This document shows, piece after piece, positions 1-64,000 of a stretch of 64,000 nucleotides of DNA. Source of the stretch: Pseudomonadota bacterium (lineage in GTDB: Bacteria > Myxococcota > JACRCW01 > JAFGSX01); the NCBI GenBank assembly GCA_043821645.1, contig JBDRCO010000068.1:160001-224000 (forward strand), given 5' to 3'. The notes below the pieces were generated by a model. It had not been told where the DNA came from and made no database searches. It was given only the letters and a program-made list of their open reading frames with translations. The position numbers and the translations under genes were made by a program. Numbering within the stretch: the stretch's first letter is position 1; each line of letters opens with the position of its first letter.

Positions 1-30
1 GCGCACCCACGTGGGGCATGAGGCCGGCCG

Positions 31-1089
31 GTGAGCCGCTACCTGGTCGGCCTCAGCGGCGGCGTGGACTCCAGCGTGGCGGCCGCGTTGCTGGTGGAGC
101 AGGGCCATGAGGTCATCGGCGCCTCGCTGCGCCTGGTCGACGACCCCAGCGCGCCCAGCCACCGCAGCTGCTGTAGCCAGGAAGATCTGGCCGCGGCCCG
201 CGCCCTCTGCGCGCAGCTGGACATCCCCTACTATGTCTTTGACCTGCGCGCGCGCTTTGACGAGCTGGTCATCCAGCCCTTCGTGCTCGACTACCTGCAG
301 GGCCGCACTCCCAACCCCTGCGTGCTGTGCAACCAGCACTTCAAATTCGGCGAGCTGCTGCAGCGCGCCCTGGCCCAGGGTGCCCGCCTGGCCACCGGCC
401 ACTACGCGCGACTGCTTCAGCTGCAGGGCCGCACCTGGCTGGCCAGGGCCTGTGACCGGGGCAAGGACCAAAGTTATTTTCTCTATCGTTTAAGCCATCA
501 AGCCATTGTAAGCACTGACTTTCCTCTCGGTGGGCTGACCAAGGTCGAGGTCCGCGCGCACGCCCGGCGGCTGGCCCTGAGCGTGCAGCACAGGCCAGAG
601 AGTCAGGAGGTCTGCTTTGCCGAAGAGGGCGCCGCGACCTTCGTGGCGGGCAGGGCAGGGCGACAGGTCTGCGCCGGAGTGGTGCGGGACGAGCAAGGCC
701 AGGCCCTGGGTGAGCATGCTGGCATCCACAACTTCACCATTGGCCAGCGCCGCGGCCTGGGGATAGGTGGCGGGCCACGCCGCTTTGTCACGGCGATAGA
801 CGGCAGCAGCGGTGCGGTCGAGGTGGGGCCGGACAGCGCGCTGTTCAAGCGCCAGGTGATCCTCGAACAGGTTCAATGGTCTGGCGAAAAAGATATGGAT
901 ACAAAGGAGTTACGGGCAAAAATTCGTGCCCGGCACGAACCCGCAGCGGTGCGGGTGCAGGCGCGGTCCGAGGCCAGCCTGGAGCTGGAATTCGAGCAGC
1001 CGCAACGGGCGCCAGCACCCGGTCAGGCCTGTGTGATTTACTGTGGAGAACGTGTGGTCGGGGGTGGAGTCATCGCCCGTGCCGCATAA
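31..1089 (+). CDS. mnmA: tRNA-specific 2-thiouridylase MnmA
   Basis: LSGGVDSSVAA PP-loop, GRTPNPCVLCN, ATGHYAR, KDQSYFL, ESQEVCF, FTIGQRRGLG, PGQ motifs. Confidence 0.97.
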   Translation: MSRYLVGLSGGVDSSVAAALLVEQGHEVIGASLRLVDDPSAPSHRSCCSQEDLAAARALCAQLDIPYYVFDLRARFDELVIQPFVLDYLQGRTPNPCVLCNQHFKFGELLQRALAQGARLATGHYARLLQLQGRTWLARACDRGKDQSYFLYRLSHQAIVSTDFPLGGLTKVEVRAHARRLALSVQHRPESQEVCFAEEGAATFVAGRAGRQVCAGVVRDEQGQALGEHAGIHNFTIGQRRGLGIGGGPRRFVTAIDGSSGAVEVGPDSALFKRQVILEQVQWSGEKDMDTKELRAKIRARHEPAAVRVQARSEASLELEFEQPQRAPAPGQACVIYCGERVVGGGVIARAA

Positions 1090-1116
1090 TTTTACATAAT
1101 ATGGATTATGTAAAAT
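1089..1116. other. Palindromic dif-like site (XerD-like arm | 6 bp | XerD-like arm)
   Basis: ATTTTACATAA-TATGGA-TTATGTAAAAT: perfect 11-bp inverted repeat with a 6-bp spacer; fills the mnmA-cca gap. Confidence 0.7.
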
Positions 1117-2479
1117 GAACATCCTCGAGCAGGTCCCGCTCAGCGTCCATCAGACCTGGCAACGCGTGCAGGCGGCAGGTCATGGCATCCACCTGGTGGG
1201 CGGTGCGGTACGCGACATCCTGCTCGGGCGCGCCACCAGCGATTTCGACCTGGCCTCGAGCGCCACGCCACAACAGCTCACCGAGCTCTTTGAGCGTGTT
1301 ATTCCAACAGGTTGGAAGCACGGAACGGTGACCGTGGTACAGCCGGACGGCCTGCTGGTCGAGATCACCAGCTATCGCAGCGAGGGTCCGTATTCAGATG
1401 GGCGGCACCCGGACCTGGTACAGCTCGGCAGCACGATAGAGCAGGACCTCGGACGCAGGGATTTCACCATCAACGCCATGGCCGTGAACTGCAACAGCGG
1501 CCAGCTGCTCGATCTGCATGGCGGTCAGGACGACCTGCGTGCCCGCCTGGTGCGCACTGTTGGCGAGCCAGCCAAAAGATTTCAAGAAGATGGCTTGCGT
1601 CTGTGGAGGGCGGCCCGGTTTGCGGCCACGCTCGAGTTCGAGGTGGAGCCCGGCACGCTGCAGGCCATGCGGGAGCAGTCGGCGTGTCTGCGCAAGGTGG
1701 CGGCGGAGAGGCAAAAAGATGAGCTGTTGCGCTTGCTTCAGGCGGTCGCTCCATCACGGGGTTTCAGGTTGCTGCAGCGCACAGGTCTGTTGAACCTGGT
1801 CCTGCCCGAGCTCGAGCGCTGCGTGGGCGTCGAACAAGGTGGCTGGCACCAGCACGACGTGTTCGAGCATAGTCTTGCAGCCCTGGACGCAGCGCCACAA
1901 GATCACCCAACACTACGTCTTGCTTTACTTTTACATGATATTGGCAAGCCTGGCTGCGCTCGCGGCGAGCTGCCGGATCGGTCCTTTCACGGCCACGAGC
2001 AACAAGGTGCGGAGCTGGCCCGGCAGGTTCTCGAGCGCCTGCGATTTTCCCGCAGCACGGTGGATGAGGTGGTCGCACTGGTTGCGGGCCACATGTGGCA
2101 CTACACAGACGACTGGAGCGATGGTGCGGTCAGGCGCTTTGTCTCGAGGCTGGGCCTGGATCGCCTCAACGATGTTTTCTTGTTCAGGGACGCTGACTTG
2201 CAAGGGAGAGGCGAAACCGGGCTAAAGGACGGTCAGCAACGCTCGCGGGCTTTGACCGCGCGCATCGAGCAGGTGCTGCAAACCAGCCATGTGCTGACCG
2301 TGCGCGACCTGGCGCTCGACGGCAAGGCGGTGTGCCGCATCCTGGGGATAGAGCCGGGCCCCATCGTGGGCCAGGCGCTGGCCTGGTGTCTGGAGCAGGT
2401 GCAGGACAGGCCACAGGACAACAATTCAGAAACATTAGAAAAGATGCTTCGGGACTGGTACCGCGGGCGCGGCCACTAG
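1115..2479 (+). CDS. cca: Class II tRNA nucleotidyltransferase with HD domain (CCA- or A-adding)
   Basis: LVGGAVRD, DFD, YSDGRHP loop, DLGRRDFTINAM, EDGLR, and HD motif LLHDIGKP. Confidence 0.92.
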   Translation: MNILEQVPLSVHQTWQRVQAAGHGIHLVGGAVRDILLGRATSDFDLASSATPQQLTELFERVIPTGWKHGTVTVVQPDGLLVEITSYRSEGPYSDGRHPDLVQLGSTIEQDLGRRDFTINAMAVNCNSGQLLDLHGGQDDLRARLVRTVGEPAKRFQEDGLRLWRAARFAATLEFEVEPGTLQAMREQSACLRKVAAERQKDELLRLLQAVAPSRGFRLLQRTGLLNLVLPELERCVGVEQGGWHQHDVFEHSLAALDAAPQDHPTLRLALLLHDIGKPGCARGELPDRSFHGHEQQGAELARQVLERLRFSRSTVDEVVALVAGHMWHYTDDWSDGAVRRFVSRLGLDRLNDVFLFRDADLQGRGETGLKDGQQRSRALTARIEQVLQTSHVLTVRDLALDGKAVCRILGIEPGPIVGQALAWCLEQVQDRPQDNNSETLEKMLRDWYRGRGH

Positions 2480-2534
2480 ACCGATTTCGCGCAAAAACGA
2501 AACGGTGAGCAAAGCCCCGCCAAAGGCATCAGAA

Positions 2535-2753
2535 TTTTCCACTTGTTTTCCACAGGGATCGGCCAAAAAACGTGGCCAAATTCGAGGCAGGTGAACGCAA
2601 CAGTGCACGAGCACCACATGAACTTCACATAATTCGCCTAAGGCGTTGTGAAATAAGACTTTTTTAAAGCAACCGATCGTCGTACTTCAGGTCGTGCTGA
2701 TGCAAAACAAAAGGGTTCTTGAAGCTTTGGGTCAGGAGTCGGCCTGTGGAAAA
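2535..2753. promoter_or_regulatory. DnaA-box-like 9-mers
   Basis: TTTTCCACT (2535-2543), TTTTCCACA (2546-2554) and inverted TGTGGAAAA (2745-2753); 1-2 mismatches to TTATCCACA. Confidence 0.4.
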
Positions 2754-2912
2754 GCTGTGACTTCATCCTCACGCGAAAAGTGCCGCCTAAGTCCAACTGA
2801 AAGCATGGTTTTATTTTTTATCAGCCCGGGCGAGGCCAAGCGAGCCAAATTGCCATTGCACAGTCGTCGTGGGGTGCGGTAACAGGGTGCGAGCGAGCAG
2901 CGAGGTTTTCAG

Positions 2913-3218
2913 ATGAGTGAAGGTACCAAGGGTGGAGCCGCAAGCCGGTCCAAGAAGTGGCTGAAGACAGGTATCTTCGCAGCCGGGATGGCGGTCATCC
3001 TGGGGGTGGCGGTGGCGGTCAGCCTGCTGGACACGCCGCCGGTCATGCCCGCTGACGAGACCCATGTGGTCATCGACAAGTTCCCCAACAAGGCCTGCCT
3101 CGAATGCCACGCTCCAGACAGCCTGCCGAACTCGCATCCCATCGAGTACGAGAGGTTTGCCTGCACGAGATGCCACCAGCAGACCCAGAAGACCGCTCCA
3201 CCGGGAGTGACGCAATAA
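2913..3218 (+). CDS. Small membrane-anchored/periplasmic diheme c-type cytochrome (NapB-like)
   Basis: N-terminal hydrophobic helix, PPVMP, and two CxxCH motifs (CLECH, CTRCH). Confidence 0.8.
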   Translation: MSEGTKGGAASRSKKWLKTGIFAAGMAVILGVAVAVSLLDTPPVMPADETHVVIDKFPNKACLECHAPDSLPNSHPIEYERFACTRCHQQTQKTAPPGVTQ

Positions 3219-3245
3219 TTTTACATAATGCTTCTTATCGGACAA
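3218..3245 (-). other. dif: Chromosome dimer resolution site dif (XerC/XerD)
   Basis: Minus strand reads TTGTCCGATAA-GAAGCA-TTATGTAAAAT (11-6-11); the right arm is 1 mismatch from E. coli XerD arm TTATGTTAAAT; site is intergenic, and KOPS-like octamers and core genes converge here. Confidence 0.75.
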
Positions 3246-3380
3246 TCAGATCGGGCCCCCACCGGACAATATCGATTATTAAAGAGTTTCTGAGCGCCGC
3301 TGCGTCTGCCTCATCCCCCACCATCAACGCACCTGCGCATCGCCCGCCAAGCTTGTGCACAGGAAGCACGCCTTGGGCCT

Positions 3381-3752
3381 GACAAGCCCCGGGCTGCGGC
3401 AGCTGTGAGCAGCGAGCGCGACTAGCAGGACTTGAGCCGCTGGTGCAACGAGCCGCCATCAGGACTTTGGGCCGCTGTGTGCAGCGTGCCGCCATCAGGC
3501 TGTCGCCCGCCAGTCCTGGTCACAGACCGCTCCTTGGACAAGCCCTGGCCCGTCCTAGACAAGCCCTGGTGAGCCGGCTTCCCCCTGAACCTGGCTTTTC
3601 TGGCTTCCTGACGTCTCTCTTGTGGCCTTGATGCCTTTGCATGCCGCCCGACCTGGCCTCTGGCTCGCTGTGTTGTGGCCTTGACCAGGTCGCCGCAGGC
3701 CCTGCGCGCGGTGAATGCCCACCCTGGTGGATTCTTAAGTACATCAAGGCCA
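3381..3752. repeat. Cluster of short imperfect direct repeats in a non-coding region
   Basis: GCCGCTG(T)GTGCARCGWGCCGCCATCAGG at 3436-3463 and 3471-3499; GACAAGCCC at 3381, 3537, 3558; TTGTGGCCTTGA at 3620 and 3673 with an inverted partial copy near 3744. Confidence 0.6.
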
Positions 3753-3754
3753 AG

Positions 3755-3820
3755 AAAATATTATATATTTACAGAATTTACACAGTTTACAGATTGACAC
3801 GGATGTACGCATTTACAGCC
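3755..3820. repeat. AT-rich tract followed by an ~9-bp tandem array (TTTACAG-like)
   Basis: AAAATATTATATA then TTTACAGAA TTTACACAG TTTACAGA TTGACACGG ATGTACGCA TTTACAGCC. Confidence 0.6.
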
Positions 3821-4238
3821 CTTGGGTAGCGATTTTGACAGGGTCAACCCAAGCCAGCACACCCTACCTGGGCTGCGGTTGCCGCCCTGCACGAGCACCG
3901 AACCACCCAAAATGTGCGCTTGGCCGGCTCACGGGCTTTGGAGTGCAGGACCCCGAACGAAGAAATGCTGCACCCGAACCAGGACGCCCGACCGAGGTTG
4001 GGTTCGGCACGCGGAGGAGCAGCCTCGCCTGACACGTCCCCCTGAACCGATGGATAGGAACGCGCGGGACAGCGTGAACCCAGCCGGTAGCTCAGCCAGA
4101 CGCAGACGCGGGACTCAGGTCCCCGGCCAGGACCGGCGCAGCCATCGCACTGCCAGACGGCTTGCTGCTACCGACATAACAAATTGGTATGATTGGTCAT
4201 TACAGAAGCTCCGGAGCACGGGTTGCAGCTGTGCCGGC

Positions 4239-4266
4239 TTTTTACAGAACAGGGATTATGTGAAAT
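4239..4266. other. Degenerate palindromic dif-like site (two XerD-like arms)
   Basis: TTTTTACAGAA-CAGGGA-TTATGTGAAAT, same 11-6-11 geometry. Confidence 0.55.
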
Positions 4267-4329
4267 CTGCGCCACCCGAGACCTGCACCGCGGTCGCAAG
4301 GAGCAAAATAACCTCGAATATACAACTAG

Positions 4330-6255
4330 TTATCGAATCACTTTGAGGCGGCGCCGCGCTAGCAAGGCGCCAAGGAGCAGCAGACCTGCGGTCAGGGAGC
4401 TGCGCTGCTCACCGGCACTGGAACACGAGAAACCCTGAACCGGCCCCAGGCTGGCTTTCTGTGACGGTTGCGAGGGTTCCGCGCCCGGCAGGACCGGGTG
4501 CTGACGCGAGTTTGCGAGCTCGAGCTGGGCAACGGGCGCTGGCAGCTGCAGTCCTGGACCGGCTGGCGGTTCCTCGAGCGGAGGTTCTTCGACCGGCGGT
4601 TGTTCTGGCGGAGGCTCGCCAGGCGGAGGCTCGGTGACCACGGAGGTCACGGCACTGAGCGCGATCTCGATGCGCTGGTTGTGACCACCCACCACGCTGA
4701 TGCTGCGCTCGTCGGGTTCGTAGCCGTCCTTGCTGGTGCGCACGGTGGCGGAGCCGGCGCTGAGGGTGAAGTGGACCTCGCCTGAAACCGAGGTCAGCTG
4801 GGCCGCCTGGCCCACGACCTGGACCGTGGCGCCATCCAGGGAGGCGCCCTGCCCGGCCGCCTGATCGTGCACGTGGAAGGTCAGCTCGGCGCTGGTCGGT
4901 ACCGGCGACAGACCGATGGAGGCCCAGGTCTCGGAGCCGGCGGTGACCTGCACGCTGCGCGAACTCTCGGCGTAGCCGGTGGCCGAGGCGGTGATGGTGT
5001 AGGTCCCGGGGTCGAGCTCGAAGCTCCAGTAGGCATCGTCGCTGCGCACGCCGCTGCTGGCGCCGCTGGAACTGCGCACGGTGGCGGCGGTCAGCCGGAG
5101 ATTGCCCAGGTCGGAGGGACCTGCGGTCACGGCCAGGTCCCACACCACGCCCTTGATGCTGCCCTTGGTCGGGGTGGCCGGGGGTGGCGGAGTGGTGGTG
5201 CCGCCGCTGCTCGCCACCGAGCGGAGGGTGCCCATCTGCGCGTACAGGTTGGTGCCCGGGCAGGCGGTGGCGGCCAGGTCGCGGTGGCCGACCACGCTGC
5301 TGCTGCTCACGCTGATGCCGTAGTCACGGGCCAGCAGCCCTATGAGTTTGCCTCCACCCTGGACCATGGCTGCGGGTGGAGTCTGCGGGGGCAGCGACGA
5401 GCAGTCGCTGGTGTGAAAGCAGCCCACGAAGGTGACGCCGAGGTTGTTGGTGTTCTGGTTGGCCACGTGTGCGCCCAGGTACTTGGCCTCGCGCGCCTCC
5501 CAGGTGCGGCCGTCGGCAGTGACGAAGAAGGTGTAGCCCACGTCGCAGTAGCCGCGCGCGTCCATGTGGTAGGCCTGGATCTGGCGCAGGTTGGCCTCGT
5601 AGCTCCCGTTGACCGTGGTGGCCGTCACGGTGTGGTGCACCGTGACCTTGGTCTTGCTGCTGTTCAAAGAGGTGCAGCGGGTGGCGCGAGCGCCCCAGGC
5701 CGCGCGCGACAGCACGCCACCGTTCGCCAGGCTGGTGGCCAGGGCTTGCTGCTGCGCTTCTGCGTTGCGCAGGCTGACAGCGTCGGGCTCCCAGTAGGGT
5801 GCGCTGGCCTGCATCGGGACAAAAAGCTGCCACTGCACGAAGACATAGGCCTCGACCTCGAGCTCCGGGATGCGAATCTGCGCGGCCACCGCCTCGAAGC
5901 CCAGGTCGGCGTGAGCCACGCGCAGAGGGTGTTCCTCCCAGGTGAAGACCACAGGCTGCCAGGGTCCGGGCTGGCCGTCGGCGTCGAGGCCGCGGGCTTC
6001 GGGGTACAGCGGCGCAGCCTCGCGATCCAGCGCCACCTCGATCATGAATCCAGCGCGGGTCACAGGCAGGGTGGAGTCGAGGCTCGGCGACTCGTAGTAA
6101 CCGTCGCGCAGGGTGTAGCTGTCGCGCAGGCGCTCGCCCAGGACGCGAGCCGAGGCCCCGTCATCACCGTCCCAGGGCGCAGGCGCCAGGCGCTCGCAGG
6201 CCAGAACAAGGCTCAGCAGCAGCAAGACGGGCCAGAAAGACTTGTACGCGCGCAT
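4330..6255 (-). CDS. N-acetylmuramoyl-L-alanine amidase (Amidase_2/PGRP) with carboxypeptidase-regulatory-like domains and MYXO-CTERM-like tail
   Basis: SRAAWGA, VHHT, DVGY, GAHV, GHRD..ACPG Zn ligands; lipobox-like LVLAC; C-terminal FSCSS...LLLLGALLARRR; GGAGG RBS upstream of ATG at 6255. Confidence 0.88.
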   Translation of the reverse strand: MRAYKSFWPVLLLLSLVLACERLAPAPWDGDDGASARVLGERLRDSYTLRDGYYESPSLDSTLPVTRAGFMIEVALDREAAPLYPEARGLDADGQPGPWQPVVFTWEEHPLRVAHADLGFEAVAAQIRIPELEVEAYVFVQWQLFVPMQASAPYWEPDAVSLRNAEAQQQALATSLANGGVLSRAAWGARATRCTSLNSSKTKVTVHHTVTATTVNGSYEANLRQIQAYHMDARGYCDVGYTFFVTADGRTWEAREAKYLGAHVANQNTNNLGVTFVGCFHTSDCSSLPPQTPPAAMVQGGGKLIGLLARDYGISVSSSSVVGHRDLAATACPGTNLYAQMGTLRSVASSGGTTTPPPPATPTKGSIKGVVWDLAVTAGPSDLGNLRLTAATVRSSSGASSGVRSDDAYWSFELDPGTYTITASATGYAESSRSVQVTAGSETWASIGLSPVPTSAELTFHVHDQAAGQGASLDGATVQVVGQAAQLTSVSGEVHFTLSAGSATVRTSKDGYEPDERSISVVGGHNQRIEIALSAVTSVVTEPPPGEPPPEQPPVEEPPLEEPPAGPGLQLPAPVAQLELANSRQHPVLPGAEPSQPSQKASLGPVQGFSCSSAGEQRSSLTAGLLLLGALLARRRLKVIR

Positions 6256-6363
6256 CACACAACCTCCCACACCGTACCGGGACAGTGTGGCAGGACACAT
6301 GGCAGCCGCCATCGGACGCTGGGGGGATAAGAAAAAGCTAAACTAATTCAGGAGGTTGATCGA

Positions 6364-7545
6364 TCAGTCGCGGCGTGCGTGAGCCCAGCCCGCGAATTTC
6401 GAGGACAGGGCATACAGCCAGCCACCGTTGCTGACCACCAGCACCAGATCGTCGGTCACGTCGGGTGCGCCAGCCATGCCCAGGGGCGATCCAAAGATCT
6501 GCCGGGGCTCGCCCGTGATCAGATCGAGCACGTACATGGCGCCCGCGTCGCTCGTGAACAGCACCTTGCCCCGGTCGAACACCGGTCGCGAGGCCGTGCC
6601 CTTGCCAAATTTGAAGGTCCACAGTGTGCGGCCGCTCACCAGGTCGACACCCGCAGCCTGCCCTGCACCCGCGGCCACCAGGACCTTGTCCTTGAGGCCA
6701 AGCCGAGTCATGCCGTCGGTGGCGTTGTGCCACAGGGTCTGGCCGGTGCTCAGCTCGACGGCCGTGATGCCACCGCTGGCGGCTGCAGCCACCAGGACAT
6801 GGCCCGTGATCACGGGGTCCGCGTCGACGTCGAAGAAGGCTTCTCCGCTTCCGATCTGGGCTCGCCACAGTTCGCGTCCAGTGTCGGCCTCGAGCAGGGC
6901 CACGCTGCCGTCGGCATAACCCATGGCCACCACGGTGCGAGCGGTGCCGTCACCGGATGGCAATCGTCCCAGAGCAGGCGAGGCATGGCCGAACAGGGTG
7001 ATGCCCAGGGGCTGCGGATGACGCTGGTGCCAGCGGTAGTCGCCGCTGGCGGCGTCCAGGCAATACAGGGTGTCGAGGGCGGTGGCGAAATACAGCGCGT
7101 CACCGTGCTGTTGCACCGGGCCATCGATCTCTGCGTCGGCCTGGAAGGTCCAGCCCAGCTCGCCGCGCAGGGGATCCAGAGCGTACAGCCGGGCATCGTC
7201 GGCACCGAAGGTCAGCCAGCGAGAGCCCACACTCGGCACGCTGCTGATGCTTCCCCCGGCCTCGAAGTGCCAGACCTCGCGGCGCTGGAGATCCAGCGCG
7301 TGCATCACGCGATCGGAGGTGCCGACGAAGATGAGGCCGCTCGGTGCATGGAACATCGGACCGCTGAACTCGCGATCTTTCCAGTGCGGCGTGAGCAGGT
7401 CCGGCACCGCGGTTGCCGCCGCAGCGACGGGCGTGGCCCACATCAGGCCATAGACCTGGCGGCTGGCGACGGACACCTCGGCGCGCAGGATCGGCGCCGC
7501 CAGCAGCACCGCGAGCAGACCGAGGGTGCGCACGGGACGCCTCAC
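6364..7545 (-). CDS. bamB: PQQ-like beta-propeller protein, BamB-like
   Basis: Repeated (A/C)LD..xG...W propeller blades; directly downstream of a YfgM-like gene. Confidence 0.78.
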   Translation of the reverse strand: MRRPVRTLGLLAVLLAAPILRAEVSVASRQVYGLMWATPVAAAATAVPDLLTPHWKDREFSGPMFHAPSGLIFVGTSDRVMHALDLQRREVWHFEAGGSISSVPSVGSRWLTFGADDARLYALDPLRGELGWTFQADAEIDGPVQQHGDALYFATALDTLYCLDAASGDYRWHQRHPQPLGITLFGHASPALGRLPSGDGTARTVVAMGYADGSVALLEADTGRELWRAQIGSGEAFFDVDADPVITGHVLVAAAASGGITAVELSTGQTLWHNATDGMTRLGLKDKVLVAAGAGQAAGVDLVSGRTLWTFKFGKGTASRPVFDRGKVLFTSDAGAMYVLDLITGEPRQIFGSPLGMAGAPDVTDDLVLVVSNGGWLYALSSKFAGWAHARRD

Positions 7546-8297
7546 TTCAGTCCTTCGAGCATGCTGGCTGCGTCGGTCTTGTACACGGAGTCGGTGAAGT
7601 CGCTCTCGATGCGCTCGAGATAGCCGCGGGCGCGATCCTTGTCGCCGGCCGCCATGGCAACCCGCGCGGCGTGGTACAGCCCGACATCCTTGCCATAGGA
7701 CTGCTTACCGTCGGCAACCCGAGCATAGGACTGGGCAGCCTGCTCGTTGAGTCCCTTGAGTTCCTGCGCGGCGGCAAGAGCCAGCAGCGCCGTGTTGCGC
7801 AGCGGGTCGGACTCGGCGAACTGGGCCACGGCCTTTTCACACGCGTCCACGGCGCAGTCCGCATCGCCGGTGTCGAGGCAAGCGCGCCCCAGATACAGGC
7901 GGGCCACCGCGCTGCTGCTATGGCTCGGATAGGCGGCGATGACCTTCTCGGCGGCCTCGCGCACAGCCTTGGCCTTCTCCTCGTCCGACTTGAACACGGG
8001 ATCGCCGTTGGGCTCCGGCTTCACCGCGCCCGTGAGATCCACTTGCCCGCGCTCGGCGCGGATCACCTCGGCCAGCACCAGCGAGGCCTTGCCGTCGACG
8101 TGCGCGTTGTAGGTGCTCATGGAGCCATAGACGATGCCGATCACCAGCAGTGCTCCGATCACGGACAGCACCAGCTTGCTGTTGCCCGCCATCCAGTCGA
8201 AGGCGCGCTGCGACAGGGACAGGAACTCGTCCGGGGCATCGACGCTCGGCACGCTGGCCTTGCGCTCATCTTTGGTGGGTTTGATTTTTCTGACCAC
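7542..8297 (-). CDS. Membrane-anchored TPR protein, YfgM-like
   Basis: PDEF motif, single N-terminal TM helix, TPR-like helices; translationally coupled to the bamB-like gene. Confidence 0.8.
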   Translation of the reverse strand: MVRKIKPTKDERKASVPSVDAPDEFLSLSQRAFDWMAGNSKLVLSVIGALLVIGIVYGSMSTYNAHVDGKASLVLAEVIRAERGQVDLTGAVKPEPNGDPVFKSDEEKAKAVREAAEKVIAAYPSHSSSAVARLYLGRACLDTGDADCAVDACEKAVAQFAESDPLRNTALLALAAAQELKGLNEQAAQSYARVADGKQSYGKDVGLYHAARVAMAAGDKDRARGYLERIESDFTDSVYKTDAASMLEGLK

Positions 8298-8394
8298 GAT
8301 GCACTCCTGTGAACCTGCGCGGCAGGTAAGCTATCCTCGTCGGAACAGCGCAGGGAACCAACAAGGCGGCAAAAATAGTGATGCCCGGTGCACG

Positions 8395-9024
8395 GTGTCA
8401 AGGTTGACACACAGATCTCATGCAAGAAGCTCGCTGCCGTCGGTGCTCTGGCTGCTCCTGACACCGCTCCTGGCAGGCTCTGCGGGCGACCTGACCCTCT
8501 CGCTGGGCGGCGGCTACCAGGGTGAGGCGGACCCCCAGCAACGCGCTCATCGTGCCCAGCTGGGGCTGGGGCTGGATGCGGCCTTCAACAACCGTGGGCG
8601 CCTGCTGCTGCGCACGCGCTACAGCCAGTTGCTGTACCAGGAAAGTCTCGACGCGCGCGTCGCTCCGGTGGCGATGAGCCACAACGGGCTCGACCTGAGC
8701 GCCGGGGCCGTGGTGCTCATCGATCGCCTCCCCGGGGTCGAGCCGCTGCTCCTCGTCGAGCTGAGCGGAGGCTATCACCCGCTCGCCGCTGCCCCTGCCC
8801 GCACGGGCTGGGCACCGCAGCTTCGCGCCGGTGCTGCCGTGGGTGTGGGTGCCGACGTGCTGCTGGGCGGCGGCTGGATCCTCGGCGTGGTGGCGCGCTA
8901 CAGCCTGAACAACACCATGGAGGGCTGGATGCAAAGTGTGCAGCCCGCCAGCGGCCTGGCCCTGGAGGTCAGCGTTGGCTATCGTCTGCAAGTGGGGCGG
9001 ACTGTCGACGAGAAAAAGCTCTGA
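8395..9024 (+). CDS. Hypothetical exported protein, possible small outer-membrane beta-barrel
   Basis: Signal-like N-terminus, alternating hydrophobic strands, VSVGYRL near the C-terminus; start uncertain. Confidence 0.55.
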   Translation: MSRLTHRSHARSSLPSVLWLLLTPLLAGSAGDLTLSLGGGYQGEADPQQRAHRAQLGLGLDAAFNNRGRLLLRTRYSQLLYQESLDARVAPVAMSHNGLDLSAGAVVLIDRLPGVEPLLLVELSGGYHPLAAAPARTGWAPQLRAGAAVGVGADVLLGGGWILGVVARYSLNNTMEGWMQSVQPASGLALEVSVGYRLQVGRTVDEKKL

Positions 9025-9030
9025 ATTCGC

Positions 9031-9405
9031 TCAGAAACAAGCGCCCGTGCTGGAGCTGTCGGCAAGAGATCGGCACTCCTGCCCTGGCGGACAGGCGCTC
9101 TCGCGTGCGGAAGAGCCCGGGGTGCACGACAGGCGGCAGCCGTGATCGGACTCCCAGGGCATTCGCACACAGAGCAGGTCGCGGTGGTTCTTGACCGCCT
9201 CGAACTCGTCGCAGTCTGCGTCCGTGCCGCAGCGCTGTCCCGGCCCCTCGCACACACCATTGCAGCGGAAGCCGTAGGGGCAGTCGTCCTCGGTGTCGCA
9301 GGGGATGCGGTCGTAAAAGTCGATGCAGGCCGCTGCGGCGACCAGCAGCACCAGCAGGGCGATCCAGGGCGGGGCCAGACGTAGCGATCGGTTGAGGGCG
9401 CTCAT
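9031..9405 (-). CDS. Small Cys-rich lipoprotein
   Basis: AAAC lipobox; CDTEDDC and CGTDADC repeats. Confidence 0.7.
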   Translation of the reverse strand: MSALNRSLRLAPPWIALLVLLVAAAACIDFYDRIPCDTEDDCPYGFRCNGVCEGPGQRCGTDADCDEFEAVKNHRDLLCVRMPWESDHGCRLSCTPGSSARESACPPGQECRSLADSSSTGACF

Positions 9406-10601
9406 AGGCTACCTCCCGCCACACCGGCGCCCACCGCGAGGGCCACCGCGCCGACACCGAGCAGCACGAAGCCGACGGTCTGAAAGGTTTGACCCTGTTC
9501 GATGATGGCACGCACCTGGTTCTCGGCGTGACGTTGCGTCTCCAGTTCCTGGTCCGCGAACACGGCATTGAGAAGGGCCAGGCCGCCACCGCCGGCCAGC
9601 ACCAGACCCAGGCCGGCAACCCCGGCGCCGATGAACACGCCCGCACTCAGGCTGCTCTTCTCGTCGTCGGTGACCGGTGTCGTGGTCCCGGGATCCTCGA
9701 CCGCAGCCGTGGTCTCGGTGCCGGTCTCGGTGCCGACAGCCTCGGATCCGCTCTCCACTTCGGTGGCCTCGACGGTGCTGGTCTCCGTGGCCACGGTGCT
9801 GCTGCTGCCGTCCGTGGTCTCCACAGTGGTGGTGGAGGTCGAGGTGTCGGTACCCGTCGCTGCGGTGGTGTCCACGGCCGTGGTGGTGGTGCTCCCCGTG
9901 GTGCCGGTCGCCGCAGGCGTCGTGGTCGTCGTCGCGGGAGGCGTGGTCGTGGCCGCAGGCGTCGTGGTCGTGGTCGGTGGAGTGACCGCGGCAGTGGCAG
10001 TCGGCGGTGTGGTCACCGCCGCGGTGGCCACCTCGTCAGGCGGGAGCTTCGAGATCGAGGACAGCAGCTTGGCCGTGACCCGGGGCAAGCCCTTGCTGTC
10101 GAGGAGACTCGAGGCGTCCTTGCCCTTGACGCGATCGGTGACCCGGGCCACCACCTGGCTGGTCCGCGTGTCCACGGCCAGGGCATCGACCAGGAAGGTC
10201 GAACCGACCTTGCTCACGGTGGCGGACAGTGCCACGCCGCAACCCACCGAGCGCGCCACCTCGACCACGCAAGGTCCGGACACGCAGGCGTCGATGAAGG
10301 TCGCGATGTTGGGGGACCCCAGACGCACCTCGTCGCCGCTCACGATCTCGCGCCCCTTGCTCCAGGCATGGCTGCGCACCGTCGTCAGGATGGCTGCGGA
10401 CAGCGGCGGCCCCATGGATTCTTCCATGCCCACCGACGGCTTGATCCCGTGCACGTAGACTTTCTTGATGGTGATGGTCGCGCTGCTCGGGAGTCCGGCG
10501 GTGGCCGGAGCCCAGGGCACGAAGGCATCCTCGGCCCAGGCCTCGGTGCTCAGACCAAGGGTGGCAAGCAGCGTGCACACCGCGACATGACCAGCTCTCA
10601 T
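9402..10601 (-). CDS. Exported/membrane protein with long Thr-rich linker and C-terminal hydrophobic hairpin
   Basis: Signal peptide ending AWA-E, TTTTPAATTT tract, two Gly-rich hydrophobic helices. Confidence 0.7.
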   Translation of the reverse strand: MRAGHVAVCTLLATLGLSTEAWAEDAFVPWAPATAGLPSSATITIKKVYVHGIKPSVGMEESMGPPLSAAILTTVRSHAWSKGREIVSGDEVRLGSPNIATFIDACVSGPCVVEVARSVGCGVALSATVSKVGSTFLVDALAVDTRTSQVVARVTDRVKGKDASSLLDSKGLPRVTAKLLSSISKLPPDEVATAAVTTPPTATAAVTPPTTTTTPAATTTPPATTTTTPAATGTTGSTTTTAVDTTAATGTDTSTSTTTVETTDGSSSTVATETSTVEATEVESGSEAVGTETGTETTAAVEDPGTTTPVTDDEKSSLSAGVFIGAGVAGLGLVLAGGGGLALLNAVFADQELETQRHAENQVRAIIEQGQTFQTVGFVLLGVGAVALAVGAGVAGGSL

Positions 10602-10730
10602 TGTCGCCTCGTGGAGGTGGACGAGGGTTGACGATCTCGACACACCGTCTGCACAGCACTTATCACGTCGCCGCAGCAGGCTAAAGCCTGATATTGTCTG
10701 CGGTCTCAACGGGGCTGTGTCGACGGTCAC

Positions 10731-11783
10731 ATGAACGCGCTCTCGGTCACCAGGCGAGACAGCCAGACGCTCGATGCCGCGGCGTGGTCCAACCGCATCG
10801 AGGCCCTGTTCGAACTCGCGGACCCCTGCCAGCTCTGTCCTCACCGCTGCGGCGCGCACCGCCTGCACGGCGAGCGCGGACGTTGCCTGGTGGGAGACCG
10901 GGCCCTGCTGGCCAGCGCCTGCGTGCATCGAGGCGAGGAGCCGGTGCTCGGTGGGACGCGCGGGGTCGGCAACCTGTTCTTTGGCGGCTGCACCCTGCGC
11001 TGCGTGATCTGCCAGAACCACCAGATCAGCCAAACGCTGCGCGGCCAGCGCATCCCTGCGCGAGGCCCTGGCATCCAGTGCCTGCGCCCGGGGGCGGAGG
11101 CCATTGAGGCTCGCTGGGCCGTCGACGCCGAGGCCTTGCACGCGTCCATGCTGGATCTGCTCGAGCGAGGCGCGCCGGTGATCGGCCTGGTGTCCCCGAC
11201 CCCGCACCTGCCATGGGTGGTGCAAGCTCTGGCTCGCCTGCAGGTCGGCGGGCGGCATGTTCCCATCCTCTACAACAGCAGTGGCTATGAGCGGGTCGAG
11301 GTCCTTGCGCTGCTCGACGGCGTGGTGGACCTGTACCTGCCCGACCTCAAGCATGTGACCCCGCGTGTGGCTGGCCGGCTGTGCGCCGCCCCGGACTACC
11401 CGCAGCACGCGCTCGCTGCCATCCAGGTGATGCACGAACAGGTCGGGTCCCTGCAGCTCGGTGACGACGGGATCGCGCGCCGCGGCCTGCTGGTCCGCCA
11501 CCTGGTGCTGCCGGGACACGTGACCGAGTCAGAACGTGTGCTGCGCGAACTCGCCGGGCGCCTTGGCACCGAGATCGGCGTCAGCCTGCTCGCCCAGTAC
11601 CACCCCAGGCACCACGCGCAGGTGCTGGGGCCACTGGCCCGCCGGCTGCGTCGAGATGAATACCGCCGCGTGCTCCGCTGTCTCGAAGACCTTGGCTTCG
11701 AGCAGGGCTACACCCAGGACCTGGAGGCTCCGGATAGCTACCTGCCCGATTTCGAGCGCGCGCAGCATCCCTTCGAGCCGTGA
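10731..11783 (+). CDS. Radical SAM protein, PflX-like (PFL-activating enzyme family)
   Basis: CQLCPHRC, HRGEEP, GCTLRCVICQN (CxxxCxxC), YNSSGYE, DLYLPDLK, GLLVRHLVLPG. Confidence 0.9.
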   Translation: MNALSVTRRDSQTLDAAAWSNRIEALFELADPCQLCPHRCGAHRLHGERGRCLVGDRALLASACVHRGEEPVLGGTRGVGNLFFGGCTLRCVICQNHQISQTLRGQRIPARGPGIQCLRPGAEAIEARWAVDAEALHASMLDLLERGAPVIGLVSPTPHLPWVVQALARLQVGGRHVPILYNSSGYERVEVLALLDGVVDLYLPDLKHVTPRVAGRLCAAPDYPQHALAAIQVMHEQVGSLQLGDDGIARRGLLVRHLVLPGHVTESERVLRELAGRLGTEIGVSLLAQYHPRHHAQVLGPLARRLRRDEYRRVLRCLEDLGFEQGYTQDLEAPDSYLPDFERAQHPFEP

Positions 11784-11789
11784 CAGCCC

Positions 11790-13046
11790 TCAGCGCCGCA
11801 CCAGCACCAACCGTGGTCCAGGTTCACGCTGCACCCGACCGGCGAGTTCGAGCTCGAGCACGCTGCTGGCGAGCTCCCCTGCACTGAGCCCGAGCCTCCG
11901 ACCCAGGGCGTCGAGTTCGACGCCAGCCGGCGCGCTGGCCAGGACCTCGACCATGGCCCGGGCAGCGCTGCTCAGCTCCTCGTCGACGGGAGCACTGGAA
12001 CCACCGGGTGCGGGGCCCTGGACAGGGGTGTTCGTCGACGCCGGTCGAGAACGCCGAGTTCTCTTCGGGCGGGGTCTCGCCCCCAGTTCGAGCTGCGTGA
12101 CCGGTGCTCGGGACGCGCTCCCACCGTCGCCGCCACATTGTGCATCCAGGGCCTGCATCACGTCGTCGACGTGGCGGCACACCAGCGCGCCCCCGGCGAG
12201 CAGATCGTTGGGGGTCGCCGCCCGGGCATCGCGGAGGTCACCCGGCACCGCCAGGATCGTGCGTCCGAGCCTGCGCGCCCAGTCCGCGGTGATGCGGGCG
12301 CCACTGCGTGCGCGCCCCTGAACCACCACCACCACCTGGGACAGGGCCGCCACCAGCCGGTTGCGGCGCGGGTACATCCAGTTCAGGAGGGGTGCAGCCC
12401 AATACACCTCGCTGAGGACCATCGCGCTGGACCACAGCCAGCGCAGATGGTCGGGCCTGGCTTCGTGCTCGGCATCGAAGCTGCCTCCGAGCACGCACAG
12501 GGTTTCACCACCACCCTCCCGAGCACCCCGATGCGCTGCGGTGTCAATGCCGCGAGCGCCACCGCTGACGACGAGGATGTCGTGCCGAGCCAGGTCGCGA
12601 GCCAGATCGTGGGTCCACTGCAGAGCCTCCCGGCTCGCTTCGCGCGTGCCCACGATGGCGACCCGCGAAGCACCGAGAGAAGTGGGCAGCAGCCGTGGGC
12701 TGGCTGCCAGGAAGACGGGTGGGTCCGGCAGATCGAGGAGACCGGGTAGGCGGTCGACCTCTTCGGGGGGCAGCAGATGGCCACCGGGTTCGAGACCGCG
12801 GCGAATCCTTTCGCCCCAGGCAGCGAGCTGCTCCCTGTCCTCGAGCAGCTCCTGCACACATCCCTGGACGTCCGGGTTCAAGCCCACCTGCGCCAGATCG
12901 CTGGCGTCGAGGTCGCCTGCGGGACGCGGACCGAAGTGTGCGCGCAGGGAGCGCAGACTGGTGGGACCCAGGCCGTCGATGGCAGCGAGCAGGATGGCGT
13001 CGAGGGGAATCTCGGCCGGCGATGTGGGTGCCGGGAGGTCAGGCAT
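11790..13046 (-). CDS. dprA: DNA-processing protein DprA/Smf
   Basis: VAIVGTR, VVSGGARGIDTAAHRGA, RRNRLVAALS, SGARITA, AVPG; C-terminal winged-helix LELELAG. Confidence 0.95.
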   Translation of the reverse strand: MPDLPAPTSPAEIPLDAILLAAIDGLGPTSLRSLRAHFGPRPAGDLDASDLAQVGLNPDVQGCVQELLEDREQLAAWGERIRRGLEPGGHLLPPEEVDRLPGLLDLPDPPVFLAASPRLLPTSLGASRVAIVGTREASREALQWTHDLARDLARHDILVVSGGARGIDTAAHRGAREGGGETLCVLGGSFDAEHEARPDHLRWLWSSAMVLSEVYWAAPLLNWMYPRRNRLVAALSQVVVVVQGRARSGARITADWARRLGRTILAVPGDLRDARAATPNDLLAGGALVCRHVDDVMQALDAQCGGDGGSASRAPVTQLELGARPRPKRTRRSRPASTNTPVQGPAPGGSSAPVDEELSSAARAMVEVLASAPAGVELDALGRRLGLSAGELASSVLELELAGRVQREPGPRLVLVRR

Positions 13047-13054
13047 GCGCGGGC

Positions 13055-14227
13055 TCAGCCGTCCGTGCGCATCTCGATGCGGTCGCCAGGATACATCTCG
13101 CGGTTGGACTTGAGCACCACCGCGGTCGACACGTCGTCGCGAACGTCCACCACCAGCAGGCGGCCGATGATCTCGTCAGGGTAGTCCTCTACGCGTCCCG
13201 TCAGGCCGTCCCCGGCTCGCAGCACGGTGAAGGTGTTGCCAGCCACGACGCCAGCCTTGCTGCCCTGGTCCACGAACACGAAATAGTACTCGCCGCTGAT
13301 CTGGGAGAACTCCAGCACGTTGTCGACGATGTAGCCCTTGAGCTTCTTGGTGTTGGCGACCTCGTTGATGCGAGGATTGAAGTCGGCAGACACGGGGCCA
13401 GCCTTGTCCCCGCGCACGATCGGGTCATAGGCCGCCGTGATGACGGCGGTGCTGATCTTGCCGTCGATCTTCTCGACCGAGGCGGCGCCCAGGACCTCGG
13501 TCACGTAGCCCAGGTTGCTCCCGGTGATGGGGTGGCGGACCTCCCGCGAGACCCGGAATAGCTCGTACTGCTGCCCCGGCTGAGCCGAGCTGCTCATGCG
13601 GATATACACGCGCTGGAACAGGGTCAGCATCTCCTGCTCGGCGAAGGATCCTTCGATCTCACCGGAGCTCTTGAGCTCCTCCCGGGTCACGAAGCTGCGT
13701 CGCCTCGGCACGACCTGCTGGCCGGCGGCGCCGAGCTTGCTTGGCAGATCGGCGGGAGCCTCGAACAGCTCGACCTCGTCCACGGTATCTGGGGTGTCCA
13801 GATCAATATCGTCGCCGCCCTCGTCCGCGACCTCGGTGGGTTCGGTCCCTGGCTCTATCTCCCCTGGCAGGGCACCGGCGCCCGGGTAGAAGCGCACGCG
13901 ATTACCCGGATAGATCCAGTGTGGATTCTCGATCTCTGGGTTGTAGGACCAGATCTTGGGCCAGTACCAGGGATTGTTGAGGAAGCGCTTGCACAGGTCC
14001 CACAGGGTATCCCCCTGCTGCACGGTGTACTCTGTCGGCGCCTGCCCAAGGTCCACCGAAGTCCCCTCGGTGGTCGCCTCGCCCTCCGCGGGGGCAGCAT
14101 CGTCTGCCGGCGCCGCCTCCTCGATCGCATCCCCGGTTCCCTCCTCATCACCCTCCTGGCTAAGACCAAGGACGGGAATCCACAGAAGACCGGCAGCAAC
14201 CAGGGCAGTCCAACGTGGCCAGCGCAT
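13055..14227 (-). CDS. LysM peptidoglycan-binding protein, TsaP-like
   Basis: YTVQQGDTLWDL..FLNNPWYWPKIWSYNPEIENPHWIYPG; immediately upstream of dprA. Confidence 0.85.
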   Translation of the reverse strand: MRWPRWTALVAAGLLWIPVLGLSQEGDEEGTGDAIEEAAPADDAAPAEGEATTEGTSVDLGQAPTEYTVQQGDTLWDLCKRFLNNPWYWPKIWSYNPEIENPHWIYPGNRVRFYPGAGALPGEIEPGTEPTEVADEGGDDIDLDTPDTVDEVELFEAPADLPSKLGAAGQQVVPRRRSFVTREELKSSGEIEGSFAEQEMLTLFQRVYIRMSSSAQPGQQYELFRVSREVRHPITGSNLGYVTEVLGAASVEKIDGKISTAVITAAYDPIVRGDKAGPVSADFNPRINEVANTKKLKGYIVDNVLEFSQISGEYYFVFVDQGSKAGVVAGNTFTVLRAGDGLTGRVEDYPDEIIGRLLVVDVRDDVSTAVVLKSNREMYPGDRIEMRTDG

Positions 14228-14397
14228 GTGCAAACTCCTTATCTTGAGGGTCCGTCGCCGAGACCCTGCCCCGTCGCACTGATCCGACGGAGCCCCTGCC
14301 AGGTAGCGAGACCGCGTGGGCCGGACCCACCACGAGCGTCGGGGTCCATGGTAAAGAACAATGGGCCCGCCGGCAAATTTCCGACCCGCCTTTCTTG

Positions 14398-15162
14398 TCA
14401 GGGTGCCGTGGCGCCCTCCGCGAGCAGCACCCTGGCCTCCCGGGCCGCGGTCGATGCCGGGAACTGCTCAACCACCTGGGCCAGATAGACGCGCGCGCTT
14501 ACCTGGTCGTTCAGGGACCGGTAGCAGCGGGCAATGCGCAGCAATGCGTCCGGCACCTTGTCACTTCGGGGATACTGCACCACGACCTGCTGCAGCTGTT
14601 CGATGGCGCGCGCGTATTGGCCGGATCCCTGGAAGCACGCACCTCTCCAGAAGACGGCGTTGTCTGCCAGATCATGTTGCGGGTCCTGCCGCGCGATCTC
14701 CTCGAAGGCCGTCGCAGCCCGCTCGTAATCGCCAGCCTGGAACAGCGCCCTCGCCCTTTCGTAGCTCTCGGCGACCGCCGAGGTCGCACGTCCAGGGTTG
14801 CCGCGGCGCGGTCCTGGCCGCTCGTCTTCGTGAAGGCGGAGCACCACAGGCTCGCTCCCATCTTCGGCGGCCCCGGCTTCGAGCTCGTCCCGCTCCGCCT
14901 CTTCGTCGCTCGGATGGGTGGGCGGCAGGTTCACCACGTCGAGGGCGGGAGGCGCCTGCGGCAAGGCTCGATCGACCTTTCCTGCCAGCATGCCGATGCG
15001 TGCATCGAGGTCGGCCAGACGGCGGTCCATGCCGTCCTGACGGCGCGCCATCTCGCGCAGCTCGCGCTCGGTGTCGCTGGCGACCGCAGGGGTGGGATCG
15101 GCGGTGGAACAGGCCAGCACGCCGGTGAGGAGAAGGGATAGCGGGCCTCGCAATGAGATCAA
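14398..15162 (-). CDS. cpoB: Tol-Pal associated protein CpoB/YbgF-like TPR lipoprotein
   Basis: LAC lipobox, coiled coil, LADNAVFWRG..YPRSDKVPDALL TPR; TTG start with GGAG RBS. Confidence 0.82.
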   Translation of the reverse strand: MISLRGPLSLLLTGVLACSTADPTPAVASDTERELREMARRQDGMDRRLADLDARIGMLAGKVDRALPQAPPALDVVNLPPTHPSDEEAERDELEAGAAEDGSEPVVLRLHEDERPGPRRGNPGRATSAVAESYERARALFQAGDYERAATAFEEIARQDPQHDLADNAVFWRGACFQGSGQYARAIEQLQQVVVQYPRSDKVPDALLRIARCYRSLNDQVSARVYLAQVVEQFPASTAAREARVLLAEGATAP

Positions 15163-15238
15163 GGTGTGCTCCAGACCGTGGTTCTCGGGACGGTTCGTCC
15201 GTCGACGCTTGCACCATAGCGCCGTCGGCCACCCGGCT

Positions 15239-15985
15239 TCAATCGTCGGGGAGAAAGTCCAGTGGATCGAGAGGCTGCCGCCCGCGGCGGACCTCGAAGT
15301 GGAGGTGAGGTCCCTCGGAGCGACCGCTCTTGCCAAGGTGGGCAATGAGCTCCCCAACCTTCACGTGCTGACCCATCTTCACGACGACGTCGCGGTTGTG
15401 CGCGTAAACCGTCACCAGTCCACCGCTGTGCTGCAGGATGACGAGGTGGCCAAAGGCCCTGTCGGATCCCACGTAGAGCACGTCGGCGTCAGCCGCCGCG
15501 CGGACAGGCGCACCCTCGGGGGCTCCGAGGTCGATGCCATCGTGCCGGACCCCCTGGCGCAGGCCAAACCCGGAGTAGAGCACGCCCTCGTCCACGGGCC
15601 AGCGCAGGGTGCCGCGGGTGGCCACGGCCGAGCTCGGCTCGGACATCTCCCGGGGAGCGGGATCGGATCCTGCGGTCGGGGGGGGCAAGGGCGCCATCGG
15701 ATCCAGGTCGGGGATAAAGATCAACCGACCGACCTTGAGGTCGCGCGGGTCGCGAATGCCGTTGACTTCGATGAGCTCGTCGACGTCGACGTGATAGCGG
15801 CTGGCCAGGCCCCACAACGTTTCGCCGGCCTTCAGTTCGTGAAACACACCCAGTGCTTCGGTGGCAGCGGGGACTGCAGGTTCCCTCGCCGCAGGCTCGG
15901 GCGGCGGCACGCGCCGCGGACAGGCGCCAAGTGCCAGCAGGAGCAGCAGCGCCCCCAGGGCATGCTCAGACCTGTGCAAAACCAT
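15239..15985 (-). CDS. LysM/M23 peptidase lipoprotein, NlpD-like
   Basis: LGAC lipobox, LysM, HDGIDL (HxxxD) and PHLHFEVR (HxH); follows surE. Confidence 0.9.
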   Translation of the reverse strand: MVLHRSEHALGALLLLLALGACPRRVPPPEPAAREPAVPAATEALGVFHELKAGETLWGLASRYHVDVDELIEVNGIRDPRDLKVGRLIFIPDLDPMAPLPPPTAGSDPAPREMSEPSSAVATRGTLRWPVDEGVLYSGFGLRQGVRHDGIDLGAPEGAPVRAAADADVLYVGSDRAFGHLVILQHSGGLVTVYAHNRDVVVKMGQHVKVGELIAHLGKSGRSEGPHLHFEVRRGRQPLDPLDFLPDD

Positions 15986-16727
15986 CCAGAGACCGCTCCT
16001 GCAGCGATCGCGGGGGCTCGCCCGGACCGAACCGGGCTTGCAGGGGCGTGACCGAGATGAGTCCCTGCCCCACCGCCGCGCAGTCGCTGCCCTCGATGTC
16101 CTCATAGCCAGCCCAGGTCCCCGCGATCTGCAGCCGCTGTCCGTCGGCGCCGGGCTCCAGGTGCTCGATGACGTCCCGGTAGCGGTGCTGACCGACCTGC
16201 GTCAGCCTGTAGCGCGCCGGTAAGGCCAGATGCCGCGGCACATTGACGTTGAGCACCGTGCGCGGCGCCATGCCCTCGCGCAGGATCTGCCGGCCCAGCG
16301 TGGTGACGAAGCGCGCGGCAGCGTCGTAGTCGAGATCGTGCCTGCCGACGAGGGACACCGCCATGGCAGGGATATCGCGCAGGGCACCCTCAACCGCTGC
16401 GGCCACCGTGCCCGAGTACAGGATGTCGTCACCGAGATTGCCACCTGCGTTGATGCCCGACACCAGAAGATCCGGGCGCCTCCCCCCAAGCACCACCTCG
16501 CAGGCCACGAAGACGCAATCCACCGGTGTGCCATCCACGGCGTGCACGCCCGGGTCTCGCCTCTCGAGCTGCAAGGGCCGCCGCAGGGACAGTGCGTGAC
16601 TCGACGCCGAACGCTCTGACCTCGGTGCCACGACGATGACCTCACCCAGGGCCTCGAGAGCCGCGCGAGCGGCGTGCAGCCCGGGAGCGTCCACGCCATC
16701 ATCGTTGGTGAGTAGGATCGTCGGCAC
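15966..16727 (-). CDS. surE: 5'/3'-nucleotidase SurE
   Basis: ILLTNDDGVDAPG, GTPVDCV, SGINAGGNLG, YSGTVAAA, ISVTPL. Confidence 0.96.
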   Translation of the reverse strand: MPTILLTNDDGVDAPGLHAARAALEALGEVIVVAPRSERSASSHALSLRRPLQLERRDPGVHAVDGTPVDCVFVACEVVLGGRRPDLLVSGINAGGNLGDDILYSGTVAAAVEGALRDIPAMAVSLVGRHDLDYDAAARFVTTLGRQILREGMAPRTVLNVNVPRHLALPARYRLTQVGQHRYRDVIEHLEPGADGQRLQIAGTWAGYEDIEGSDCAAVGQGLISVTPLQARFGPGEPPRSLQERSLDGFAQV

Positions 16728-16856
16728 TGGGAAACCTCTTGCTTGTTGAACAGATACCACCGATGGCTGGCCTGGGCGAGGTGATGCGGGCCTGGCCAGC
16801 TCGGAGCAGGAGGACGGCGCGCTCGCATCCCTGCGCTCGCGACGCGGCAGCTCCCC

Positions 16857-16915
16857 AAAAAGCAAACGGGTGGCACCTGGCCACCCGTGAGTCCCGGACG
16901 TACCGGGTTTTTTTC
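16857..16915. terminator. Pair of intrinsic-terminator-like hairpins downstream of tRNA-Pro
   Basis: ACGGGTGGC-acctg-GCCACCCGT followed by TTGCTTTTT on the minus strand; CCCGG-acgta-CCGGG-T7 on the plus strand. Confidence 0.6.
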
Positions 16916-16922
16916 TGAAAAA

Positions 16923-17000
16923 TGGTCGGGGCGAGAGGATTCGAACCTCCGGCCCCTTGACCCCCAGTCAAGTGCGCTAACCAGACTGCGCCACGCCCCG
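16923..17000 (-). tRNA. tRNA-Pro (anticodon GGG), CCA encoded
   Basis: CGGGGCGTGGCGCAGTCTGGTTAGCGCACTTGACTGGGGGTCAAGGGGCCGGAGGTTCGAATCCTCTCGCCCCGACCA folds as a cloverleaf. Confidence 0.97.
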
Positions 17001-17159
17001 ACCTGCAGCCACGCCTCTCGACGTGGAAGCGGTGTGCATCATAGCGACGGGGCACCGGCTGTCAATGACCAAAAGGGTGTCGATCTCGGTTCGCGGGCAA
17101 GGCTAGGGCAAAGACGGACCCTGGATACTAACAGTGCAGGTCGATGCTATCTTCTGCCC

Positions 17160-18137
17160 ATGGGCCGAGCGTTCTTCTTGTGCGTCGCGGGTACCCTGCT
17201 GGGCATGTTGACCCCGGGCTGCCTGCTGTGCACCGCCGAGAATCCGGACCTGTGCCTGGAGCTCTTCAATACCTGTGGAGAGGACAAGGGGGTGCCGATC
17301 GCCACCAGCCTCGTCGACCTGGACCTGCGCCAGCAGTTCGTGTGGACCACGGAAGCCCCCGTGGGCAACATGATCGCGGACGCGATCTACGCCATGGCCC
17401 GTCGCCACTGCGGCACGGCAACGCGCCCCTGCCCCGATGCCGCAGTCGAGAACGCCGGCGCCATCCGCTACGAGACGCCCTGTGGCGAACGCGAGCTGAT
17501 CACGGCAGGCCAGCTGTACGAGTCCGACATCCTGCAGATGCTCCCCTTCGCGAGCAACCGGATGGATGTCATCGAGCTGACCGGGCACGATCTGAAGCTG
17601 GCTCTCGAGCATTCGGTCGATCTGCTCGGGCAACGTCGCGCGTCGGAGCAGGGCGGGCACTTTTTGCACGTGTCGCGGCTTCGCTTCGAGGTGGACTGCG
17701 ACCAGCCCTCGCAGGCCCATGACCCGGCGCGCAAGACCATCGTGGTCCCCGGGGCCCGCATCGTCGACGGTTCGCTGATGATCCGCACCGATCCGGGCGC
17801 GCCGGAGGATCTGGCGATCTGGGAGCCCGTGGTGACGGACCGCACCTCAATCTACCGCATCGCGACCAACAGCTTCATTGGCTCCGGCAACGACGGATTC
17901 CTCGCCCTGGTGGCACGCGAGCAAACCGCCGAGGGCGAGACGGCACTGGAAGGCGATTCACCGGTCTGTGACGGCAGCTTCTTGTGCAAGAACCTGTACT
18001 ATGTCGAAGAGGACGGGGTCTTCGCCAACGATGCCCTGGCCGTGGTCAGCTACCTGCGCCAGCAGGGCGAGGTGGCACCCTACATCGACGGCCGCATCTT
18101 CCAGTCCCCGAGCTGCATCATCGGCAGCAGGCGTTGA
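17160..18137 (+). CDS. Lipoprotein consisting of a 5'-nucleotidase C-terminal domain only
   Basis: EAPVGNMIADA, NAGAIR, LPFASN, LALEHS, FLHVSRLRF, YRIATNSFIGSGNDGF; signal peptide with PGC. Confidence 0.82.
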   Translation: MGRAFFLCVAGTLLGMLTPGCLLCTAENPDLCLELFNTCGEDKGVPIATSLVDLDLRQQFVWTTEAPVGNMIADAIYAMARRHCGTATRPCPDAAVENAGAIRYETPCGERELITAGQLYESDILQMLPFASNRMDVIELTGHDLKLALEHSVDLLGQRRASEQGGHFLHVSRLRFEVDCDQPSQAHDPARKTIVVPGARIVDGSLMIRTDPGAPEDLAIWEPVVTDRTSIYRIATNSFIGSGNDGFLALVAREQTAEGETALEGDSPVCDGSFLCKNLYYVEEDGVFANDALAVVSYLRQQGEVAPYIDGRIFQSPSCIIGSRR

Positions 18138-18177
18138 ACAGAGTGCAGACGACCCGGCGCCCGACACCCAAGGGGCG

Positions 18178-19368
18178 CTAGTCCTCGTCGCGACTGGTGC
18201 CGAGCTTCTCGAAGAAGATGTCCTCGATGGTGGTGTGTACGATCTTCCAGATCAGCTCACGATCCGAGCAGCGCACGAACACGCCCAGGGGGATCTGGAA
18301 GCCGCCCTTGTCGCGGCGCCCACCTCCGTAGTACTTGCCGCTCTGATCGTAGCCAAAAAGCTCCTTCATCCACTTGTCGGGATCCACGGTGTGGCTGGTC
18401 GTGCGCAGCGATCCGTCGATGGTCGTGCCTCCGACGATGCCGTAGACCAGCACCGTGTCCACACCCTCGCGCCGCAACAGGTAGTCTGCAGCCTCGCCGA
18501 CACCGTCGCGGTCCTCCTCGCGAACGAAGCGGACACCCGCGATGCAGTAGGTCCCCTTGATGGATTTGCTGTCCAGGGCCACCTGCAGGATATCCATGCT
18601 CTTGGACGAGATGGACTGCCTGGAAATGACGGCCAGCAGCTCGCGGTCGACGTAGGGCTCGAGGATGGCCGAGGCCTCGAAGTCCAGAGTGCGAGCGGTG
18701 ATGAAATCATCGGTGTCGGAACGGATGCCATACATCAGCGCCGTGGCCAGCACGATGCTCGGCTTGTCGCGAGGCCCCATGCCGACGCTGCCGTGGCGCA
18801 GGTACTCGCAGTAGATGGCCGAGGTCGAGCCCGAGGTCTCGCGCACGTCCACGAAGTCCGCGACGACGGAACTGGTGGATTTGTGGTGGTCGACCAGGCT
18901 CACCAGGTGGAGTTGCTGGGGCAGAGGGATGGGCAGGTCGCCATTGGGAGTGTCGACGCAGCAATAGCCGGCGTAGAGGCTCAGATCGAGACTGACCACC
19001 CACTTGGTGATCTCGATCTCGAGCGTCTTGACCATGGCTTTGTTCTCGTGGTGAGACAGATCCTCGAAGTGAATGATGTCGGTTTCGATGCCGAAGCCAC
19101 GGCAGATGTGCTGGTGCGCCATGGCGCTGGCGATGCTGTCCGGATCCGGGAAACCCTTGAGGAAGATGGCCAGGCGCTTGCCCCGGTAGCGCTGCAAGGC
19201 CGCTTCGAGCTCGTGAACCCGTGGCCGGGTAGAAGCATCCTCGGCCGGCTCCTGATCCTTGTCCGCAGCCGCGGTGGAGTGCTGGGCTGGGAGCTGCTGC
19301 CCGCCACCATCCCGCCGCGCCTCCTCGGCTCGCGAGGGTCTCGTCTCCACACTCTTGCCAGGTTCCAT
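18178..19368 (-). CDS. DHH/DHHA1 phosphoesterase (NrnA-like)
   Basis: PDPDSIAS, VDHH, GIRSDT, GSLRT, GGGR motifs. Confidence 0.88.
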   Translation of the reverse strand: MEPGKSVETRPSRAEEARRDGGGQQLPAQHSTAAADKDQEPAEDASTRPRVHELEAALQRYRGKRLAIFLKGFPDPDSIASAMAHQHICRGFGIETDIIHFEDLSHHENKAMVKTLEIEITKWVVSLDLSLYAGYCCVDTPNGDLPIPLPQQLHLVSLVDHHKSTSSVVADFVDVRETSGSTSAIYCEYLRHGSVGMGPRDKPSIVLATALMYGIRSDTDDFITARTLDFEASAILEPYVDRELLAVISRQSISSKSMDILQVALDSKSIKGTYCIAGVRFVREEDRDGVGEAADYLLRREGVDTVLVYGIVGGTTIDGSLRTTSHTVDPDKWMKELFGYDQSGKYYGGGRRDKGGFQIPLGVFVRCSDRELIWKIVHTTIEDIFFEKLGTSRDED

Positions 19369-19552
19369 CCTGTCCCCTCGTCACCACCCCTGAGGGTAGT
19401 TGAAAACATCGCCCGCCGTGGTGCAAGCCCTGCGCATGCTGCACTGCGTCACCTGGCCATCGCGAGCGCCGCGCCGGGCAACATGGGTGGTGCGCTTGAT
19501 GTCCGTGCTGCTCTCTGGCAGGGTCCTCGGTTGCTCTGGTGACGGAGGACGC

Positions 19553-21889
19553 GTGCCCCAGGACCTGGTCAGTACCGAGCACCATCCCGTGATCCTCGAG
19601 GAGGAGGCCCTGTACCAGCGCGTCCGGGAACACCTCTCCCAGGTCATCGTGCAACGCGCCGGTGCCATGAACCTCGATCGAGAGCTGGTGGCTCTGCGCG
19701 ACCAGATCGCCGAAGCCAGGCTCGAGGATGTGGCTCCCCTGGTCGAGCACATGTACCGCACCGCCGCCCTGGCCTCGCACCGCGGGATCGCGATCACTCC
19801 GCCGCCGGATCCGAGATCGCCCTACTTCGGCCACATGAGTCTGCGCGAAGGCGATCGCGATCGCGAGGTGCTCCTCGGCAAGCGTTCGCACATCGACCAG
19901 GACGCGGGGGTCATCATCGTGGACTGGCGCAACGCGCCGGTCAGCCGCATCTTCTATCGCTACGAGGAGGGGGATAGCTACGAGGAGCCGATGGCCGGGC
20001 GGGTCGCCGAGGGCGTGGTCACGGCCCGCCGGACCGTCTCGATCTACAACGGGGTGCTGCGGCGCATCACCTATCCGGATGGTAGCTACGTTCGCCGCAC
20101 CGACGGTCGCTGGAGGATGTTTGGCGGCGAGGAGGCCCAGCTCGCCGGTGGCCAGCGCACCGCCCTGCGGCCTTCCGCCGAGAGCCGCGGCGCACCGCGC
20201 GGTCAGGCACGGCAGCGCCTCGGTGTCACCGAGGACGGGATGCTGCGCCCGGACAAGCACCTGCCGGAGATCGCAGCCCTGCTCGACCCAGCCCAGTTCG
20301 GATTGATCACCGGTGCCAGCCGCGGTGTCATGGTCCTCGCGGGTGGCGCTGGCAGCGGCAAGACCACGGTCGCGCTGCACCGGATTGCCTATCTGCATTT
20401 CCAGGACCCGACACGCTTCAGGCCGCGCAACATGCTGGTGGTGGTGCCACAGCGAGGTCTGGTCGAGTACGTGTCCCGGGTGCTGCCCGGGCTGGAGGTC
20501 GAGCGCGTCGAGGTCACCACCTGGCTGAGCTGGGCCCGCCACACCCGGCACCGCATGCTGCCACAGCTCCGCTGGCGAACCGTCGACGAGGTGGACGAGC
20601 GCGTGGCCGCGGTCAAGAAGCACCCCGGCATGCTGGCCGTCATCGACCGCTACGTCACCGATCAGACAGCGCAGTTCCGGGCCGAGCTGCGCCAGGCCCT
20701 GAGTCACGACGGCGATGTTGCACTGGTGCTCGAGGCCTTCGAGCAGGGTGAGGCCACACCTCTCGCGTCGCGGCTGCAGGCCGCCCGGGCCCGCGCTGCC
20801 ACCGTCGGTGGCCGCGCCCGCGATGCCGTGATCAAGGTCCTGGCCCTGGCAATGCGTCGTGTCGACGACATCCTCGCGGACTGGGCCGACATCTGCTCGG
20901 ATCCGGTGCGCCTGCGCGAGGGCCTGGCCGCCACCGCCAGCCCTCCGGATCCGCGATCCATCGACGCCACCGTGCGCGCCACCCTGGCCCAGCTCGAGCG
21001 TCCCGAGGAGGTGCTGGACGCCGTCGACGAGGAGCGCCGCATCGGGGTTGACGGCCGCAGCGAGGATCCGGGTCTGGCCGGCCGACTGGACCCCTGCGAC
21101 GAGGCTCTGCTGTTGCGCTTGTGGCAGGTCAAGCACGGCGACCTGACCACCGACGCGGGCAAACCCATCCGCTACGACCACGTGACGGTCGACGAGGCAC
21201 AGGACTTTTCCCCTCTCGAGATCCAGGTCCTGCTGGCACAGAGCCGCGAGCAAACCATGACCCTCGCGGGCGACATGGCCCAGAAGATCGTCTTCGATAC
21301 CGGTGTCGACAGCTGGGAGGCCCTGCTGCAGGCCCTGGGCTGCATACGCGCCGAGGTGCAGACCCTCGAACTCGCCTACCGCTCCACGGTCGAGGTCATG
21401 ACCCTGGCCCACGACGTGCTCGGCCCCCTCGCCCCGGTGACGGCCCCGGCCTGCACCCGGCACGGGGCGGCGGTCGAGCTCTTCCGCTTCAGCGATCCTG
21501 GCGAGGTCGTGGCCTTCCTTGGCGAGGCGCTGCGCTCGCTCATGCTGCGTGAACGCGCCGCCAACGTCGCGGTGCTGGCGCGCTTCGCGGCCCAGGCAGA
21601 TCTCATTCACGAGGGCCTGGCACGCGCCGAGGTGCCTCGGCTGCGGCGGGTGCGCGCCGGGGACTTCAGCTTCAGCCCGGGGGTCGACGTCACCGACGTC
21701 ACCAGCGCCAAGGGCCTGGAGTACGACTACATCGTCCTCGTGGACGTGGATGGGGCCACCTACCCCGACACCCTCGAGTGCCGCCATCTGCTGCACGTGG
21801 CCGTCACCCGGGCTGTGCACCAGCTGTGGCTGACCTGCACCGGCGAGCCCTCGCCCCTCTTGCCAGGCTGGTTGGTCGAGGACAGTTGA
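19553..21889 (+). CDS. HelD-like SF1 (UvrD/Rep-type) ATPase
   Basis: SPYFG, IVDWRNAPVSRIFY, GGAGSGKTTVALHRIAYL, VDEAQD, AGDMAQ, YRST, AKGLEYD, HVAVTRA; GGAGG RBS. Confidence 0.88.
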   Translation: MPQDLVSTEHHPVILEEEALYQRVREHLSQVIVQRAGAMNLDRELVALRDQIAEARLEDVAPLVEHMYRTAALASHRGIAITPPPDPRSPYFGHMSLREGDRDREVLLGKRSHIDQDAGVIIVDWRNAPVSRIFYRYEEGDSYEEPMAGRVAEGVVTARRTVSIYNGVLRRITYPDGSYVRRTDGRWRMFGGEEAQLAGGQRTALRPSAESRGAPRGQARQRLGVTEDGMLRPDKHLPEIAALLDPAQFGLITGASRGVMVLAGGAGSGKTTVALHRIAYLHFQDPTRFRPRNMLVVVPQRGLVEYVSRVLPGLEVERVEVTTWLSWARHTRHRMLPQLRWRTVDEVDERVAAVKKHPGMLAVIDRYVTDQTAQFRAELRQALSHDGDVALVLEAFEQGEATPLASRLQAARARAATVGGRARDAVIKVLALAMRRVDDILADWADICSDPVRLREGLAATASPPDPRSIDATVRATLAQLERPEEVLDAVDEERRIGVDGRSEDPGLAGRLDPCDEALLLRLWQVKHGDLTTDAGKPIRYDHVTVDEAQDFSPLEIQVLLAQSREQTMTLAGDMAQKIVFDTGVDSWEALLQALGCIRAEVQTLELAYRSTVEVMTLAHDVLGPLAPVTAPACTRHGAAVELFRFSDPGEVVAFLGEALRSLMLRERAANVAVLARFAAQADLIHEGLARAEVPRLRRVRAGDFSFSPGVDVTDVTSAKGLEYDYIVLVDVDGATYPDTLECRHLLHVAVTRAVHQLWLTCTGEPSPLLPGWLVEDS

Positions 21890-22134
21890 GGCTCGACCTC
21901 GGCAGCAGCCCGCATGTCGAGTTCTCGTTCAGATTCGACACCACCTGGCTGCCCGGTGCGTAGCGCGCACAGACTTTGCCCCGAGATGACGCAGAGACCC
22001 CACGCGGGATGGTCGATAGCGTGTCCTTGTCACACCCTGGGCGCGGGTCCGCAGGAATCTGCGCCCAGGGCCTTGCTGCATCGATCGCTGACCCTACATG
22101 TCAGGCAACTGACGACACCCGGGTGGAGGGGACA

Positions 22135-22479
22135 ATGCAGTGTGTTGTGATGGGTGCGCTGGCTGGCGTGCTGGCTCTGGGACCCGCTTGCGGTGCTTCA
22201 GCCTCGGTGGCCGAGGACCCTGATCTGCCCTGTTACGTCGTCACCGCGCCGGTGGAGCAGACCGTGGTGTCCTGCCATCCTTCACCGGCCGCGCAGCAAT
22301 GCACGGTACAGCTACGGCAACATCCGCGAAGTGATCAAGCCTCGGCAGTGCAGCTGACCCGGGCGGTGGCAGCCTCCGTGGAAAAAAGAAACCTGGCCCT
22401 GAACCGGATCCTTCCCCGCGAACGGCCCACCTGCCCCTCGGGGCGTCGCGCTGCCAACGGCGACTGTCTCCCCGGATGA
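22135..22479 (+). CDS. Small hypothetical exported protein
   Basis: GGAGGGG RBS, hydrophobic N-terminus, several Cys; no recognised motif. Confidence 0.4.
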   Translation: MQCVVMGALAGVLALGPACGASASVAEDPDLPCYVVTAPVEQTVVSCHPSPAAQQCTVQLRQHPRSDQASAVQLTRAVAASVEKRNLALNRILPRERPTCPSGRRAANGDCLPG

Positions 22480-22510
22480 GTGCCTGGCGCGTGCGGCCGC
22501 ATCGCTGGCC

Positions 22511-23548
22511 CTAGCCCCTGGGCGCGCCAGTGACCTCGTCGCTGTAGGCCTCGCGCAGGTCGGTCGCGGCCTGTTCGCCACCTTGACGCGGAACCCTGAT
22601 CGACAGGATGGCGATGAGGTTGCCTGCGCGCTTGCCAGTGCCCAGGCCCTGCCCCTTGAGCCGAAGCTGCTGTCCTGATTGAGAGCCTGGCTTGATGCTG
22701 AGAGCCAGGGTGCGCCCGTCCGGGGTGAGCATGCTCACCTTGCTGCCAAGCACCGCCTCGTCGACGGTGATGGGCAGATCCACCAGCAGATCCTTGCCCT
22801 CGCGACGGAACACGGGGTGCGCCGCAATCTTGATCTCGAGCACGAGGTCTCCCGCGGCACCGCGACCACCACTCTGGCCCTTGCCCTTGAGGGTGAGCTT
22901 GCTGCCGTCGGGGACCCGGGGCGGGATGTTGACGCTGACGCTCTGGCTCCGCGGGCTGCGACCTCGGCCATTGCAGGCCATGCACACGGACCGGTTGCTC
23001 AGGCCCACCTGGCCACGGCCGTCACACTGGGTGCACTCGACCTCGTCGTCGATGGCGAGCCGCATGGTACCGCCACGCATCGCGGTCTCGAGGTCGACTT
23101 CAAGCGTGCGCGCCAGGTTGCGACTCCGCTGCATGGGACCGCCCCGGCCCCGAAACAGATCGCCAAACAAGTCCTCGACGTTGAAACCACCCGTGCCGGG
23201 AGCACTCTGGAAGCCCCCGAAGCCGTCGCCACCCTCGCCACTCTGCCAGGCGCCAGCGCCCCGGCGCGAACCTGCAGAGCGAGCCCACTTCTGGTAGGCG
23301 CGGGCCTTCTCGGCGTCGAAATTGGGCCGCAGCGCGTCGTCACCGAACTCGTTGTACAGCGCGCGCCGGTCGGCATCTCCGAGCACCTCGAAGGCCGCGG
23401 ACACCTCCTTGAAGCGCTCGCTCGAGGCGGCCTCCCCGCCCGTGGCGTCGGGATGATACTTCTTGGCGAGCTTGCGATAGGCCCGCTTGATCTCCTCGGG
23501 GGACGCGCCGCGCGAGACTCCGAGTGTGACATAGAGGTCCTTGGCCAT
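22511..23548 (-). CDS. DnaJ/CbpA-family co-chaperone
   Basis: J-domain with YHPD, G/F-rich region, two CxxCxGxG repeats, DnaJ_C domain. Confidence 0.93.
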   Translation of the reverse strand: MAKDLYVTLGVSRGASPEEIKRAYRKLAKKYHPDATGGEAASSERFKEVSAAFEVLGDADRRALYNEFGDDALRPNFDAEKARAYQKWARSAGSRRGAGAWQSGEGGDGFGGFQSAPGTGGFNVEDLFGDLFRGRGGPMQRSRNLARTLEVDLETAMRGGTMRLAIDDEVECTQCDGRGQVGLSNRSVCMACNGRGRSPRSQSVSVNIPPRVPDGSKLTLKGKGQSGGRGAAGDLVLEIKIAAHPVFRREGKDLLVDLPITVDEAVLGSKVSMLTPDGRTLALSIKPGSQSGQQLRLKGQGLGTGKRAGNLIAILSIRVPRQGGEQAATDLREAYSDEVTGAPRG

Positions 23549-23698
23549 CGGTGAAGCTCCTTTGGTCGGCGCGTGACCCACCCGATGTCATGGGCGCCGG
23601 TGCGCGACTCCTATAAAATGCGCACCGTCCCATATCCAGGCAAGTCCTGCAGCCCTCCCCGGTTGGAAGCCCGGGACACATGGTCTAGGGTGTCCGGC

Positions 23699-26600
23699 AT
23701 GGCCCTGGACCCACCACCACCCGCTGCTGCAGCCATTGAACCCTTTGTCCGGCAGCTGCTGGAGTCCGCGCCCTTTGGCTTGCTGATGCTGGGCGCGAAT
23801 GGGATCCCCCTGCACGCCAACACGGCGGCTCGCACGCTGCTCCGGCTCGAGCGCAGCGCTACCGATGGCGGCACCTGGTGCCCGGTGCAGTGGCCCACCT
23901 TCGAACGAGAGGGTGAGCTGCTGCCCGCCGGGGAAGATCCCATCACCCAGCTGCTGGCCCACGGCCTGGCCACCAGCCAGAAAGAGTTTCTGGCGCGCTG
24001 GCCCGACGGCTCCAGCTGCTGGCTGCAGCTGTCGTGTTTTGCCCTGGATCAGCCAGGTCCTGCGCGGCAGGGATTCGTGGTGAGGCTCGAGGACATCACC
24101 GAACGCGTGCAGACCCGCGAGGACCTCCTGCGGAGCGAGGAGGCCTTTCGCCTGGCCTTCGAGGCCTCGGCAGACGCGATCTTGTGGGCTGACGCCGAGA
24201 CCGGTCTGCTCGTGCACTGCAATGGGGCGGCCGAACGCTTGCTCGAACGGTCGCGCGCCGACCTCGTGGGCAAACCCCAGTCGACCCTGCACCCGGCCGA
24301 GCTGGTCGAGCACTATCAGCAGGTCTTCGCTCGGCACGTGGAGAATCTCTCCGGTCTCGAGCTCGAGGCCGAGGTGATCACGCCCACGGGTGAACTCCGG
24401 CCAGTGTCCATCGTGGCCTCGGTGGCCGAGATCCGGGGTCGCCGGGTGGTGCAGGGCATCTTTCGCGACCTGCGAGAGCGCCGGAGGGTGGAGCTGGCCC
24501 TGCGCTCGAGCCAGAGCCGTCTGTCCTCGGTTCTCAACGCGATCGCCGATCCTGTCTTCGTCAAGGATCGCGAACACCGCTGGGTGCTGTTCAACGATGC
24601 GTTCGCCACTCTCATCGGGCAGCCGCGCGACGCCATGTTCAGTAAGAGTGACTACGACTTTTTACCGGCCGCCCAGGCCGATGTGTTCTGGGAAAAGGAC
24701 GAACAGGTCCTGGTCACCGGGGAGACCAACCTCAACCAGGAAACCCTGACCGACGCCACCGGTGTGACGCACCACATCGTCACCCGCAAGAGTCGCTACG
24801 TCGATGCCTCCGGCGAGGCCTTCATTGTCGGCGTGATCCGCGACGTCAGTGATCGACACCAGGCCGAGCTGGATCTGCGCCATGCCAAGGACGAGACCGA
24901 CCGGGCCAACCTGCAGCTGCAGGAGGCCGTCGACGAGATGCGCCGCCTGGCCACCCTGGCCCAGGCCGCGAGCCAGGCCAAGAGCGCCTTCCTGGCCAAC
25001 ATGAGTCACGAGATCCGGACCCCGATGAACGGCATCATCGGCATGGCGGGTCTGCTGCTCTCGACGGAGCTTTCGGCCGAGCAGCGCGCCTACGCCCAGA
25101 CCATCCTGCACAGCAGCGAGGCCCTGCTGGTCGTCACCAGCGACATCCTGGACTACTCGCGCATCGAGGCCGGCCGGCTATCCCTCGAGGACCTGCGCTA
25201 TGACCTGCGCGAGCTGGTCGAGGGCGTCAATGATCTGATGGCTTACCGAGCCCACGAACGGGGCCTCGAATACGTGTGCAGCCTGCCTCCGACGATCCCC
25301 GTGCGGGTGCGCGGCGACCCGGGGCGGGTACGCCAGATCCTGACCAACCTCATCGGCAACGCGATCAAGTTCACCGATGCCGGCGAGGTCGTGATCGAGG
25401 TTCGCGCCGTGCGCGATCCCGTGCAGCCGCGGCTTCGCTTCGAGGTCAACGACAGTGGCATTGGCATACCGAAGGCTCGCCAGGAACAACTGTTCGCGGC
25501 CTTCGAGCAGATGGACAGTTCGACCTCGCGACGCTTCGGCGGCAGCGGTCTTGGCCTGGCCATCTGCCAGCGTCTGGTCGAGCTCATGCACGGGCAGATC
25601 GGTGTCCACAGCAAGCCCGACCACGGGTCCACCTTCTGGTTCGAACTTCCGCTAGTCGAGGCGGAGCCGCCCGAGGCGAGCGCCGGGAGCTCTGTCCTGG
25701 ACGGGCACCGGGTCCTGGTGGTCGAGGCACACCCCGAATCGCGGCGCGTGCTCACCGAACAGCTCCAGGCACTGGGTGCCCAGGTGGTCGAAACCAAGGA
25801 CCTCGAGGAGGCCAGTGCGGCTCTCGACGAGGCCAGTCGAACGTCGAAAGTGTTGGACCTCCTATTTGCAGACTCGGACCTGCTGGGTGAGAGCGGGCGG
25901 GCCACGCTCACCGATTGGTTGTCGCGGGATCCGAATCAGATCCAGGCGCGCATCCTGCTCACGCGCTTCGGCCGGCGCCGGTTTCAACAGCAGCTTGGCG
26001 CACTGTTCCCGGTGGTGCTCAACCGCCCGATCAAGCAGGCCGCGCTGGTGCAGGGCGTGCGCCAGGCTCTGGCGACGGAGGCGAGGCCGGTGCCCGCGTC
26101 ACGGATGCCTGCGCGCGAAGCGTCGATGCCCTCGCTGGGCAACACGCCCCTGCTGCTGGTCGTCGACGACAACGAGATCAACCAGCAGATCCTGCTGGCC
26201 ATGCTGCACAAGGCAGGATTCCGGACCCTGGAGGCAAGCCACGGCCACGATGCCCTGAACGCGCTGGTCGAGCACGAGGTGGACCTGGTGCTCATGGATA
26301 TCCAGATGCCAACCCTCGATGGCGTCGAGACCACGCGGATCGTGCGCGACACCAGCGCACCGTGTCGCTGGCACGATGTGCCGGTGCTCGCGATCACTGC
26401 CTTCGCCGCAGAGGAGGACCGCCGGCGCTGCCTCGAGGCGGGCATGGACGACTACCTGGCCAAGCCTGTGCCCGCGGATCTGCTCATGCAGCGGGTTCGT
26501 TTCTGGCTCAGCCGACGACCCGCGCCCTGGCGGCACGAGATCTCTGTCGCCAGGACCACCGTCCTCGACACCCAGGCCCTGGTGCTCCGGGTGGACGGCG

Positions 26601-26938
26601 ACACTCCGTCTGCCCAGCGGGTGGCGCGGAGCTTCCACCAGTATGCCCGGCGCTTGCACCGCGCCCTTCAGGACGCCCTGGTGGCCGGTGACACCGAGAC
26701 CATGGTCCAGCTCGCGCATTCGGTGTTCAGTGCCGCGGTCAACCTGACCGCCGCGACCGTGCAGGTCTGCGCCCACGCGCTGGAGAAGGCCGCCGCGCGC
26801 GGGGACCTGGCGGCAGCCCAGGATCACCTGGGGCAGCTCGGCGTGGCGCTGCAGCAGGTCGATGAGGCGCTGCTCGACGCCCGTCTTCTCGACCGCGCCC
26901 AGATCGATGAGGAGTCCGAGGAGATGCCGCCGAGCTGA
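23699..26938 (+). CDS. Hybrid sensor histidine kinase (3 PAS, HisKA, HATPase, 2 REC, Hpt)
   Basis: [44 protein letters not shown]-terminal LAHS. Confidence 0.94.
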
Positions 26939-26939
26939 C

Positions 26940-27437
26940 TCAGCCGGCACCGAGAAAGAGACCGCACTCGGGACATTCGTCCCCGCTGAGCGTGACCACG
27001 TTGCCACAGGCCGGGCAGGTCAGCTCTGCCCCCTGCTCCACCGTCACGGCGGCGTCGTCCACCTGCACCCCCTCGTTGTCGAGGAGCTCCCGGAAGCGGC
27101 CGACCAGCGCCTCGCGCACACGTTCCACATCTTCCTCGGCGATGAGCACCTGGTAGCGCTGGAACATGGCCGGCACATCGGTGGCGGCCTCCTCGGCATA
27201 TTCCTGGATGAGGCAGGGAATGCCGCTACCCAGGAGGTGATCGCGGATCTCGCGGCAGGGTTCGAGGGCGCCCAGGGTGACCACCGCGGGGCTGCGCGCC
27301 TCGATGTACAGGCGCGCGCCCTCGAGGGTGGTATCGGGCGGCGCGGTGGGCAGCTCCTCGACCAGGGCGACGTCGCAGGCGGCGCAGCGATCCACGCTCC
27401 GCACGTACTCGGACCGGCACTCGGGGCAGTAGGGCAT
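26940..27437 (-). CDS. Zinc-ribbon flanked protein (DUF2007-like)
   Basis: N-terminal CPEC..CAAC and C-terminal CPAC..CPEC. Confidence 0.7.
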   Translation of the reverse strand: MPYCPECRSEYVRSVDRCAACDVALVEELPTAPPDTTLEGARLYIEARSPAVVTLGALEPCREIRDHLLGSGIPCLIQEYAEEAATDVPAMFQRYQVLIAEEDVERVREALVGRFRELLDNEGVQVDDAAVTVEQGAELTCPACGNVVTLSGDECPECGLFLGAG

Positions 27438-27451
27438 GGGCGCGGTGTCCT

Positions 27452-30115
27452 TTACGGGCCGTCCTTGTCGAGGAGGGCCTTGAGTTCGGCAAGCAGGCTC
27501 ATGGCCTGCAAGGGCGTGATGCGATCGAGGTCGAGCGGGCGCAGCTTCTTGCGCAGCGGATCCGCGCCCGCGGGGGGCGCACCGAACAGGTTGAGCTGGT
27601 TGGACGAGGCCCGGGGTTTGCCCCGAACGCGCCCAAGGCGCGGCAGGTTATCGTCGTCGTAGGCATCCTTCTCGAGCTGGGCCAGCACCTCCTTGGCGCG
27701 ATCCAGGACCGCCGACGGCAGGTTGGCCAGGCGCGCGACCTGGATGCCGTAGGAGCGCTCGGCGCAGCCATCGAGCAGGCGGCGAATGAAGTGCACCTCG
27801 TCGTTCCACTCCTTGACCGCCACGTGCACGTTGTGGACGCGCGGTAGCAGTCGCGCCAGCTCGGTCAGCTCGTGGTAGTGGGTGGCGAACACGGTGCGCG
27901 CGCCCACCGTGTCGTGCAGGTACTCGGTCACCGCCCAGGCGATGGCCAGGCCGTCAAAAGTGCTGGTGCCGCGTCCGATCTCGTCCAGGAGCACCAGCGA
28001 GGCCCGGCTGGCGCCGTGCAGGATGCGGGCGGTCTCTATCATCTCGACCATGAAGGTCGAGCGGCCACGGCTCACATCGTCGCTGGCCCCCACGCGGGTG
28101 AACACCCGATCACATAGCGCCAGTCTGGCGCGGGTGGCGGGGACGAAGCTCCCCGCCTGGGCCAGCACCTGGATCAGCGCCACCTGGCGCATGATGGTGG
28201 ACTTGCCCGCCATGTTGGGGCCGGTCATGACCAGCACCTGGCGGTCCTTGCAGTCCAGCTCGACATCGTTGGGCACGAAGGGTTCGCCCAGCTCCCGCGA
28301 CAGCTGCTCGACCACGGGATGCCGGCCCTCCTCGATGAACAGGGCACGATCGTCGTCGTCGTGGATCTCGGGCCTGCAATAACTGTGGCGGGCCGCCGTC
28401 TCGGCGAAGCCGGCCAGGGCGTCGATCTCACCAAGGGCACCGGCGGTGCGCCGCAACGACGGGCCGCGGAGTGTGACCTGCCCGCACAGAGCCTCGAACA
28501 GCGCGAGCTCGCGCGCGAGGCGACGCTCGTCGGCATGCAGGATCTCGTCCTCGAGGGTCTTGAGCTCCTCGGTGATGAAGCGCTCGCCATTGGCGATGGT
28601 CTGCTTGCGGATCCAGTCCACAGGTACCTTGGCCAGGTGGGTTCGCGTGACCTCGATGAAGTAGCCAAAGACCTTGTTGTAACGGACCTTGAGCGAGGGG
28701 ATCCCGGTGCGCTCGCGCTCGCGGTGCTCGATGGCGGCGAGGGCATCCTTGGCTCCTCCCGCGATCCGACTGAGGCGGTCGATCTCGGCATCGTGGCCAG
28801 GTCGCACGAAGCGGCCGTCGCGGGTCTGAGCCGGAGGCTCGTCGACCAGGCTGTGCGCCAGGACCTCCTGCAGCTCGCCCAGGGGTTCCAGGCGCGAGGC
28901 CAGATCCGCCAGGGCGGGAGCGGGCTGCAGCAGGATCTGCACCTCGGGGACGCGCAGCAGGCCATCGCGAAGGGCGCCCAGATCGCGCGGTGACGCATGC
29001 CCGGCGGCCACGCGCGCTGCCAGGCGTTCGAGATCCGGGATGTGGCGCAGCAGGTCCCGCAGATCCTGGCGGGTCACCGGCGCCTGCCACAGAGCCTGCA
29101 CGGCATCGAGACGCGCCTCGACCACGGCGCGCACTCGGGATGGCGCCACCAGCCAGCGCGCACAGCGGCGGCTGCCCATGGCCGTGACGCACTGGTCGAC
29201 CGCACCGAGCAGGGAGCCCCGGCGCTTGCCGTCGACGTTGTTCTGCAGCAGGTCCAGGTGTCGCCGGGTCGCCGCGTCCAGCACCAGGTGGGCATCGGGG
29301 CTGTCCCAGCGCACAGTACCGATCTGATCCGCACGACCGCGCTGCACTTGCAGCACGTAGGCCACTGCGCTGCGGGCGGCTTGGGCCGCGGCGCCGGCCT
29401 CGGATTGTCCCTCGGGCCAGCGCTGCGCCAGGAACTCCGCATCGAGAGCGCGCCCCAGATTCAGGTCGACGTGCTGCAGGCGGCGTCGCCGGTCCAGGCT
29501 CTCGATGCGCTTGATCAGCGAGGCCGTGACCTCCCCGGCCACCAGCAACTCGGCCACGCCCAGGCGATCCAGGGCCTCGACGAGATCCTCCGCATCCGCG
29601 CTCTCCTGCACCGCGATCTCGCCGGTGGACACGTCGAGCGCGCACAGGCCCCACATCACCGTGGTCTCGTCTCGCAGCTCGCACAGCGCGGCCAGGTAGT
29701 TGTTGCGGCGCGCGTCCAGCGACACCTCGTCGAGGGTGGTGCCGGCGGTCACCAGGCGCGTGATCTCGCGCTTGACCAGACCCTTGGCCAGCTTCGGATC
29801 TTCGACCTGGTCGCACACCGCGACTTTGATCCCCTGCTCCACCAGCCGTGGGATGTAGCTGCTGGCGGCATGGTGCGGAAACCCGGCCATGGGAATGGCG
29901 TCGTCACCCTTGTCCCTGTCGCGGCTGGTCAGGGTGAGATCCAGCACCTGCGAGGCGGTCACCGCGTCCTCGAAGAACATCTCGTAGAAGTCGCCCATGC
30001 GAAACAGCAGCAGGGCGTCAGGATGCGTCGCCTTGGCCTCCAGGTACTGGCGCATCATGGGTGTGACACGCGGGGTCGCGTGCTTCTCCCCGCTGCGCTG
30101 TTCGGCCGTGGTCAT
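27452..30115 (-). CDS. mutS: DNA mismatch repair protein MutS
   Basis: TPMMRQYL, FRMGDFYEMFFEDA, TGPNMAGKST, STFMVEM, DEIGRGT, FATHYHELT, QLNLF clamp motif. Confidence 0.98.
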   Translation of the reverse strand: MTTAEQRSGEKHATPRVTPMMRQYLEAKATHPDALLLFRMGDFYEMFFEDAVTASQVLDLTLTSRDRDKGDDAIPMAGFPHHAASSYIPRLVEQGIKVAVCDQVEDPKLAKGLVKREITRLVTAGTTLDEVSLDARRNNYLAALCELRDETTVMWGLCALDVSTGEIAVQESADAEDLVEALDRLGVAELLVAGEVTASLIKRIESLDRRRRLQHVDLNLGRALDAEFLAQRWPEGQSEAGAAAQAARSAVAYVLQVQRGRADQIGTVRWDSPDAHLVLDAATRRHLDLLQNNVDGKRRGSLLGAVDQCVTAMGSRRCARWLVAPSRVRAVVEARLDAVQALWQAPVTRQDLRDLLRHIPDLERLAARVAAGHASPRDLGALRDGLLRVPEVQILLQPAPALADLASRLEPLGELQEVLAHSLVDEPPAQTRDGRFVRPGHDAEIDRLSRIAGGAKDALAAIEHRERERTGIPSLKVRYNKVFGYFIEVTRTHLAKVPVDWIRKQTIANGERFITEELKTLEDEILHADERRLARELALFEALCGQVTLRGPSLRRTAGALGEIDALAGFAETAARHSYCRPEIHDDDDRALFIEEGRHPVVEQLSRELGEPFVPNDVELDCKDRQVLVMTGPNMAGKSTIMRQVALIQVLAQAGSFVPATRARLALCDRVFTRVGASDDVSRGRSTFMVEMIETARILHGASRASLVLLDEIGRGTSTFDGLAIAWAVTEYLHDTVGARTVFATHYHELTELARLLPRVHNVHVAVKEWNDEVHFIRRLLDGCAERSYGIQVARLANLPSAVLDRAKEVLAQLEKDAYDDDNLPRLGRVRGKPRASSNQLNLFGAPPAGADPLRKKLRPLDLDRITPLQAMSLLAELKALLDKDGP

Positions 30116-30213
30116 GCCGCAGTCCCGTTGCCAAGCCCGCCCAAGGGTGCGAAGCGCGGCAAACTAGCACATGAAGTTTTGCTCCGAAAGGCTTGATATC
30201 GCTGGCTTGCCAA

Positions 30214-31182
30214 TCACTGACCCATGCTGGTCTGGCGCAACAAGATGCGCAGCGCGACCACGCCGGGCTGGCATTGCACCAGCAGTTCGTCACCGCTCAA
30301 TGCGTGGTCGGCACCCAGCCTGGCGGCGGGTTGCACGGCGGTGGCATCGAGCACGCGAAAGGCATGCCCATCCACATCCACCCACAGCGGAGCCCAGGCC
30401 GACAGGCCGCGCACAAGGCCAAACACCTGCTGGGCTGGCACATCGAAGCGCAGCTGGAGGTCGTCGTGATCTGGCCTGGCGTGGCGACTCGCGCGCTGCG
30501 GATCCTGCGGCAGAGGTCGTGCGCTGCCATCGAGCACGCTGTCCACAGCGCGGACCATGAGCGCGGCTGCGGTGTCGGCGAGTTTGTCCAGGTAGTGCGG
30601 TCCGGTCTCGCCGGACTCGATGGCCACGGGCTCCTGCTGCAACACGTCGCCCGAATCCTCGCCCGCATCGACAGCGTGGATGGTGATTCCACCCTCGCGC
30701 TCACCGTTCTTGAACATCCAGAACAGCGGTGAGGGACCGCGATAAGCAGGAAGCAGCGAGGGGTGTGCGTTGAGCGTGGCGCGGCGCGGAATCTCGAGCA
30801 CGGATTTCTTGAGCAACTGGTTGAAGAAAGAGATGCAGATGAAGTCCGGCTCTGCCTTTGCGATGAGCTCGCGGGCCTTGAGGGCGCTGGCATTGCCCAC
30901 CACGTAGCATGGGGTGCCAAACAACGCCGCGACATGAAAAGGGTCGGTTTCCTCGCGATCGACGGCGGGCAAGCGGTGGGTCAGGCGATTCACCGCGCGG
31001 GCCGCCACGCCCGTGAAGTAGGTCGAGCGGGTGAGGATGTTGCGGCGCCGGCTCTCAAGGCCGCCAAAGGGTTTGATCACCAGGCATACGTCGTGACCGC
31101 GATGGTAGAGCGCATGGAGCACGCGTGTCGAATACACGCTGTCCATGCCCAGAAACACGATGCGCGTGGCCTGCGGTGCCAT
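30214..31182 (-). CDS. Formyltransferase family protein (Fmt-like paralog)
   Basis: LNAHPSLLPAYRGPSP, GITIH, DSGD; Formyl_trans_C-like tail. Confidence 0.85.
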   Translation of the reverse strand: MAPQATRIVFLGMDSVYSTRVLHALYHRGHDVCLVIKPFGGLESRRRNILTRSTYFTGVAARAVNRLTHRLPAVDREETDPFHVAALFGTPCYVVGNASALKARELIAKAEPDFICISFFNQLLKKSVLEIPRRATLNAHPSLLPAYRGPSPLFWMFKNGEREGGITIHAVDAGEDSGDVLQQEPVAIESGETGPHYLDKLADTAAALMVRAVDSVLDGSARPLPQDPQRASRHARPDHDDLQLRFDVPAQQVFGLVRGLSAWAPLWVDVDGHAFRVLDATAVQPAARLGADHALSGDELLVQCQPGVVALRILLRQTSMGQ

Positions 31183-31293
31183 GTTCAGGGGATAGCGCAG
31201 CCGCGGTCACGACTCAACAAACATCGCGAGGTGCAGCGCAACTCGAGCTCTTCGGTGTCCGCTTGCGGCAGCCTGGATATCGAGGGCTTGGCG

Positions 31294-31632
31294 TCAACCC
31301 TTCAAGGAGACCTTGTGCTTCCCCTCGGCGTGCCCCGGGTGCACGGAGCCCTGCCCCATGATGCGCCGTATGGTCTGCCGCTCATCGTGCGCACGCTTCT
31401 CGCTGGCCTCGCGCTTGGCCTGCTCCTCGGCGTCGTCGACCAGCAGGGCCTTGGCCCGGGCGGTCTGATTTTCGCCCAGGACCTCGCCGAATTTTTTCTT
31501 GGGCGGCGTGCGCCATGCGCGCTCGGCCCGGGCATAGTCGGCCTGTATGGACTCCACGCGCTCCGGGTCGGTGGTCATCCCGGTCCCGGTGATGATGGCG
31601 CGTGGTTCAACCCGTCGATGTTCTTCTGCCAT
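31294..31632 (-). CDS. Small charged hypothetical protein
   Basis: Genome-like codon usage, GAGG RBS. Confidence 0.55.
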   Translation of the reverse strand: MAEEHRRVEPRAIITGTGMTTDPERVESIQADYARAERAWRTPPKKKFGEVLGENQTARAKALLVDDAEEQAKREASEKRAHDERQTIRRIMGQGSVHPGHAEGKHKVSLKG

Positions 31633-31694
31633 GGCCTCTATCTCTGTGGTCTTGCATCCACCTGTCGAAGTATCGGTCGAACTGTCGCCCTTGT

Positions 31695-32888
31695 TCACCG
31701 CGGTCCACAAAGTGCCCAGGCCAGGCCCGCGGCGAAGTCCGCGCCCCTGTCCAGGATGGCCTCCGCTCGTGGCCCAGGCCCCGCGTCGGGAATGATGGGA
31801 AGGCCGAGCGTGGGCGTGGCGAGCTGCACGGATTCGGCACAGGGGGGCTGGATTTGATAGCCCTGTTCCACCTTGAGCCCGGGCCAGACAGCGCGCGCCG
31901 ACTGCTCTGTGTGCGCGACCACCCATCGCAGATTCGCCGGCGGCGCAACCACCTCGCGGTCGTGGGAAAGCACCACCGGCAGCTTCTTGACCCGCAGGTA
32001 CATGTCGAAGGCGAGCTGGCGAGCCGGATAGCCCGGTGCCAGCCGACATTCTATTTTTGCGCGGTCGCGCGCCAGACGCGGGCCCAGGGTGCACTGGCTG
32101 TGGGTCAGCGTCGTGAGTGCCGGCTGGGCCGTGTGACTGCGGCTGTGGGACGCGGCTCGCGCCCACGAGCGCGCGGTGTTGTCGCGCAGACTGTCCGCGG
32201 GCGCCACCTGTTGAAAGCCATCGAGCAAGGCCAGGGCCCGATCGACCACCTCGCCAGCCTCGCGCCCCTCGCTCACGGCGCGAAGCTCGAAGCTCACCGG
32301 GCGCACTGTCGCCACCTCGAGCAGCAGGCCCGGATCCGGCGCTTCCGCTCTCAGCACACCGCCCACATCGAGGACTGGAGCACCCGCGTTGATCCCTGGC
32401 CAGGTGCCGGCCACGAAATCGCGACCACAGCTCGCGCTGCCATCGCCACCGAGAAAGACTGCCACCACGCGCTGGCTCGCATCGCTGCGCCGCGATGCCT
32501 GCGACACCGCCGCGGCGACGAGCGCTGCACGCCACAGCAGCCGGGCAGGCTCACCCGCTTGCAGCTCCCTGTCATCGGGCGGATCCGGGCAGGCCGTGAC
32601 CTCGGCCACCAGTACGGCGGCGATGGGCAGGCTGCGAGGGCCGCTGTGGGCGACGGTGTAGCCTCCCTCGACCCCGGCGGGGTGAAACTCCGCGTCCAGC
32701 CCGCGCGCGCGCAGCATGTCGGCCAGGTGACGGGCGACCCGGCCTCCCTGGCAGGCCCGGGTACCGCGCAACCAGCCCGCCAGCTCGTCGCGATCCCTGC
32801 GCGCCTGGGCCCTGGCCGCCTCGAGGTCGGGGCCAGCCATGGGCGTGGCGGCGAGCGTGGCAGCCAGTACCAGCGAGGTGACGATCAT
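31695..32888 (-). CDS. Exported protein, possibly a degenerate M20/M28 peptidase fold
   Basis: Signal peptide; ECRLAPG resembles the M20 dimerisation domain; no clear metal ligands; ATGA overlap with recG. Confidence 0.5.
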   Translation of the reverse strand: MIVTSLVLAATLAATPMAGPDLEAARAQARRDRDELAGWLRGTRACQGGRVARHLADMLRARGLDAEFHPAGVEGGYTVAHSGPRSLPIAAVLVAEVTACPDPPDDRELQAGEPARLLWRAALVAAAVSQASRRSDASQRVVAVFLGGDGSASCGRDFVAGTWPGINAGAPVLDVGGVLRAEAPDPGLLLEVATVRPVSFELRAVSEGREAGEVVDRALALLDGFQQVAPADSLRDNTARSWARAASHSRSHTAQPALTTLTHSQCTLGPRLARDRAKIECRLAPGYPARQLAFDMYLRVKKLPVVLSHDREVVAPPANLRWVVAHTEQSARAVWPGLKVEQGYQIQPPCAESVQLATPTLGLPIIPDAGPGPRAEAILDRGADFAAGLAWALCGPR

Positions 32889-35041
32889 CCACTCCTCATC
32901 AGCTCGAGACTGGCGCGGAAGCGACCCTCGAGCGCCCGGCGCATCGGCGCGTGCTCGGGCCGTTCCAGCCTCGGATCCGCGGCCACCACCTCGATGGCCA
33001 CGCGGCGCGCCTGCTCGAGCAGGGCTCCGTGCTTGACCACGTCGGCAAACACGAAGCTGGGCAGCCCCGCCTGCTTTGTGCCGGTCAGGTCGCCGGGGCC
33101 GCGGATGGCCAGGTCCTCCTCGGCAATGCGAAAGCCGTCGCTCGAGGCCTCCATGACCTTGAGCCGGCGCCAGGCATCGGCACCACCCGCCCCGCCATGC
33201 ACCAGCACGCAGCTCGAGGCGCTGCGACCGCGGCCCACCCGCCCACGCAGCTGATGCAGCTGCGACAGGCCAAAACGCTCGGCGTTGTGCACCACCATCA
33301 GCGTGGCCTCGGGCACGTCGATGCCAACCTCGATCACGGTGGTGGCGACGAGAATCCGGCTGTGCCCCTCGGCAAAAGCAGCCATGGCGGCTTCCTTTTC
33401 GGATCCCACCATGCGGCCATGCACCAGGGCCACGCCCGCCTGGGGAAAGCGGCCGCGCATGGTCTCGGCACCGGCGGTGGCGTCGGCCAGATCCAGATTC
33501 TCGCTCTCCTCCACCAGGGGGTAGACCACGAAGATCCGGCCCCCACGCTGCAGCTCGGCGTCCATGCGCAGGTGCAGGTGGTCCTCGGCCTGCGCGGACA
33601 CCAGCTCCGTGTGCACGGGCCTTCGCCCAGGCGGCATCTCGTCGAGAACAGAGAGCGAAAGATCGCCATACAAGGTCATGGCCAGGGAGCGCGGGATGGG
33701 GGTCGCGGTCATGACCAGCTGGTGCGGGATCGCGCGCGCGTCCCCCTCGCCCAGGCGCGGGCCGCGGCCAGCCAGGGTGGTTCGCTGCACCACGCCAAAG
33801 CGATGCTGCTCATCGATGATCACCAGACCCAGCGCGGCAAACTCGACGTCGGGCTGCAACAGGGCGTGGGTCCCGACCACCACCTGCACAGCACCGCTGC
33901 TCAGATCGTGCAACAGGGCACGCCGTTCACGAACCCGGGCCGATCCGGTGAGCGCGGCCACCCGCACCTGGGCCCCTTCGAGCAGGACGCGCAAGGTGCG
34001 CAGGTGCTGCTCTGCCAGGATCTCGGTCGGCACCAGGATGGCACTTTGCAGCCCAGCCCGCGCCACCGCCGCCATGGCCACAGCCGCAGCTGCCGTCTTG
34101 CCACTGCCCACGTCGCCCTGCAGCAGCCTGGCCATGGGCTTGGGCTGCGCGAGGTCGCCACCGATCTCATCGAGCACCCGCAGCTGGGCCCGGGTTGGAG
34201 AAAAGGGCAGCAGTTGCTGCGCCAGCTCCGGCAGGGTTGGACTGGCAGGGATGGCGGGCGCGGGTTCGGCGCGCATGCTGGCGCGGCGTTGCAGCAGGGC
34301 CACCTGCAGCAGCAGGAACTCGTCGAAGGCCAGACGCTTGTGATGCAGCGAGCGGCCCTCGACCAGGGCCTGCACGTCGTCGTCAGCGGTGGGTCTGTGC
34401 AGGTGCGCCAGGGCCTCCTGCAGCGGGGGCAGCTCCAGGCGCGCGAGGAGAGCTGGCGGCAGCAGCTCCTCGACCTGTTCCCCGGACAGGTCGACCGCGC
34501 TGAGCACGACGCGCCGTACGCTCTTGCGGTGGATCTTGCCCAGCTCGGGATAGACCCCGATCAGCCCTTGCTCGCGATCCTGGCCAGCCTGGCGCGACAC
34601 CTCGGGGTGCGCCATCTGCCGTGCCCCGCGGTACACGGTCACCAGGCCATAGGCCCACAGCTCCTCGCCGCGCTTGTACTCCATGCGCATGCGGTAGGGA
34701 TTGAAGTTGAAGTAGACCAGGCGCAGCACGCCCGTTCCGTCGTCGATGGCGACCTCGTAGCGCCGACCCCGCCCTCCCCCGGTCATGCCCGCCGCCACCA
34801 CCTGGCCGCGCACGGCGGCGCGCAGGCCAGGCTGGAGCGAGGAGATGGCCTGCTCGCCACGCCTGTCCTCGTAGGTTCGCGGCAGCAGGAACAGCAGGTC
34901 CGCGATCGTGCGCACGCCGCGCTCGGCCAGGCGCTCGGCCATGGCGGGCCCCACGCCCGGCACTGCGCGCACCGAGGCATCCAGTCCCTGGGCAGGGTCC
35001 TTGGGCGTGGAGTCGGCCTGCCGTGACGTCGGGCGCGCCAT
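32885..35041 (-). CDS. recG: ATP-dependent DNA helicase RecG
   Basis: RLAFDE, LLQGDVGSGKT, DEQHRFG, MTATPIPRSL, TTVIEVGIDVP, AERFGLSQLHQLRGRVGRG, DGFRIAEEDLAIRGPG. Confidence 0.98.
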   Translation of the reverse strand: MARPTSRQADSTPKDPAQGLDASVRAVPGVGPAMAERLAERGVRTIADLLFLLPRTYEDRRGEQAISSLQPGLRAAVRGQVVAAGMTGGGRGRRYEVAIDDGTGVLRLVYFNFNPYRMRMEYKRGEELWAYGLVTVYRGARQMAHPEVSRQAGQDREQGLIGVYPELGKIHRKSVRRVVLSAVDLSGEQVEELLPPALLARLELPPLQEALAHLHRPTADDDVQALVEGRSLHHKRLAFDEFLLLQVALLQRRASMRAEPAPAIPASPTLPELAQQLLPFSPTRAQLRVLDEIGGDLAQPKPMARLLQGDVGSGKTAAAAVAMAAVARAGLQSAILVPTEILAEQHLRTLRVLLEGAQVRVAALTGSARVRERRALLHDLSSGAVQVVVGTHALLQPDVEFAALGLVIIDEQHRFGVVQRTTLAGRGPRLGEGDARAIPHQLVMTATPIPRSLAMTLYGDLSLSVLDEMPPGRRPVHTELVSAQAEDHLHLRMDAELQRGGRIFVVYPLVEESENLDLADATAGAETMRGRFPQAGVALVHGRMVGSEKEAAMAAFAEGHSRILVATTVIEVGIDVPEATLMVVHNAERFGLSQLHQLRGRVGRGRSASSCVLVHGGAGGADAWRRLKVMEASSDGFRIAEEDLAIRGPGDLTGTKQAGLPSFVFADVVKHGALLEQARRVAIEVVAADPRLERPEHAPMRRALEGRFRASLELMRSG

Positions 35042-35101
35042 GGCGCACAGCCTAGCCCGAAATGATCAGCAGATCATCTCCTGCGAGCGCCTGTCTCGTC
35101 G

Positions 35102-35584
35102 TCACTCTGCGGCGAGGTAGACCCCACGCGTGCTGGCCACGATGGGAAGCCCCGAGCCGTAAATGGTCAGCTCGGCCGCGCGGTCCTCGCCGTCGAACCA
35201 CAGCACAAAGCGCCCGCCCGCGAACACGCCCTGGTCGAGCTCAAAGCGCAGGCGCCCGAGTTCGTCGTCGGCACGCTCCCCACCCAGGGGATCCCCGCCG
35301 TCGCGGTTGATCAGGTGGACCCGCGTGTCGCCGTCGAGGAACTCGACCTGGTAGCGGCGCAGAGGATCGAGCGGGACGTACAGCGACTCGTCCAGCTCGT
35401 CCTGCGGCAAGCCGACCCCGGCCTGTCCCATGCCCGAGGTCCATTCGCGACCCGCCAGGTACAGCCCGTCGCGGGTCAGATCCTGAGCCAGTGCTTCCCG
35501 CCGCTGTGCGGTCGAATCCTCGATGTCCATGCCGCAGGCAGAGCCAAGGAGCAGGAGCGCGAGGATGCTGAGCAGTCGTTTCAT
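35102..35584 (-). CDS. Hypothetical lipoprotein
   Basis: LGSAC lipobox; GGAGG RBS. Confidence 0.7.
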   Translation of the reverse strand: MKRLLSILALLLLGSACGMDIEDSTAQRREALAQDLTRDGLYLAGREWTSGMGQAGVGLPQDELDESLYVPLDPLRRYQVEFLDGDTRVHLINRDGGDPLGGERADDELGRLRFELDQGVFAGGRFVLWFDGEDRAAELTIYGSGLPIVASTRGVYLAAE

Positions 35585-35782
35585 GGAACCTCCGGAGGAT
35601 CAGGCGTTGCTGCACCAGCCTGGCAGCAGCTCCCGTGCCACAGCGAGCCGCCAGTGTTAATTTATGATATTGTTAAGGTAATTAGATCGCGCCCAAGTTC
35701 GGATTCGCCTCAGAAATGCCAGTCATCAGGATTCCACTGTGGGAAAACCAAGGCCCGATGTCGCGCACGAATCGATCAACCC

Positions 35783-36988
35783 TCAGTGCGTGGCCAGCCA
35801 CTGCCGGATCTTGTAGTCCTCGTCGGCACCACCGAGTTCGATGTAGCGGGTCAGGTGATACTTGGTCTTCTGGACATTGTTCTCGCGGTTGTAGATCCGC
35901 GCCAGCACGCGATGCGGCGGGTAGAAGCGGGGGTCGTAGCGGATGGCCTTGAGCAAAGATTCCCTGGCGCCGGCCAGGTCGTTCTTCTTGTAGAGGGCCT
36001 GCCCCTCCTTGAACAGCTTGTCTGCCAGCTGCTCACGATCGCGTTGCCCCAGGGCCTCGGGTGCGGGGTCGCCGGGCTTGTTGCTGGCAGCGTTCCGCGA
36101 GGCTGCCTTGTCCTTGGCCGCCTTGTCCCTGGTATCGGTCACCCGCTTCATGGCGTCGGCAACGCGTTCATCCCCCGGTACCATGACCGCGAGTACCTGC
36201 AGCCGCGAGTCGGCCGCGTCGAAGTTGCCCACGTCGAGCAGGGCCTCGACCTCCTGGAAGATCGCGTCCGCCCGCGCCTTGAGCGTGGCCTCGCTATCGT
36301 CGGGCTGCGGATCGGCCGCCGGCTCCGGCTTGACCAGCGCGACGGTGAGCTGCCGACCGCCCTTGGGAACGTCGATGATCTGGGACACCGGATTGTAGCC
36401 CTCGAGGCTGAGACTCACCGTGTGGCGGCCTGGTTCCATGGCGAGGACCAGTGGCGTGTCTCCGTTGATGACCCCGTCGATCTCGACCCTGGCCCCCGAC
36501 GGAGCCGTGGTGACCGCGAGCTGTGTCGGCTCGGGCCACAGCACCACGGTGAGCACGGCCGCCAGCAGGACCAGCAGCCCGCCCAGAGCGATGAGCGCGG
36601 CGAGCAAGCCGCGATTTCCTGCCGCCACGGGTGTCGCGGAGTCGCGGCGGACCTGCTGGGTCTGACCGTCGGCACCGATACGTCCGCGGTCGTAGTGGGC
36701 CTTGGTCTCCTTGAGGGCGCTCTGGACCTCTTCCTTGCTCAGGAGCTTGGTGCTGCTGGCGTCGGAGAGCGTGGCTCCGAGTTCCTCGGGTGGGGGCAGG
36801 TCGTCGCCGAGTTCCTCGCGCAGGCTCTCGACGTCCAGCATGCAGGTCTCGGCAGACTCGTCGACCGGGACCACGCCGCGCGAGCGCGGATTGTTGGGCT
36901 CGCCGGCAAGCACCAGCAGCTCTCCGTCGTCGGGACAGCGCCCCACGTCGTCGTCAAAGGAGTTCTGGCAATGCGGGCAGATCTTCAT
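35783..36988 (-). CDS. Zinc-ribbon/TM/PEGA/TPR protein
   Basis: MKICPHC..CPDDG, single TM, TTAPSGARVEIDG..GDTP PEGA domain, C-terminal TPR. Confidence 0.8.
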   Translation of the reverse strand: MKICPHCQNSFDDDVGRCPDDGELLVLAGEPNNPRSRGVVPVDESAETCMLDVESLREELGDDLPPPEELGATLSDASSTKLLSKEEVQSALKETKAHYDRGRIGADGQTQQVRRDSATPVAAGNRGLLAALIALGGLLVLLAAVLTVVLWPEPTQLAVTTAPSGARVEIDGVINGDTPLVLAMEPGRHTVSLSLEGYNPVSQIIDVPKGGRQLTVALVKPEPAADPQPDDSEATLKARADAIFQEVEALLDVGNFDAADSRLQVLAVMVPGDERVADAMKRVTDTRDKAAKDKAASRNAASNKPGDPAPEALGQRDREQLADKLFKEGQALYKKNDLAGARESLLKAIRYDPRFYPPHRVLARIYNRENNVQKTKYHLTRYIELGGADEDYKIRQWLATH

Positions 36989-37089
36989 TGCCGCCACATC
37001 CCCGCTCAGCACCGGCGAACACCGCCGGTCGCCAGGACTATATACGCATGGCGCGCGCCAAGGGTGCGTTCGCGGGCGGCACTAAAACG

Positions 37090-38148
37090 CTAGAACTCAT
37101 CTCCTGCAACCCCGGATGGTGCCGGGGACTTGCCGGGCTCTGGCGATTTTTCACCGAGACCCCGGCCGCGGCCGCCCTTGCGCACCTGCTCCTTGGCGCG
37201 GCGCAGGTTTCCCTTGAGGGTCTTGGCGTGGGCGCCCTTGGGATCCAGGCGCAAGGCCTGCTCCCACACCTTCTCGGCGCGCTCGCCATCCATCAGGAAG
37301 TAGTACGCGTTGCCGAGGAGCGCCAGATCGTGGAAGCGGTTGGACTCCACGTCGATAGCGGCGTTGTACGCTTTGACCGCGTTCACGTAGTCGCGGCGGT
37401 TGTAGTAGATATCGCCGAGCAGGGAGGCAACCTGGGCATTGTCCGCATCGCGCTGCAGGGCCTCGCGAAACAGGCTCTCGGCGCTGAAGTATGCCCCGCT
37501 CGCGTACAGTTCTTTGCCCTGCCGGACCAGGGTCTCCTCGTCGAGGGTCGAGGGATCCTGGTAGGCCGCTCCGGGGCCGAAGCGCGAGGCCAGCCCCTGA
37601 GCCACCTGCGCCGTCACCTGCATCAAGCCCTGGCGCAGCCTCGGGTCCGGGATGTCCTTCTCGACATTGGCGCCGGTGGACTGGGCCACCACCGTCGAAG
37701 CATCCACGGTGGCCCCGACCACCGCAATGAGGTGGTTGTCGGCCTTGGCTCGCACCTCCACCACCAGCCGCAGCGACCACTCATCCGCGGTGGCATCGCG
37801 GGCGTCCACCGATAGATCCTCGGATTGCGCCTCGGGCTGCTGCCCGACATCGTTGATGATGCCCGACACGACGAACTCCCCGCTGCGGTCCTGGTTGTTG
37901 ACGATCTCGAACACTCCGGACTGGGAGAGCTGCTGCTCGAAGTTCCGGCGCACCAGGCCAAGGACCGGGGCCTCGAGCGGCGGAGAGGTGGCCACCAGTG
38001 GAACCAGTTCCACGGCGCGTCGCGCCAGCCGGACCTCGGGTTCGCACACGGGTTGCGGCCGGGTCTCCGGGGCGCTCTTGCAGCTCGCGCCAAGCAGGCT
38101 CGCGAGCAGCGCGCACGCGGCGCCGAGCAGGCACTTCTTGTTCGTCAT
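37090..38148 (-). CDS. TPR-containing lipoprotein
   Basis: GASC lipobox; LGDIYY and LGNAYY TPR repeats. Confidence 0.78.
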   Translation of the reverse strand: MTNKKCLLGAACALLASLLGASCKSAPETRPQPVCEPEVRLARRAVELVPLVATSPPLEAPVLGLVRRNFEQQLSQSGVFEIVNNQDRSGEFVVSGIINDVGQQPEAQSEDLSVDARDATADEWSLRLVVEVRAKADNHLIAVVGATVDASTVVAQSTGANVEKDIPDPRLRQGLMQVTAQVAQGLASRFGPGAAYQDPSTLDEETLVRQGKELYASGAYFSAESLFREALQRDADNAQVASLLGDIYYNRRDYVNAVKAYNAAIDVESNRFHDLALLGNAYYFLMDGERAEKVWEQALRLDPKGAHAKTLKGNLRRAKEQVRKGGRGRGLGEKSPEPGKSPAPSGVAGDEF

Positions 38149-38227
38149 GCTGCGTATCCTCGTCGATCCATCGCGCATCCGTCCAGCCGGCCGTCAGGCA
38201 CGGCACCACCCGCGCATCGCGCGCGCC

Positions 38228-38719
38228 TCACTTGTACTCGACGGTCTGGATCTCCATCATCCGCACCCCCTTGGGGGTCTGCACCTTGACCTCGTCGCCC
38301 TCCTCCTTGCCGATGAGGGCTCGCGCGATGGGTGACTTGATGGAGATGCTGCCGCGCTCGGCGTTGGCCTCGTCCTCGCCCACGATCTGGTAGGTGACCT
38401 CCTCGTCCGTGTCCAGATCGAGCACGCTGACCGTGGCTCCGAACTTGACCCTGTCGCCGGACAGGGTGGTCGGGTCGATGACCTGGGCCGCCGAGATCTT
38501 GGTCTCGAGTTCGCCGATGCGCGCGGCCAGGAAGCCCTGGCGCTCCTTGGCTGCGTGGTACTCCGCGTTCTCGCTGAGGTCGCCGTGGCTGCGAGCCTCC
38601 TCGATGTCCGCCACGTTGCGAGGTCGCTCCACGCTCTTGAGTTGAAGCAGCTCCTGCTTGAGCGCCTCGTAGCCGCGAACAGTCATGGGGTAGCGCTCCC
38701 CCTGTGACGACGACACCAT
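38228..38719 (-). CDS. greA: Transcription elongation factor GreA
   Basis: ARSHGDLSENAEYHAAKE, YQIVGEDEA, ISIKSPIARALIGK. Confidence 0.97.
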   Translation of the reverse strand: MVSSSQGERYPMTVRGYEALKQELLQLKSVERPRNVADIEEARSHGDLSENAEYHAAKERQGFLAARIGELETKISAAQVIDPTTLSGDRVKFGATVSVLDLDTDEEVTYQIVGEDEANAERGSISIKSPIARALIGKEEGDEVKVQTPKGVRMMEIQTVEYK

Positions 38720-38852
38720 GGTTTCTCCTCCTGTACGGGCCCTGCGTGCTGTCCCGCGACTCCCGGGACGTTCACAACGCCCCACATCCATCGAGGGCGA
38801 ACCTCGACAAGTCTCTCCTCGGCGGCGTGCCCGGTGGGCCGCGACGCTCGTC

Positions 38853-39599
38853 CTAGCGCGGAGCCTGCGTGGGCAGGCGCGCCTGGCGCATCGCGTCGAG
38901 CATGTCGCGCACGGCCCGGTCCAGCCCGTCGAGCACGGCCCGGGCGATGATGGCGTGGCCGATGTTGAGTTCCTCGATCTCGTCGATGGCTGCCACCGGC
39001 CGCACGTTGTCGTAGGTCAGCCCGTGGCCGGCGTACACGGCAAGCCCCAGCCGCTTGGCAGCCTTGGCCACGTCGAGCAGACGGTTGAGCTCTTCTCGAC
39101 GCTCGTCGTGACCGCGCAGGTTGGCGTACTTCCCGGTGTGGAACTCCACGGCCTGGGCGTCGACCTTGTGCGCCGCGCGCAATTGATCGAGGTCGGGCTC
39201 GATGAACAGGCTGACCTTGACATCCGCCTCGCGCAGCGAGCGCACGAAGCGCTTGAGCGAGTCGCGGTGCAGGGCCACGTCGAGGCCGCCCTCGGTGGTC
39301 ACCTCCTCGCGACGCTCGGGCACCAGGGTCACGCTGTCGGGCTTGTGCTCGAAGGCGATCTTGAGCATCTCCTGGGTCGCCGCCATCTCCAGGTTGAGGC
39401 GCGTGGTCACGGTCTGTCGCAGCAGCGCCAGGTCGCGATCCACGATGTGGCGACGATCCTCGCGCAGGTGGATGGTGATCTGCGATGCACCGGCGCGCTC
39501 GGCCGCGAAGGCCGCGTCCACGGGGTCGGGGTAGCGCACGCCCCGGGCATTGCGAAGAGATGCGACGTGGTCGACGTTGACGCCGAGACGGATCGTCAT
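38853..39599 (-). CDS. pdxJ: Pyridoxine 5'-phosphate synthase
   Basis: [58 protein letters not shown]. Confidence 0.97.
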
Positions 39600-39638
39600 G
39601 CGAGCTCCGGTGAGGACGGGAAGGAACCGGCGATTCGG

Positions 39639-40448
39639 CTAGAAGAGCTGGTCCACGTTGGTCTCGATGGTGAAGGTCGCCTTGATCGTGGCCGACATCG
39701 TGCCCTTGCCGTCCGGCTTGGTGATGGGGCCCGTGCCCGGAGGCGGGAAATCCACCACGCTCTGCACGGCGAGGGCCACGTCCAGTTTCTTCAGGGCCTC
39801 GGAGAAGGAGGACTTCCCCGCGTCATCCAGGGCCATGGGGTGCGGCTGCACGTCCGCCGCCGGGATCTCGTCGAGGGTCCCGAACAGGGTGACCCGGCTC
39901 TGCTCGATGAGCTGCTGCGCATCCTCGAGCGCGGCATTCTCGATCCCGGTGCCCACGTAGGTCTTCATCGGCGGCATGGGGTAGGTCAGGGTGTTGTCCT
40001 TGAACTTGACCACCAGGCCCGTGATGGTGACCTTCTTGACCTGCTCGGGGGTGCTGACGCCGACCTCCTGCCCGGGGTTGAAAGAGATGGCCTGCGAGAT
40101 GTCCTTGAGGTCGTCCAGGGCGGGCAGGCTGCCCATCCAGTCCGTCACGTTGAGGGTCTGGCCCTGGTTGCCTGGCCGCGGATCCGGGAGCTGGCGTGGG
40201 ATCGAGGCCGGCAGCGACGGAGGACTGCAGTTCCGGCCGGACTCGGTGGCACACAGTGCGGCCAGCACCAGCTTGTTGTTGTCGTCACTGCCGTCGTTGA
40301 TGCTGGCCTCGAACTTCTGCACCTGGGCTTCCAGATCGATGGTGATCTCTGGAGTCTCGGCCTCATAGGGCACGTCGATCTCGCCGGGGATGCACTCCGC
40401 CCCCATGAACAGAAGTGCGAGAAGCGGGATCCACAGTGTCCTTTTCAT
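39639..40448 (-). CDS. Hypothetical lipoprotein
   Basis: MKRTLWIPLLALLFMGAEC signal; AAGGAG RBS. Confidence 0.72.
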   Translation of the reverse strand: MKRTLWIPLLALLFMGAECIPGEIDVPYEAETPEITIDLEAQVQKFEASINDGSDDNNKLVLAALCATESGRNCSPPSLPASIPRQLPDPRPGNQGQTLNVTDWMGSLPALDDLKDISQAISFNPGQEVGVSTPEQVKKVTITGLVVKFKDNTLTYPMPPMKTYVGTGIENAALEDAQQLIEQSRVTLFGTLDEIPAADVQPHPMALDDAGKSSFSEALKKLDVALAVQSVVDFPPPGTGPITKPDGKGTMSATIKATFTIETNVDQLF

Positions 40449-40629
40449 GACGATCTCCTTTTCTGCAGGGGGCAGGCCGCCCTGCGCCGCCGGGTCCGCT
40501 TCGTGTGGAGCGGTTGGTCGGCAATCACTGGTACTGGACCTCATGCGTGCAGCCTCAACAAGGCCGCACGATGTACAACATAGCCCACCTGGGTTCCGCG
40601 CACCACCGCCCGGAGCGTGCTGGAGGGCG

Positions 40630-41679
40630 CTAACGGCCCGGGGCCAGGATCTGCTTCCGAAGACGCTCGGACGCCGTGTAGGGATCTGTGCGCTGTTGCA
40701 GCACCTCCTCGACCACCACGTCGAGGGCTTGTTCTCCACCCAAGCGCCGCAAGGCCTCGGCCCAGATCGCGTCTCGCGTGAGCCGATGCAGCCGTTCCCG
40801 CTCTCGCTGCCGTCGTCGCTGCAACAGGGTTCCCGACTGCTCGAGCCACTCCCAGTGCCCCAGGATCTCCTGTTGCAGCTCGTACAGGCCCTGGCCCTTG
40901 GTCGCCACGGCCTTGAGAACGGGGACCGCCCAGCCGGTGCGTCCGTCGGCGTTATCGGCCGCGACCGCGACAGGTGCGTCGTGGTGCACGGCGGCGTCGA
41001 GCGCTGCGCCACGGCTGGTCAGGTGCACGTCGCCCAGGGCGAGCATCATGCGGATCTCCTGCGACGTGCGATCCGCGCCCTCGCGATCTGCCTTGTTGAT
41101 CACGAACAGGTCCGCGATCTCGAGGATGCCCGCCTTGAGCGCTTGCACCTCGTCACCAAGCCCCGGCACCAGCACCACCAGCGAGGTGTGGGCCGTCCGC
41201 ACCACGTCGATCTCATCCTGCCCCACCCCGACGGTCTCGATGATGACCAGGTCGTGGCCCATGGCGTCGAGGATGGTCACGATGTCGTCGGTGGAGCGGG
41301 ACAACCCCCCCAGGTGACCGCGGGTCGCCACCGAGCGGATGAACACCCCCGGATCCGTGGCGTGGTCCTGCATGCGGATGCGGTCGCCAAGGATCGCGCC
41401 CCCGGTGAACGGGCTGGTGGGGTCTATGGCGACGACGCCGACCCGGTAGCCCTGCTCGCGGTAGATGCGGATCAGGCGGTTGACCAGGGTCGACTTGCCG
41501 GCGCCAGGGTTCCCCGTCACGCCGAGGATGTGGGCACGCCCCGTGCGCGGGTACAGCGCAGCCAGGACCTCGCGGCTGGACGGAATGCCATCGTCGACGT
41601 CGCGCATCAGGCGTGCGGCCAGGCGACGGTCGCCACCACAGATGCGCTGCACAATGCTGTCGAGTTCCTGGTCTGCCAT
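40630..41679 (-). CDS. meaB: Methylmalonyl-CoA mutase-associated GTPase MeaB/ArgK
   Basis: GVTGNPGAGKSTL, DPTSPFTGGAILGDRIRM, IETVGVGQDE, NKAD. Confidence 0.95.
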   Translation of the reverse strand: MADQELDSIVQRICGGDRRLAARLMRDVDDGIPSSREVLAALYPRTGRAHILGVTGNPGAGKSTLVNRLIRIYREQGYRVGVVAIDPTSPFTGGAILGDRIRMQDHATDPGVFIRSVATRGHLGGLSRSTDDIVTILDAMGHDLVIIETVGVGQDEIDVVRTAHTSLVVLVPGLGDEVQALKAGILEIADLFVINKADREGADRTSQEIRMMLALGDVHLTSRGAALDAAVHHDAPVAVAADNADGRTGWAVPVLKAVATKGQGLYELQQEILGHWEWLEQSGTLLQRRRQRERERLHRLTRDAIWAEALRRLGGEQALDVVVEEVLQQRTDPYTASERLRKQILAPGR

Positions 41680-41741
41680 CGATGCTCTCTCGCTCGGACT
41701 CGAGCGCAGGGGATCGTTTTACGGCCTGTGCCGCTGCCGGT

Positions 41742-43796
41742 CTACTCGATCGTGCAATCGCCCTGGCAGGTATCCTCGACGATGCCCGTCTCGAAGAAGG
41801 CGCGCATCTGCGAGGTCACGGCGGACTGCTCGCGCAGGGTGTTGTGCACGGGATTCTCGCCGTCCCAGGGGCTGGCGATGGCCGCCCAACTGTCGTCGTA
41901 ACCCATGTCGAACACGGTGATGGCCGAGCCCTGGTGCGGGGCGCTGGCCACGGGCAGGCCCCAGGGGTGCCGCGCCGAGGGCTCGAGCACGGGGATTCCG
42001 AGCAGGCGCGCGTGCAAGAATGCCGAGAAGGGGGGAACGCTGGCGTCGCCGACGCCGTTTTGTAAAAGCACCTGGCGCTGCCTGGCCCCGCCGTCACTGC
42101 CATCGGGGAGCGTGTCGCGCAGCACGTAGGGCGCCCAGAGGGCGGGGTCGATGCGGTCAAAGTGCATCTGCAGGCTGGCCGTGTACTTCTGCTGCTCCAG
42201 AGGATCCGGCATGGCGATGTCCATCACCCACAGGAAGCCCTCGAAGGGCTGGGCCCGGAACATCATGTGCGTGAAGGCGCAGCCGCCCACGTTGAGCACA
42301 CCGCGATGCTGGCGCGGGTTGAGCGCCAGGTACATGCCGCCCAAGATGTGGCCCTGGCTGATGCCCAGGAAATTGAGGTTGCGGGGCTCGTAGACCAGCG
42401 CACCGGCGTTGCTGGACCGGGGCTGCCGCGGATCCGCGTGCACGCCCGGCTGGCCTGCATCGAGGGGGCGGTGCAGCTCAGGGAGGTCCTGCAGCACGCC
42501 TCGCATGGCCGCGCTCAGGGTCAGGTGGTTGACCATGCCCTGCACCACACGCTCGCTGAATTGCATGGTGCGCCACATCTCCTCGCCCATGGCCGCCACC
42601 ACCACGCCCACGTCGACGCTGGACATGCCCCACCAGTTGACGCCGAAGGTCACCGCGCCCACGGCCTGCATCACGGTCTGGGTGTTGCCGTTTTCGAGCT
42701 CGTCCTGGGAGCCGAAGAAGCCATGGCCAAACTCCAGCGTGACGCCCGGCTCGAAGCGGTCGCGCACACTGGCCGGAACGATGATGGTGAAGGGAATGCT
42801 GACAGTACCATTGAGTTGCACCTGCCCCGCCGCGTCGCGTGCCAGGTCCTTTCCAGGGCCGTCGATGACCATGAACATCGGGCCGTCGAGCTTGCCGATG
42901 ATGCGCCGCCACACCTGGGGGTTCTCGTTCTCGATCACCGCCACGTCGCTCACCGTGGGCGGGTGCTGGTCCAGGTAGGCCAGGGCCAGCTGGCGGGCGC
43001 GCAGCATGTCCGCGGTGCGGTCCTCGACGCTGCCCGTGGTGAAGTCCCAGGCCAGCTGCAGCGAGGTCTGGTCCACCCCCGCCTGCTTGAGCACGGGGAA
43101 CACGTCGCGACCGAAGCGGCTGCGCTCGCTGTTCAGAAGGCTGTCCTCACCCACCTGGCCGTCGCGAATGCGCCGGAAACCCTCGGGCGCAGGTGCCTCG
43201 CTGCCATCAGGCCGCTGCAGGTGGCGCAGGGCCACCACGTAGCGGGTGCGCCAGTCGAGGGCGATCATGGGGCGCAGGATCAGGGCCTGGCGCAGCGGGT
43301 CGGTGGCGCGCGGATCCAGGTCCACGAAGTGCGGGATGCGGCGCCCCGTGTGCGCCTCGATGATGAGCGTGGGGCTGTCATCGGCGACGGACCGATCATA
43401 GTCGTCCAAGAAGCCCACCAGACCCTGCTCGGACAGCGCCGAGCCGAGGATGGCGACGATGGGAGGGACGCTCGAATACCCGTCGGCGGCACGCCAGTCG
43501 GTGACATCGGCGGAGTAACCGTCCTTGGTGAGCAGGGCGGCGGCGCGACCCATTTGAACACGGTGGCCGCTGGGCCGGGTGCCGTCCTCCACGAGGAAGA
43601 AGTCCGAGGGATAGGGCAACATGCAGTCGGCCCCGGCGAGCAGGGGCTGGCAGCCTTCGGGGAGATCCAGGGGCGGCGGTCCCGGATCCGGGCAGGCAGT
43701 GAGCACGACCCCCGCGATGCTGGCTGCTAGAAGAAGGATATTTCTCGAGCTACTCTCGAGCGGTCGGACCAGTGACAGGTTCATGTGCGACGTCAT
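41742..43796 (-). CDS. Large lipoprotein with alpha/beta-hydrolase (lipase-like) domain
   Basis: LTAC lipobox, FGHGFFGS oxyanion region, GISQG nucleophile elbow, GDASVP, C-terminal His. Confidence 0.72.
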   Translation of the reverse strand: MTSHMNLSLVRPLESSSRNILLLAASIAGVVLTACPDPGPPPLDLPEGCQPLLAGADCMLPYPSDFFLVEDGTRPSGHRVQMGRAAALLTKDGYSADVTDWRAADGYSSVPPIVAILGSALSEQGLVGFLDDYDRSVADDSPTLIIEAHTGRRIPHFVDLDPRATDPLRQALILRPMIALDWRTRYVVALRHLQRPDGSEAPAPEGFRRIRDGQVGEDSLLNSERSRFGRDVFPVLKQAGVDQTSLQLAWDFTTGSVEDRTADMLRARQLALAYLDQHPPTVSDVAVIENENPQVWRRIIGKLDGPMFMVIDGPGKDLARDAAGQVQLNGTVSIPFTIIVPASVRDRFEPGVTLEFGHGFFGSQDELENGNTQTVMQAVGAVTFGVNWWGMSSVDVGVVVAAMGEEMWRTMQFSERVVQGMVNHLTLSAAMRGVLQDLPELHRPLDAGQPGVHADPRQPRSSNAGALVYEPRNLNFLGISQGHILGGMYLALNPRQHRGVLNVGGCAFTHMMFRAQPFEGFLWVMDIAMPDPLEQQKYTASLQMHFDRIDPALWAPYVLRDTLPDGSDGGARQRQVLLQNGVGDASVPPFSAFLHARLLGIPVLEPSARHPWGLPVASAPHQGSAITVFDMGYDDSWAAIASPWDGENPVHNTLREQSAVTSQMRAFFETGIVEDTCQGDCTIE

Positions 43797-43847
43797 GGCT
43801 CAAGTGTAGGATCCGCCGCCTCTTGCCACAACGGAGCGTTGACCGAT

Positions 43848-44843
43848 ATGCCCGCCCCTACCCTCCAGGACGTGCGCGACGCAGCGCGGCAAATCGCCGG
43901 GCTGGCGCATCGCACGCCGGTGATGACCTGCCAGGCGCTCGACGACCGCTGCGGTGCTCAGCTCTTCTTCAAGTGCGAGAACATGCAAAAGGTCGGCGCC
44001 TTCAAGATCCGCGGCGCTCTCAACGCCGTGCTCTCGCTGTCTCCCGGCGAGGCCTCCCGGGGCGTGGTGACACACTCCTCGGGCAATCATGCCGCGGCCA
44101 TCGCGCTGGCTGCGCGGATGCGAGGAATTCCGGCACACATCGTCATGCCGCGCACGGCACCCGCCATCAAGAAGGCCGCCGTGGCGGGCTACGGGGGCCG
44201 CATCGTCGAGTGCGAGCCCACCCTGGAGGCGCGAGACGAGCAGGCACAACGCGTCCAGCGCGATACCGGAGCCGCCTTCATCCATCCCTACGACGACGAC
44301 CGCGTGATCGCGGGTCAGGGCACCGCGGCGCTCGAGTTGCTCGAGCAGGTCCCCGACCTCGAGCTGGTGGTGGTCCCGGTCAGCGGGGGCGGTTTGATGA
44401 GCGGTACCTGCATTGCCTGCCATGGCCTGGACCCTGCGATGCGGCTAGTCGGGGTGGAACCGGCCCAGGCCGACGACGCGCGGCGCTCCTTGCTCGCGGG
44501 CACCATCGTGCGCGATGGCATCGCGGATAGCCTGTGCGATGGGCTGCTGGCGTCGCTGAGCGAACGCACCTTCGACATTTTGCGGGCACACGTCCACACC
44601 ATGGTCACCGTGACAGAGCAGCAGGCCGTGGCGGCCATGTTCCTGCACATGGAGCGCATGAAGCTGGTGGTGGAGCCGTCGGGCGCGGTGGGACTGGCGG
44701 CGGCCCTGGCCGGGGTCATCCCAGACCTGGCCGGGCGTCGCGTGGGCATCCTGGTGTCTGGTGGAAACGTGGATCTGGCGCGTCTGTCATCCCTGGCGTC
44801 GGGTCTGCCCGCGGCCGGTCCGACAAGCATGCCTGGCGCGTGA
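43848..44843 (+). CDS. PLP-dependent threonine/serine dehydratase or serine racemase family
   Basis: KCENMQKVGAFKIRGA, SSGNHA, GQGT, PVSGGGL, VVEPSGA, SGGNVD. Confidence 0.92.
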   Translation: MPAPTLQDVRDAARQIAGLAHRTPVMTCQALDDRCGAQLFFKCENMQKVGAFKIRGALNAVLSLSPGEASRGVVTHSSGNHAAAIALAARMRGIPAHIVMPRTAPAIKKAAVAGYGGRIVECEPTLEARDEQAQRVQRDTGAAFIHPYDDDRVIAGQGTAALELLEQVPDLELVVVPVSGGGLMSGTCIACHGLDPAMRLVGVEPAQADDARRSLLAGTIVRDGIADSLCDGLLASLSERTFDILRAHVHTMVTVTEQQAVAAMFLHMERMKLVVEPSGAVGLAAALAGVIPDLAGRRVGILVSGGNVDLARLSSLASGLPAAGPTSMPGA

Positions 44844-46121
44844 CCAGGCCAGCGCCGCGAGGACTGTGAAGCACAGCATGAGCAGCGAGCCCGGGGCGAA
44901 ACCGCGCTGCGCGGTGCACGCGCAGCCGGGAGCCGCTTTCCCGGCGCCTCCGTCGGCCACACCCGCGTCGGCAGCGACCCAGCCAGCATCTGCGTGGCCG
45001 AGGTCAGGGAGGTCCTGTGCATCGGCGCTGTGGTCCCGTGCTGCCCCATCGGCGGTTCCGCGAGCATCCGCCGCCCGGGCATCCAGCGTGCTGCTTCGCT
45101 CACCGGAGTTTCCGTCGAGGGCACTGCCGCTGTCCGTCGCGGTCCCACCGTCCCCGGCGGCGCCACCGACGATTCCAAAGAACTCTGCCATGCGCAGCGA
45201 CGAGCACAGCCCGATGTTCAAGAAGTAGGCCCCCGGGCTGCCGCAACCCTGGTCGAGATCGATGGGCGTGCCGTGATCCACGCCTGTCATCCGGTACACC
45301 TCGACCTGGTTGCCACCCTGCGCGTCCCCAAACACCTGATGCTGGGCCCCGGCGACCACTTCATCGACGACGGGTGGGCCGAGCAGTCCGTGCACATCGC
45401 GCCATTGCTCGAGCAACTCACCGAGGTTGGCGATCGCGACCACGCTGTCGGCGGTGCCTTGCCACAGGCTGATGCGTGGCAAGGTCGCCGTGGTCCCTGC
45501 CCTGACGTCGCGCACCCGGTCACCCCAGTCCGTGGCCGTGCGGTCCACCCCCGGCGAGGTACAGCCCGTGGCGGCGCTCAGCGAGGTGGCACATCCATAG
45601 GGAATACCGGCGATCACACCTCCGGCCGCGAACACGTCGGGCCACATGGCCAGCAGGTTGACGGCCACCGCGGCGCCGGCGGAGAGGCCCGTGACGAAGA
45701 CCCGGTCTGGATCGACGCCGTGGGTCGCGATCATGTGCTGGACCATGTTGACGATGGATTGGTTCTCGTCGGCACCTCGCGTGAGTTCGCCGCCCCACCA
45801 GGTCAAGCACATGTAGAAATTGTTCAAGGCGCTCTGCTGCGGGTACAGCATGTGAAAGCCGTGGGCATCTGCCAGGGCGTTCCAGCCTGCATTCTGGTAC
45901 TCGGCCGCATCCTGGTTACAGCCATGAAGTGCAACCACGAGCGGAGCGTTCGGGGCGGCCTGGTCCGCGACGTAGGCGAACATGCGCAGCCGGCCCGGAT
46001 TGGCGCCAAAGTCCGCGACCTCGGCCAGGGAGCCGGCGTGGACGCGGCCGGGAACGATGGCCAGCCCGACCAGCGCGAGGGACAGCGCGAGCGTCGGTGC
46101 TCTCAAAAGTCGCGTGATCAT
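44787..46121 (-). CDS. Extracellular PHB depolymerase-family esterase with Asp-rich linker and MYXO-CTERM-like tail
   Basis: FGANPGRL, VVALHGC, TGLSAGA, WQGTADSVV, DHG; C-terminal GCAC..hydrophobic..RAR. Confidence 0.88.
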   Translation of the reverse strand: MITRLLRAPTLALSLALVGLAIVPGRVHAGSLAEVADFGANPGRLRMFAYVADQAAPNAPLVVALHGCNQDAAEYQNAGWNALADAHGFHMLYPQQSALNNFYMCLTWWGGELTRGADENQSIVNMVQHMIATHGVDPDRVFVTGLSAGAAVAVNLLAMWPDVFAAGGVIAGIPYGCATSLSAATGCTSPGVDRTATDWGDRVRDVRAGTTATLPRISLWQGTADSVVAIANLGELLEQWRDVHGLLGPPVVDEVVAGAQHQVFGDAQGGNQVEVYRMTGVDHGTPIDLDQGCGSPGAYFLNIGLCSSLRMAEFFGIVGGAAGDGGTATDSGSALDGNSGERSSTLDARAADARGTADGAARDHSADAQDLPDLGHADAGWVAADAGVADGGAGKAAPGCACTAQRGFAPGSLLMLCFTVLAALAWSRARHACRTGRGQTRRQG

Positions 46122-46305
46122 CGTGCTCCCGAAGACAGCACAGCGCGGTCCACTTCAGACACTGCCGCGCCATGCTAGGGAGGCCGATCGCGCAATGTCA
46201 ACGTGGCCTGCGCCGCGGGCTGCCCGCTGCGTCCGGCTCGAGAGTGCCGGGTGCTGGTGTTCCGGATCCCGATGCGCTACATCCTGCTCTTCACGAGAGG
46301 TGGCC

Positions 46306-46554
46306 ATGGAGACCGTGGTGTTTGGAAACGTGACCGTGATGCGACTGGTGCTGTGGGCCGGCGGCGCTGTCGTCTTGCTGGTGGCCTTCACGATCCTGCG
46401 CAGGCTGCTCTCTGCTCCGCGCACGAGTCAGCACCAGCAGACCACGACCTGCCCCGCCTGCGGCTGGAAGGGCGTCGTGAGCCGCTATGCCGGGCGCTGC
46501 CCCAAGTGCAACGGCGCGCTGGGAGACAAGCTGGCGCGGGGCAAGCAGACCTGA
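46306..46554 (+). CDS. Small membrane-anchored zinc-ribbon protein
   Basis: TM helix, CPACGW..CPKC; GAGGT RBS. Confidence 0.7.
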   Translation: METVVFGNVTVMRLVLWAGGAVVLLVAFTILRRLLSAPRTSQHQQTTTCPACGWKGVVSRYAGRCPKCNGALGDKLARGKQT

Positions 46555-46563
46555 GGAGGCAGC

Positions 46564-46890
46564 ATGGCCTACGACGAGGGGCTGGCGGAACGGATCCGCG
46601 AGCACGTCGACGGATTCGAGCCGGCCGAGAGGAAGATGTTCGGAGGCCTGTCTTTCTTGGTGGCCGGCAACCTGGCCTGCGGCGTCATCAAGGATGAGCT
46701 CATCGTCCGCGTCGGTCCCGAGCATTTCGGGTCCGCACTCAAGAAGAAACACGCGCGCGCTTTTGACTTCACCGGCCGCCCCATGAAGGGCTGGGTCACC
46801 GTCGCGCCAGCCGGCTTCGAGGACGACAGCGACCTCGCATCCTGGGTGCGCATGGGTCTGGACTTCGCGGCCACCCTCCCACCCAAGTGA
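46564..46890 (+). CDS. TfoX N-terminal domain protein
   Basis: MAYDEGLAERIR, KMFGGLSFLVAGN, FTGRPMKGWV, LPPK. Confidence 0.9.
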   Translation: MAYDEGLAERIREHVDGFEPAERKMFGGLSFLVAGNLACGVIKDELIVRVGPEHFGSALKKKHARAFDFTGRPMKGWVTVAPAGFEDDSDLASWVRMGLDFAATLPPK

Positions 46891-47549
46891 AACGTCCGGC
46901 GCCCCACCCCGCCCCGCTCCCTTCTGACGACGACCCTGGGGCCATGCCTGCCCTGCGCCCGGTGCGCCTGCGCCCCCTGAGAGATCGCGAGCACTACACA
47001 GCGCTGATCGCCGAGGCCATCCCACGAGCCCAGGTCTCGCTGTGGATCGCCAGTGCCACGGTCAAGGACTTGCAGGTCGAGGCTCCTCGCGGCAGCCGCG
47101 CCCGCGCCAGCGCCCGTTACGTGTCTTTTCTCGACGTGCTCGAGGGTCTGCACGCCCGCAAGGTCGAGCTGCGTCTGCTCTACGGTGGATTCCTGTCGAG
47201 ACCCTTCGTGGAGGACCTGCGCCGACACCGCGCGCTTCACCGCGGCGGGCTGCAGATCCGCCATTGCCCGCGGGTGCACCTGAAGCTCGTCGTCATCGAC
47301 GGTGCCCTTCTTTATCTCGGATCCGCCAACCTGACCGGTGCAGGGCTCGGCGCCAAGGGCGAGGGCCGACGCAACTTCGAACTCGGCATGCTCAGCGACG
47401 ACGACGCCCTGCTCGACGAGATGCAGGGCGTGTACGAGACGATCTGGTCCGGGAGTGCGTGCGGGGGCTGCCGGCGCCGCGACAGTTGCCCGGCGCCACT
47501 CGACGCAAAGACCGGCACCTCGCGGGGCTTTTCCCGACGACGGGTGTGA
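46887..47549 (+). CDS. Single-HKD phospholipase D/nuclease-like protein
   Basis: HLKLVVID...GSANLT, RNFELG; C-terminal CGGCRRRDSC. Confidence 0.85.
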   Translation: MKRPAPHPAPLPSDDDPGAMPALRPVRLRPLRDREHYTALIAEAIPRAQVSLWIASATVKDLQVEAPRGSRARASARYVSFLDVLEGLHARKVELRLLYGGFLSRPFVEDLRRHRALHRGGLQIRHCPRVHLKLVVIDGALLYLGSANLTGAGLGAKGEGRRNFELGMLSDDDALLDEMQGVYETIWSGSACGGCRRRDSCPAPLDAKTGTSRGFSRRRV

Positions 47550-47556
47550 AGAGGAA

Positions 47557-48723
47557 TCACTGCAGCCCCTGGACCTGCCCCTGGACCTGGGGTGAGGCGC
47601 GCTCGAGCCAGCCCATCACAGTGGGGTGCACGTCCAGCTGGCTGACCGGGCGCGTGAGCGCGCGCAGCGGCGGCGTGTTGCCATAGGTCGCGAGGATGAA
47701 CGGGATGGCATCGTCTTCCCCGATCACGCTGTCATGGTTTCCCCACAGGGCGACGCGATGACCACCGTGGTCCGCGGTGACCACCACCAGCCACCGTTCC
47801 GAGAAGCTGGCCGTGCGCTCCTGAACCAGCTCCAGGAGACTGCCCAGGGACGTGTCGATCTCGGTGATGGCATCGAGGTAGCCCTCGTTACGATCGTAGC
47901 CGCTGGCGTGGCCCTGGGCGTCGATGCCGTCAAAGACCCCCATCACCACGCGCAGCGAGGGATCCGCGACCTGCAGCTGCATCCACTCGAGCAAGCGCCG
48001 ATCGCGATCCGGCGCGTCGCTGACCAGGGCCGCGCGCTGGGCGAGGTTGCAGCTCGACCGTGCGTCGACGGACACCACGGAAAAATCCCCGTCGACACCG
48101 CATTCGTAATCGAGAACGCCGGGCCGTGGCTGGCCGCCCTGCAGTGCGGTCACGAAGGTCGCGACGCCGCCGGCTGCTGTACCCCAGCCCAGGTCATGGG
48201 CGCGCTTGAAGAAGGTAGGAAACCAGCGTGCACGCGAGGCAAAGGGTTTCAAGGCCGCTGGCGGGTTGTCCTTGACGCAGTGGTGCGCGCCATCGACCCC
48301 CGTGAGCACCGACGCCCAGCCGGATGCGGTGACCCAGAGAAAGCTCGTATCTTCGCGGGGCGACCTCTGGGCGCGCGCGCAGTTCTCGTCGTCGGCGCCG
48401 CCGCAGGAGGCGTGCCGACCTCGTGTCATGAGCGCTCGCAGGGTGGGCGCCCGGTCGGTGTCCAGAGCCAGGTATTCCACCGCGGGTCCCGTCGCTCCGT
48501 CGAGACCGAGGATCAAAACGCGGGCCAGACCATCGTCGTCGAGGCGCGTCCCGGCCAGGCTCTCGGTGTCGGCCGTCCAGGGATCGCGCCGCGACAGGTC
48601 GGTGCAGCCATCCTCGGCGTCCACCCCCGCGCAGCCCGACGCAGCCAGGGGTAATAGCGTGAATAGCAGCAGCGACACCGCGGTAGCACGGGCAGCCAGA
48701 ACCCAGCTGGATGGACGCTGCAA
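47557..48723 (-). CDS. Alkaline phosphatase superfamily (nucleotide pyrophosphatase-like) lipoprotein
   Basis: ILGLDG, VTASGWASVLTG, DAQGH, VTADHGG, DVHPT. Confidence 0.85.
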   Translation of the reverse strand: MQRPSSWVLAARATAVSLLLFTLLPLAASGCAGVDAEDGCTDLSRRDPWTADTESLAGTRLDDDGLARVLILGLDGATGPAVEYLALDTDRAPTLRALMTRGRHASCGGADDENCARAQRSPREDTSFLWVTASGWASVLTGVDGAHHCVKDNPPAALKPFASRARWFPTFFKRAHDLGWGTAAGGVATFVTALQGGQPRPGVLDYECGVDGDFSVVSVDARSSCNLAQRAALVSDAPDRDRRLLEWMQLQVADPSLRVVMGVFDGIDAQGHASGYDRNEGYLDAITEIDTSLGSLLELVQERTASFSERWLVVVTADHGGHRVALWGNHDSVIGEDDAIPFILATYGNTPPLRALTRPVSQLDVHPTVMGWLERASPQVQGQVQGLQ

Positions 48724-48854
48724 CGCCGCTCCTGTGATCCGCTTCCCCTGTGTACCGCTCGCACAAGATAGCAGCTCCCTGCGACCGGGCTGCAGATCCC
48801 TTGACTCCCCCGCCTGTATCTCGACTATTTAGGGATCCAACGAGAGAGAGTCCC

Positions 48855-49304
48855 ATGGCGCAACGCATTCGTATCGGTTCGAAGCTCACCCTGCTCACCA
48901 GCATCGGCACGCTTGTGCTGCTGGCGGCGGCTTCGATTGGCTGCCTCATCCAGGCCGCCGTGGGCTCGACCGCCGAGACCGGCGACAGGCTGATGATCCT
49001 CGTGGTCGGCCTCTCCTGCGGGGCCGGGCTTGGCTACTTTGCCTGGACCAGCGAACTGGTTGAGTACGTGGACCTGTCGGACTGGGTCACGGTGAAGACC
49101 CTGACCGGCACGCGCAGTCTGCCCTGGGACGAGATCATGGCGCTGCAGCTCGTCACCACGCAGGGACGGAACGGCAAAAATCTGGATTCGTTGCGCGTGC
49201 GCCCCGCTCACGGCAAGCAGGTGAGCCTGTCCATCAGCCCGTACCAGAAGACCGAGATCATCCAGTTCATGAGTCGCACCGGCCGTTCGGACAAGCTCAT
49301 GTAG
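48855..49304 (+). CDS. Hypothetical membrane protein (2 TM plus PH-like tail)
   Basis: Two hydrophobic helices, LPWDEI motif. Confidence 0.6.
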   Translation: MAQRIRIGSKLTLLTSIGTLVLLAAASIGCLIQAAVGSTAETGDRLMILVVGLSCGAGLGYFAWTSELVEYVDLSDWVTVKTLTGTRSLPWDEIMALQLVTTQGRNGKNLDSLRVRPAHGKQVSLSISPYQKTEIIQFMSRTGRSDKLM

Positions 49305-49396
49305 TGCGCCACATCTCCCACCACGCCCCCCCCGCTGCATGGTGACACAGGCTCGCGCTCGCCATGCCACGTCGCCAGTGCAGGCCAGAGGTCCGG

Positions 49397-50263
49397 ATGG
49401 GTTCTCCTCTCTTTCAGCGCAGCGAGCTGCTCATCGGCCACGAGGCGCAGGACCAGCTGTGGCGTACCCGCGTCATTCTCTTTGGACTCGGCGGCGTGGG
49501 CTCCTGGTGTGCCGAGGGGCTGCTGCGCTCGGGTGTGGGACACCTGACCCTGGTCGACTCCGACGTGGTGTGCATCACCAATGTCAACCGCCAGCTGCAG
49601 GCCACGCCTGCGGCCGTCGGCAAGCCCAAGGCTCTGGAGCTGCGGCGCCGCCTGCTCGAGGTCAACCCCGACGCCGAGGTGGTGGCCCGGCAGGAGGTCT
49701 TTGGGCTGGAGACCCGCGACAGCTTCGCCCTCGAGAGCTTCGACTTCATCATCGATGCCGTGGACAGCCTGAGCAACAAGCTCGGTCTCATCGAGGCAGC
49801 GATGCGCAGCGGGCGGGTGCTGTTCACCGCCATGGGGGCCTCGGCCAAGCTGGATCCGACCCGGATCCAGGTGTCGTCGATCTGGAAGACCACCAATTGC
49901 CCCCTGGCCCGCCGCATCCGCAAGCGCCTGCGTCGCCACGGCACCACCGGGGACTGCCTGTGCGTGCACAGCGACGAGTTGCAGCCAAACCATGAGGAGT
50001 CGACCCTGTGCGGGAGCGAGCGCTGCCTGTGTCCACGAACCCTTCGTGACGACGACGGGTCGGCACAGCCCGCCCACGAGTGGTGCAGCAGCAAGAAGCG
50101 CATCAATGGCTCCCTGGTTCACGTCACCGCCACCTTTGGCATGGTGCTGGCGGGGCTGGTGGTGCAGGACGTGGTGCGCAGATGTGCGGGGGCGCGGACA
50201 CCTGCTGCCGTCGACCCAGCGGGCTTTCCGGCCGCAGATGCAGCTGCCGCCGCGAAGAGCTAA
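49397..50263 (+). CDS. tcdA: tRNA threonylcarbamoyladenosine dehydratase (ThiF family)
   Basis: GLGGVGSW, DSDVVCITNVNRQL, MGASAKLDPT, CPLARRIRKRLR, GSLVHVTATFG. Confidence 0.9.
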   Translation: MGSPLFQRSELLIGHEAQDQLWRTRVILFGLGGVGSWCAEGLLRSGVGHLTLVDSDVVCITNVNRQLQATPAAVGKPKALELRRRLLEVNPDAEVVARQEVFGLETRDSFALESFDFIIDAVDSLSNKLGLIEAAMRSGRVLFTAMGASAKLDPTRIQVSSIWKTTNCPLARRIRKRLRRHGTTGDCLCVHSDELQPNHEESTLCGSERCLCPRTLRDDDGSAQPAHEWCSSKKRINGSLVHVTATFGMVLAGLVVQDVVRRCAGARTPAAVDPAGFPAADAAAAAKS

Positions 50264-50273
50264 GCTCCGGGCC

Positions 50274-51665
50274 ATGGAGCCCCGGCTACGCCTCCCCGTC
50301 ACCCTGGCCAGCCTGGCTCTGCCCTGGGCTCTGCTCGCCTGTCCTGCGTCGACACCCCAGATCGGTGCACTCGGTTTCCACTGTGAGAGGGTTGAGGACT
50401 GCACTGTGGGGTATGTCTGCGTCAGTGGGCTTTGCATGGCGGCGGAGACCATCGGATCAGATGCCAGCGTCCCCGATGGTCCCGGGCTCGACAGGAGCCC
50501 TGGCGACAGGTTGCGGGATGCTCGGGTCATCGCAGACAGCGGCGATGACACCGGGATACAGGATCGGGACCAACCGCCAGATCTGGGTCGTATGGACAAC
50601 CCCGGCGTCGCCGACACCCTGCCCCGGGATGTCCCTGGCCTCGACGCAACTCCTGACGATGTACCCGGCCGGGATCAGCCCGCAGTGCTGACCGATGCCA
50701 CGTCCGGGGATGGCCAGGACCTGGAGTCGGGGCCCGCGGACGCGCCCACGACGGATCACCTCCTGGCGGACCTGGTGCGGACCGACGCGCAGGATCTGGA
50801 CGGCGTGGCGCTCGACGCCTCCGAGCTCGATTCCAGCACCGAGGATTCACACGCGCTGCCGGTACCCGTGCTGGACGGCTTCGACGCTGCCACCGGGCAG
50901 GCGCCTGGCAGCATCGTGCTGGACCTGAACTTTCCCGACGACACCAGCGGATTCCTGCTGGTTCAGATCCGCCGGGCTTCCGGCCCGCAAGCACCGGACT
51001 GCAGCAGCGGCGACATCGTGGTGACCCTGAGCCCGGGTGCGTTCAACGACCTGAATGTGCCCGAGGACGGCCTGACCGAACTCGAGACCTACAGTTACCG
51101 GGCATGCGTTTATGATTCCGCTGGAGTCCTTGTATCGACCCGCACAGCCTCGGCCGTAGCCATGGGCTGCTGGTGGGACGGCACGCCAGTCAGCTACTCC
51201 GGCCTGCCGGCGGACATCATCGACGCCTGGGCCGGGCAGTGGCCCATCCCCAATGTGGATCCCCCTCGCCAGATCCTGTCTGGAATCCCCTTCGTGGCGG
51301 GGTCCCGGATCGTGCTCAGCGGATTCAGGGGACAGTCCATCTGCCGCATCTACAGCAACCAGGTGCAGTGCTCCGCGGCCTGCCCCATTGGCTGGAAGCT
51401 CTTCTTCAAGGACGCCACTGGCAACCTGCTGTGGAGCGCGGGCATGATCGAGGATCTGAGCGACTTCGTCGACGGCGTGCGCATCCCGGACGGCGCGGCC
51501 ACAGCCTGGATTGGCTACCGCGAAGCAGGGTGCACCACCGGGACGAACTGCTCGGGCATGGGCGATCCCTACATGGACAACTGCGACAACCGCACGGTCA
51601 ACGGCGACTGTGACCGCTGCGACTTCGAGTTCCGCCACGAGGTCCTGGCCTGCAACGCCCCCTGA
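50274..51665 (+). CDS. Cys-rich lipoprotein with Asp-periodic linker and FN3-like domain
   Basis: LLAC lipobox, CERVEDC..GYVC, D-rich linker, TYSYRACVYD. Confidence 0.7.
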   Translation: MEPRLRLPVTLASLALPWALLACPASTPQIGALGFHCERVEDCTVGYVCVSGLCMAAETIGSDASVPDGPGLDRSPGDRLRDARVIADSGDDTGIQDRDQPPDLGRMDNPGVADTLPRDVPGLDATPDDVPGRDQPAVLTDATSGDGQDLESGPADAPTTDHLLADLVRTDAQDLDGVALDASELDSSTEDSHALPVPVLDGFDAATGQAPGSIVLDLNFPDDTSGFLLVQIRRASGPQAPDCSSGDIVVTLSPGAFNDLNVPEDGLTELETYSYRACVYDSAGVLVSTRTASAVAMGCWWDGTPVSYSGLPADIIDAWAGQWPIPNVDPPRQILSGIPFVAGSRIVLSGFRGQSICRIYSNQVQCSAACPIGWKLFFKDATGNLLWSAGMIEDLSDFVDGVRIPDGAATAWIGYREAGCTTGTNCSGMGDPYMDNCDNRTVNGDCDRCDFEFRHEVLACNAP

Positions 51666-51750
51666 ACCTGGGCGCAGGTCTACAGCTGGGGCTTGGAGTG
51701 GGTGTTCTCGGGCGACGCCGCGTGGGGTTGGTGGCGTCGGCGGGGTGGGT

Positions 51751-53088
51751 TCACCAGCCAAAGAACTCGCGGATGCGCTGGAAGGGACGCCACTCGTCGG
51801 CAGCCTTGGGGTTGTCCTTGATCCAGTCCGTGGGGCGGTTGCGCTGGCCCTCGGGCACCACCAGCGAGCCCACGTAGTCCGCGCTCTTGTAGACCTTGCC
51901 GATGCTGTCGGCGACGTCGACCAGGTCCTGGTCCGACACCACGCCATTAGAGGTGGCCTTGTAGAACTGCACGGTGATGCGGATGGGAAAGCGCGTGTCG
52001 CGCTCGAGCTTGTAGTTCTGCATCTCCTCGAAGGGCCCCAAGTCGTCGCCGTGACCCAGCACGGCCTTCTCCACGTCGGAGCGCATGGCACTCTTGGCCG
52101 ACGGTGCCGGGGCTTCTGCCGCCATCGGGGCCATGTCGTCCATGGCCGCACCCGCGGACGCCTCCATCTCCATGCCCTGCATGTAGCCACGGTTCTCGTG
52201 CTTGAGCGGCACCTGGATGATCATCATCATATCGGCGCCCTCCTCCAGCGCACCCTCGTCACTGGGCTTGGCCTGGCCGCTCTCGATGCGCGCCTTGACG
52301 TCGCTCTTGCGCTCGGCGGTGAACACGGTCTTCTGACCTGCGTTGTTGTAGAACAATTGCTGGCCCCAGCCCTGCGAGCTCTGGTCACCCCCGCGATTGT
52401 CGATGACCGTGGCGCTGGTGCCCTCGCGCGTGGCGAGCAAGGTGAGCATCGCCGGGTTGCCGGGCGCAGACTGGTAGTTGAACAGCACGGGGTTGAACTC
52501 GGCCTTGCCACTCTTGGGGATGGGCAGGAACACGTGCTGGGCGCTGACCAGGAAGTGCGAGTCCTTGTCCGCCATGAAGTTGCCATTGCCCTGCAGGGTG
52601 TCGGCGTGGCTCAGGTACTCCTTGAGGTTGGACAGCACTTCCTTGAGGGGGACGGCCACGGGCTTGCCGCCCTTTTGCTGGTTGCCGACGCGAATCCACA
52701 GCTTGTCGACGGGGATATCGCCGGTCTTGTCCTCGAAGTTGGGGTAGCGGATGACCGGCAAAAGGTGGGTTTGCCAGCTGTTGTTGCCAAGGTTCTCGCG
52801 CACCTGCAGGGTCAGGTCGCTGATGTTGGGACCCACCGACGAGCCGCCGGCACGCCCCGTGTCTTCCCACATCACGTTGACCACGTTGAAGCCATGGCTC
52901 TGGGCGCGCTGCTGCAGGTCACCGTCCGACGGCATGCTGACGACCTGCTGGATGACCTCGCCAAAGCTCTTCTCGCGGATGCCCCATCCTGTCTCCGCAT
53001 GACTCCTGGGGGCCACAAGGGCCAGGGTCAATCCCCCCAGGACCAGTGCCCGCTGCCCGTACCGACGATGTGCTTGCTCTCGTGTCAT
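51751..53088 (-). CDS. Exported protein of unknown function
   Basis: Signal peptide, strong genome-like codon bias, GGAGG RBS; motif-like blocks WEDTGR..GPNISDLTL and FNYQS. Confidence 0.8.
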   Translation of the reverse strand: MTREQAHRRYGQRALVLGGLTLALVAPRSHAETGWGIREKSFGEVIQQVVSMPSDGDLQQRAQSHGFNVVNVMWEDTGRAGGSSVGPNISDLTLQVRENLGNNSWQTHLLPVIRYPNFEDKTGDIPVDKLWIRVGNQQKGGKPVAVPLKEVLSNLKEYLSHADTLQGNGNFMADKDSHFLVSAQHVFLPIPKSGKAEFNPVLFNYQSAPGNPAMLTLLATREGTSATVIDNRGGDQSSQGWGQQLFYNNAGQKTVFTAERKSDVKARIESGQAKPSDEGALEEGADMMMIIQVPLKHENRGYMQGMEMEASAGAAMDDMAPMAAEAPAPSAKSAMRSDVEKAVLGHGDDLGPFEEMQNYKLERDTRFPIRITVQFYKATSNGVVSDQDLVDVADSIGKVYKSADYVGSLVVPEGQRNRPTDWIKDNPKAADEWRPFQRIREFFGW

Positions 53089-53245
53089 GGTGTCCCTCCG
53101 TTGCGACCCTTCCCTGCAACGCATCAGGCCGCGCAGGGATCCGAAGCGTGCGTCGGATCACGCGGGCGCGCAAGCCGGGGCCACCTGTCAGCGGGTGGTG
53201 ACAACCCACCGACCCGTGATTGAATCGCCGCCACAGGAGGTGATG

Positions 53246-54241
53246 ATGGCCATCCGGATGGGCTACTGGGACTGCCAGCACTGCAAGCATTCCAGGATCG
53301 AGGGACCGCAGCGGCAGTGCCCGCAGTGCGGTCGGCCCCGGGACGATGGCGTGCAGTTTTACACCACCGACGACGCTCCCGAGATCGATGATCCGTCCCT
53401 GTTGCAGCACGCGCGCGCCGGTGCGGACTGGCACTGCCCCTTCTGTGACACCGACAACCCGGCGGGGCAGCTTTCCTGCCTGAGCTGTGGAGGCTCCGAT
53501 CCCAGCGCCAAGAAGCGCGAGCAGCGCATCATCCTCGATGAACCCGCATCTCCGGTGTCCTCGCCGTCTCCACAGCGAGCAGCCGTCCCTGGCGCCGCGA
53601 ACTCGAAGAAGAGCGGCAAGGGAGGGCTGTTCATCATCCTCGCCGTGCTGGCGCTGGTGGGTCTCGGTATCTGGTTCCTGTTCCTGCGCACCAAGCCACT
53701 CACCGTCACTGTCGAGAAAGCGACCTGGATCAAGACCCTGGTGGTGGAGCGCCAGGAAACCAGGACCGAGTCCAAGTGGGCCGACGAGCTACCCTCGGGG
53801 GCACGCGAGGTCAGGCGCGAGATGCGCGGCCGTGACCGCAAGGTCCAGGACGGCACCGAGCGCGTCAAGGTGGGCAAGAAGGACCTGGGCAATGGCCTGT
53901 TCGAGGACGTGTACGAGGACAGGCCGAAGACCGTGACCCGCAAGGTCGATGAGCCCTGGGTCACCTTCGAGATCGAGCGCTGGGTGCAAGACCAGACCCT
54001 GAAGGAGCAGCGGGAAGACGGCAGCGAGCCACCCGCCCCGAGCTTCACAGCCGCGCCACGACGGCGTGCCGGAGCCCGCGAAAGCTATGTCTCCCTCGAG
54101 CTCGCGGGAGACAAGAAGCACTACACGTACCGCGTCGATGTCAAAGATGCGGCGAGCCAGCAGCGCGCCCTGGGCTACAAGGTCGGGCACAAGGTCACGG
54201 CGATGATCAATGCAGTGGGCGGTGTTCGCGAACTGAAGTAG
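53246..54241 (+). CDS. Double zinc-finger (RanBP2-like) single-TM protein
   Basis: WDCQHC..CPQCG and WHCPFC..N..CLSCG, TM helix; AGGAGGT RBS. Confidence 0.78.
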   Translation: MAIRMGYWDCQHCKHSRIEGPQRQCPQCGRPRDDGVQFYTTDDAPEIDDPSLLQHARAGADWHCPFCDTDNPAGQLSCLSCGGSDPSAKKREQRIILDEPASPVSSPSPQRAAVPGAANSKKSGKGGLFIILAVLALVGLGIWFLFLRTKPLTVTVEKATWIKTLVVERQETRTESKWADELPSGAREVRREMRGRDRKVQDGTERVKVGKKDLGNGLFEDVYEDRPKTVTRKVDEPWVTFEIERWVQDQTLKEQREDGSEPPAPSFTAAPRRRAGARESYVSLELAGDKKHYTYRVDVKDAASQQRALGYKVGHKVTAMINAVGGVRELK

Positions 54242-54254
54242 CCAGCGGTCTGCG

Positions 54255-55136
54255 TCAGCGAACGATGTCGCCGCTGTGTACGTCCCAGACGTAGAAACCC
54301 CGCCCAGTTTTTCTACCGAGTTCACCCGCAGCTACCTTGTCGCGCAGGATCTGCGGCGGCTGGTACTGCTCTCCGCCGATCTCCCGGGCCAGGATCTCGG
54401 CGATGGCCAGGCGCACATCAAGCCCGACGTGGTCGGTGAGCTTGAGCGGACCCATGGGGTGCCGGTAGCCAAGCTCGAGGGCCTTGTCGATGTCCTCGGC
54501 CGAGGCCACGCCCTGCTCCACCATGCGCATGGCCTCGAGTCCCAGCACGATCCCCAGACGGCTCGACGCGAAGCCAGGCGTGTCCCTGACCACGATGGGG
54601 TCCTTGCCCAGACCCCGGGCCACGGACAGCGCGAAGTCCCGCGTCGTCGCTGGCGTGCTCGGGGCCACCACCACCTCCACCAGTTGCATGGCATGCGCCG
54701 GGTTGAAGAAATGCATGCCCACGACGCGCTCGGGGTGCTCGAGGCCCTGCGCCAGCGCCTGGATGGACAGCGAGGAGGTGTCGCTGGCCAGCACGGCGCG
54801 TCCAGCCGCCTCGCGCTCGAGCTTGCGGAACAGACGCTGCTTGATGGCCAGGTCTTCGACCACCGACTCGATCACCAGGTCCACGTCCGCGCAGGCCTCG
54901 CACATGGACGGGACCACGTGGACCCGTGCCAAAGTGGCGTCTCGGTCCGCGGCGCTGAGCTTTGCCCTCGCCACACTGCTCTCGAAGAACTGGGCGATGC
55001 GCTGTGGCGCCTGGGCAAAGGATGCTTCGTGGTAGGTGGTCAGCCACACCTCGTGGCCTCGGGCGGCGGCCAGCTGGGTGATACCCCGGCCCATGGTGCC
55101 CGCGCCGATGACGGCGATCTTGAGCTGCTGTTCCAT
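54255..55136 (-). CDS. 3-hydroxyacyl/3-hydroxybutyryl-CoA dehydrogenase
   Basis: VIGAGTMGRGI, IESVVE, DTSSLSI, GMHFFNP, HPMGPL, LGRKTGRGFY. Confidence 0.93.
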   Translation of the reverse strand: MEQQLKIAVIGAGTMGRGITQLAAARGHEVWLTTYHEASFAQAPQRIAQFFESSVARAKLSAADRDATLARVHVVPSMCEACADVDLVIESVVEDLAIKQRLFRKLEREAAGRAVLASDTSSLSIQALAQGLEHPERVVGMHFFNPAHAMQLVEVVVAPSTPATTRDFALSVARGLGKDPIVVRDTPGFASSRLGIVLGLEAMRMVEQGVASAEDIDKALELGYRHPMGPLKLTDHVGLDVRLAIAEILAREIGGEQYQPPQILRDKVAAGELGRKTGRGFYVWDVHSGDIVR

Positions 55137-55191
55137 GTGACGACGTTCTCCGCCGCCCCCGACGAACCAGAACAGGCGAGCGGGACTTCGC

Positions 55192-55767
55192 TCAGTAGTT
55201 GCTGTCCTTGAGTTCGAAGTACTCCTGGCTGTGCAGGCAGGCCGGGCACTTGCCAGGAGCCTCGTTGCCGTCATGGACGTAGCCGCAGTTGCGACATTTC
55301 CATTCGGCCTTCTCGCTCTTCTTGAACACGCTGCCGGCCTCGACGTTGGCGAGGAGCTTGTTGTAGCGATCCTCGTGCGCCTTCTCGACCTTGGCGATCA
55401 TGGTGAAGGCCGCGGCGACCTCGCCGAAGCCTTCCTTCTTGGCCACCTCGGCGAAGGCCGGGTACAGATCGGTCCACTCCTCGTGCTCGCCCGCAGCTGC
55501 AGCCTGGAGGTTCTCGGCCGTGGTGCCGATCTTGCCAGCGGGGTAGGTCGCGGTGATCTCGGTGCCGCCACCCTCGAGGAACTTGAAGAAGCGCTTGGCG
55601 TGCTCCTTCTCGTTGTCGGCGGTCTCCTCGAACAAGGCCGCGATCTGAAGGTAGCCTTCCTTGCGCGCCACGCCGGCCGCGTAGGTGTAGCGATTGCGAG
55701 CCTGGCTCTCGCCGGCAAAGGCCTTGAGCAAGTTCTTCTCGGTCTCGGTTCCCTTGATCGATGCCAT
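55192..55767 (-). CDS. rbr: Rubrerythrin
   Basis: AFAGESQARNRY, EKEHA, GEHEE..LYP, EKAH; C-terminal CRNCGY..CPAC. Confidence 0.96.
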   Translation of the reverse strand: MASIKGTETEKNLLKAFAGESQARNRYTYAAGVARKEGYLQIAALFEETADNEKEHAKRFFKFLEGGGTEITATYPAGKIGTTAENLQAAAAGEHEEWTDLYPAFAEVAKKEGFGEVAAAFTMIAKVEKAHEDRYNKLLANVEAGSVFKKSEKAEWKCRNCGYVHDGNEAPGKCPACLHSQEYFELKDSNY

Positions 55768-55825
55768 GCGGTCCTCCTTGCTGTTCGTCACGTGGTGGCG
55801 CGTGCAGCCACGACACCGCTCGTGT

Positions 55826-57337
55826 TCAGTCCTTGACGCCACTGCACAGAGTCAGGAGCTCCGGCACGCGCGAGGTCAGCGCGCCCAGCTCGCGGATCTG
55901 GGTCCCCTTCTCTATCGCGTCCTGGATGGCACGTGCCATGTCCGTGTCACCGAACAGGTTGGCACCCACCAGGGCGCCATCGCGACACACCAGGCGCAGG
56001 TAATCCGAGCCCTCGTCGCGCTCGAACACCTGGTACGAACCGTCCGGAGGGGTGAAGGCACCGATGCTGAACAGGCCCACGTCCAGCACCTTGAGCCGGG
56101 CCGACATGGGCACTGCCTTGTAGTGCAGCTCCGCGCCGGCGGCATTGGCGCCCGCGACCGCGCCCTGGGCGTAGGCCATGGGCCACAGCCCGGCGACCAG
56201 ACCCGCGTGCTCGGCCACGTCGCCCGCGGCAAAGATGTCCGGATCCGAGCTGCGCATGGCGTCGTCGACCACGATGCCATTGTGCACGGCCAGCCCGGCC
56301 TGGCGGGCCAGGTAGCTGTTGGGACGAACCCCCGCCGCCAGCACCACACGGTCGCAGTCCACGACCTCACCGTCGCCCAGGCGCACGCCGTGGGCGGCCT
56401 CGTCGCCGACGATCTCCTCGACCTTGGCTCCGCAGCGCACGGCCAGACCCTGGCCCTCGAGATAGCGGCGCAGGTGCACGCCCGCGGGCTCGGCGAGCTG
56501 TCGCGGCAGCAGCCAGCCGAAGCCCTCGAGCACCTGCACCCTGGCGCCCTGCTTGTTGAGGGCACCCGCGATCTCCAGCCCCAGCAGCCCGCCGCCGATG
56601 ACCACCAGTCGGCTGCCCCGGCTCACCGCTGCCAGTAGTTGCCGGGCATCCGCCAGGCTGCGACAAACCTGCACACCCTGGCGCGAGGCACCAGAGATGG
56701 GAGGCACGAAGGCATGCGCGCCCGAGGCGACGATCAGGCTGTCGTACGGATGCACGGTGCCGTCGCTGAGTACCAGTTCCCGGGTGGCGCGCTCGATGCG
56801 GCGGACCTCGCCCACCTGTCGCAGGATGCGGGTGCGGTTGTACCAGTCCTCGGGCTTGAGGCGCAGGGTCGGCTCGTCCACCTCTCCTGCAAGGTAGCGG
56901 GTCAGGTTGATGCGGTAATAGGGCGCGTCGGGTTCCTTGCCCAGCAAGGTGATGACAGCACCCTCATCTGCGCGGCGCGCAGCCTCGGCCGCGGTCACCC
57001 CGGCAACACCGGATCCGATCACCAGGATGCGCCTGTGCGCCGGGGCCTTGGCCACCGGCACATCCGCGACGGGCTCGAACATCTCGGCGCCGACGTGGCA
57101 CACGGGACAGTGCGGAGGAGCGGTCGGTCCCTCGTGAATGTGGCCGCACAGCTGGCAGCGCCAGAGCGCCGCAGGGGCGGTCGCGGGTGTGGTCGTCAGC
57201 ACGGGTGCCGGGCTCGCCACCTCGAAGGGCGAGAACAACTCGGGCCCGACACCGCAAACCGGACACTGGGCCGGGGGGGCCTCGCCCTCGTGGATGTAGC
57301 CGCAGACGTCGCACTTGAAGGTACTTGGTGCTGCCAT
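55826..57337 (-). CDS. FAD/NADH oxidoreductase with two N-terminal rubredoxin-like domains
   Basis: CDVCGY..CPVC and CQLCGH..CPVC; IGSGVAG, IGGGLLGLE, IFAAGDVAE. Confidence 0.9.
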   Translation of the reverse strand: MAAPSTFKCDVCGYIHEGEAPPAQCPVCGVGPELFSPFEVASPAPVLTTTPATAPAALWRCQLCGHIHEGPTAPPHCPVCHVGAEMFEPVADVPVAKAPAHRRILVIGSGVAGVTAAEAARRADEGAVITLLGKEPDAPYYRINLTRYLAGEVDEPTLRLKPEDWYNRTRILRQVGEVRRIERATRELVLSDGTVHPYDSLIVASGAHAFVPPISGASRQGVQVCRSLADARQLLAAVSRGSRLVVIGGGLLGLEIAGALNKQGARVQVLEGFGWLLPRQLAEPAGVHLRRYLEGQGLAVRCGAKVEEIVGDEAAHGVRLGDGEVVDCDRVVLAAGVRPNSYLARQAGLAVHNGIVVDDAMRSSDPDIFAAGDVAEHAGLVAGLWPMAYAQGAVAGANAAGAELHYKAVPMSARLKVLDVGLFSIGAFTPPDGSYQVFERDEGSDYLRLVCRDGALVGANLFGDTDMARAIQDAIEKGTQIRELGALTSRVPELLTLCSGVKD

Positions 57338-57456
57338 GGTCCCCTCTCCTCCTGAATGCGGCACCATAGCGAGCCACGACGATCAGGTCACCGCTCAAAT
57401 GCCCGCCCGCTCACCGGTCGTGGTCAGCAACCGGGAGCTGTGGCAGCATGCCCGAC

Positions 57457-58284
57457 ATGGCGGAGCGGGATCCCAGGACAGGCATGGCGCAGTGGCGTAC
57501 GAAGCTCTACGACGTCATCTTCGAGGCCGATACGCCCATGGGCAAGGGCTTCGATATCGTGCTGCTGGTGGCCATCGTCGCAAGCATCCTGGTCGTGGTC
57601 CTGGACAGCGTGCAGAGCTACAGGGCAGCGTTCGGCGAACAGTTCCGCTACCTCGAATGGTTCTTCACGGCCCTGTTCACCGTGGAGTACGGGTTGCGAC
57701 TGCTCAGTGCTCCGCGACCACTTCGCTATGCTCGCAGCTTCTTCGGTGTCATCGACCTGCTCGCCGTGTTGCCGACCTACCTGAGCCTGTTCTTCGTGGG
57801 TTCGCACTACATGATGGTGGTGCGCTCGCTGCGCCTGGTGCGGGTTTTCCGGGTCTTCAAGCTGGGCCAGTACGTGGGCCAGGCGCGCGTTCTGGGCCAG
57901 GCCCTGCGCCAGAGTCGTCACAAGATCACGGTCTTCGTCGTCACCGTGCTGACAGTGGTAATCATCGTGGCCGCGCTGATGTACGTCATCGAGGGACCCG
58001 AGAGTGGTTTCGACAACCTGCCGCGCGCCATGTACTGGGCCATCGTGACCCTGACCACAGTGGGCTACGGGGACATCGCGCCACGCACTGCCCTGGGCCA
58101 GCTCCTGGCTTCGGTGGTCATGTTTCTGGGCTACGCCATCATCGCCGTGCCTACGGGCATCGTCTCCGTCGAGCTCGCAAACGCCCAGAAGAGTGTGGAG
58201 GCGCGAACCTGTGGTCAGTGCATGAAAGAGGGTCACGATCAGGACGCCGAGCACTGCAAGTACTGCGGTGCGCGCCTTCCCTGA
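57457..58284 (+). CDS. Voltage-gated potassium channel (ion transporter)
   Basis: S4 RSLRLVRVFRVFKL and selectivity filter TTVGYGD. Confidence 0.93.
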   Translation: MAERDPRTGMAQWRTKLYDVIFEADTPMGKGFDIVLLVAIVASILVVVLDSVQSYRAAFGEQFRYLEWFFTALFTVEYGLRLLSAPRPLRYARSFFGVIDLLAVLPTYLSLFFVGSHYMMVVRSLRLVRVFRVFKLGQYVGQARVLGQALRQSRHKITVFVVTVLTVVIIVAALMYVIEGPESGFDNLPRAMYWAIVTLTTVGYGDIAPRTALGQLLASVVMFLGYAIIAVPTGIVSVELANAQKSVEARTCGQCMKEGHDQDAEHCKYCGARLP

Positions 58285-58331
58285 AAGCGCGCTGGCCGAC
58301 ACCAGCCCAGCGCCGGAACACCGAGGAGAAC

Positions 58332-59738
58332 ATGGACATCACCCTTCGTTTCCTGGGCGCCGCACGCAATGTCACGGGCTCCAAGATCCTGGTTGAGGCT
58401 GGCGACCGCCGCATCCTCATCGACTACGGCATGATCCAGGAGTGGAAGCTCAAGGAGCGCAACTGGAACCCGCTTCCGGTGCCGCCATCCTCGGTCGACG
58501 CAGTGCTGCTCACCCATGCACACCTCGACCACTGTGGCCTGCTACCCAAGCTAGTGACCGACGGCTTTGGTGGGGTCATCCATTGCACCGGGGCCACGGC
58601 GGCCCTGGCGCGGGTGGTTCTGCTCGACTCGGCCAGGCTGCAGGAAGAAGACGTCGAGTTCAAGAAGAGGCGGCACACGAAGGAGGGGCGCAAGAGCAAG
58701 AATCCGGTAGCTCCGCTGTACACGGAAAAAGACGTCAAGAACGCCCTGCCGTTGTTTCGTAGCCACCGCTACGACGACGTGGTCGAGGTGGCCGAGGGCA
58801 TCCAGGCGGTGTTCCACGACGCCGGGCACATCCTGGGGAGCTCGATGATCGAGCTGCGAATCAAGCACAACGGTACGCAGCGCACCCTGCTGTTCTCGGG
58901 CGATCTGGGCCGCGCCAACAAGCCCATCTTGCAGGATCCCGAGGCGGCACCGCAGGCGGATGTGGTCGTGATCGAGAGCACCTACGGCAATCGCCTGCAC
59001 ACCGACACTGGAGACGTGCAGCAGTTGCTGGCCGACGTCGTCAACGACACGCGGAAGCGCGGCGGCAACGTCATCATCCCCTCCTTCGCCATCGGCCGCT
59101 CCCAGGAGATGCTGTACCACCTCGCCGAGCTGATGCGCGAGGACAAGATCCCGCACCTGCCGGTGTTCGTCGACAGCCCCATGGCCATCTCGGTCACCGA
59201 CATCTTCGAACAATTTCCCGAGCTGTTCGACGACGAGATGCGCGAGTTGCTGCGCACGCACGAATCGCCCTTCGAGTTCGACACGCTGCAGATGTCGCGC
59301 ACCGCGAGCCAGAGCAAGGCCATCAACCACATTCGCGGCACGGCCATCATCATCGCGGGCTCGGGCATGTGCACCGGAGGCCGCGTCAAGCACCACCTGG
59401 TGCAGAACATCGCGCGCCCCGAGAGCACCATCCTGTTCGTGGGCTATCAGGCCGAGGGCACCCTGGGTGGTGAGATCTCCCGGGGCGGGACCGCGGTGCG
59501 CATCCTCGGCCAGGAGTACCGCGTGCGTGCCCGCGTCGAGCAGATCCACGGCTTCAGCGCCCACGCCGACCAGAAGGAGCTGCAGGACTGGCTCACCGCC
59601 CTGCCCCGGCCACCACGGCGGGTGCTGGTCAACCACGGCGACACCGAGGCCGCTCTCGAACTGACCAAGCTCATCGACGACAGGCCCGGCTGGCAGGCCA
59701 CCGCGCCGGAGCTCGGCGACCGCATCGTCCTGTCCTGA
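58332..59738 (+). CDS. MBL-fold/beta-CASP ribonuclease
   Basis: LTHAHLDHCG, AGHILGS, FSGDLG, ESTYG, SGMCTGGR, FSAHAD, NHG. Confidence 0.93.
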   Translation: MDITLRFLGAARNVTGSKILVEAGDRRILIDYGMIQEWKLKERNWNPLPVPPSSVDAVLLTHAHLDHCGLLPKLVTDGFGGVIHCTGATAALARVVLLDSARLQEEDVEFKKRRHTKEGRKSKNPVAPLYTEKDVKNALPLFRSHRYDDVVEVAEGIQAVFHDAGHILGSSMIELRIKHNGTQRTLLFSGDLGRANKPILQDPEAAPQADVVVIESTYGNRLHTDTGDVQQLLADVVNDTRKRGGNVIIPSFAIGRSQEMLYHLAELMREDKIPHLPVFVDSPMAISVTDIFEQFPELFDDEMRELLRTHESPFEFDTLQMSRTASQSKAINHIRGTAIIIAGSGMCTGGRVKHHLVQNIARPESTILFVGYQAEGTLGGEISRGGTAVRILGQEYRVRARVEQIHGFSAHADQKELQDWLTALPRPPRRVLVNHGDTEAALELTKLIDDRPGWQATAPELGDRIVLS

Positions 59739-59805
59739 GATCTCGTCGTCGCGGCGGCGGGCACCTCCCAGGTCACAGCCAGGACTCGCCCCGGGACTCT
59801 CGTCG

Positions 59806-60655
59806 TCAGAGCGCCGTGCCCAGCCTGGCATCGATGGCCTGCAAGGCTGCCACCGCTCCCAGGGCCAGGCTCAGGGTACCCTCCGGGCCACCGGGTTCGC
59901 GCGGATTGATCCGGATCAGGGTGCCGCCGTGCCGCGCTGCCTCGCTCTCGCAGTGCCAGCGGACGGTGGGGATGGCCATGCCCGCTCCGCACTCCACGAC
60001 GACCAACTTGTGGCCTCGCACGGCCCTCAACCACTCTGCGAAGCGAAGATCCTGCTCGGCCGTGCGATGTTCCAGCCAGGCTCCGTCGCCGAACATCAGG
60101 ATGTTGGGTCGCGCCAGACCCTGGCAGCGCGGGCAGCGTGGGAGTGGTGGCTGCGCGCGCAGAGCGCGGGTGTCGACCGCGACCTGCACGCCGTCGGCTG
60201 GCCAGATGGCCTCGCAGCAGGGAGACGCGCACTGCAGGTGATGGATGGAACCGTGGCAAGCCTCGACCTGGTCAGGGGCAAACCCTGCGCGTTCAAACTG
60301 GCCGTCGACATTGCTGGTAAACACGAAGGCGCCCAGCGGCATGCGCCGGCTTATGCGGTGCAAGATCCCGAAACCCGCGTGCGGGGTGGTGGCGCGGTAC
60401 AGGTTGAGGCGATGGCCATAGAAGCCCCAGGCCAGCTCAGGGTCGCGCGCGAACCAGCGAGGATTGGCGAGGTCTGCGAAGCTCAAGCCGAGGCGTTCGG
60501 CGGCGGGATAGGCTTTCCAGAAACCCTGATCACCGCGGAAATCAGGGGAGACCCGAGTCCACTCCCATGCCCGCTCCGGCGCCGATGAGAAGGGCCTCGG
60601 CCCCGGCCACTGCCGCTGCAGCGGCGTCGAAGATGTGATCGGGAATCTCGGTCAT
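59806..60655 (-). pseudogene. Sir2-family NAD-dependent deacylase interrupted by a +1 frameshift (pseudogene, sequencing error or programmed frameshift)
   Basis: Frame from ATG 60655 reads ..GAGAGMGVDSGLP-stop; the +1 frame continues DFRGDQGFW..TSNVDGQF..CHGS..RPNILMFGD. Confidence 0.8.
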
Positions 60656-60768
60656 GTCGAGGGTCTCACCGCCATGGGACTCCCCCGAGTGTAGCGCGAT
60701 AGCCTCCGGTTCTGCATGCCCTGCGTCCCGTGTTACATGCGGGGTGCGTTGACTCGCGGAGGTGACTC

Positions 60769-61359
60769 ATGGCACGCACGCCCTCGACCATGCTCGCGCT
60801 TGGAACCCCGGCTCCCGACTTCTCTCTGCTTGCACCTGCCACGGGCAGGGATGTGTCCCTGGCGGAGTTCAAGGACGCTCCAGCCCTGCTGGTGATGTTC
60901 ATCTGCAATCACTGTCCCTACGTGAAGCACATCGCCGATGGGCTGGCCGAGTTCTGCTCTCGCAACATGGAGCGCGGCGTGGCCGTGGTCGGCATCAACT
61001 CCAATGACGTCAGTCGCCACCCCGACGACGCACCGGACAACATGGTGCTCGAGGCCCAGGCACGGGGCTACCGCTTCCCCTACCTGTATGACGGGACCCA
61101 GCAGGTGGCCCGGGCCTACCGTGCGGCCTGCACGCCGGACTTCTTCCTCTTCGACCACAGGCAACAGCTCGTATACCGAGGCCAGTTTGACAGTTCACGC
61201 CCGGGCAATGACGTTCCCATCGACGGCCAGGATCTGCAGCGTGCCATCGACGATCTCCTCGCTGGCCGCGACCTCACCGGGGACCAGCGCCCGAGCCTGG
61301 GCTGCAACATCAAGTGGAAACCGGGAAACGAACCCGACTACTTCGCCCGTCCTGCCTGA
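60769..61359 (+). CDS. AhpC/TSA thioredoxin-family protein
   Basis: FICNHCPYV, INSND, AACTPDFF, YRGQFD, SLGCNIKW. Confidence 0.93.
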   Translation: MARTPSTMLALGTPAPDFSLLAPATGRDVSLAEFKDAPALLVMFICNHCPYVKHIADGLAEFCSRNMERGVAVVGINSNDVSRHPDDAPDNMVLEAQARGYRFPYLYDGTQQVARAYRAACTPDFFLFDHRQQLVYRGQFDSSRPGNDVPIDGQDLQRAIDDLLAGRDLTGDQRPSLGCNIKWKPGNEPDYFARPA

Positions 61360-61391
61360 GCCTGGAGGACCTGCACGCGACCTCCGCCAGC

Positions 61392-61607
61392 TTACTGGTT
61401 GCCGTAGCTGTTGCTCTCCCCGCAGTCCGGGCAGGTCCAGGTGATGCCGTTGCAGCTCAGACCCCAGGCGTTCTCGTCCATGCAGGTCTGGCACATGAAG
61501 AACCCGCAGCGGCATCGCCACAGCATGGGCGCCGGCTCGCGGCACAGCGGGCAGTGCGGCTCCGCATCCCTGGTGCGTCGTGAACGCAGTCCGAGTCTGG
61601 ATCCCAT
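61392..61607 (-). CDS. Small Cys-rich zinc-finger protein
   Basis: CPLC..CRC..CQTC..C..CPDC. Confidence 0.6.
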   Translation of the reverse strand: MGSRLGLRSRRTRDAEPHCPLCREPAPMLWRCRCGFFMCQTCMDENAWGLSCNGITWTCPDCGESNSYGNQ

Positions 61608-61707
61608 GGCGTCTGTGTAGCGCACTGCGCAGCTCACGCCCAGCCCGAGCTGAAGCGATCCGCGCCGCGCTTGCTGTCGACGAGGCTGTACCGCTAGCAT
61701 CCCGCCC

Positions 61708-62358
61708 ATGACGGACAAGCCTGATCCCGTGTGCGGTGATTGCATCGGTTTCCTGCCTGCCACCCGCGGCGTCGGGGGTGAGGTGCGCGGGCGCTGCGGG
61801 GTGCGGCCGGAGCTGGGGGAGATCCCCGAGACGCTTCGCTACTGCGCCTCGTTTCGCGTGCGCTCCGAGCGCGCCGGCGCTGTGCGCATGCCCACGAACC
61901 GTACCGTGGGTGGCCCCCGCACCCCACGAACCCGGGCTCCCGGCACCGTGAGTCGCCGTCGCCCGACGCTCGACAACCCGACCACCGGCGACACCGGGGG
62001 AGAGATCACCATGGACCGCGATGGACTCAAGCAGGTGTTGCGCGAACTTCTCGAGGAGGAAACCCTGTATGGCTACCCCGAGCTGGGCGCGCGGTGGCAG
62101 GACGGGACCCTGGTGCTCAAGCCCGCGTCGTCCGAGAACCAGCCCAAGGAGATCCCCCTCGAGGGCTTCTTTCACAAGATCGTGATGCTGCGCGACCGGC
62201 TGCGCGTGCTCGAGGCCAAGCTCAACGGCCACGACAAGCTCAGCGACGCCGACAAGGTCGAGCTGCAAACCTACATCTCGCGCTGCTACGGCACCCTGAC
62301 CACCTTCAACGTCCTGTTTGCGGACAAGGAAGATCAGTTCAGCAGCAAGGGCGAGTGA
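61708..62358 (+). CDS. Hypothetical protein, N-terminal Cys cluster plus helical C-terminal domain
   Basis: CGDC..C..C; FFHKIVMLRDRLRVLE..YISRCYGTLTTFNVLF. Confidence 0.75.
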   Translation: MTDKPDPVCGDCIGFLPATRGVGGEVRGRCGVRPELGEIPETLRYCASFRVRSERAGAVRMPTNRTVGGPRTPRTRAPGTVSRRRPTLDNPTTGDTGGEITMDRDGLKQVLRELLEEETLYGYPELGARWQDGTLVLKPASSENQPKEIPLEGFFHKIVMLRDRLRVLEAKLNGHDKLSDADKVELQTYISRCYGTLTTFNVLFADKEDQFSSKGE

Positions 62359-62395
62359 GCTCGCAGCACCCCTCGATCACGACGCACGCCAGGGC

Positions 62396-64000
62396 TCAGC
62401 GCACTCGCAGGACCCGGGGCACCGCGAGTTCGTTGCCGACCACGATCACCAGGGCGCCGCCGCCGCCCTCGACGGCCGTGCTGTCAAGGATGCGGGTCGT
62501 GGTGCTAGGCGAGCCAAACCCGTTGCCTCCCATACCCTGGCAGCTGTCCGGGTGGAGGTGCGCGCCACAGCCGTCCAGGCCCTCGAAGTGGTGACGCTCG
62601 ACGGGTAGAGCCTGGGTGGCGCGGAACAGCACGATGCCATCCACCGGGTTGTCCAGTCCGACGAAGAGCACACCGTCAACGGCCGCCACCAGGCTGATGC
62701 GATCCGATCGCGGGTTGTCGAACTGGCTCAGCTCGACGTCGCCGACGCTGTTGGCAGCGATCAGTCGCCAGTCTCCGGGCTCGCAGTCGAGCGGAGCGCC
62801 GCCGAGGGACGGATCGCAGAACCAGAGCTGTGGGCCCTCGCTCGTGTTGCGCCCCAGGTACAGGCGACCATCGAGGATGGCGGGTCCGACCCAGGCACGG
62901 TCCCGGGGCAAGAGCTCGCTCACCTTGGAGGTCGCGAAGGAGGTCTTGTCTGTGTACGCGCTCGCGCTTGGCGTGCAGCTCGGCCAGCTCGCACTGCAGT
63001 TGCCACTGCACACTTCGGGAGTCGACGTGGCGGTGAAGCGGCAGCCCCCGTTGTTGGCCAGGTACAGCTTGCCGTGCAGGTCCCAGATCTGATCGAGGTT
63101 CTGCTCTCCACCCACCTCGGGGAGGCTGGTTCCCCCGAGGTTGACCACGTCGACATCCGCCACCGCCTCGAGTCCGTCCCTGTCCGGCACCGCGCGCAGC
63201 TCGAGGAGGTAGGGCTGGTTGCCACCGGTATCCGGAAAGCCCAGATACACCCGATCGTTGAACACGTGCATGGCGGACAGGCCCTTGGTGTTGCCGCCGA
63301 GCGGCGCCGCACTCAGGTCCACATGTCTGAAGGTCGGCGTCACCGACCGGTCTGGAGTCATGTAGACATAGTCGAGATTGCTGGCCTTGCCGCCGGTGAC
63401 CAGCAGCCAGTGCGCGGCCTTGACATAGCCACCGGCAAACAGCGCCCGGGAGTTCTCGTTGTCCGGTCCGCAGGCGACAGTGCTGCTCTGGCAACCGAGG
63501 AAGCCGATCGAGGGGTAGTAGGGTTGACACTCCGGAAGGCTGCTGCAGGTGTTGGAGGAGTGGCGCGTGCCGGTCACGTCCCGGGTGAAGGCGAACTGCA
63601 TGGCTTGCACGTCGCTGCCGTCCGGCTGCATGCGAATGGCACCCGAGCCGTCGGCGCGCGGACCCAGGATCAGTACAGCCCGGTCCTGCTCGTCGACAAA
63701 GGAAAACACGAAGCTGAAGGTCGTGGTCTGGCCGAGGGTGGTGCCCAGGTCCACGGGCACGCCGGTCACCGACGGCAGACCCGCATCGTGGGCGGTTGCA
63801 TCGGCTCCTCCGGCCTCGAAGCCCTGGGAATCCCCCATCGCTGCGTCCTCGGACGCGCCATCGGACCGGCCCTGATCCTGGCCACCAGCGTCGTCCGGAC
63901 GCCCTTGATCCAGGTTGGACGCATCCACCCGGATGTCCGGAACCGATCCATCCCGTGGCGCCGTCGTATCCTGCCGCGCCTGGTCCGGAGCCGTTCCATC
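62396..64000 (-). CDS. Exported Cys-rich beta-propeller-like protein with Asp-periodic linker (5' end outside the window)
   Basis: Frame is open to the window edge; repeated F/L-N/D-G-R-L-Y-L-G blades. Confidence 0.7.
   Translation of the reverse strand, partial: DGTAPDQARQDTTAPRDGSVPDIRVDASNLDQGRPDDAGGQDQGRSDGASEDAAMGDSQGFEAGGADATAHDAGLPSVTGVPVDLGTTLGQTTTFSFVFSFVDEQDRAVLILGPRADGSGAIRMQPDGSDVQAMQFAFTRDVTGTRHSSNTCSSLPECQPYYPSIGFLGCQSSTVACGPDNENSRALFAGGYVKAAHWLLVTGGKASNLDYVYMTPDRSVTPTFRHVDLSAAPLGGNTKGLSAMHVFNDRVYLGFPDTGGNQPYLLELRAVPDRDGLEAVADVDVVNLGGTSLPEVGGEQNLDQIWDLHGKLYLANNGGCRFTATSTPEVCSGNCSASWPSCTPSASAYTDKTSFATSKVSELLPRDRAWVGPAILDGRLYLGRNTSEGPQLWFCDPSLGGAPLDCEPGDWRLIAANSVGDVELSQFDNPRSDRISLVAAVDGVLFVGLDNPVDGIVLFRATQALPVERHHFEGLDGCGAHLHPDSCQGMGGNGFGSPSTTTRILDSTAVEGGGGALVIVVGNELAVPRVLRVR

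Follow-up and report, generated by a model that had tools for sequence, protein, structure and literature searches.

The locus described here raises the question of what palindromes built from the XerD arm of a dif site are doing beside the chromosomal dif itself. A preliminary description of the window, i.e., the whole stretch of 64,000 nucleotides that was analyzed, had placed three 11-6-11 elements at 1089-1116, 3218-3245, and 4239-4266 and interpreted them as an array for loading XerD at the replication terminus. All three elements were confirmed at these positions, and the sequence comparisons given below partly support the interpretation: each sequence-level check named there came out in its favor, while XerD binding, lack of recombination, and an influence on Smc or terminus organization are inferences.

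The dif site and its satellites

The central element (3218-3245, minus strand) had been regarded as a normal XerC|XerD dif. It reads TTGTCCGATAA GAAGCA TTATGTAAAAT in the 11-6-11 format, with the XerD arm at 3218-3228, the spacer at 3229-3234, and the XerC arm at 3235-3245. A scan of the whole 7.07-Mb assembly returned this site as the single occurrence of the TCCNATAA-N6-TTATG skeleton and yielded no better dif elsewhere, its arms were kept in all four genomes of the class, and it agreed with the dif sequences that PMC2731167 gives for Myxococcus and Anaeromyxobacter. The site lies at 163.2 kb of the 356-kb contig C68, where cumulative GC skew was maximal in the 165-170 kb bin. The most skewed 8-mer in a de novo search was GGGCAGGG (52 vs 13), and the KOPS-like word GGGNAGGG pointed toward the cluster 70 times compared to 15 in the opposite direction. 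Its polarity switched between window positions 653 and 4847: the last plus-strand word to the left was at 653-660 (C68:160653), overlapping a second copy at 648-655 (C68:160648), and the first minus-strand word to the right was at 4847-4854 (C68:164847). All six words from 130 kb of C68 up to the cluster were on the plus strand and nine of ten from 4847 to 200 kb on the minus strand. The skew maximum and the polarity switch thus coincide with the cluster, bearing out the proposed terminus location, and 3218-3245 is on these criteria the sole predicted XerC|XerD dif of the genome. The corresponding proteins were encoded once each for XerD (333.6 bits, cut-off 329.6) and XerC (334.5 bits, just under the cut-off of 335.15), together with an FtsK gamma domain, Smc (1008 bits), ScpA, and ScpB.

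The two other elements, termed satellites S1 and S3, carry XerD-type arms on both sides. S1 (1089-1116; ATTTTACATAA TATGGA TTATGTAAAAT) is a palindrome with perfectly inverted arms, both identical to the XerD arm of dif, and lies 2.1 kb from dif on its XerD-arm side. It occupies the entire gap between mnmA and cca, extending from the mnmA stop codon (1087-1089) to the cca ATG (1115-1117). S3 (4239-4266; TTTTTACAGAA CAGGGA TTATGTGAAAT) is a quasi-palindrome 1.0 kb from dif on the XerC-arm side, its arms having zero and two mismatches to the XerD arm, with both mismatches in the left arm. The motif TTATGTRAAAT with up to one mismatch occurred five times in the 64-kb window compared to 0.03 expected, a count reached by none of 100 shuffles, and a chance origin of the cluster is excluded. 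The motif, which the preliminary description had not seen elsewhere in the window, was not scattered over the genome either: its four exact copies in the 140-contig assembly all fell inside the 3.2-kb cluster, as did five of the ten assembly-wide matches with up to one mismatch. When all sequences were ranked against an XerD|XerD template, S1 (no mismatches) and S3 (two) came on top, followed by a match with three mismatches on a different contig.

Further half-sites had also been proposed. The one at 2622-2632 (minus strand, TTATGTGAAGT) is a real XerD-like arm with one mismatch and could be a decayed site; it is one among 32 one-mismatch matches genome-wide and had no conserved counterpart in the sister genus (G001). 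Its suggested partner at 2644-2654 did not hold up, having three mismatches and a gap of 11 bp rather than 6, which leaves 2622-2632 a lone arm. The half-site near 1928 is present as a two-mismatch match within the cca reading frame and is weak, with 462 such matches genome-wide, although three fell in the 3.5 kb of the cluster compared to 0.23 expected. The term array was too generous for a 3.2-kb stretch with two good satellites and a lone arm.

The cluster is set among ordinary genes. The tRNA 2-thiouridylase gene mnmA (31-1089, plus strand; PF03054, PF20259, and PF20258, E 3e-66) ends on the first base of S1 and is followed by cca (1115-2479, plus strand; PF01743, PF12627, PF01966, and PF13735), which codes for a CCA-adding enzyme/poly(A) polymerase family protein with an HD domain and is 50% identical to the gene at the same position in G001. 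A small ORF of 101 amino acids (2913-3218, plus strand) has a stop codon overlapping the first base of dif, a coding-like GC3 of 0.78, and weak matches to c-type cytochromes (NrfB-like 6.2e-05, NapB 2.2e-04), neither of which reaches the curated Pfam cut-off; homologues with 45% identity (G001) and 41% identity over 64 amino acids (G003) likewise adjoin dif. The 1-kb spacer between dif and S3 (3246-4238; ~59% GC) contained no ORF with a coding GC3 signature, its longest ORF had no Pfam match, and the segment had no Rfam match. To the right, an N-acetylmuramoyl-L-alanine amidase with CarboxypepD_reg/PEGA domains (4330-6312, minus strand; Pfam) shares 54% identity with its G001 counterpart, which is the immediate neighbor of dif there.

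Recurrence and co-variation in related lineages

Satellites were scored under a strict criterion in which each arm had up to two mismatches to the XerD arm of the same genome, with position 7 free, at up to 5 kb from dif. They were found in all four genomes of this class and in eight of ten genomes of a second family (nine under a relaxed criterion), the denominator being the genomes with a located dif among the 18 of that family. In other phyla, 1 of 118 dif loci had a satellite (4 of 118 when relaxed), the sole strict case being a Bacillus MAG with the palindromic core at two places only, 1.3 and 23 kb from dif. Most of the large Myxococcota-like families sampled from the phylum lacked the core (present in 1/74 and 0/27 genomes), suggesting that termini there are managed without such palindromes. 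A dif flanked by XerD-arm palindromes is recurrent in related Myxococcota-like lineages, including a positional homologue of S1 at the cca start in G001 and, for G002, G003, and G024, satellites of S3-like shape (ACAG[A/T]A-N6-TTATGT) next to the XerC arm side of dif. No single satellite appears indispensable, as S3 and its spacer segment were missing in G001 and no satellite was present within 4.7 kb of dif in G079. The satellites also varied among lineages in side, orientation, and distance (39 bp to 4.9 kb), giving no sign of a fixed geometry. These losses and variations, like the scarcity of the core in the large families, weigh against a docking role.

The arms were kept while the surrounding sequence diverged. 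Between the satellites of G002 and G003, for which protein identity in the adjacent gene is ~49%, 11/11 and 10/11 arm positions were identical compared to 2/6 in the spacer, and the flanks were unalignable. At the cca start, this genome (G000) and G001 shared nine of 11 positions in each arm, confirming in a relative the palindrome reported between mnmA and cca. The dif spacer of the second family was GATATA in 10/10 genomes whereas its satellite spacers were all different. Conserved arms with diverged spacers and flanks suggest the selection footprint of a binding site. The outer arm positions in addition change jointly in the satellites and the XerD arm of dif, lineage by lineage. Position 10 was A in both for G000, G001, and G091 and C in both for G002, G003, G064, G069, G015, G095, G024, G074, G083, and G039, with the switch in G091 occurring within its own family; at position 11, dif and satellite agreed on A in G095 and on T in its congener G015. 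The changes in S1 between G000 and G001 affected four different stem pairs and were non-compensatory for a hairpin, favoring two independent protein half-sites and arguing against an RNA or cruciform structure.

Known Xer systems and alternative explanations

The site at 3218-3245 conforms to the canonical dif/XerCD/FtsK system, for which dif sites have been predicted in Myxococcus xanthus and Anaeromyxobacter (PMC2731167): it has the 11-6-11 format, an GTCCGATAA XerC arm, and a TTATGT-type XerD arm, is low in GC and non-coding, and is located where the skew switches. In published surveys each chromosome has a single dif, and the available portions of these surveys make no mention of flanking XerD|XerD palindromes (PMC2731167, PMC3025954). 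Multiple Xer-type sites with differing central regions that bracket short gene segments are found as xrs/pdif sites in Acinetobacter baumannii Rep_3 plasmids, where the segments are not excised by the sites (PMC11705084). Those sites are XerC|XerD, plasmid-borne, and recombine to give cointegrates, in contrast to the chromosomal XerD|XerD sites at the terminus here (PMC11705084). Integrative elements at dif (IMEX) such as the CTX phage, TLC phage, and gonococcal genetic island (PMC2731167, PMC3025954, PMC9226527) likewise produce a pair of sites, dif and an imperfect dif-like one, that enclose foreign-looking DNA. The second sites of IMEX are, however, XerC|XerD hybrids whose XerD arm is degenerate, while the second sites here are XerD|XerD, conserved across deep divergence, and without element genes.

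The satellites might nevertheless be functionless attachment-site remnants of Xer-mediated insertions beside dif, the main rival account although one that we consider unlikely, with cca captured between S1 and the 2622 half-site and 1 kb of non-coding DNA captured between dif and S3. The content of the dif-satellite interval differs by lineage (this family has cca, G002 and G003 have an RNase_H_2-family gene, and the second family has a radical SAM gene), as also expected of insertion at Xer sites, and this weighs against a docking function. GC dropped to 0.59 at window positions 2001-4000 compared to 0.67 genome-wide; cca stands between mnmA and the cytochrome-like ORF in this family only, with the one-mismatch arm at 2622 located where one would expect the right junction of a cca insertion, in decayed form; and G001, lacking the dif-S3 segment, has dif 53 bp from the amidase much as S3 is 63 bp from it here. 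Further traces are eight bases of the XerC arm (CGGACAAT) that recur 24 bp beyond and the resemblance between the left-arm flanks of S1 and dif. However, when XerC|XerD sites undergo ordinary XerCD exchange, the products are XerC|XerD hybrids and not XerD|XerD palindromes, and the amidase-proximal arm of S3 is an XerD arm where simple integration would leave an XerC arm. Scars would also be expected to decay, yet both arms persisted at ~50% protein identity amid scrambled spacers and flanks, and their outer positions followed the XerD arm of dif. The intervals enclose ordinary cellular genes, the same gene being kept across genera, and no phage, plasmid, or recombinase genes were detected near the cluster with Pfam.

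Recombination by the palindromes themselves, through XerD alone or XerD with FtsK, would provide back-up dimer resolution (for instance between sister satellites, whose spacers are identical) or single-gene cassette exchange. Palindromic sites served by a single recombinase are established for XerH/difH, XerS/difSL, and archaeal XerA (PMC2731167, PMC11840125), the inner TTATG/CATAA bases beside the cleavage positions were kept in every satellite, and the dif-satellite interval is usually one gene or ~1 kb. We judge this improbable given that satellite spacers drift freely in the second family while the dif spacer is fixed, that orientation relative to dif flips among lineages, and that the XerC/XerD/dif/FtsK system is already complete. 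Least probable of all is that the palindromes are operators of another DNA-binding protein, e.g., S1 for cca, with a likeness to the XerD arm that is coincidental or ancestral in sequence only. S1 spans the mnmA-cca gap through to the cca start, accompanies cca in G001 despite a different upstream neighbor, and was flagged together with dif as promoter-like AT-rich DNA by a simple promoter scan. An operator sits poorly with arm changes that track the dif XerD arm of each genome, with satellites that adjoin unrelated genes in other lineages, and with the sole motif copies in 7.07 Mb flanking dif.

Putative XerD docking at the terminus

The reading that we favor, at somewhat better than an even chance, is that S1 and S3 are non-recombining, XerD-only docking sites comparable to the XerD binding sites (XDS) at which XerD unloads Smc-ScpAB in the terminus region of Bacillus subtilis (Karaboja et al., 2021, as cited in PMC11840125, PMC11894783, PMC10945525, and PMC8242196). 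As for XDS in these citing papers, dif-like XerD-arm sequences additional to dif lie in the terminus region of a genome that encodes Smc, ScpA, and ScpB, and the Bacillus MAG of the control set had the same signature of XerD|XerD quasi-palindromes near dif only. The resemblance, drawn from the citing papers and this control, would extend by analogy to XerD binding and Smc unloading. Differences are the phylum and the arrangement, with one or two sites up to 5 kb from dif here compared to sites over a reportedly wider terminus region for XDS (and 23 kb for the second site of the Bacillus MAG). MatP/matS of Escherichia coli is a possible functional analogue in which sequence-specific sites concentrated near dif exclude an SMC complex from the terminus, although protein and motif are unrelated and matS sites are many and spread over hundreds of kilobases (PMC10945525, PMC11894783).

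Under the XerD docking model, one XerD protomer would occupy each inverted arm of S1 and S3. Because XerD is inactive without FtsK and each satellite has a central region unlike that of dif or of the other satellite, strand exchange with dif would not take place and the satellites would be stable. XerD complexes would thereby be placed on either side of dif within the 4.2-kb zone of converging FtsK-orienting words, such that DNA-tracking machines heading for the terminus would meet XerD first. A possible consequence is that FtsK is stopped beside dif; most likely, XerD at the satellites would unload or stop Smc-ScpAB at the terminus, as for the B. subtilis XDS.

The dif site and the position of the terminus

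The genome under study is an uncultured metagenome-assembled genome of 7.07 Mb (140 contigs, 67% GC, 94.7% complete), and the window belongs to its 356-kb contig C68. Reading of positions 1000-4400 bore out the positions and arms of the three 28-bp elements in the preliminary description, which had taken that at 3218-3245 for a normal XerC|XerD dif and the other two for symmetric XerD|XerD satellites. On the minus strand the 28-bp dif reads TTGTCCGATAA GAAGCA TTATGTAAAAT, an 11-6-11 layout with distinct XerC and XerD arms, and the skeleton TCCNATAA-N6-TTATG occurs at this one site in the 7.07-Mb assembly, with no second copy that could be a better dif. The XerC arm (GTCCGATAA) and the XerD arm were kept across the four genomes of the class, whose flanks failed to align, and the site matches the dif sequences of Myxococcus xanthus and Anaeromyxobacter as given in an excerpt of the source (PMC2731167). 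Eight bases of the XerC arm, CGGACAAT, recur 24 bp downstream (3239 and 3263; region 3239-3270), a repeat that may date from an earlier event at this site.

Along the 356-kb contig, cumulative GC skew climbed, peaked in the 165-170 kb bin, and then fell, placing dif (163.2 kb of C68) 2-7 kb from the maximum, in agreement with the terminal location proposed earlier. A de novo search for 8-mers flipping strand at dif ranked GGGCAGGG first (52 copies towards dif and 13 away), and the word GGGNAGGG pointed towards dif 70 times versus 15 (70/85 words consistent). The best switch point of GGGNAGGG fell between C68:160653 and C68:164847, i.e., 653 and 4847 of the window; within 130-200 kb of C68, 6/6 words left of the switch were on the plus strand and 9/10 right of it on the minus strand. 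The switch therefore puts dif and both satellites together in a 4.2-kb convergence zone.

The genome encodes one XerD (333.6 bits versus a cut-off of 329.6) and one XerC, the latter scoring 334.5 bits, 0.65 bit under its equivalog cut-off of 335.15, with this still its best family; xerC is on contig C89 and xerD on C94. The other tyrosine recombinases, an integron integrase and two phage-type integrases, are all on other contigs, and no tyrosine recombinase gene was found within the first 7.5 kb of the window. The integron integrase is full length and located at a contig end (G000:C123:42814-45422; TIGR02249, 452.6 bits). In the XerH/difH, XerS/difSL, and XerA systems a single recombinase, often encoded adjacent to its site, replaces XerC and XerD, unlike the one XerC plus one XerD of this genome. 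FtsK with a gamma domain was also encoded, as were Smc (1008 bits), ScpA, and ScpB; scpA and scpB (G000:C89:13230-14958) share a contig with xerC and lie ~6.5 kb upstream of it. The 11-6-11 layout, single copy, location at the skew and word switch, and presence of XerC, XerD, and the FtsK gamma domain are those of a chromosomal dif, and on these sequence features 3218-3245 is securely assigned as the dif of the chromosome and is predicted to resolve chromosome dimers.

XerD-type arms around dif and in related genomes

The first satellite, S1 (1089-1116), reads ATTTTACATAA TATGGA TTATGTAAAAT with perfectly inverted arms and, as originally claimed, takes up the whole gap between mnmA (31-1089) and cca (1115-2479). 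The second, S3 (4239-4266), reads TTTTTACAGAA CAGGGA TTATGTGAAAT with XerD-type arms on both sides. All three spacers differ (TATGGA in S1, GAAGCA in dif or TGCTTC on the plus strand, and CAGGGA in S3). A 101-amino-acid ORF with weak c-type cytochrome matches (2913-3218) precedes dif, and a cell-wall amidase gene (4330-6312, minus strand) follows S3. The left arms of S1 and dif are each overlapped by a stop codon, that of mnmA covering the first base of S1 and that of the 101-amino-acid ORF the first base of dif, and the two left flanks are alike past the 11-bp arm (1080-1100 and 3208-3229), with CGCATAA and CGCAATAA preceding TTTTACATAAT. Between dif and the amidase gene (3246-4329), no ORF carried a coding GC3 signature and the longest lacked a Pfam match; an Rfam search of window positions 1-8000 matched no family at E values up to 1.

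Several further features were observed in the intergenic DNA. The gap between cca and the cytochrome-like ORF contains DnaA-box-like words (2535-2554 and 2745-2753), namely TTTTCCAC at 2535 and 2546 and the inverted TTTTCCACA at 2745, the latter occurring just 12 times genome-wide; the sister genus keeps these words as a pair, spaced ~200 bp apart, in its corresponding gap. An AT-rich patch (3766-3820, 41% GC) holds TTTAC[AC] words at 3768, 3777, and 3786 with a 9-bp period and a fourth at 3812, the first of which, TATTTACAGAA, equals the left arm of S3 at 10/11 positions. A terminator-like hairpin on the plus strand (4216-4243) has as its T-run the outer part of the S3 left arm, with no upstream gene on that strand. 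To the left of the window, 5.3 kb from S1, an AT-rich intergenic region between divergent genes (G000:C68:155725-155790) contains the inverted repeat ATTTACAT-N10-ATGTAAAT and a degenerate ATAA-N6-TTAT skeleton, one of only six such in the genome.

Allowing up to one mismatch, TTATGTRAAAT occurred five times in the window versus 0.03 expected, and 0/100 shuffles reached five. A genome-wide scan for the arm, proposed in the preliminary description, showed that the motif clusters at dif: all four exact copies in the assembly fell inside the 3.2-kb cluster, as did five of the ten copies with up to one mismatch. For the relaxed arm TTATGTNAAMT, the local share was 4/4 at zero mismatches, 1/32 at one, and 3/462 at two (expectation per 3.5 kb, 0.016 at one mismatch and 0.23 at two). 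A XerD|XerD template scan of the genome placed S1 (0 mismatches) and S3 (2 mismatches) on top among only 15 sites with up to six mismatches; the third-best match, on another contig (G000:C87:224461), had three mismatches and lay in an AT-rich gap, and a further weaker site was on contig C23. The cluster of XerD arms is therefore real and far beyond chance. Of two additional half-sites reported earlier, that at 2622-2632 was recovered with one mismatch but has no proper partner and is not kept in the sister genus, and that near 1928 is a weak match inside cca.

The class comparison comprises only four genomes with a mutual protein identity of ~50%, at which neutral DNA is scrambled. In the same-family genome from the sister genus (G001), a site at the start of cca is followed by cca itself and then by the cytochrome-like ORF, dif, and the amidase gene in turn. 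The cca-start site, ATTTTACGGAA TAAATA TTATGTCTAAT, is a counterpart of S1 with 9/11 positions kept in each arm, answering the question of whether S1 is conserved in relatives. This genome lacks S3 and the 1-kb spacer and has 53 bp between dif and the amidase gene; on a 3.7-kb contig (G001:C61; locus positions 2304-2314), an exact XerD-type arm, TTATGTAAACT, stands alone without a partner. A reading of S1 as a hairpin or terminator was rejected: no U-tract follows S1, and its differences between the two genera affect four different stem pairs and are non-compensatory, which argues that what is conserved is neither an RNA hairpin nor a cruciform.

In the two genomes of the other family (G002 and G003), mnmA and then the cytochrome-like ORF precede dif, and an RNase_H_2-family gene separates dif from a satellite ~1.5 kb away, reading AGTTGACAGTA CCTGAG TTATGTCAACT and AGTTGACAGAA TCGGGA TTATGTCAACT, respectively. 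The satellite arms are identical at 11/11 and 10/11 positions compared to 2/6 in the spacer, the flanks fail to align, and the XerD-arm pattern has exactly two matches in each genome, dif and the satellite. The asymmetry of S3 is inverted relative to these equivalent satellites. No remnant of the RNase_H_2-family gene was found by tblastn in the 1-kb spacer, its sole match in the genome under study being a 30-31% identical gene on contig C3.

Recurrence in a second family and background frequency

The palindromic core ACAKWA-N6-TTATGT was found in 32 of 201 genomes scanned from the phylum, including 1/74 and 0/27 in the large families and 9/17 in a second family outside the class (f4). The mix of families in this sample, together with the dif consensus, is consistent with Myxococcota, the probable phylum assumed in the preliminary description. 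Follow-up covered 25 sites fetched from 19 genomes plus the site of G039, an f4 member; the matches left out were from nine genomes, all small (1.3-3.4 Mb), in several of which the reversed control pattern was common. The 12 core sites examined outside the class and f4 had no dif nearby and arms unlike a XerD arm, with the exception of G026. This genome has four palindromic CACATAA-N6-TTATGTG sites of two spacer classes on four contigs, three of them at most 1.5 kb from a contig end (the other, ~900 bp), a placement suggestive of a repeated element.

The second family was first noticed through the palindromic core, and its satellite count comes from a later dif-anchored search in which dif was located independently by the invariant spacer GATATA in 10/18 genomes, the other eight being outside the count. 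A satellite was accepted if each arm had up to two mismatches to the XerD arm of its own genome, with position 7 free. Under this strict criterion, one or more XerD|XerD sites were found no further than 5 kb from dif in 8/10 genomes; in G095, the ninth, one arm of the satellite is degenerate, and G079 has none within 4.7 kb. Satellites were 39 bp (G091) to 4.9 kb (G039) from dif; six genomes carry one on the XerC side and four on the XerD side, with G024 having both as in the genome under study. A radical SAM gene separates dif and satellite in four f4 genomes (Pfam check in two). A rule that the satellite is always on the XerC side ~1 kb from dif held in the first seven genomes and was broken by four further f4 genomes.

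The baseline was drawn from one-genome-per-species contigs carrying the exact GTCCGATAA-N6-TTATGT, giving at least 118 dif-bearing loci from many phyla with a median flank of ~3.5 kb on each side of dif. Among the loci listed, 1/118 had a satellite under the same strict criterion and 4/118 under a relaxed one, three of these four in loci of 31-41% GC. The strict case is a Bacillus metagenome-assembled genome with the palindromic core at only two places, 1.3 and 23 kb from dif, and is a positive control of a sort since XerD-only sites are established in Bacillus subtilis. One locus of a Planctomycetota metagenome-assembled genome (L091, 4856-4937) contains two complete, inverted XerC|XerD dif-like sites 26 bp apart. 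Metagenome contigs scanned with an alignment of the neighboring amidase yielded 32 loci (best identity 62%), none with a dif-like or XerD-arm site and none a closer relative of the locus. The satellites are XerD-arm palindromes, conserved and linked to dif, that were found repeatedly in two lineages and hardly anywhere else. No account of XerD palindromes beside dif in Myxococcota was found among the literature titles and excerpts searched, which is no proof of absence.

Competing explanations and proposed role of the satellites

In f4 the dif spacer is identical in 10/10 genomes and the satellite spacers are all different. Arms kept while spacers vary freely, both here and between the two genomes of the other family of the class, are the footprint of two protein half-sites and not of a site selected for strand exchange with dif. 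Satellites as XerD-only recombination sites rank lower. Operators for another protein, for example one controlling cca at whose start S1 is placed, likewise rank lower, and the outer arm positions bear on the identity of the reader. At position 10, dif and satellite both have A in the genome under study, its sister genus, and G091, and both have C in the remaining ten genomes, the switch in G091 having occurred inside f4; position 11 is A in dif and satellite of G095 and T in both for its congener G015. Such shared changes indicate that the same protein reads both or that the sites were homogenized against each other, and either alternative ties the satellites to the XerD arm.

In the strongest rival reading, S1 and S3 would be junctions left by Xer-mediated insertions. 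The DNA separating dif from the satellites varies by lineage, cca is beside dif in the family of the genome under study only, GC falls to 0.59 at the locus, and the dif-S3 segment, of lower GC, is missing from the one same-family genome (~50% protein identity); a junction that has decayed could account for the lone arm at 2622, and part of the XerC arm recurs 24 bp downstream of dif. However, XerD|XerD palindromes cannot arise by legitimate XerCD exchange, simple integration would have left another type of arm on the amidase-facing side of S3, the genes between the sites are ordinary and are kept in different genera, and both arms outlast a divergence that erased the surrounding DNA. For an integrative element exploiting Xer (IMEX) at dif, phage, plasmid, or accessory Xer factor genes would be expected, compared to the cca, cytochrome-like ORF, and non-coding DNA found here, and the second site would be a XerC|XerD hybrid in direct repeat with dif, whereas S1 and S3 are XerD-type on both sides. 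Contigs of four metagenome runs (X1-X4, groundwater and biofilm) were also compared with window positions 1-7000. One X1 contig was colinear over 1011-3269 through S1 and dif and another over 4074-5076 through S3, and none of the seven listed joints connects any two of S1, dif, and S3. Contigs drop rare variants, so the missing joints are no proof of stability; X1 is possibly the source sample of the genome.

XerD docking satellites around dif, as first proposed, are the best-supported reading, and the XerD-type arms, free spacers, and changes shared with the XerD arm of dif lend indirect support to S1 and S3 as putative XerD-only sites. We infer that XerD would occupy both arms of S1 and of S3, as well as the effect of this occupancy. 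Tyrosine recombinases need matching central regions to complete exchange, and XerD is latent without FtsK; given three differing spacers, the satellites would therefore be expected to be stable and non-recombining, so that XerD complexes would flank dif on both sides. In B. subtilis, XerD on dif-like XerD binding sites (XDS) unloads Smc-ScpAB at the terminus, according to excerpts of the sources (PMC11840125, PMC11894783, PMC10945525, PMC8242196). Like XDS, S1 and S3 are dif-like, XerD-arm-bearing, additional to dif, and in the terminus region of a genome encoding Smc-ScpAB. By this precedent and the presence of Smc, ScpA, and ScpB, the satellites would most likely serve to unload or block Smc-ScpAB, with FtsK arrest via its gamma domain beside dif a candidate alternative or additional role.

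A broader and doubtful generalization, offered tentatively, is that dif in several Myxococcota-like lineages is composite, guarded by XerD-homodimer sites that would stop or unload machines tracking along the DNA in either direction, namely Smc-ScpAB arriving from the origin and FtsK moving along its orienting KOPS words. Such a terminus insulator would be compact and sequence-defined, would have originated independently of Bacillus XDS and MatP/matS, and its specificity would evolve in step with the XerD arm of dif. Outside Bacillus and the enterobacteria, little is known of how SMC loop extrusion ends at the terminus and how this is coordinated with FtsK and dimer resolution, and excerpts of reviews name only XerD/XDS and MatP/matS as dedicated systems for SMC at the terminus. 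Surveys giving one dif per chromosome can overlook putatively functional sister sites. Since the arms change with the XerD arm of dif, the satellites carry built-in evidence on which protein reads them, and a conserved pair of XerD-arm palindromes set against dif offers a precise target of a few dozen bp for ChIP, Hi-C, and deletion in a second phylum.
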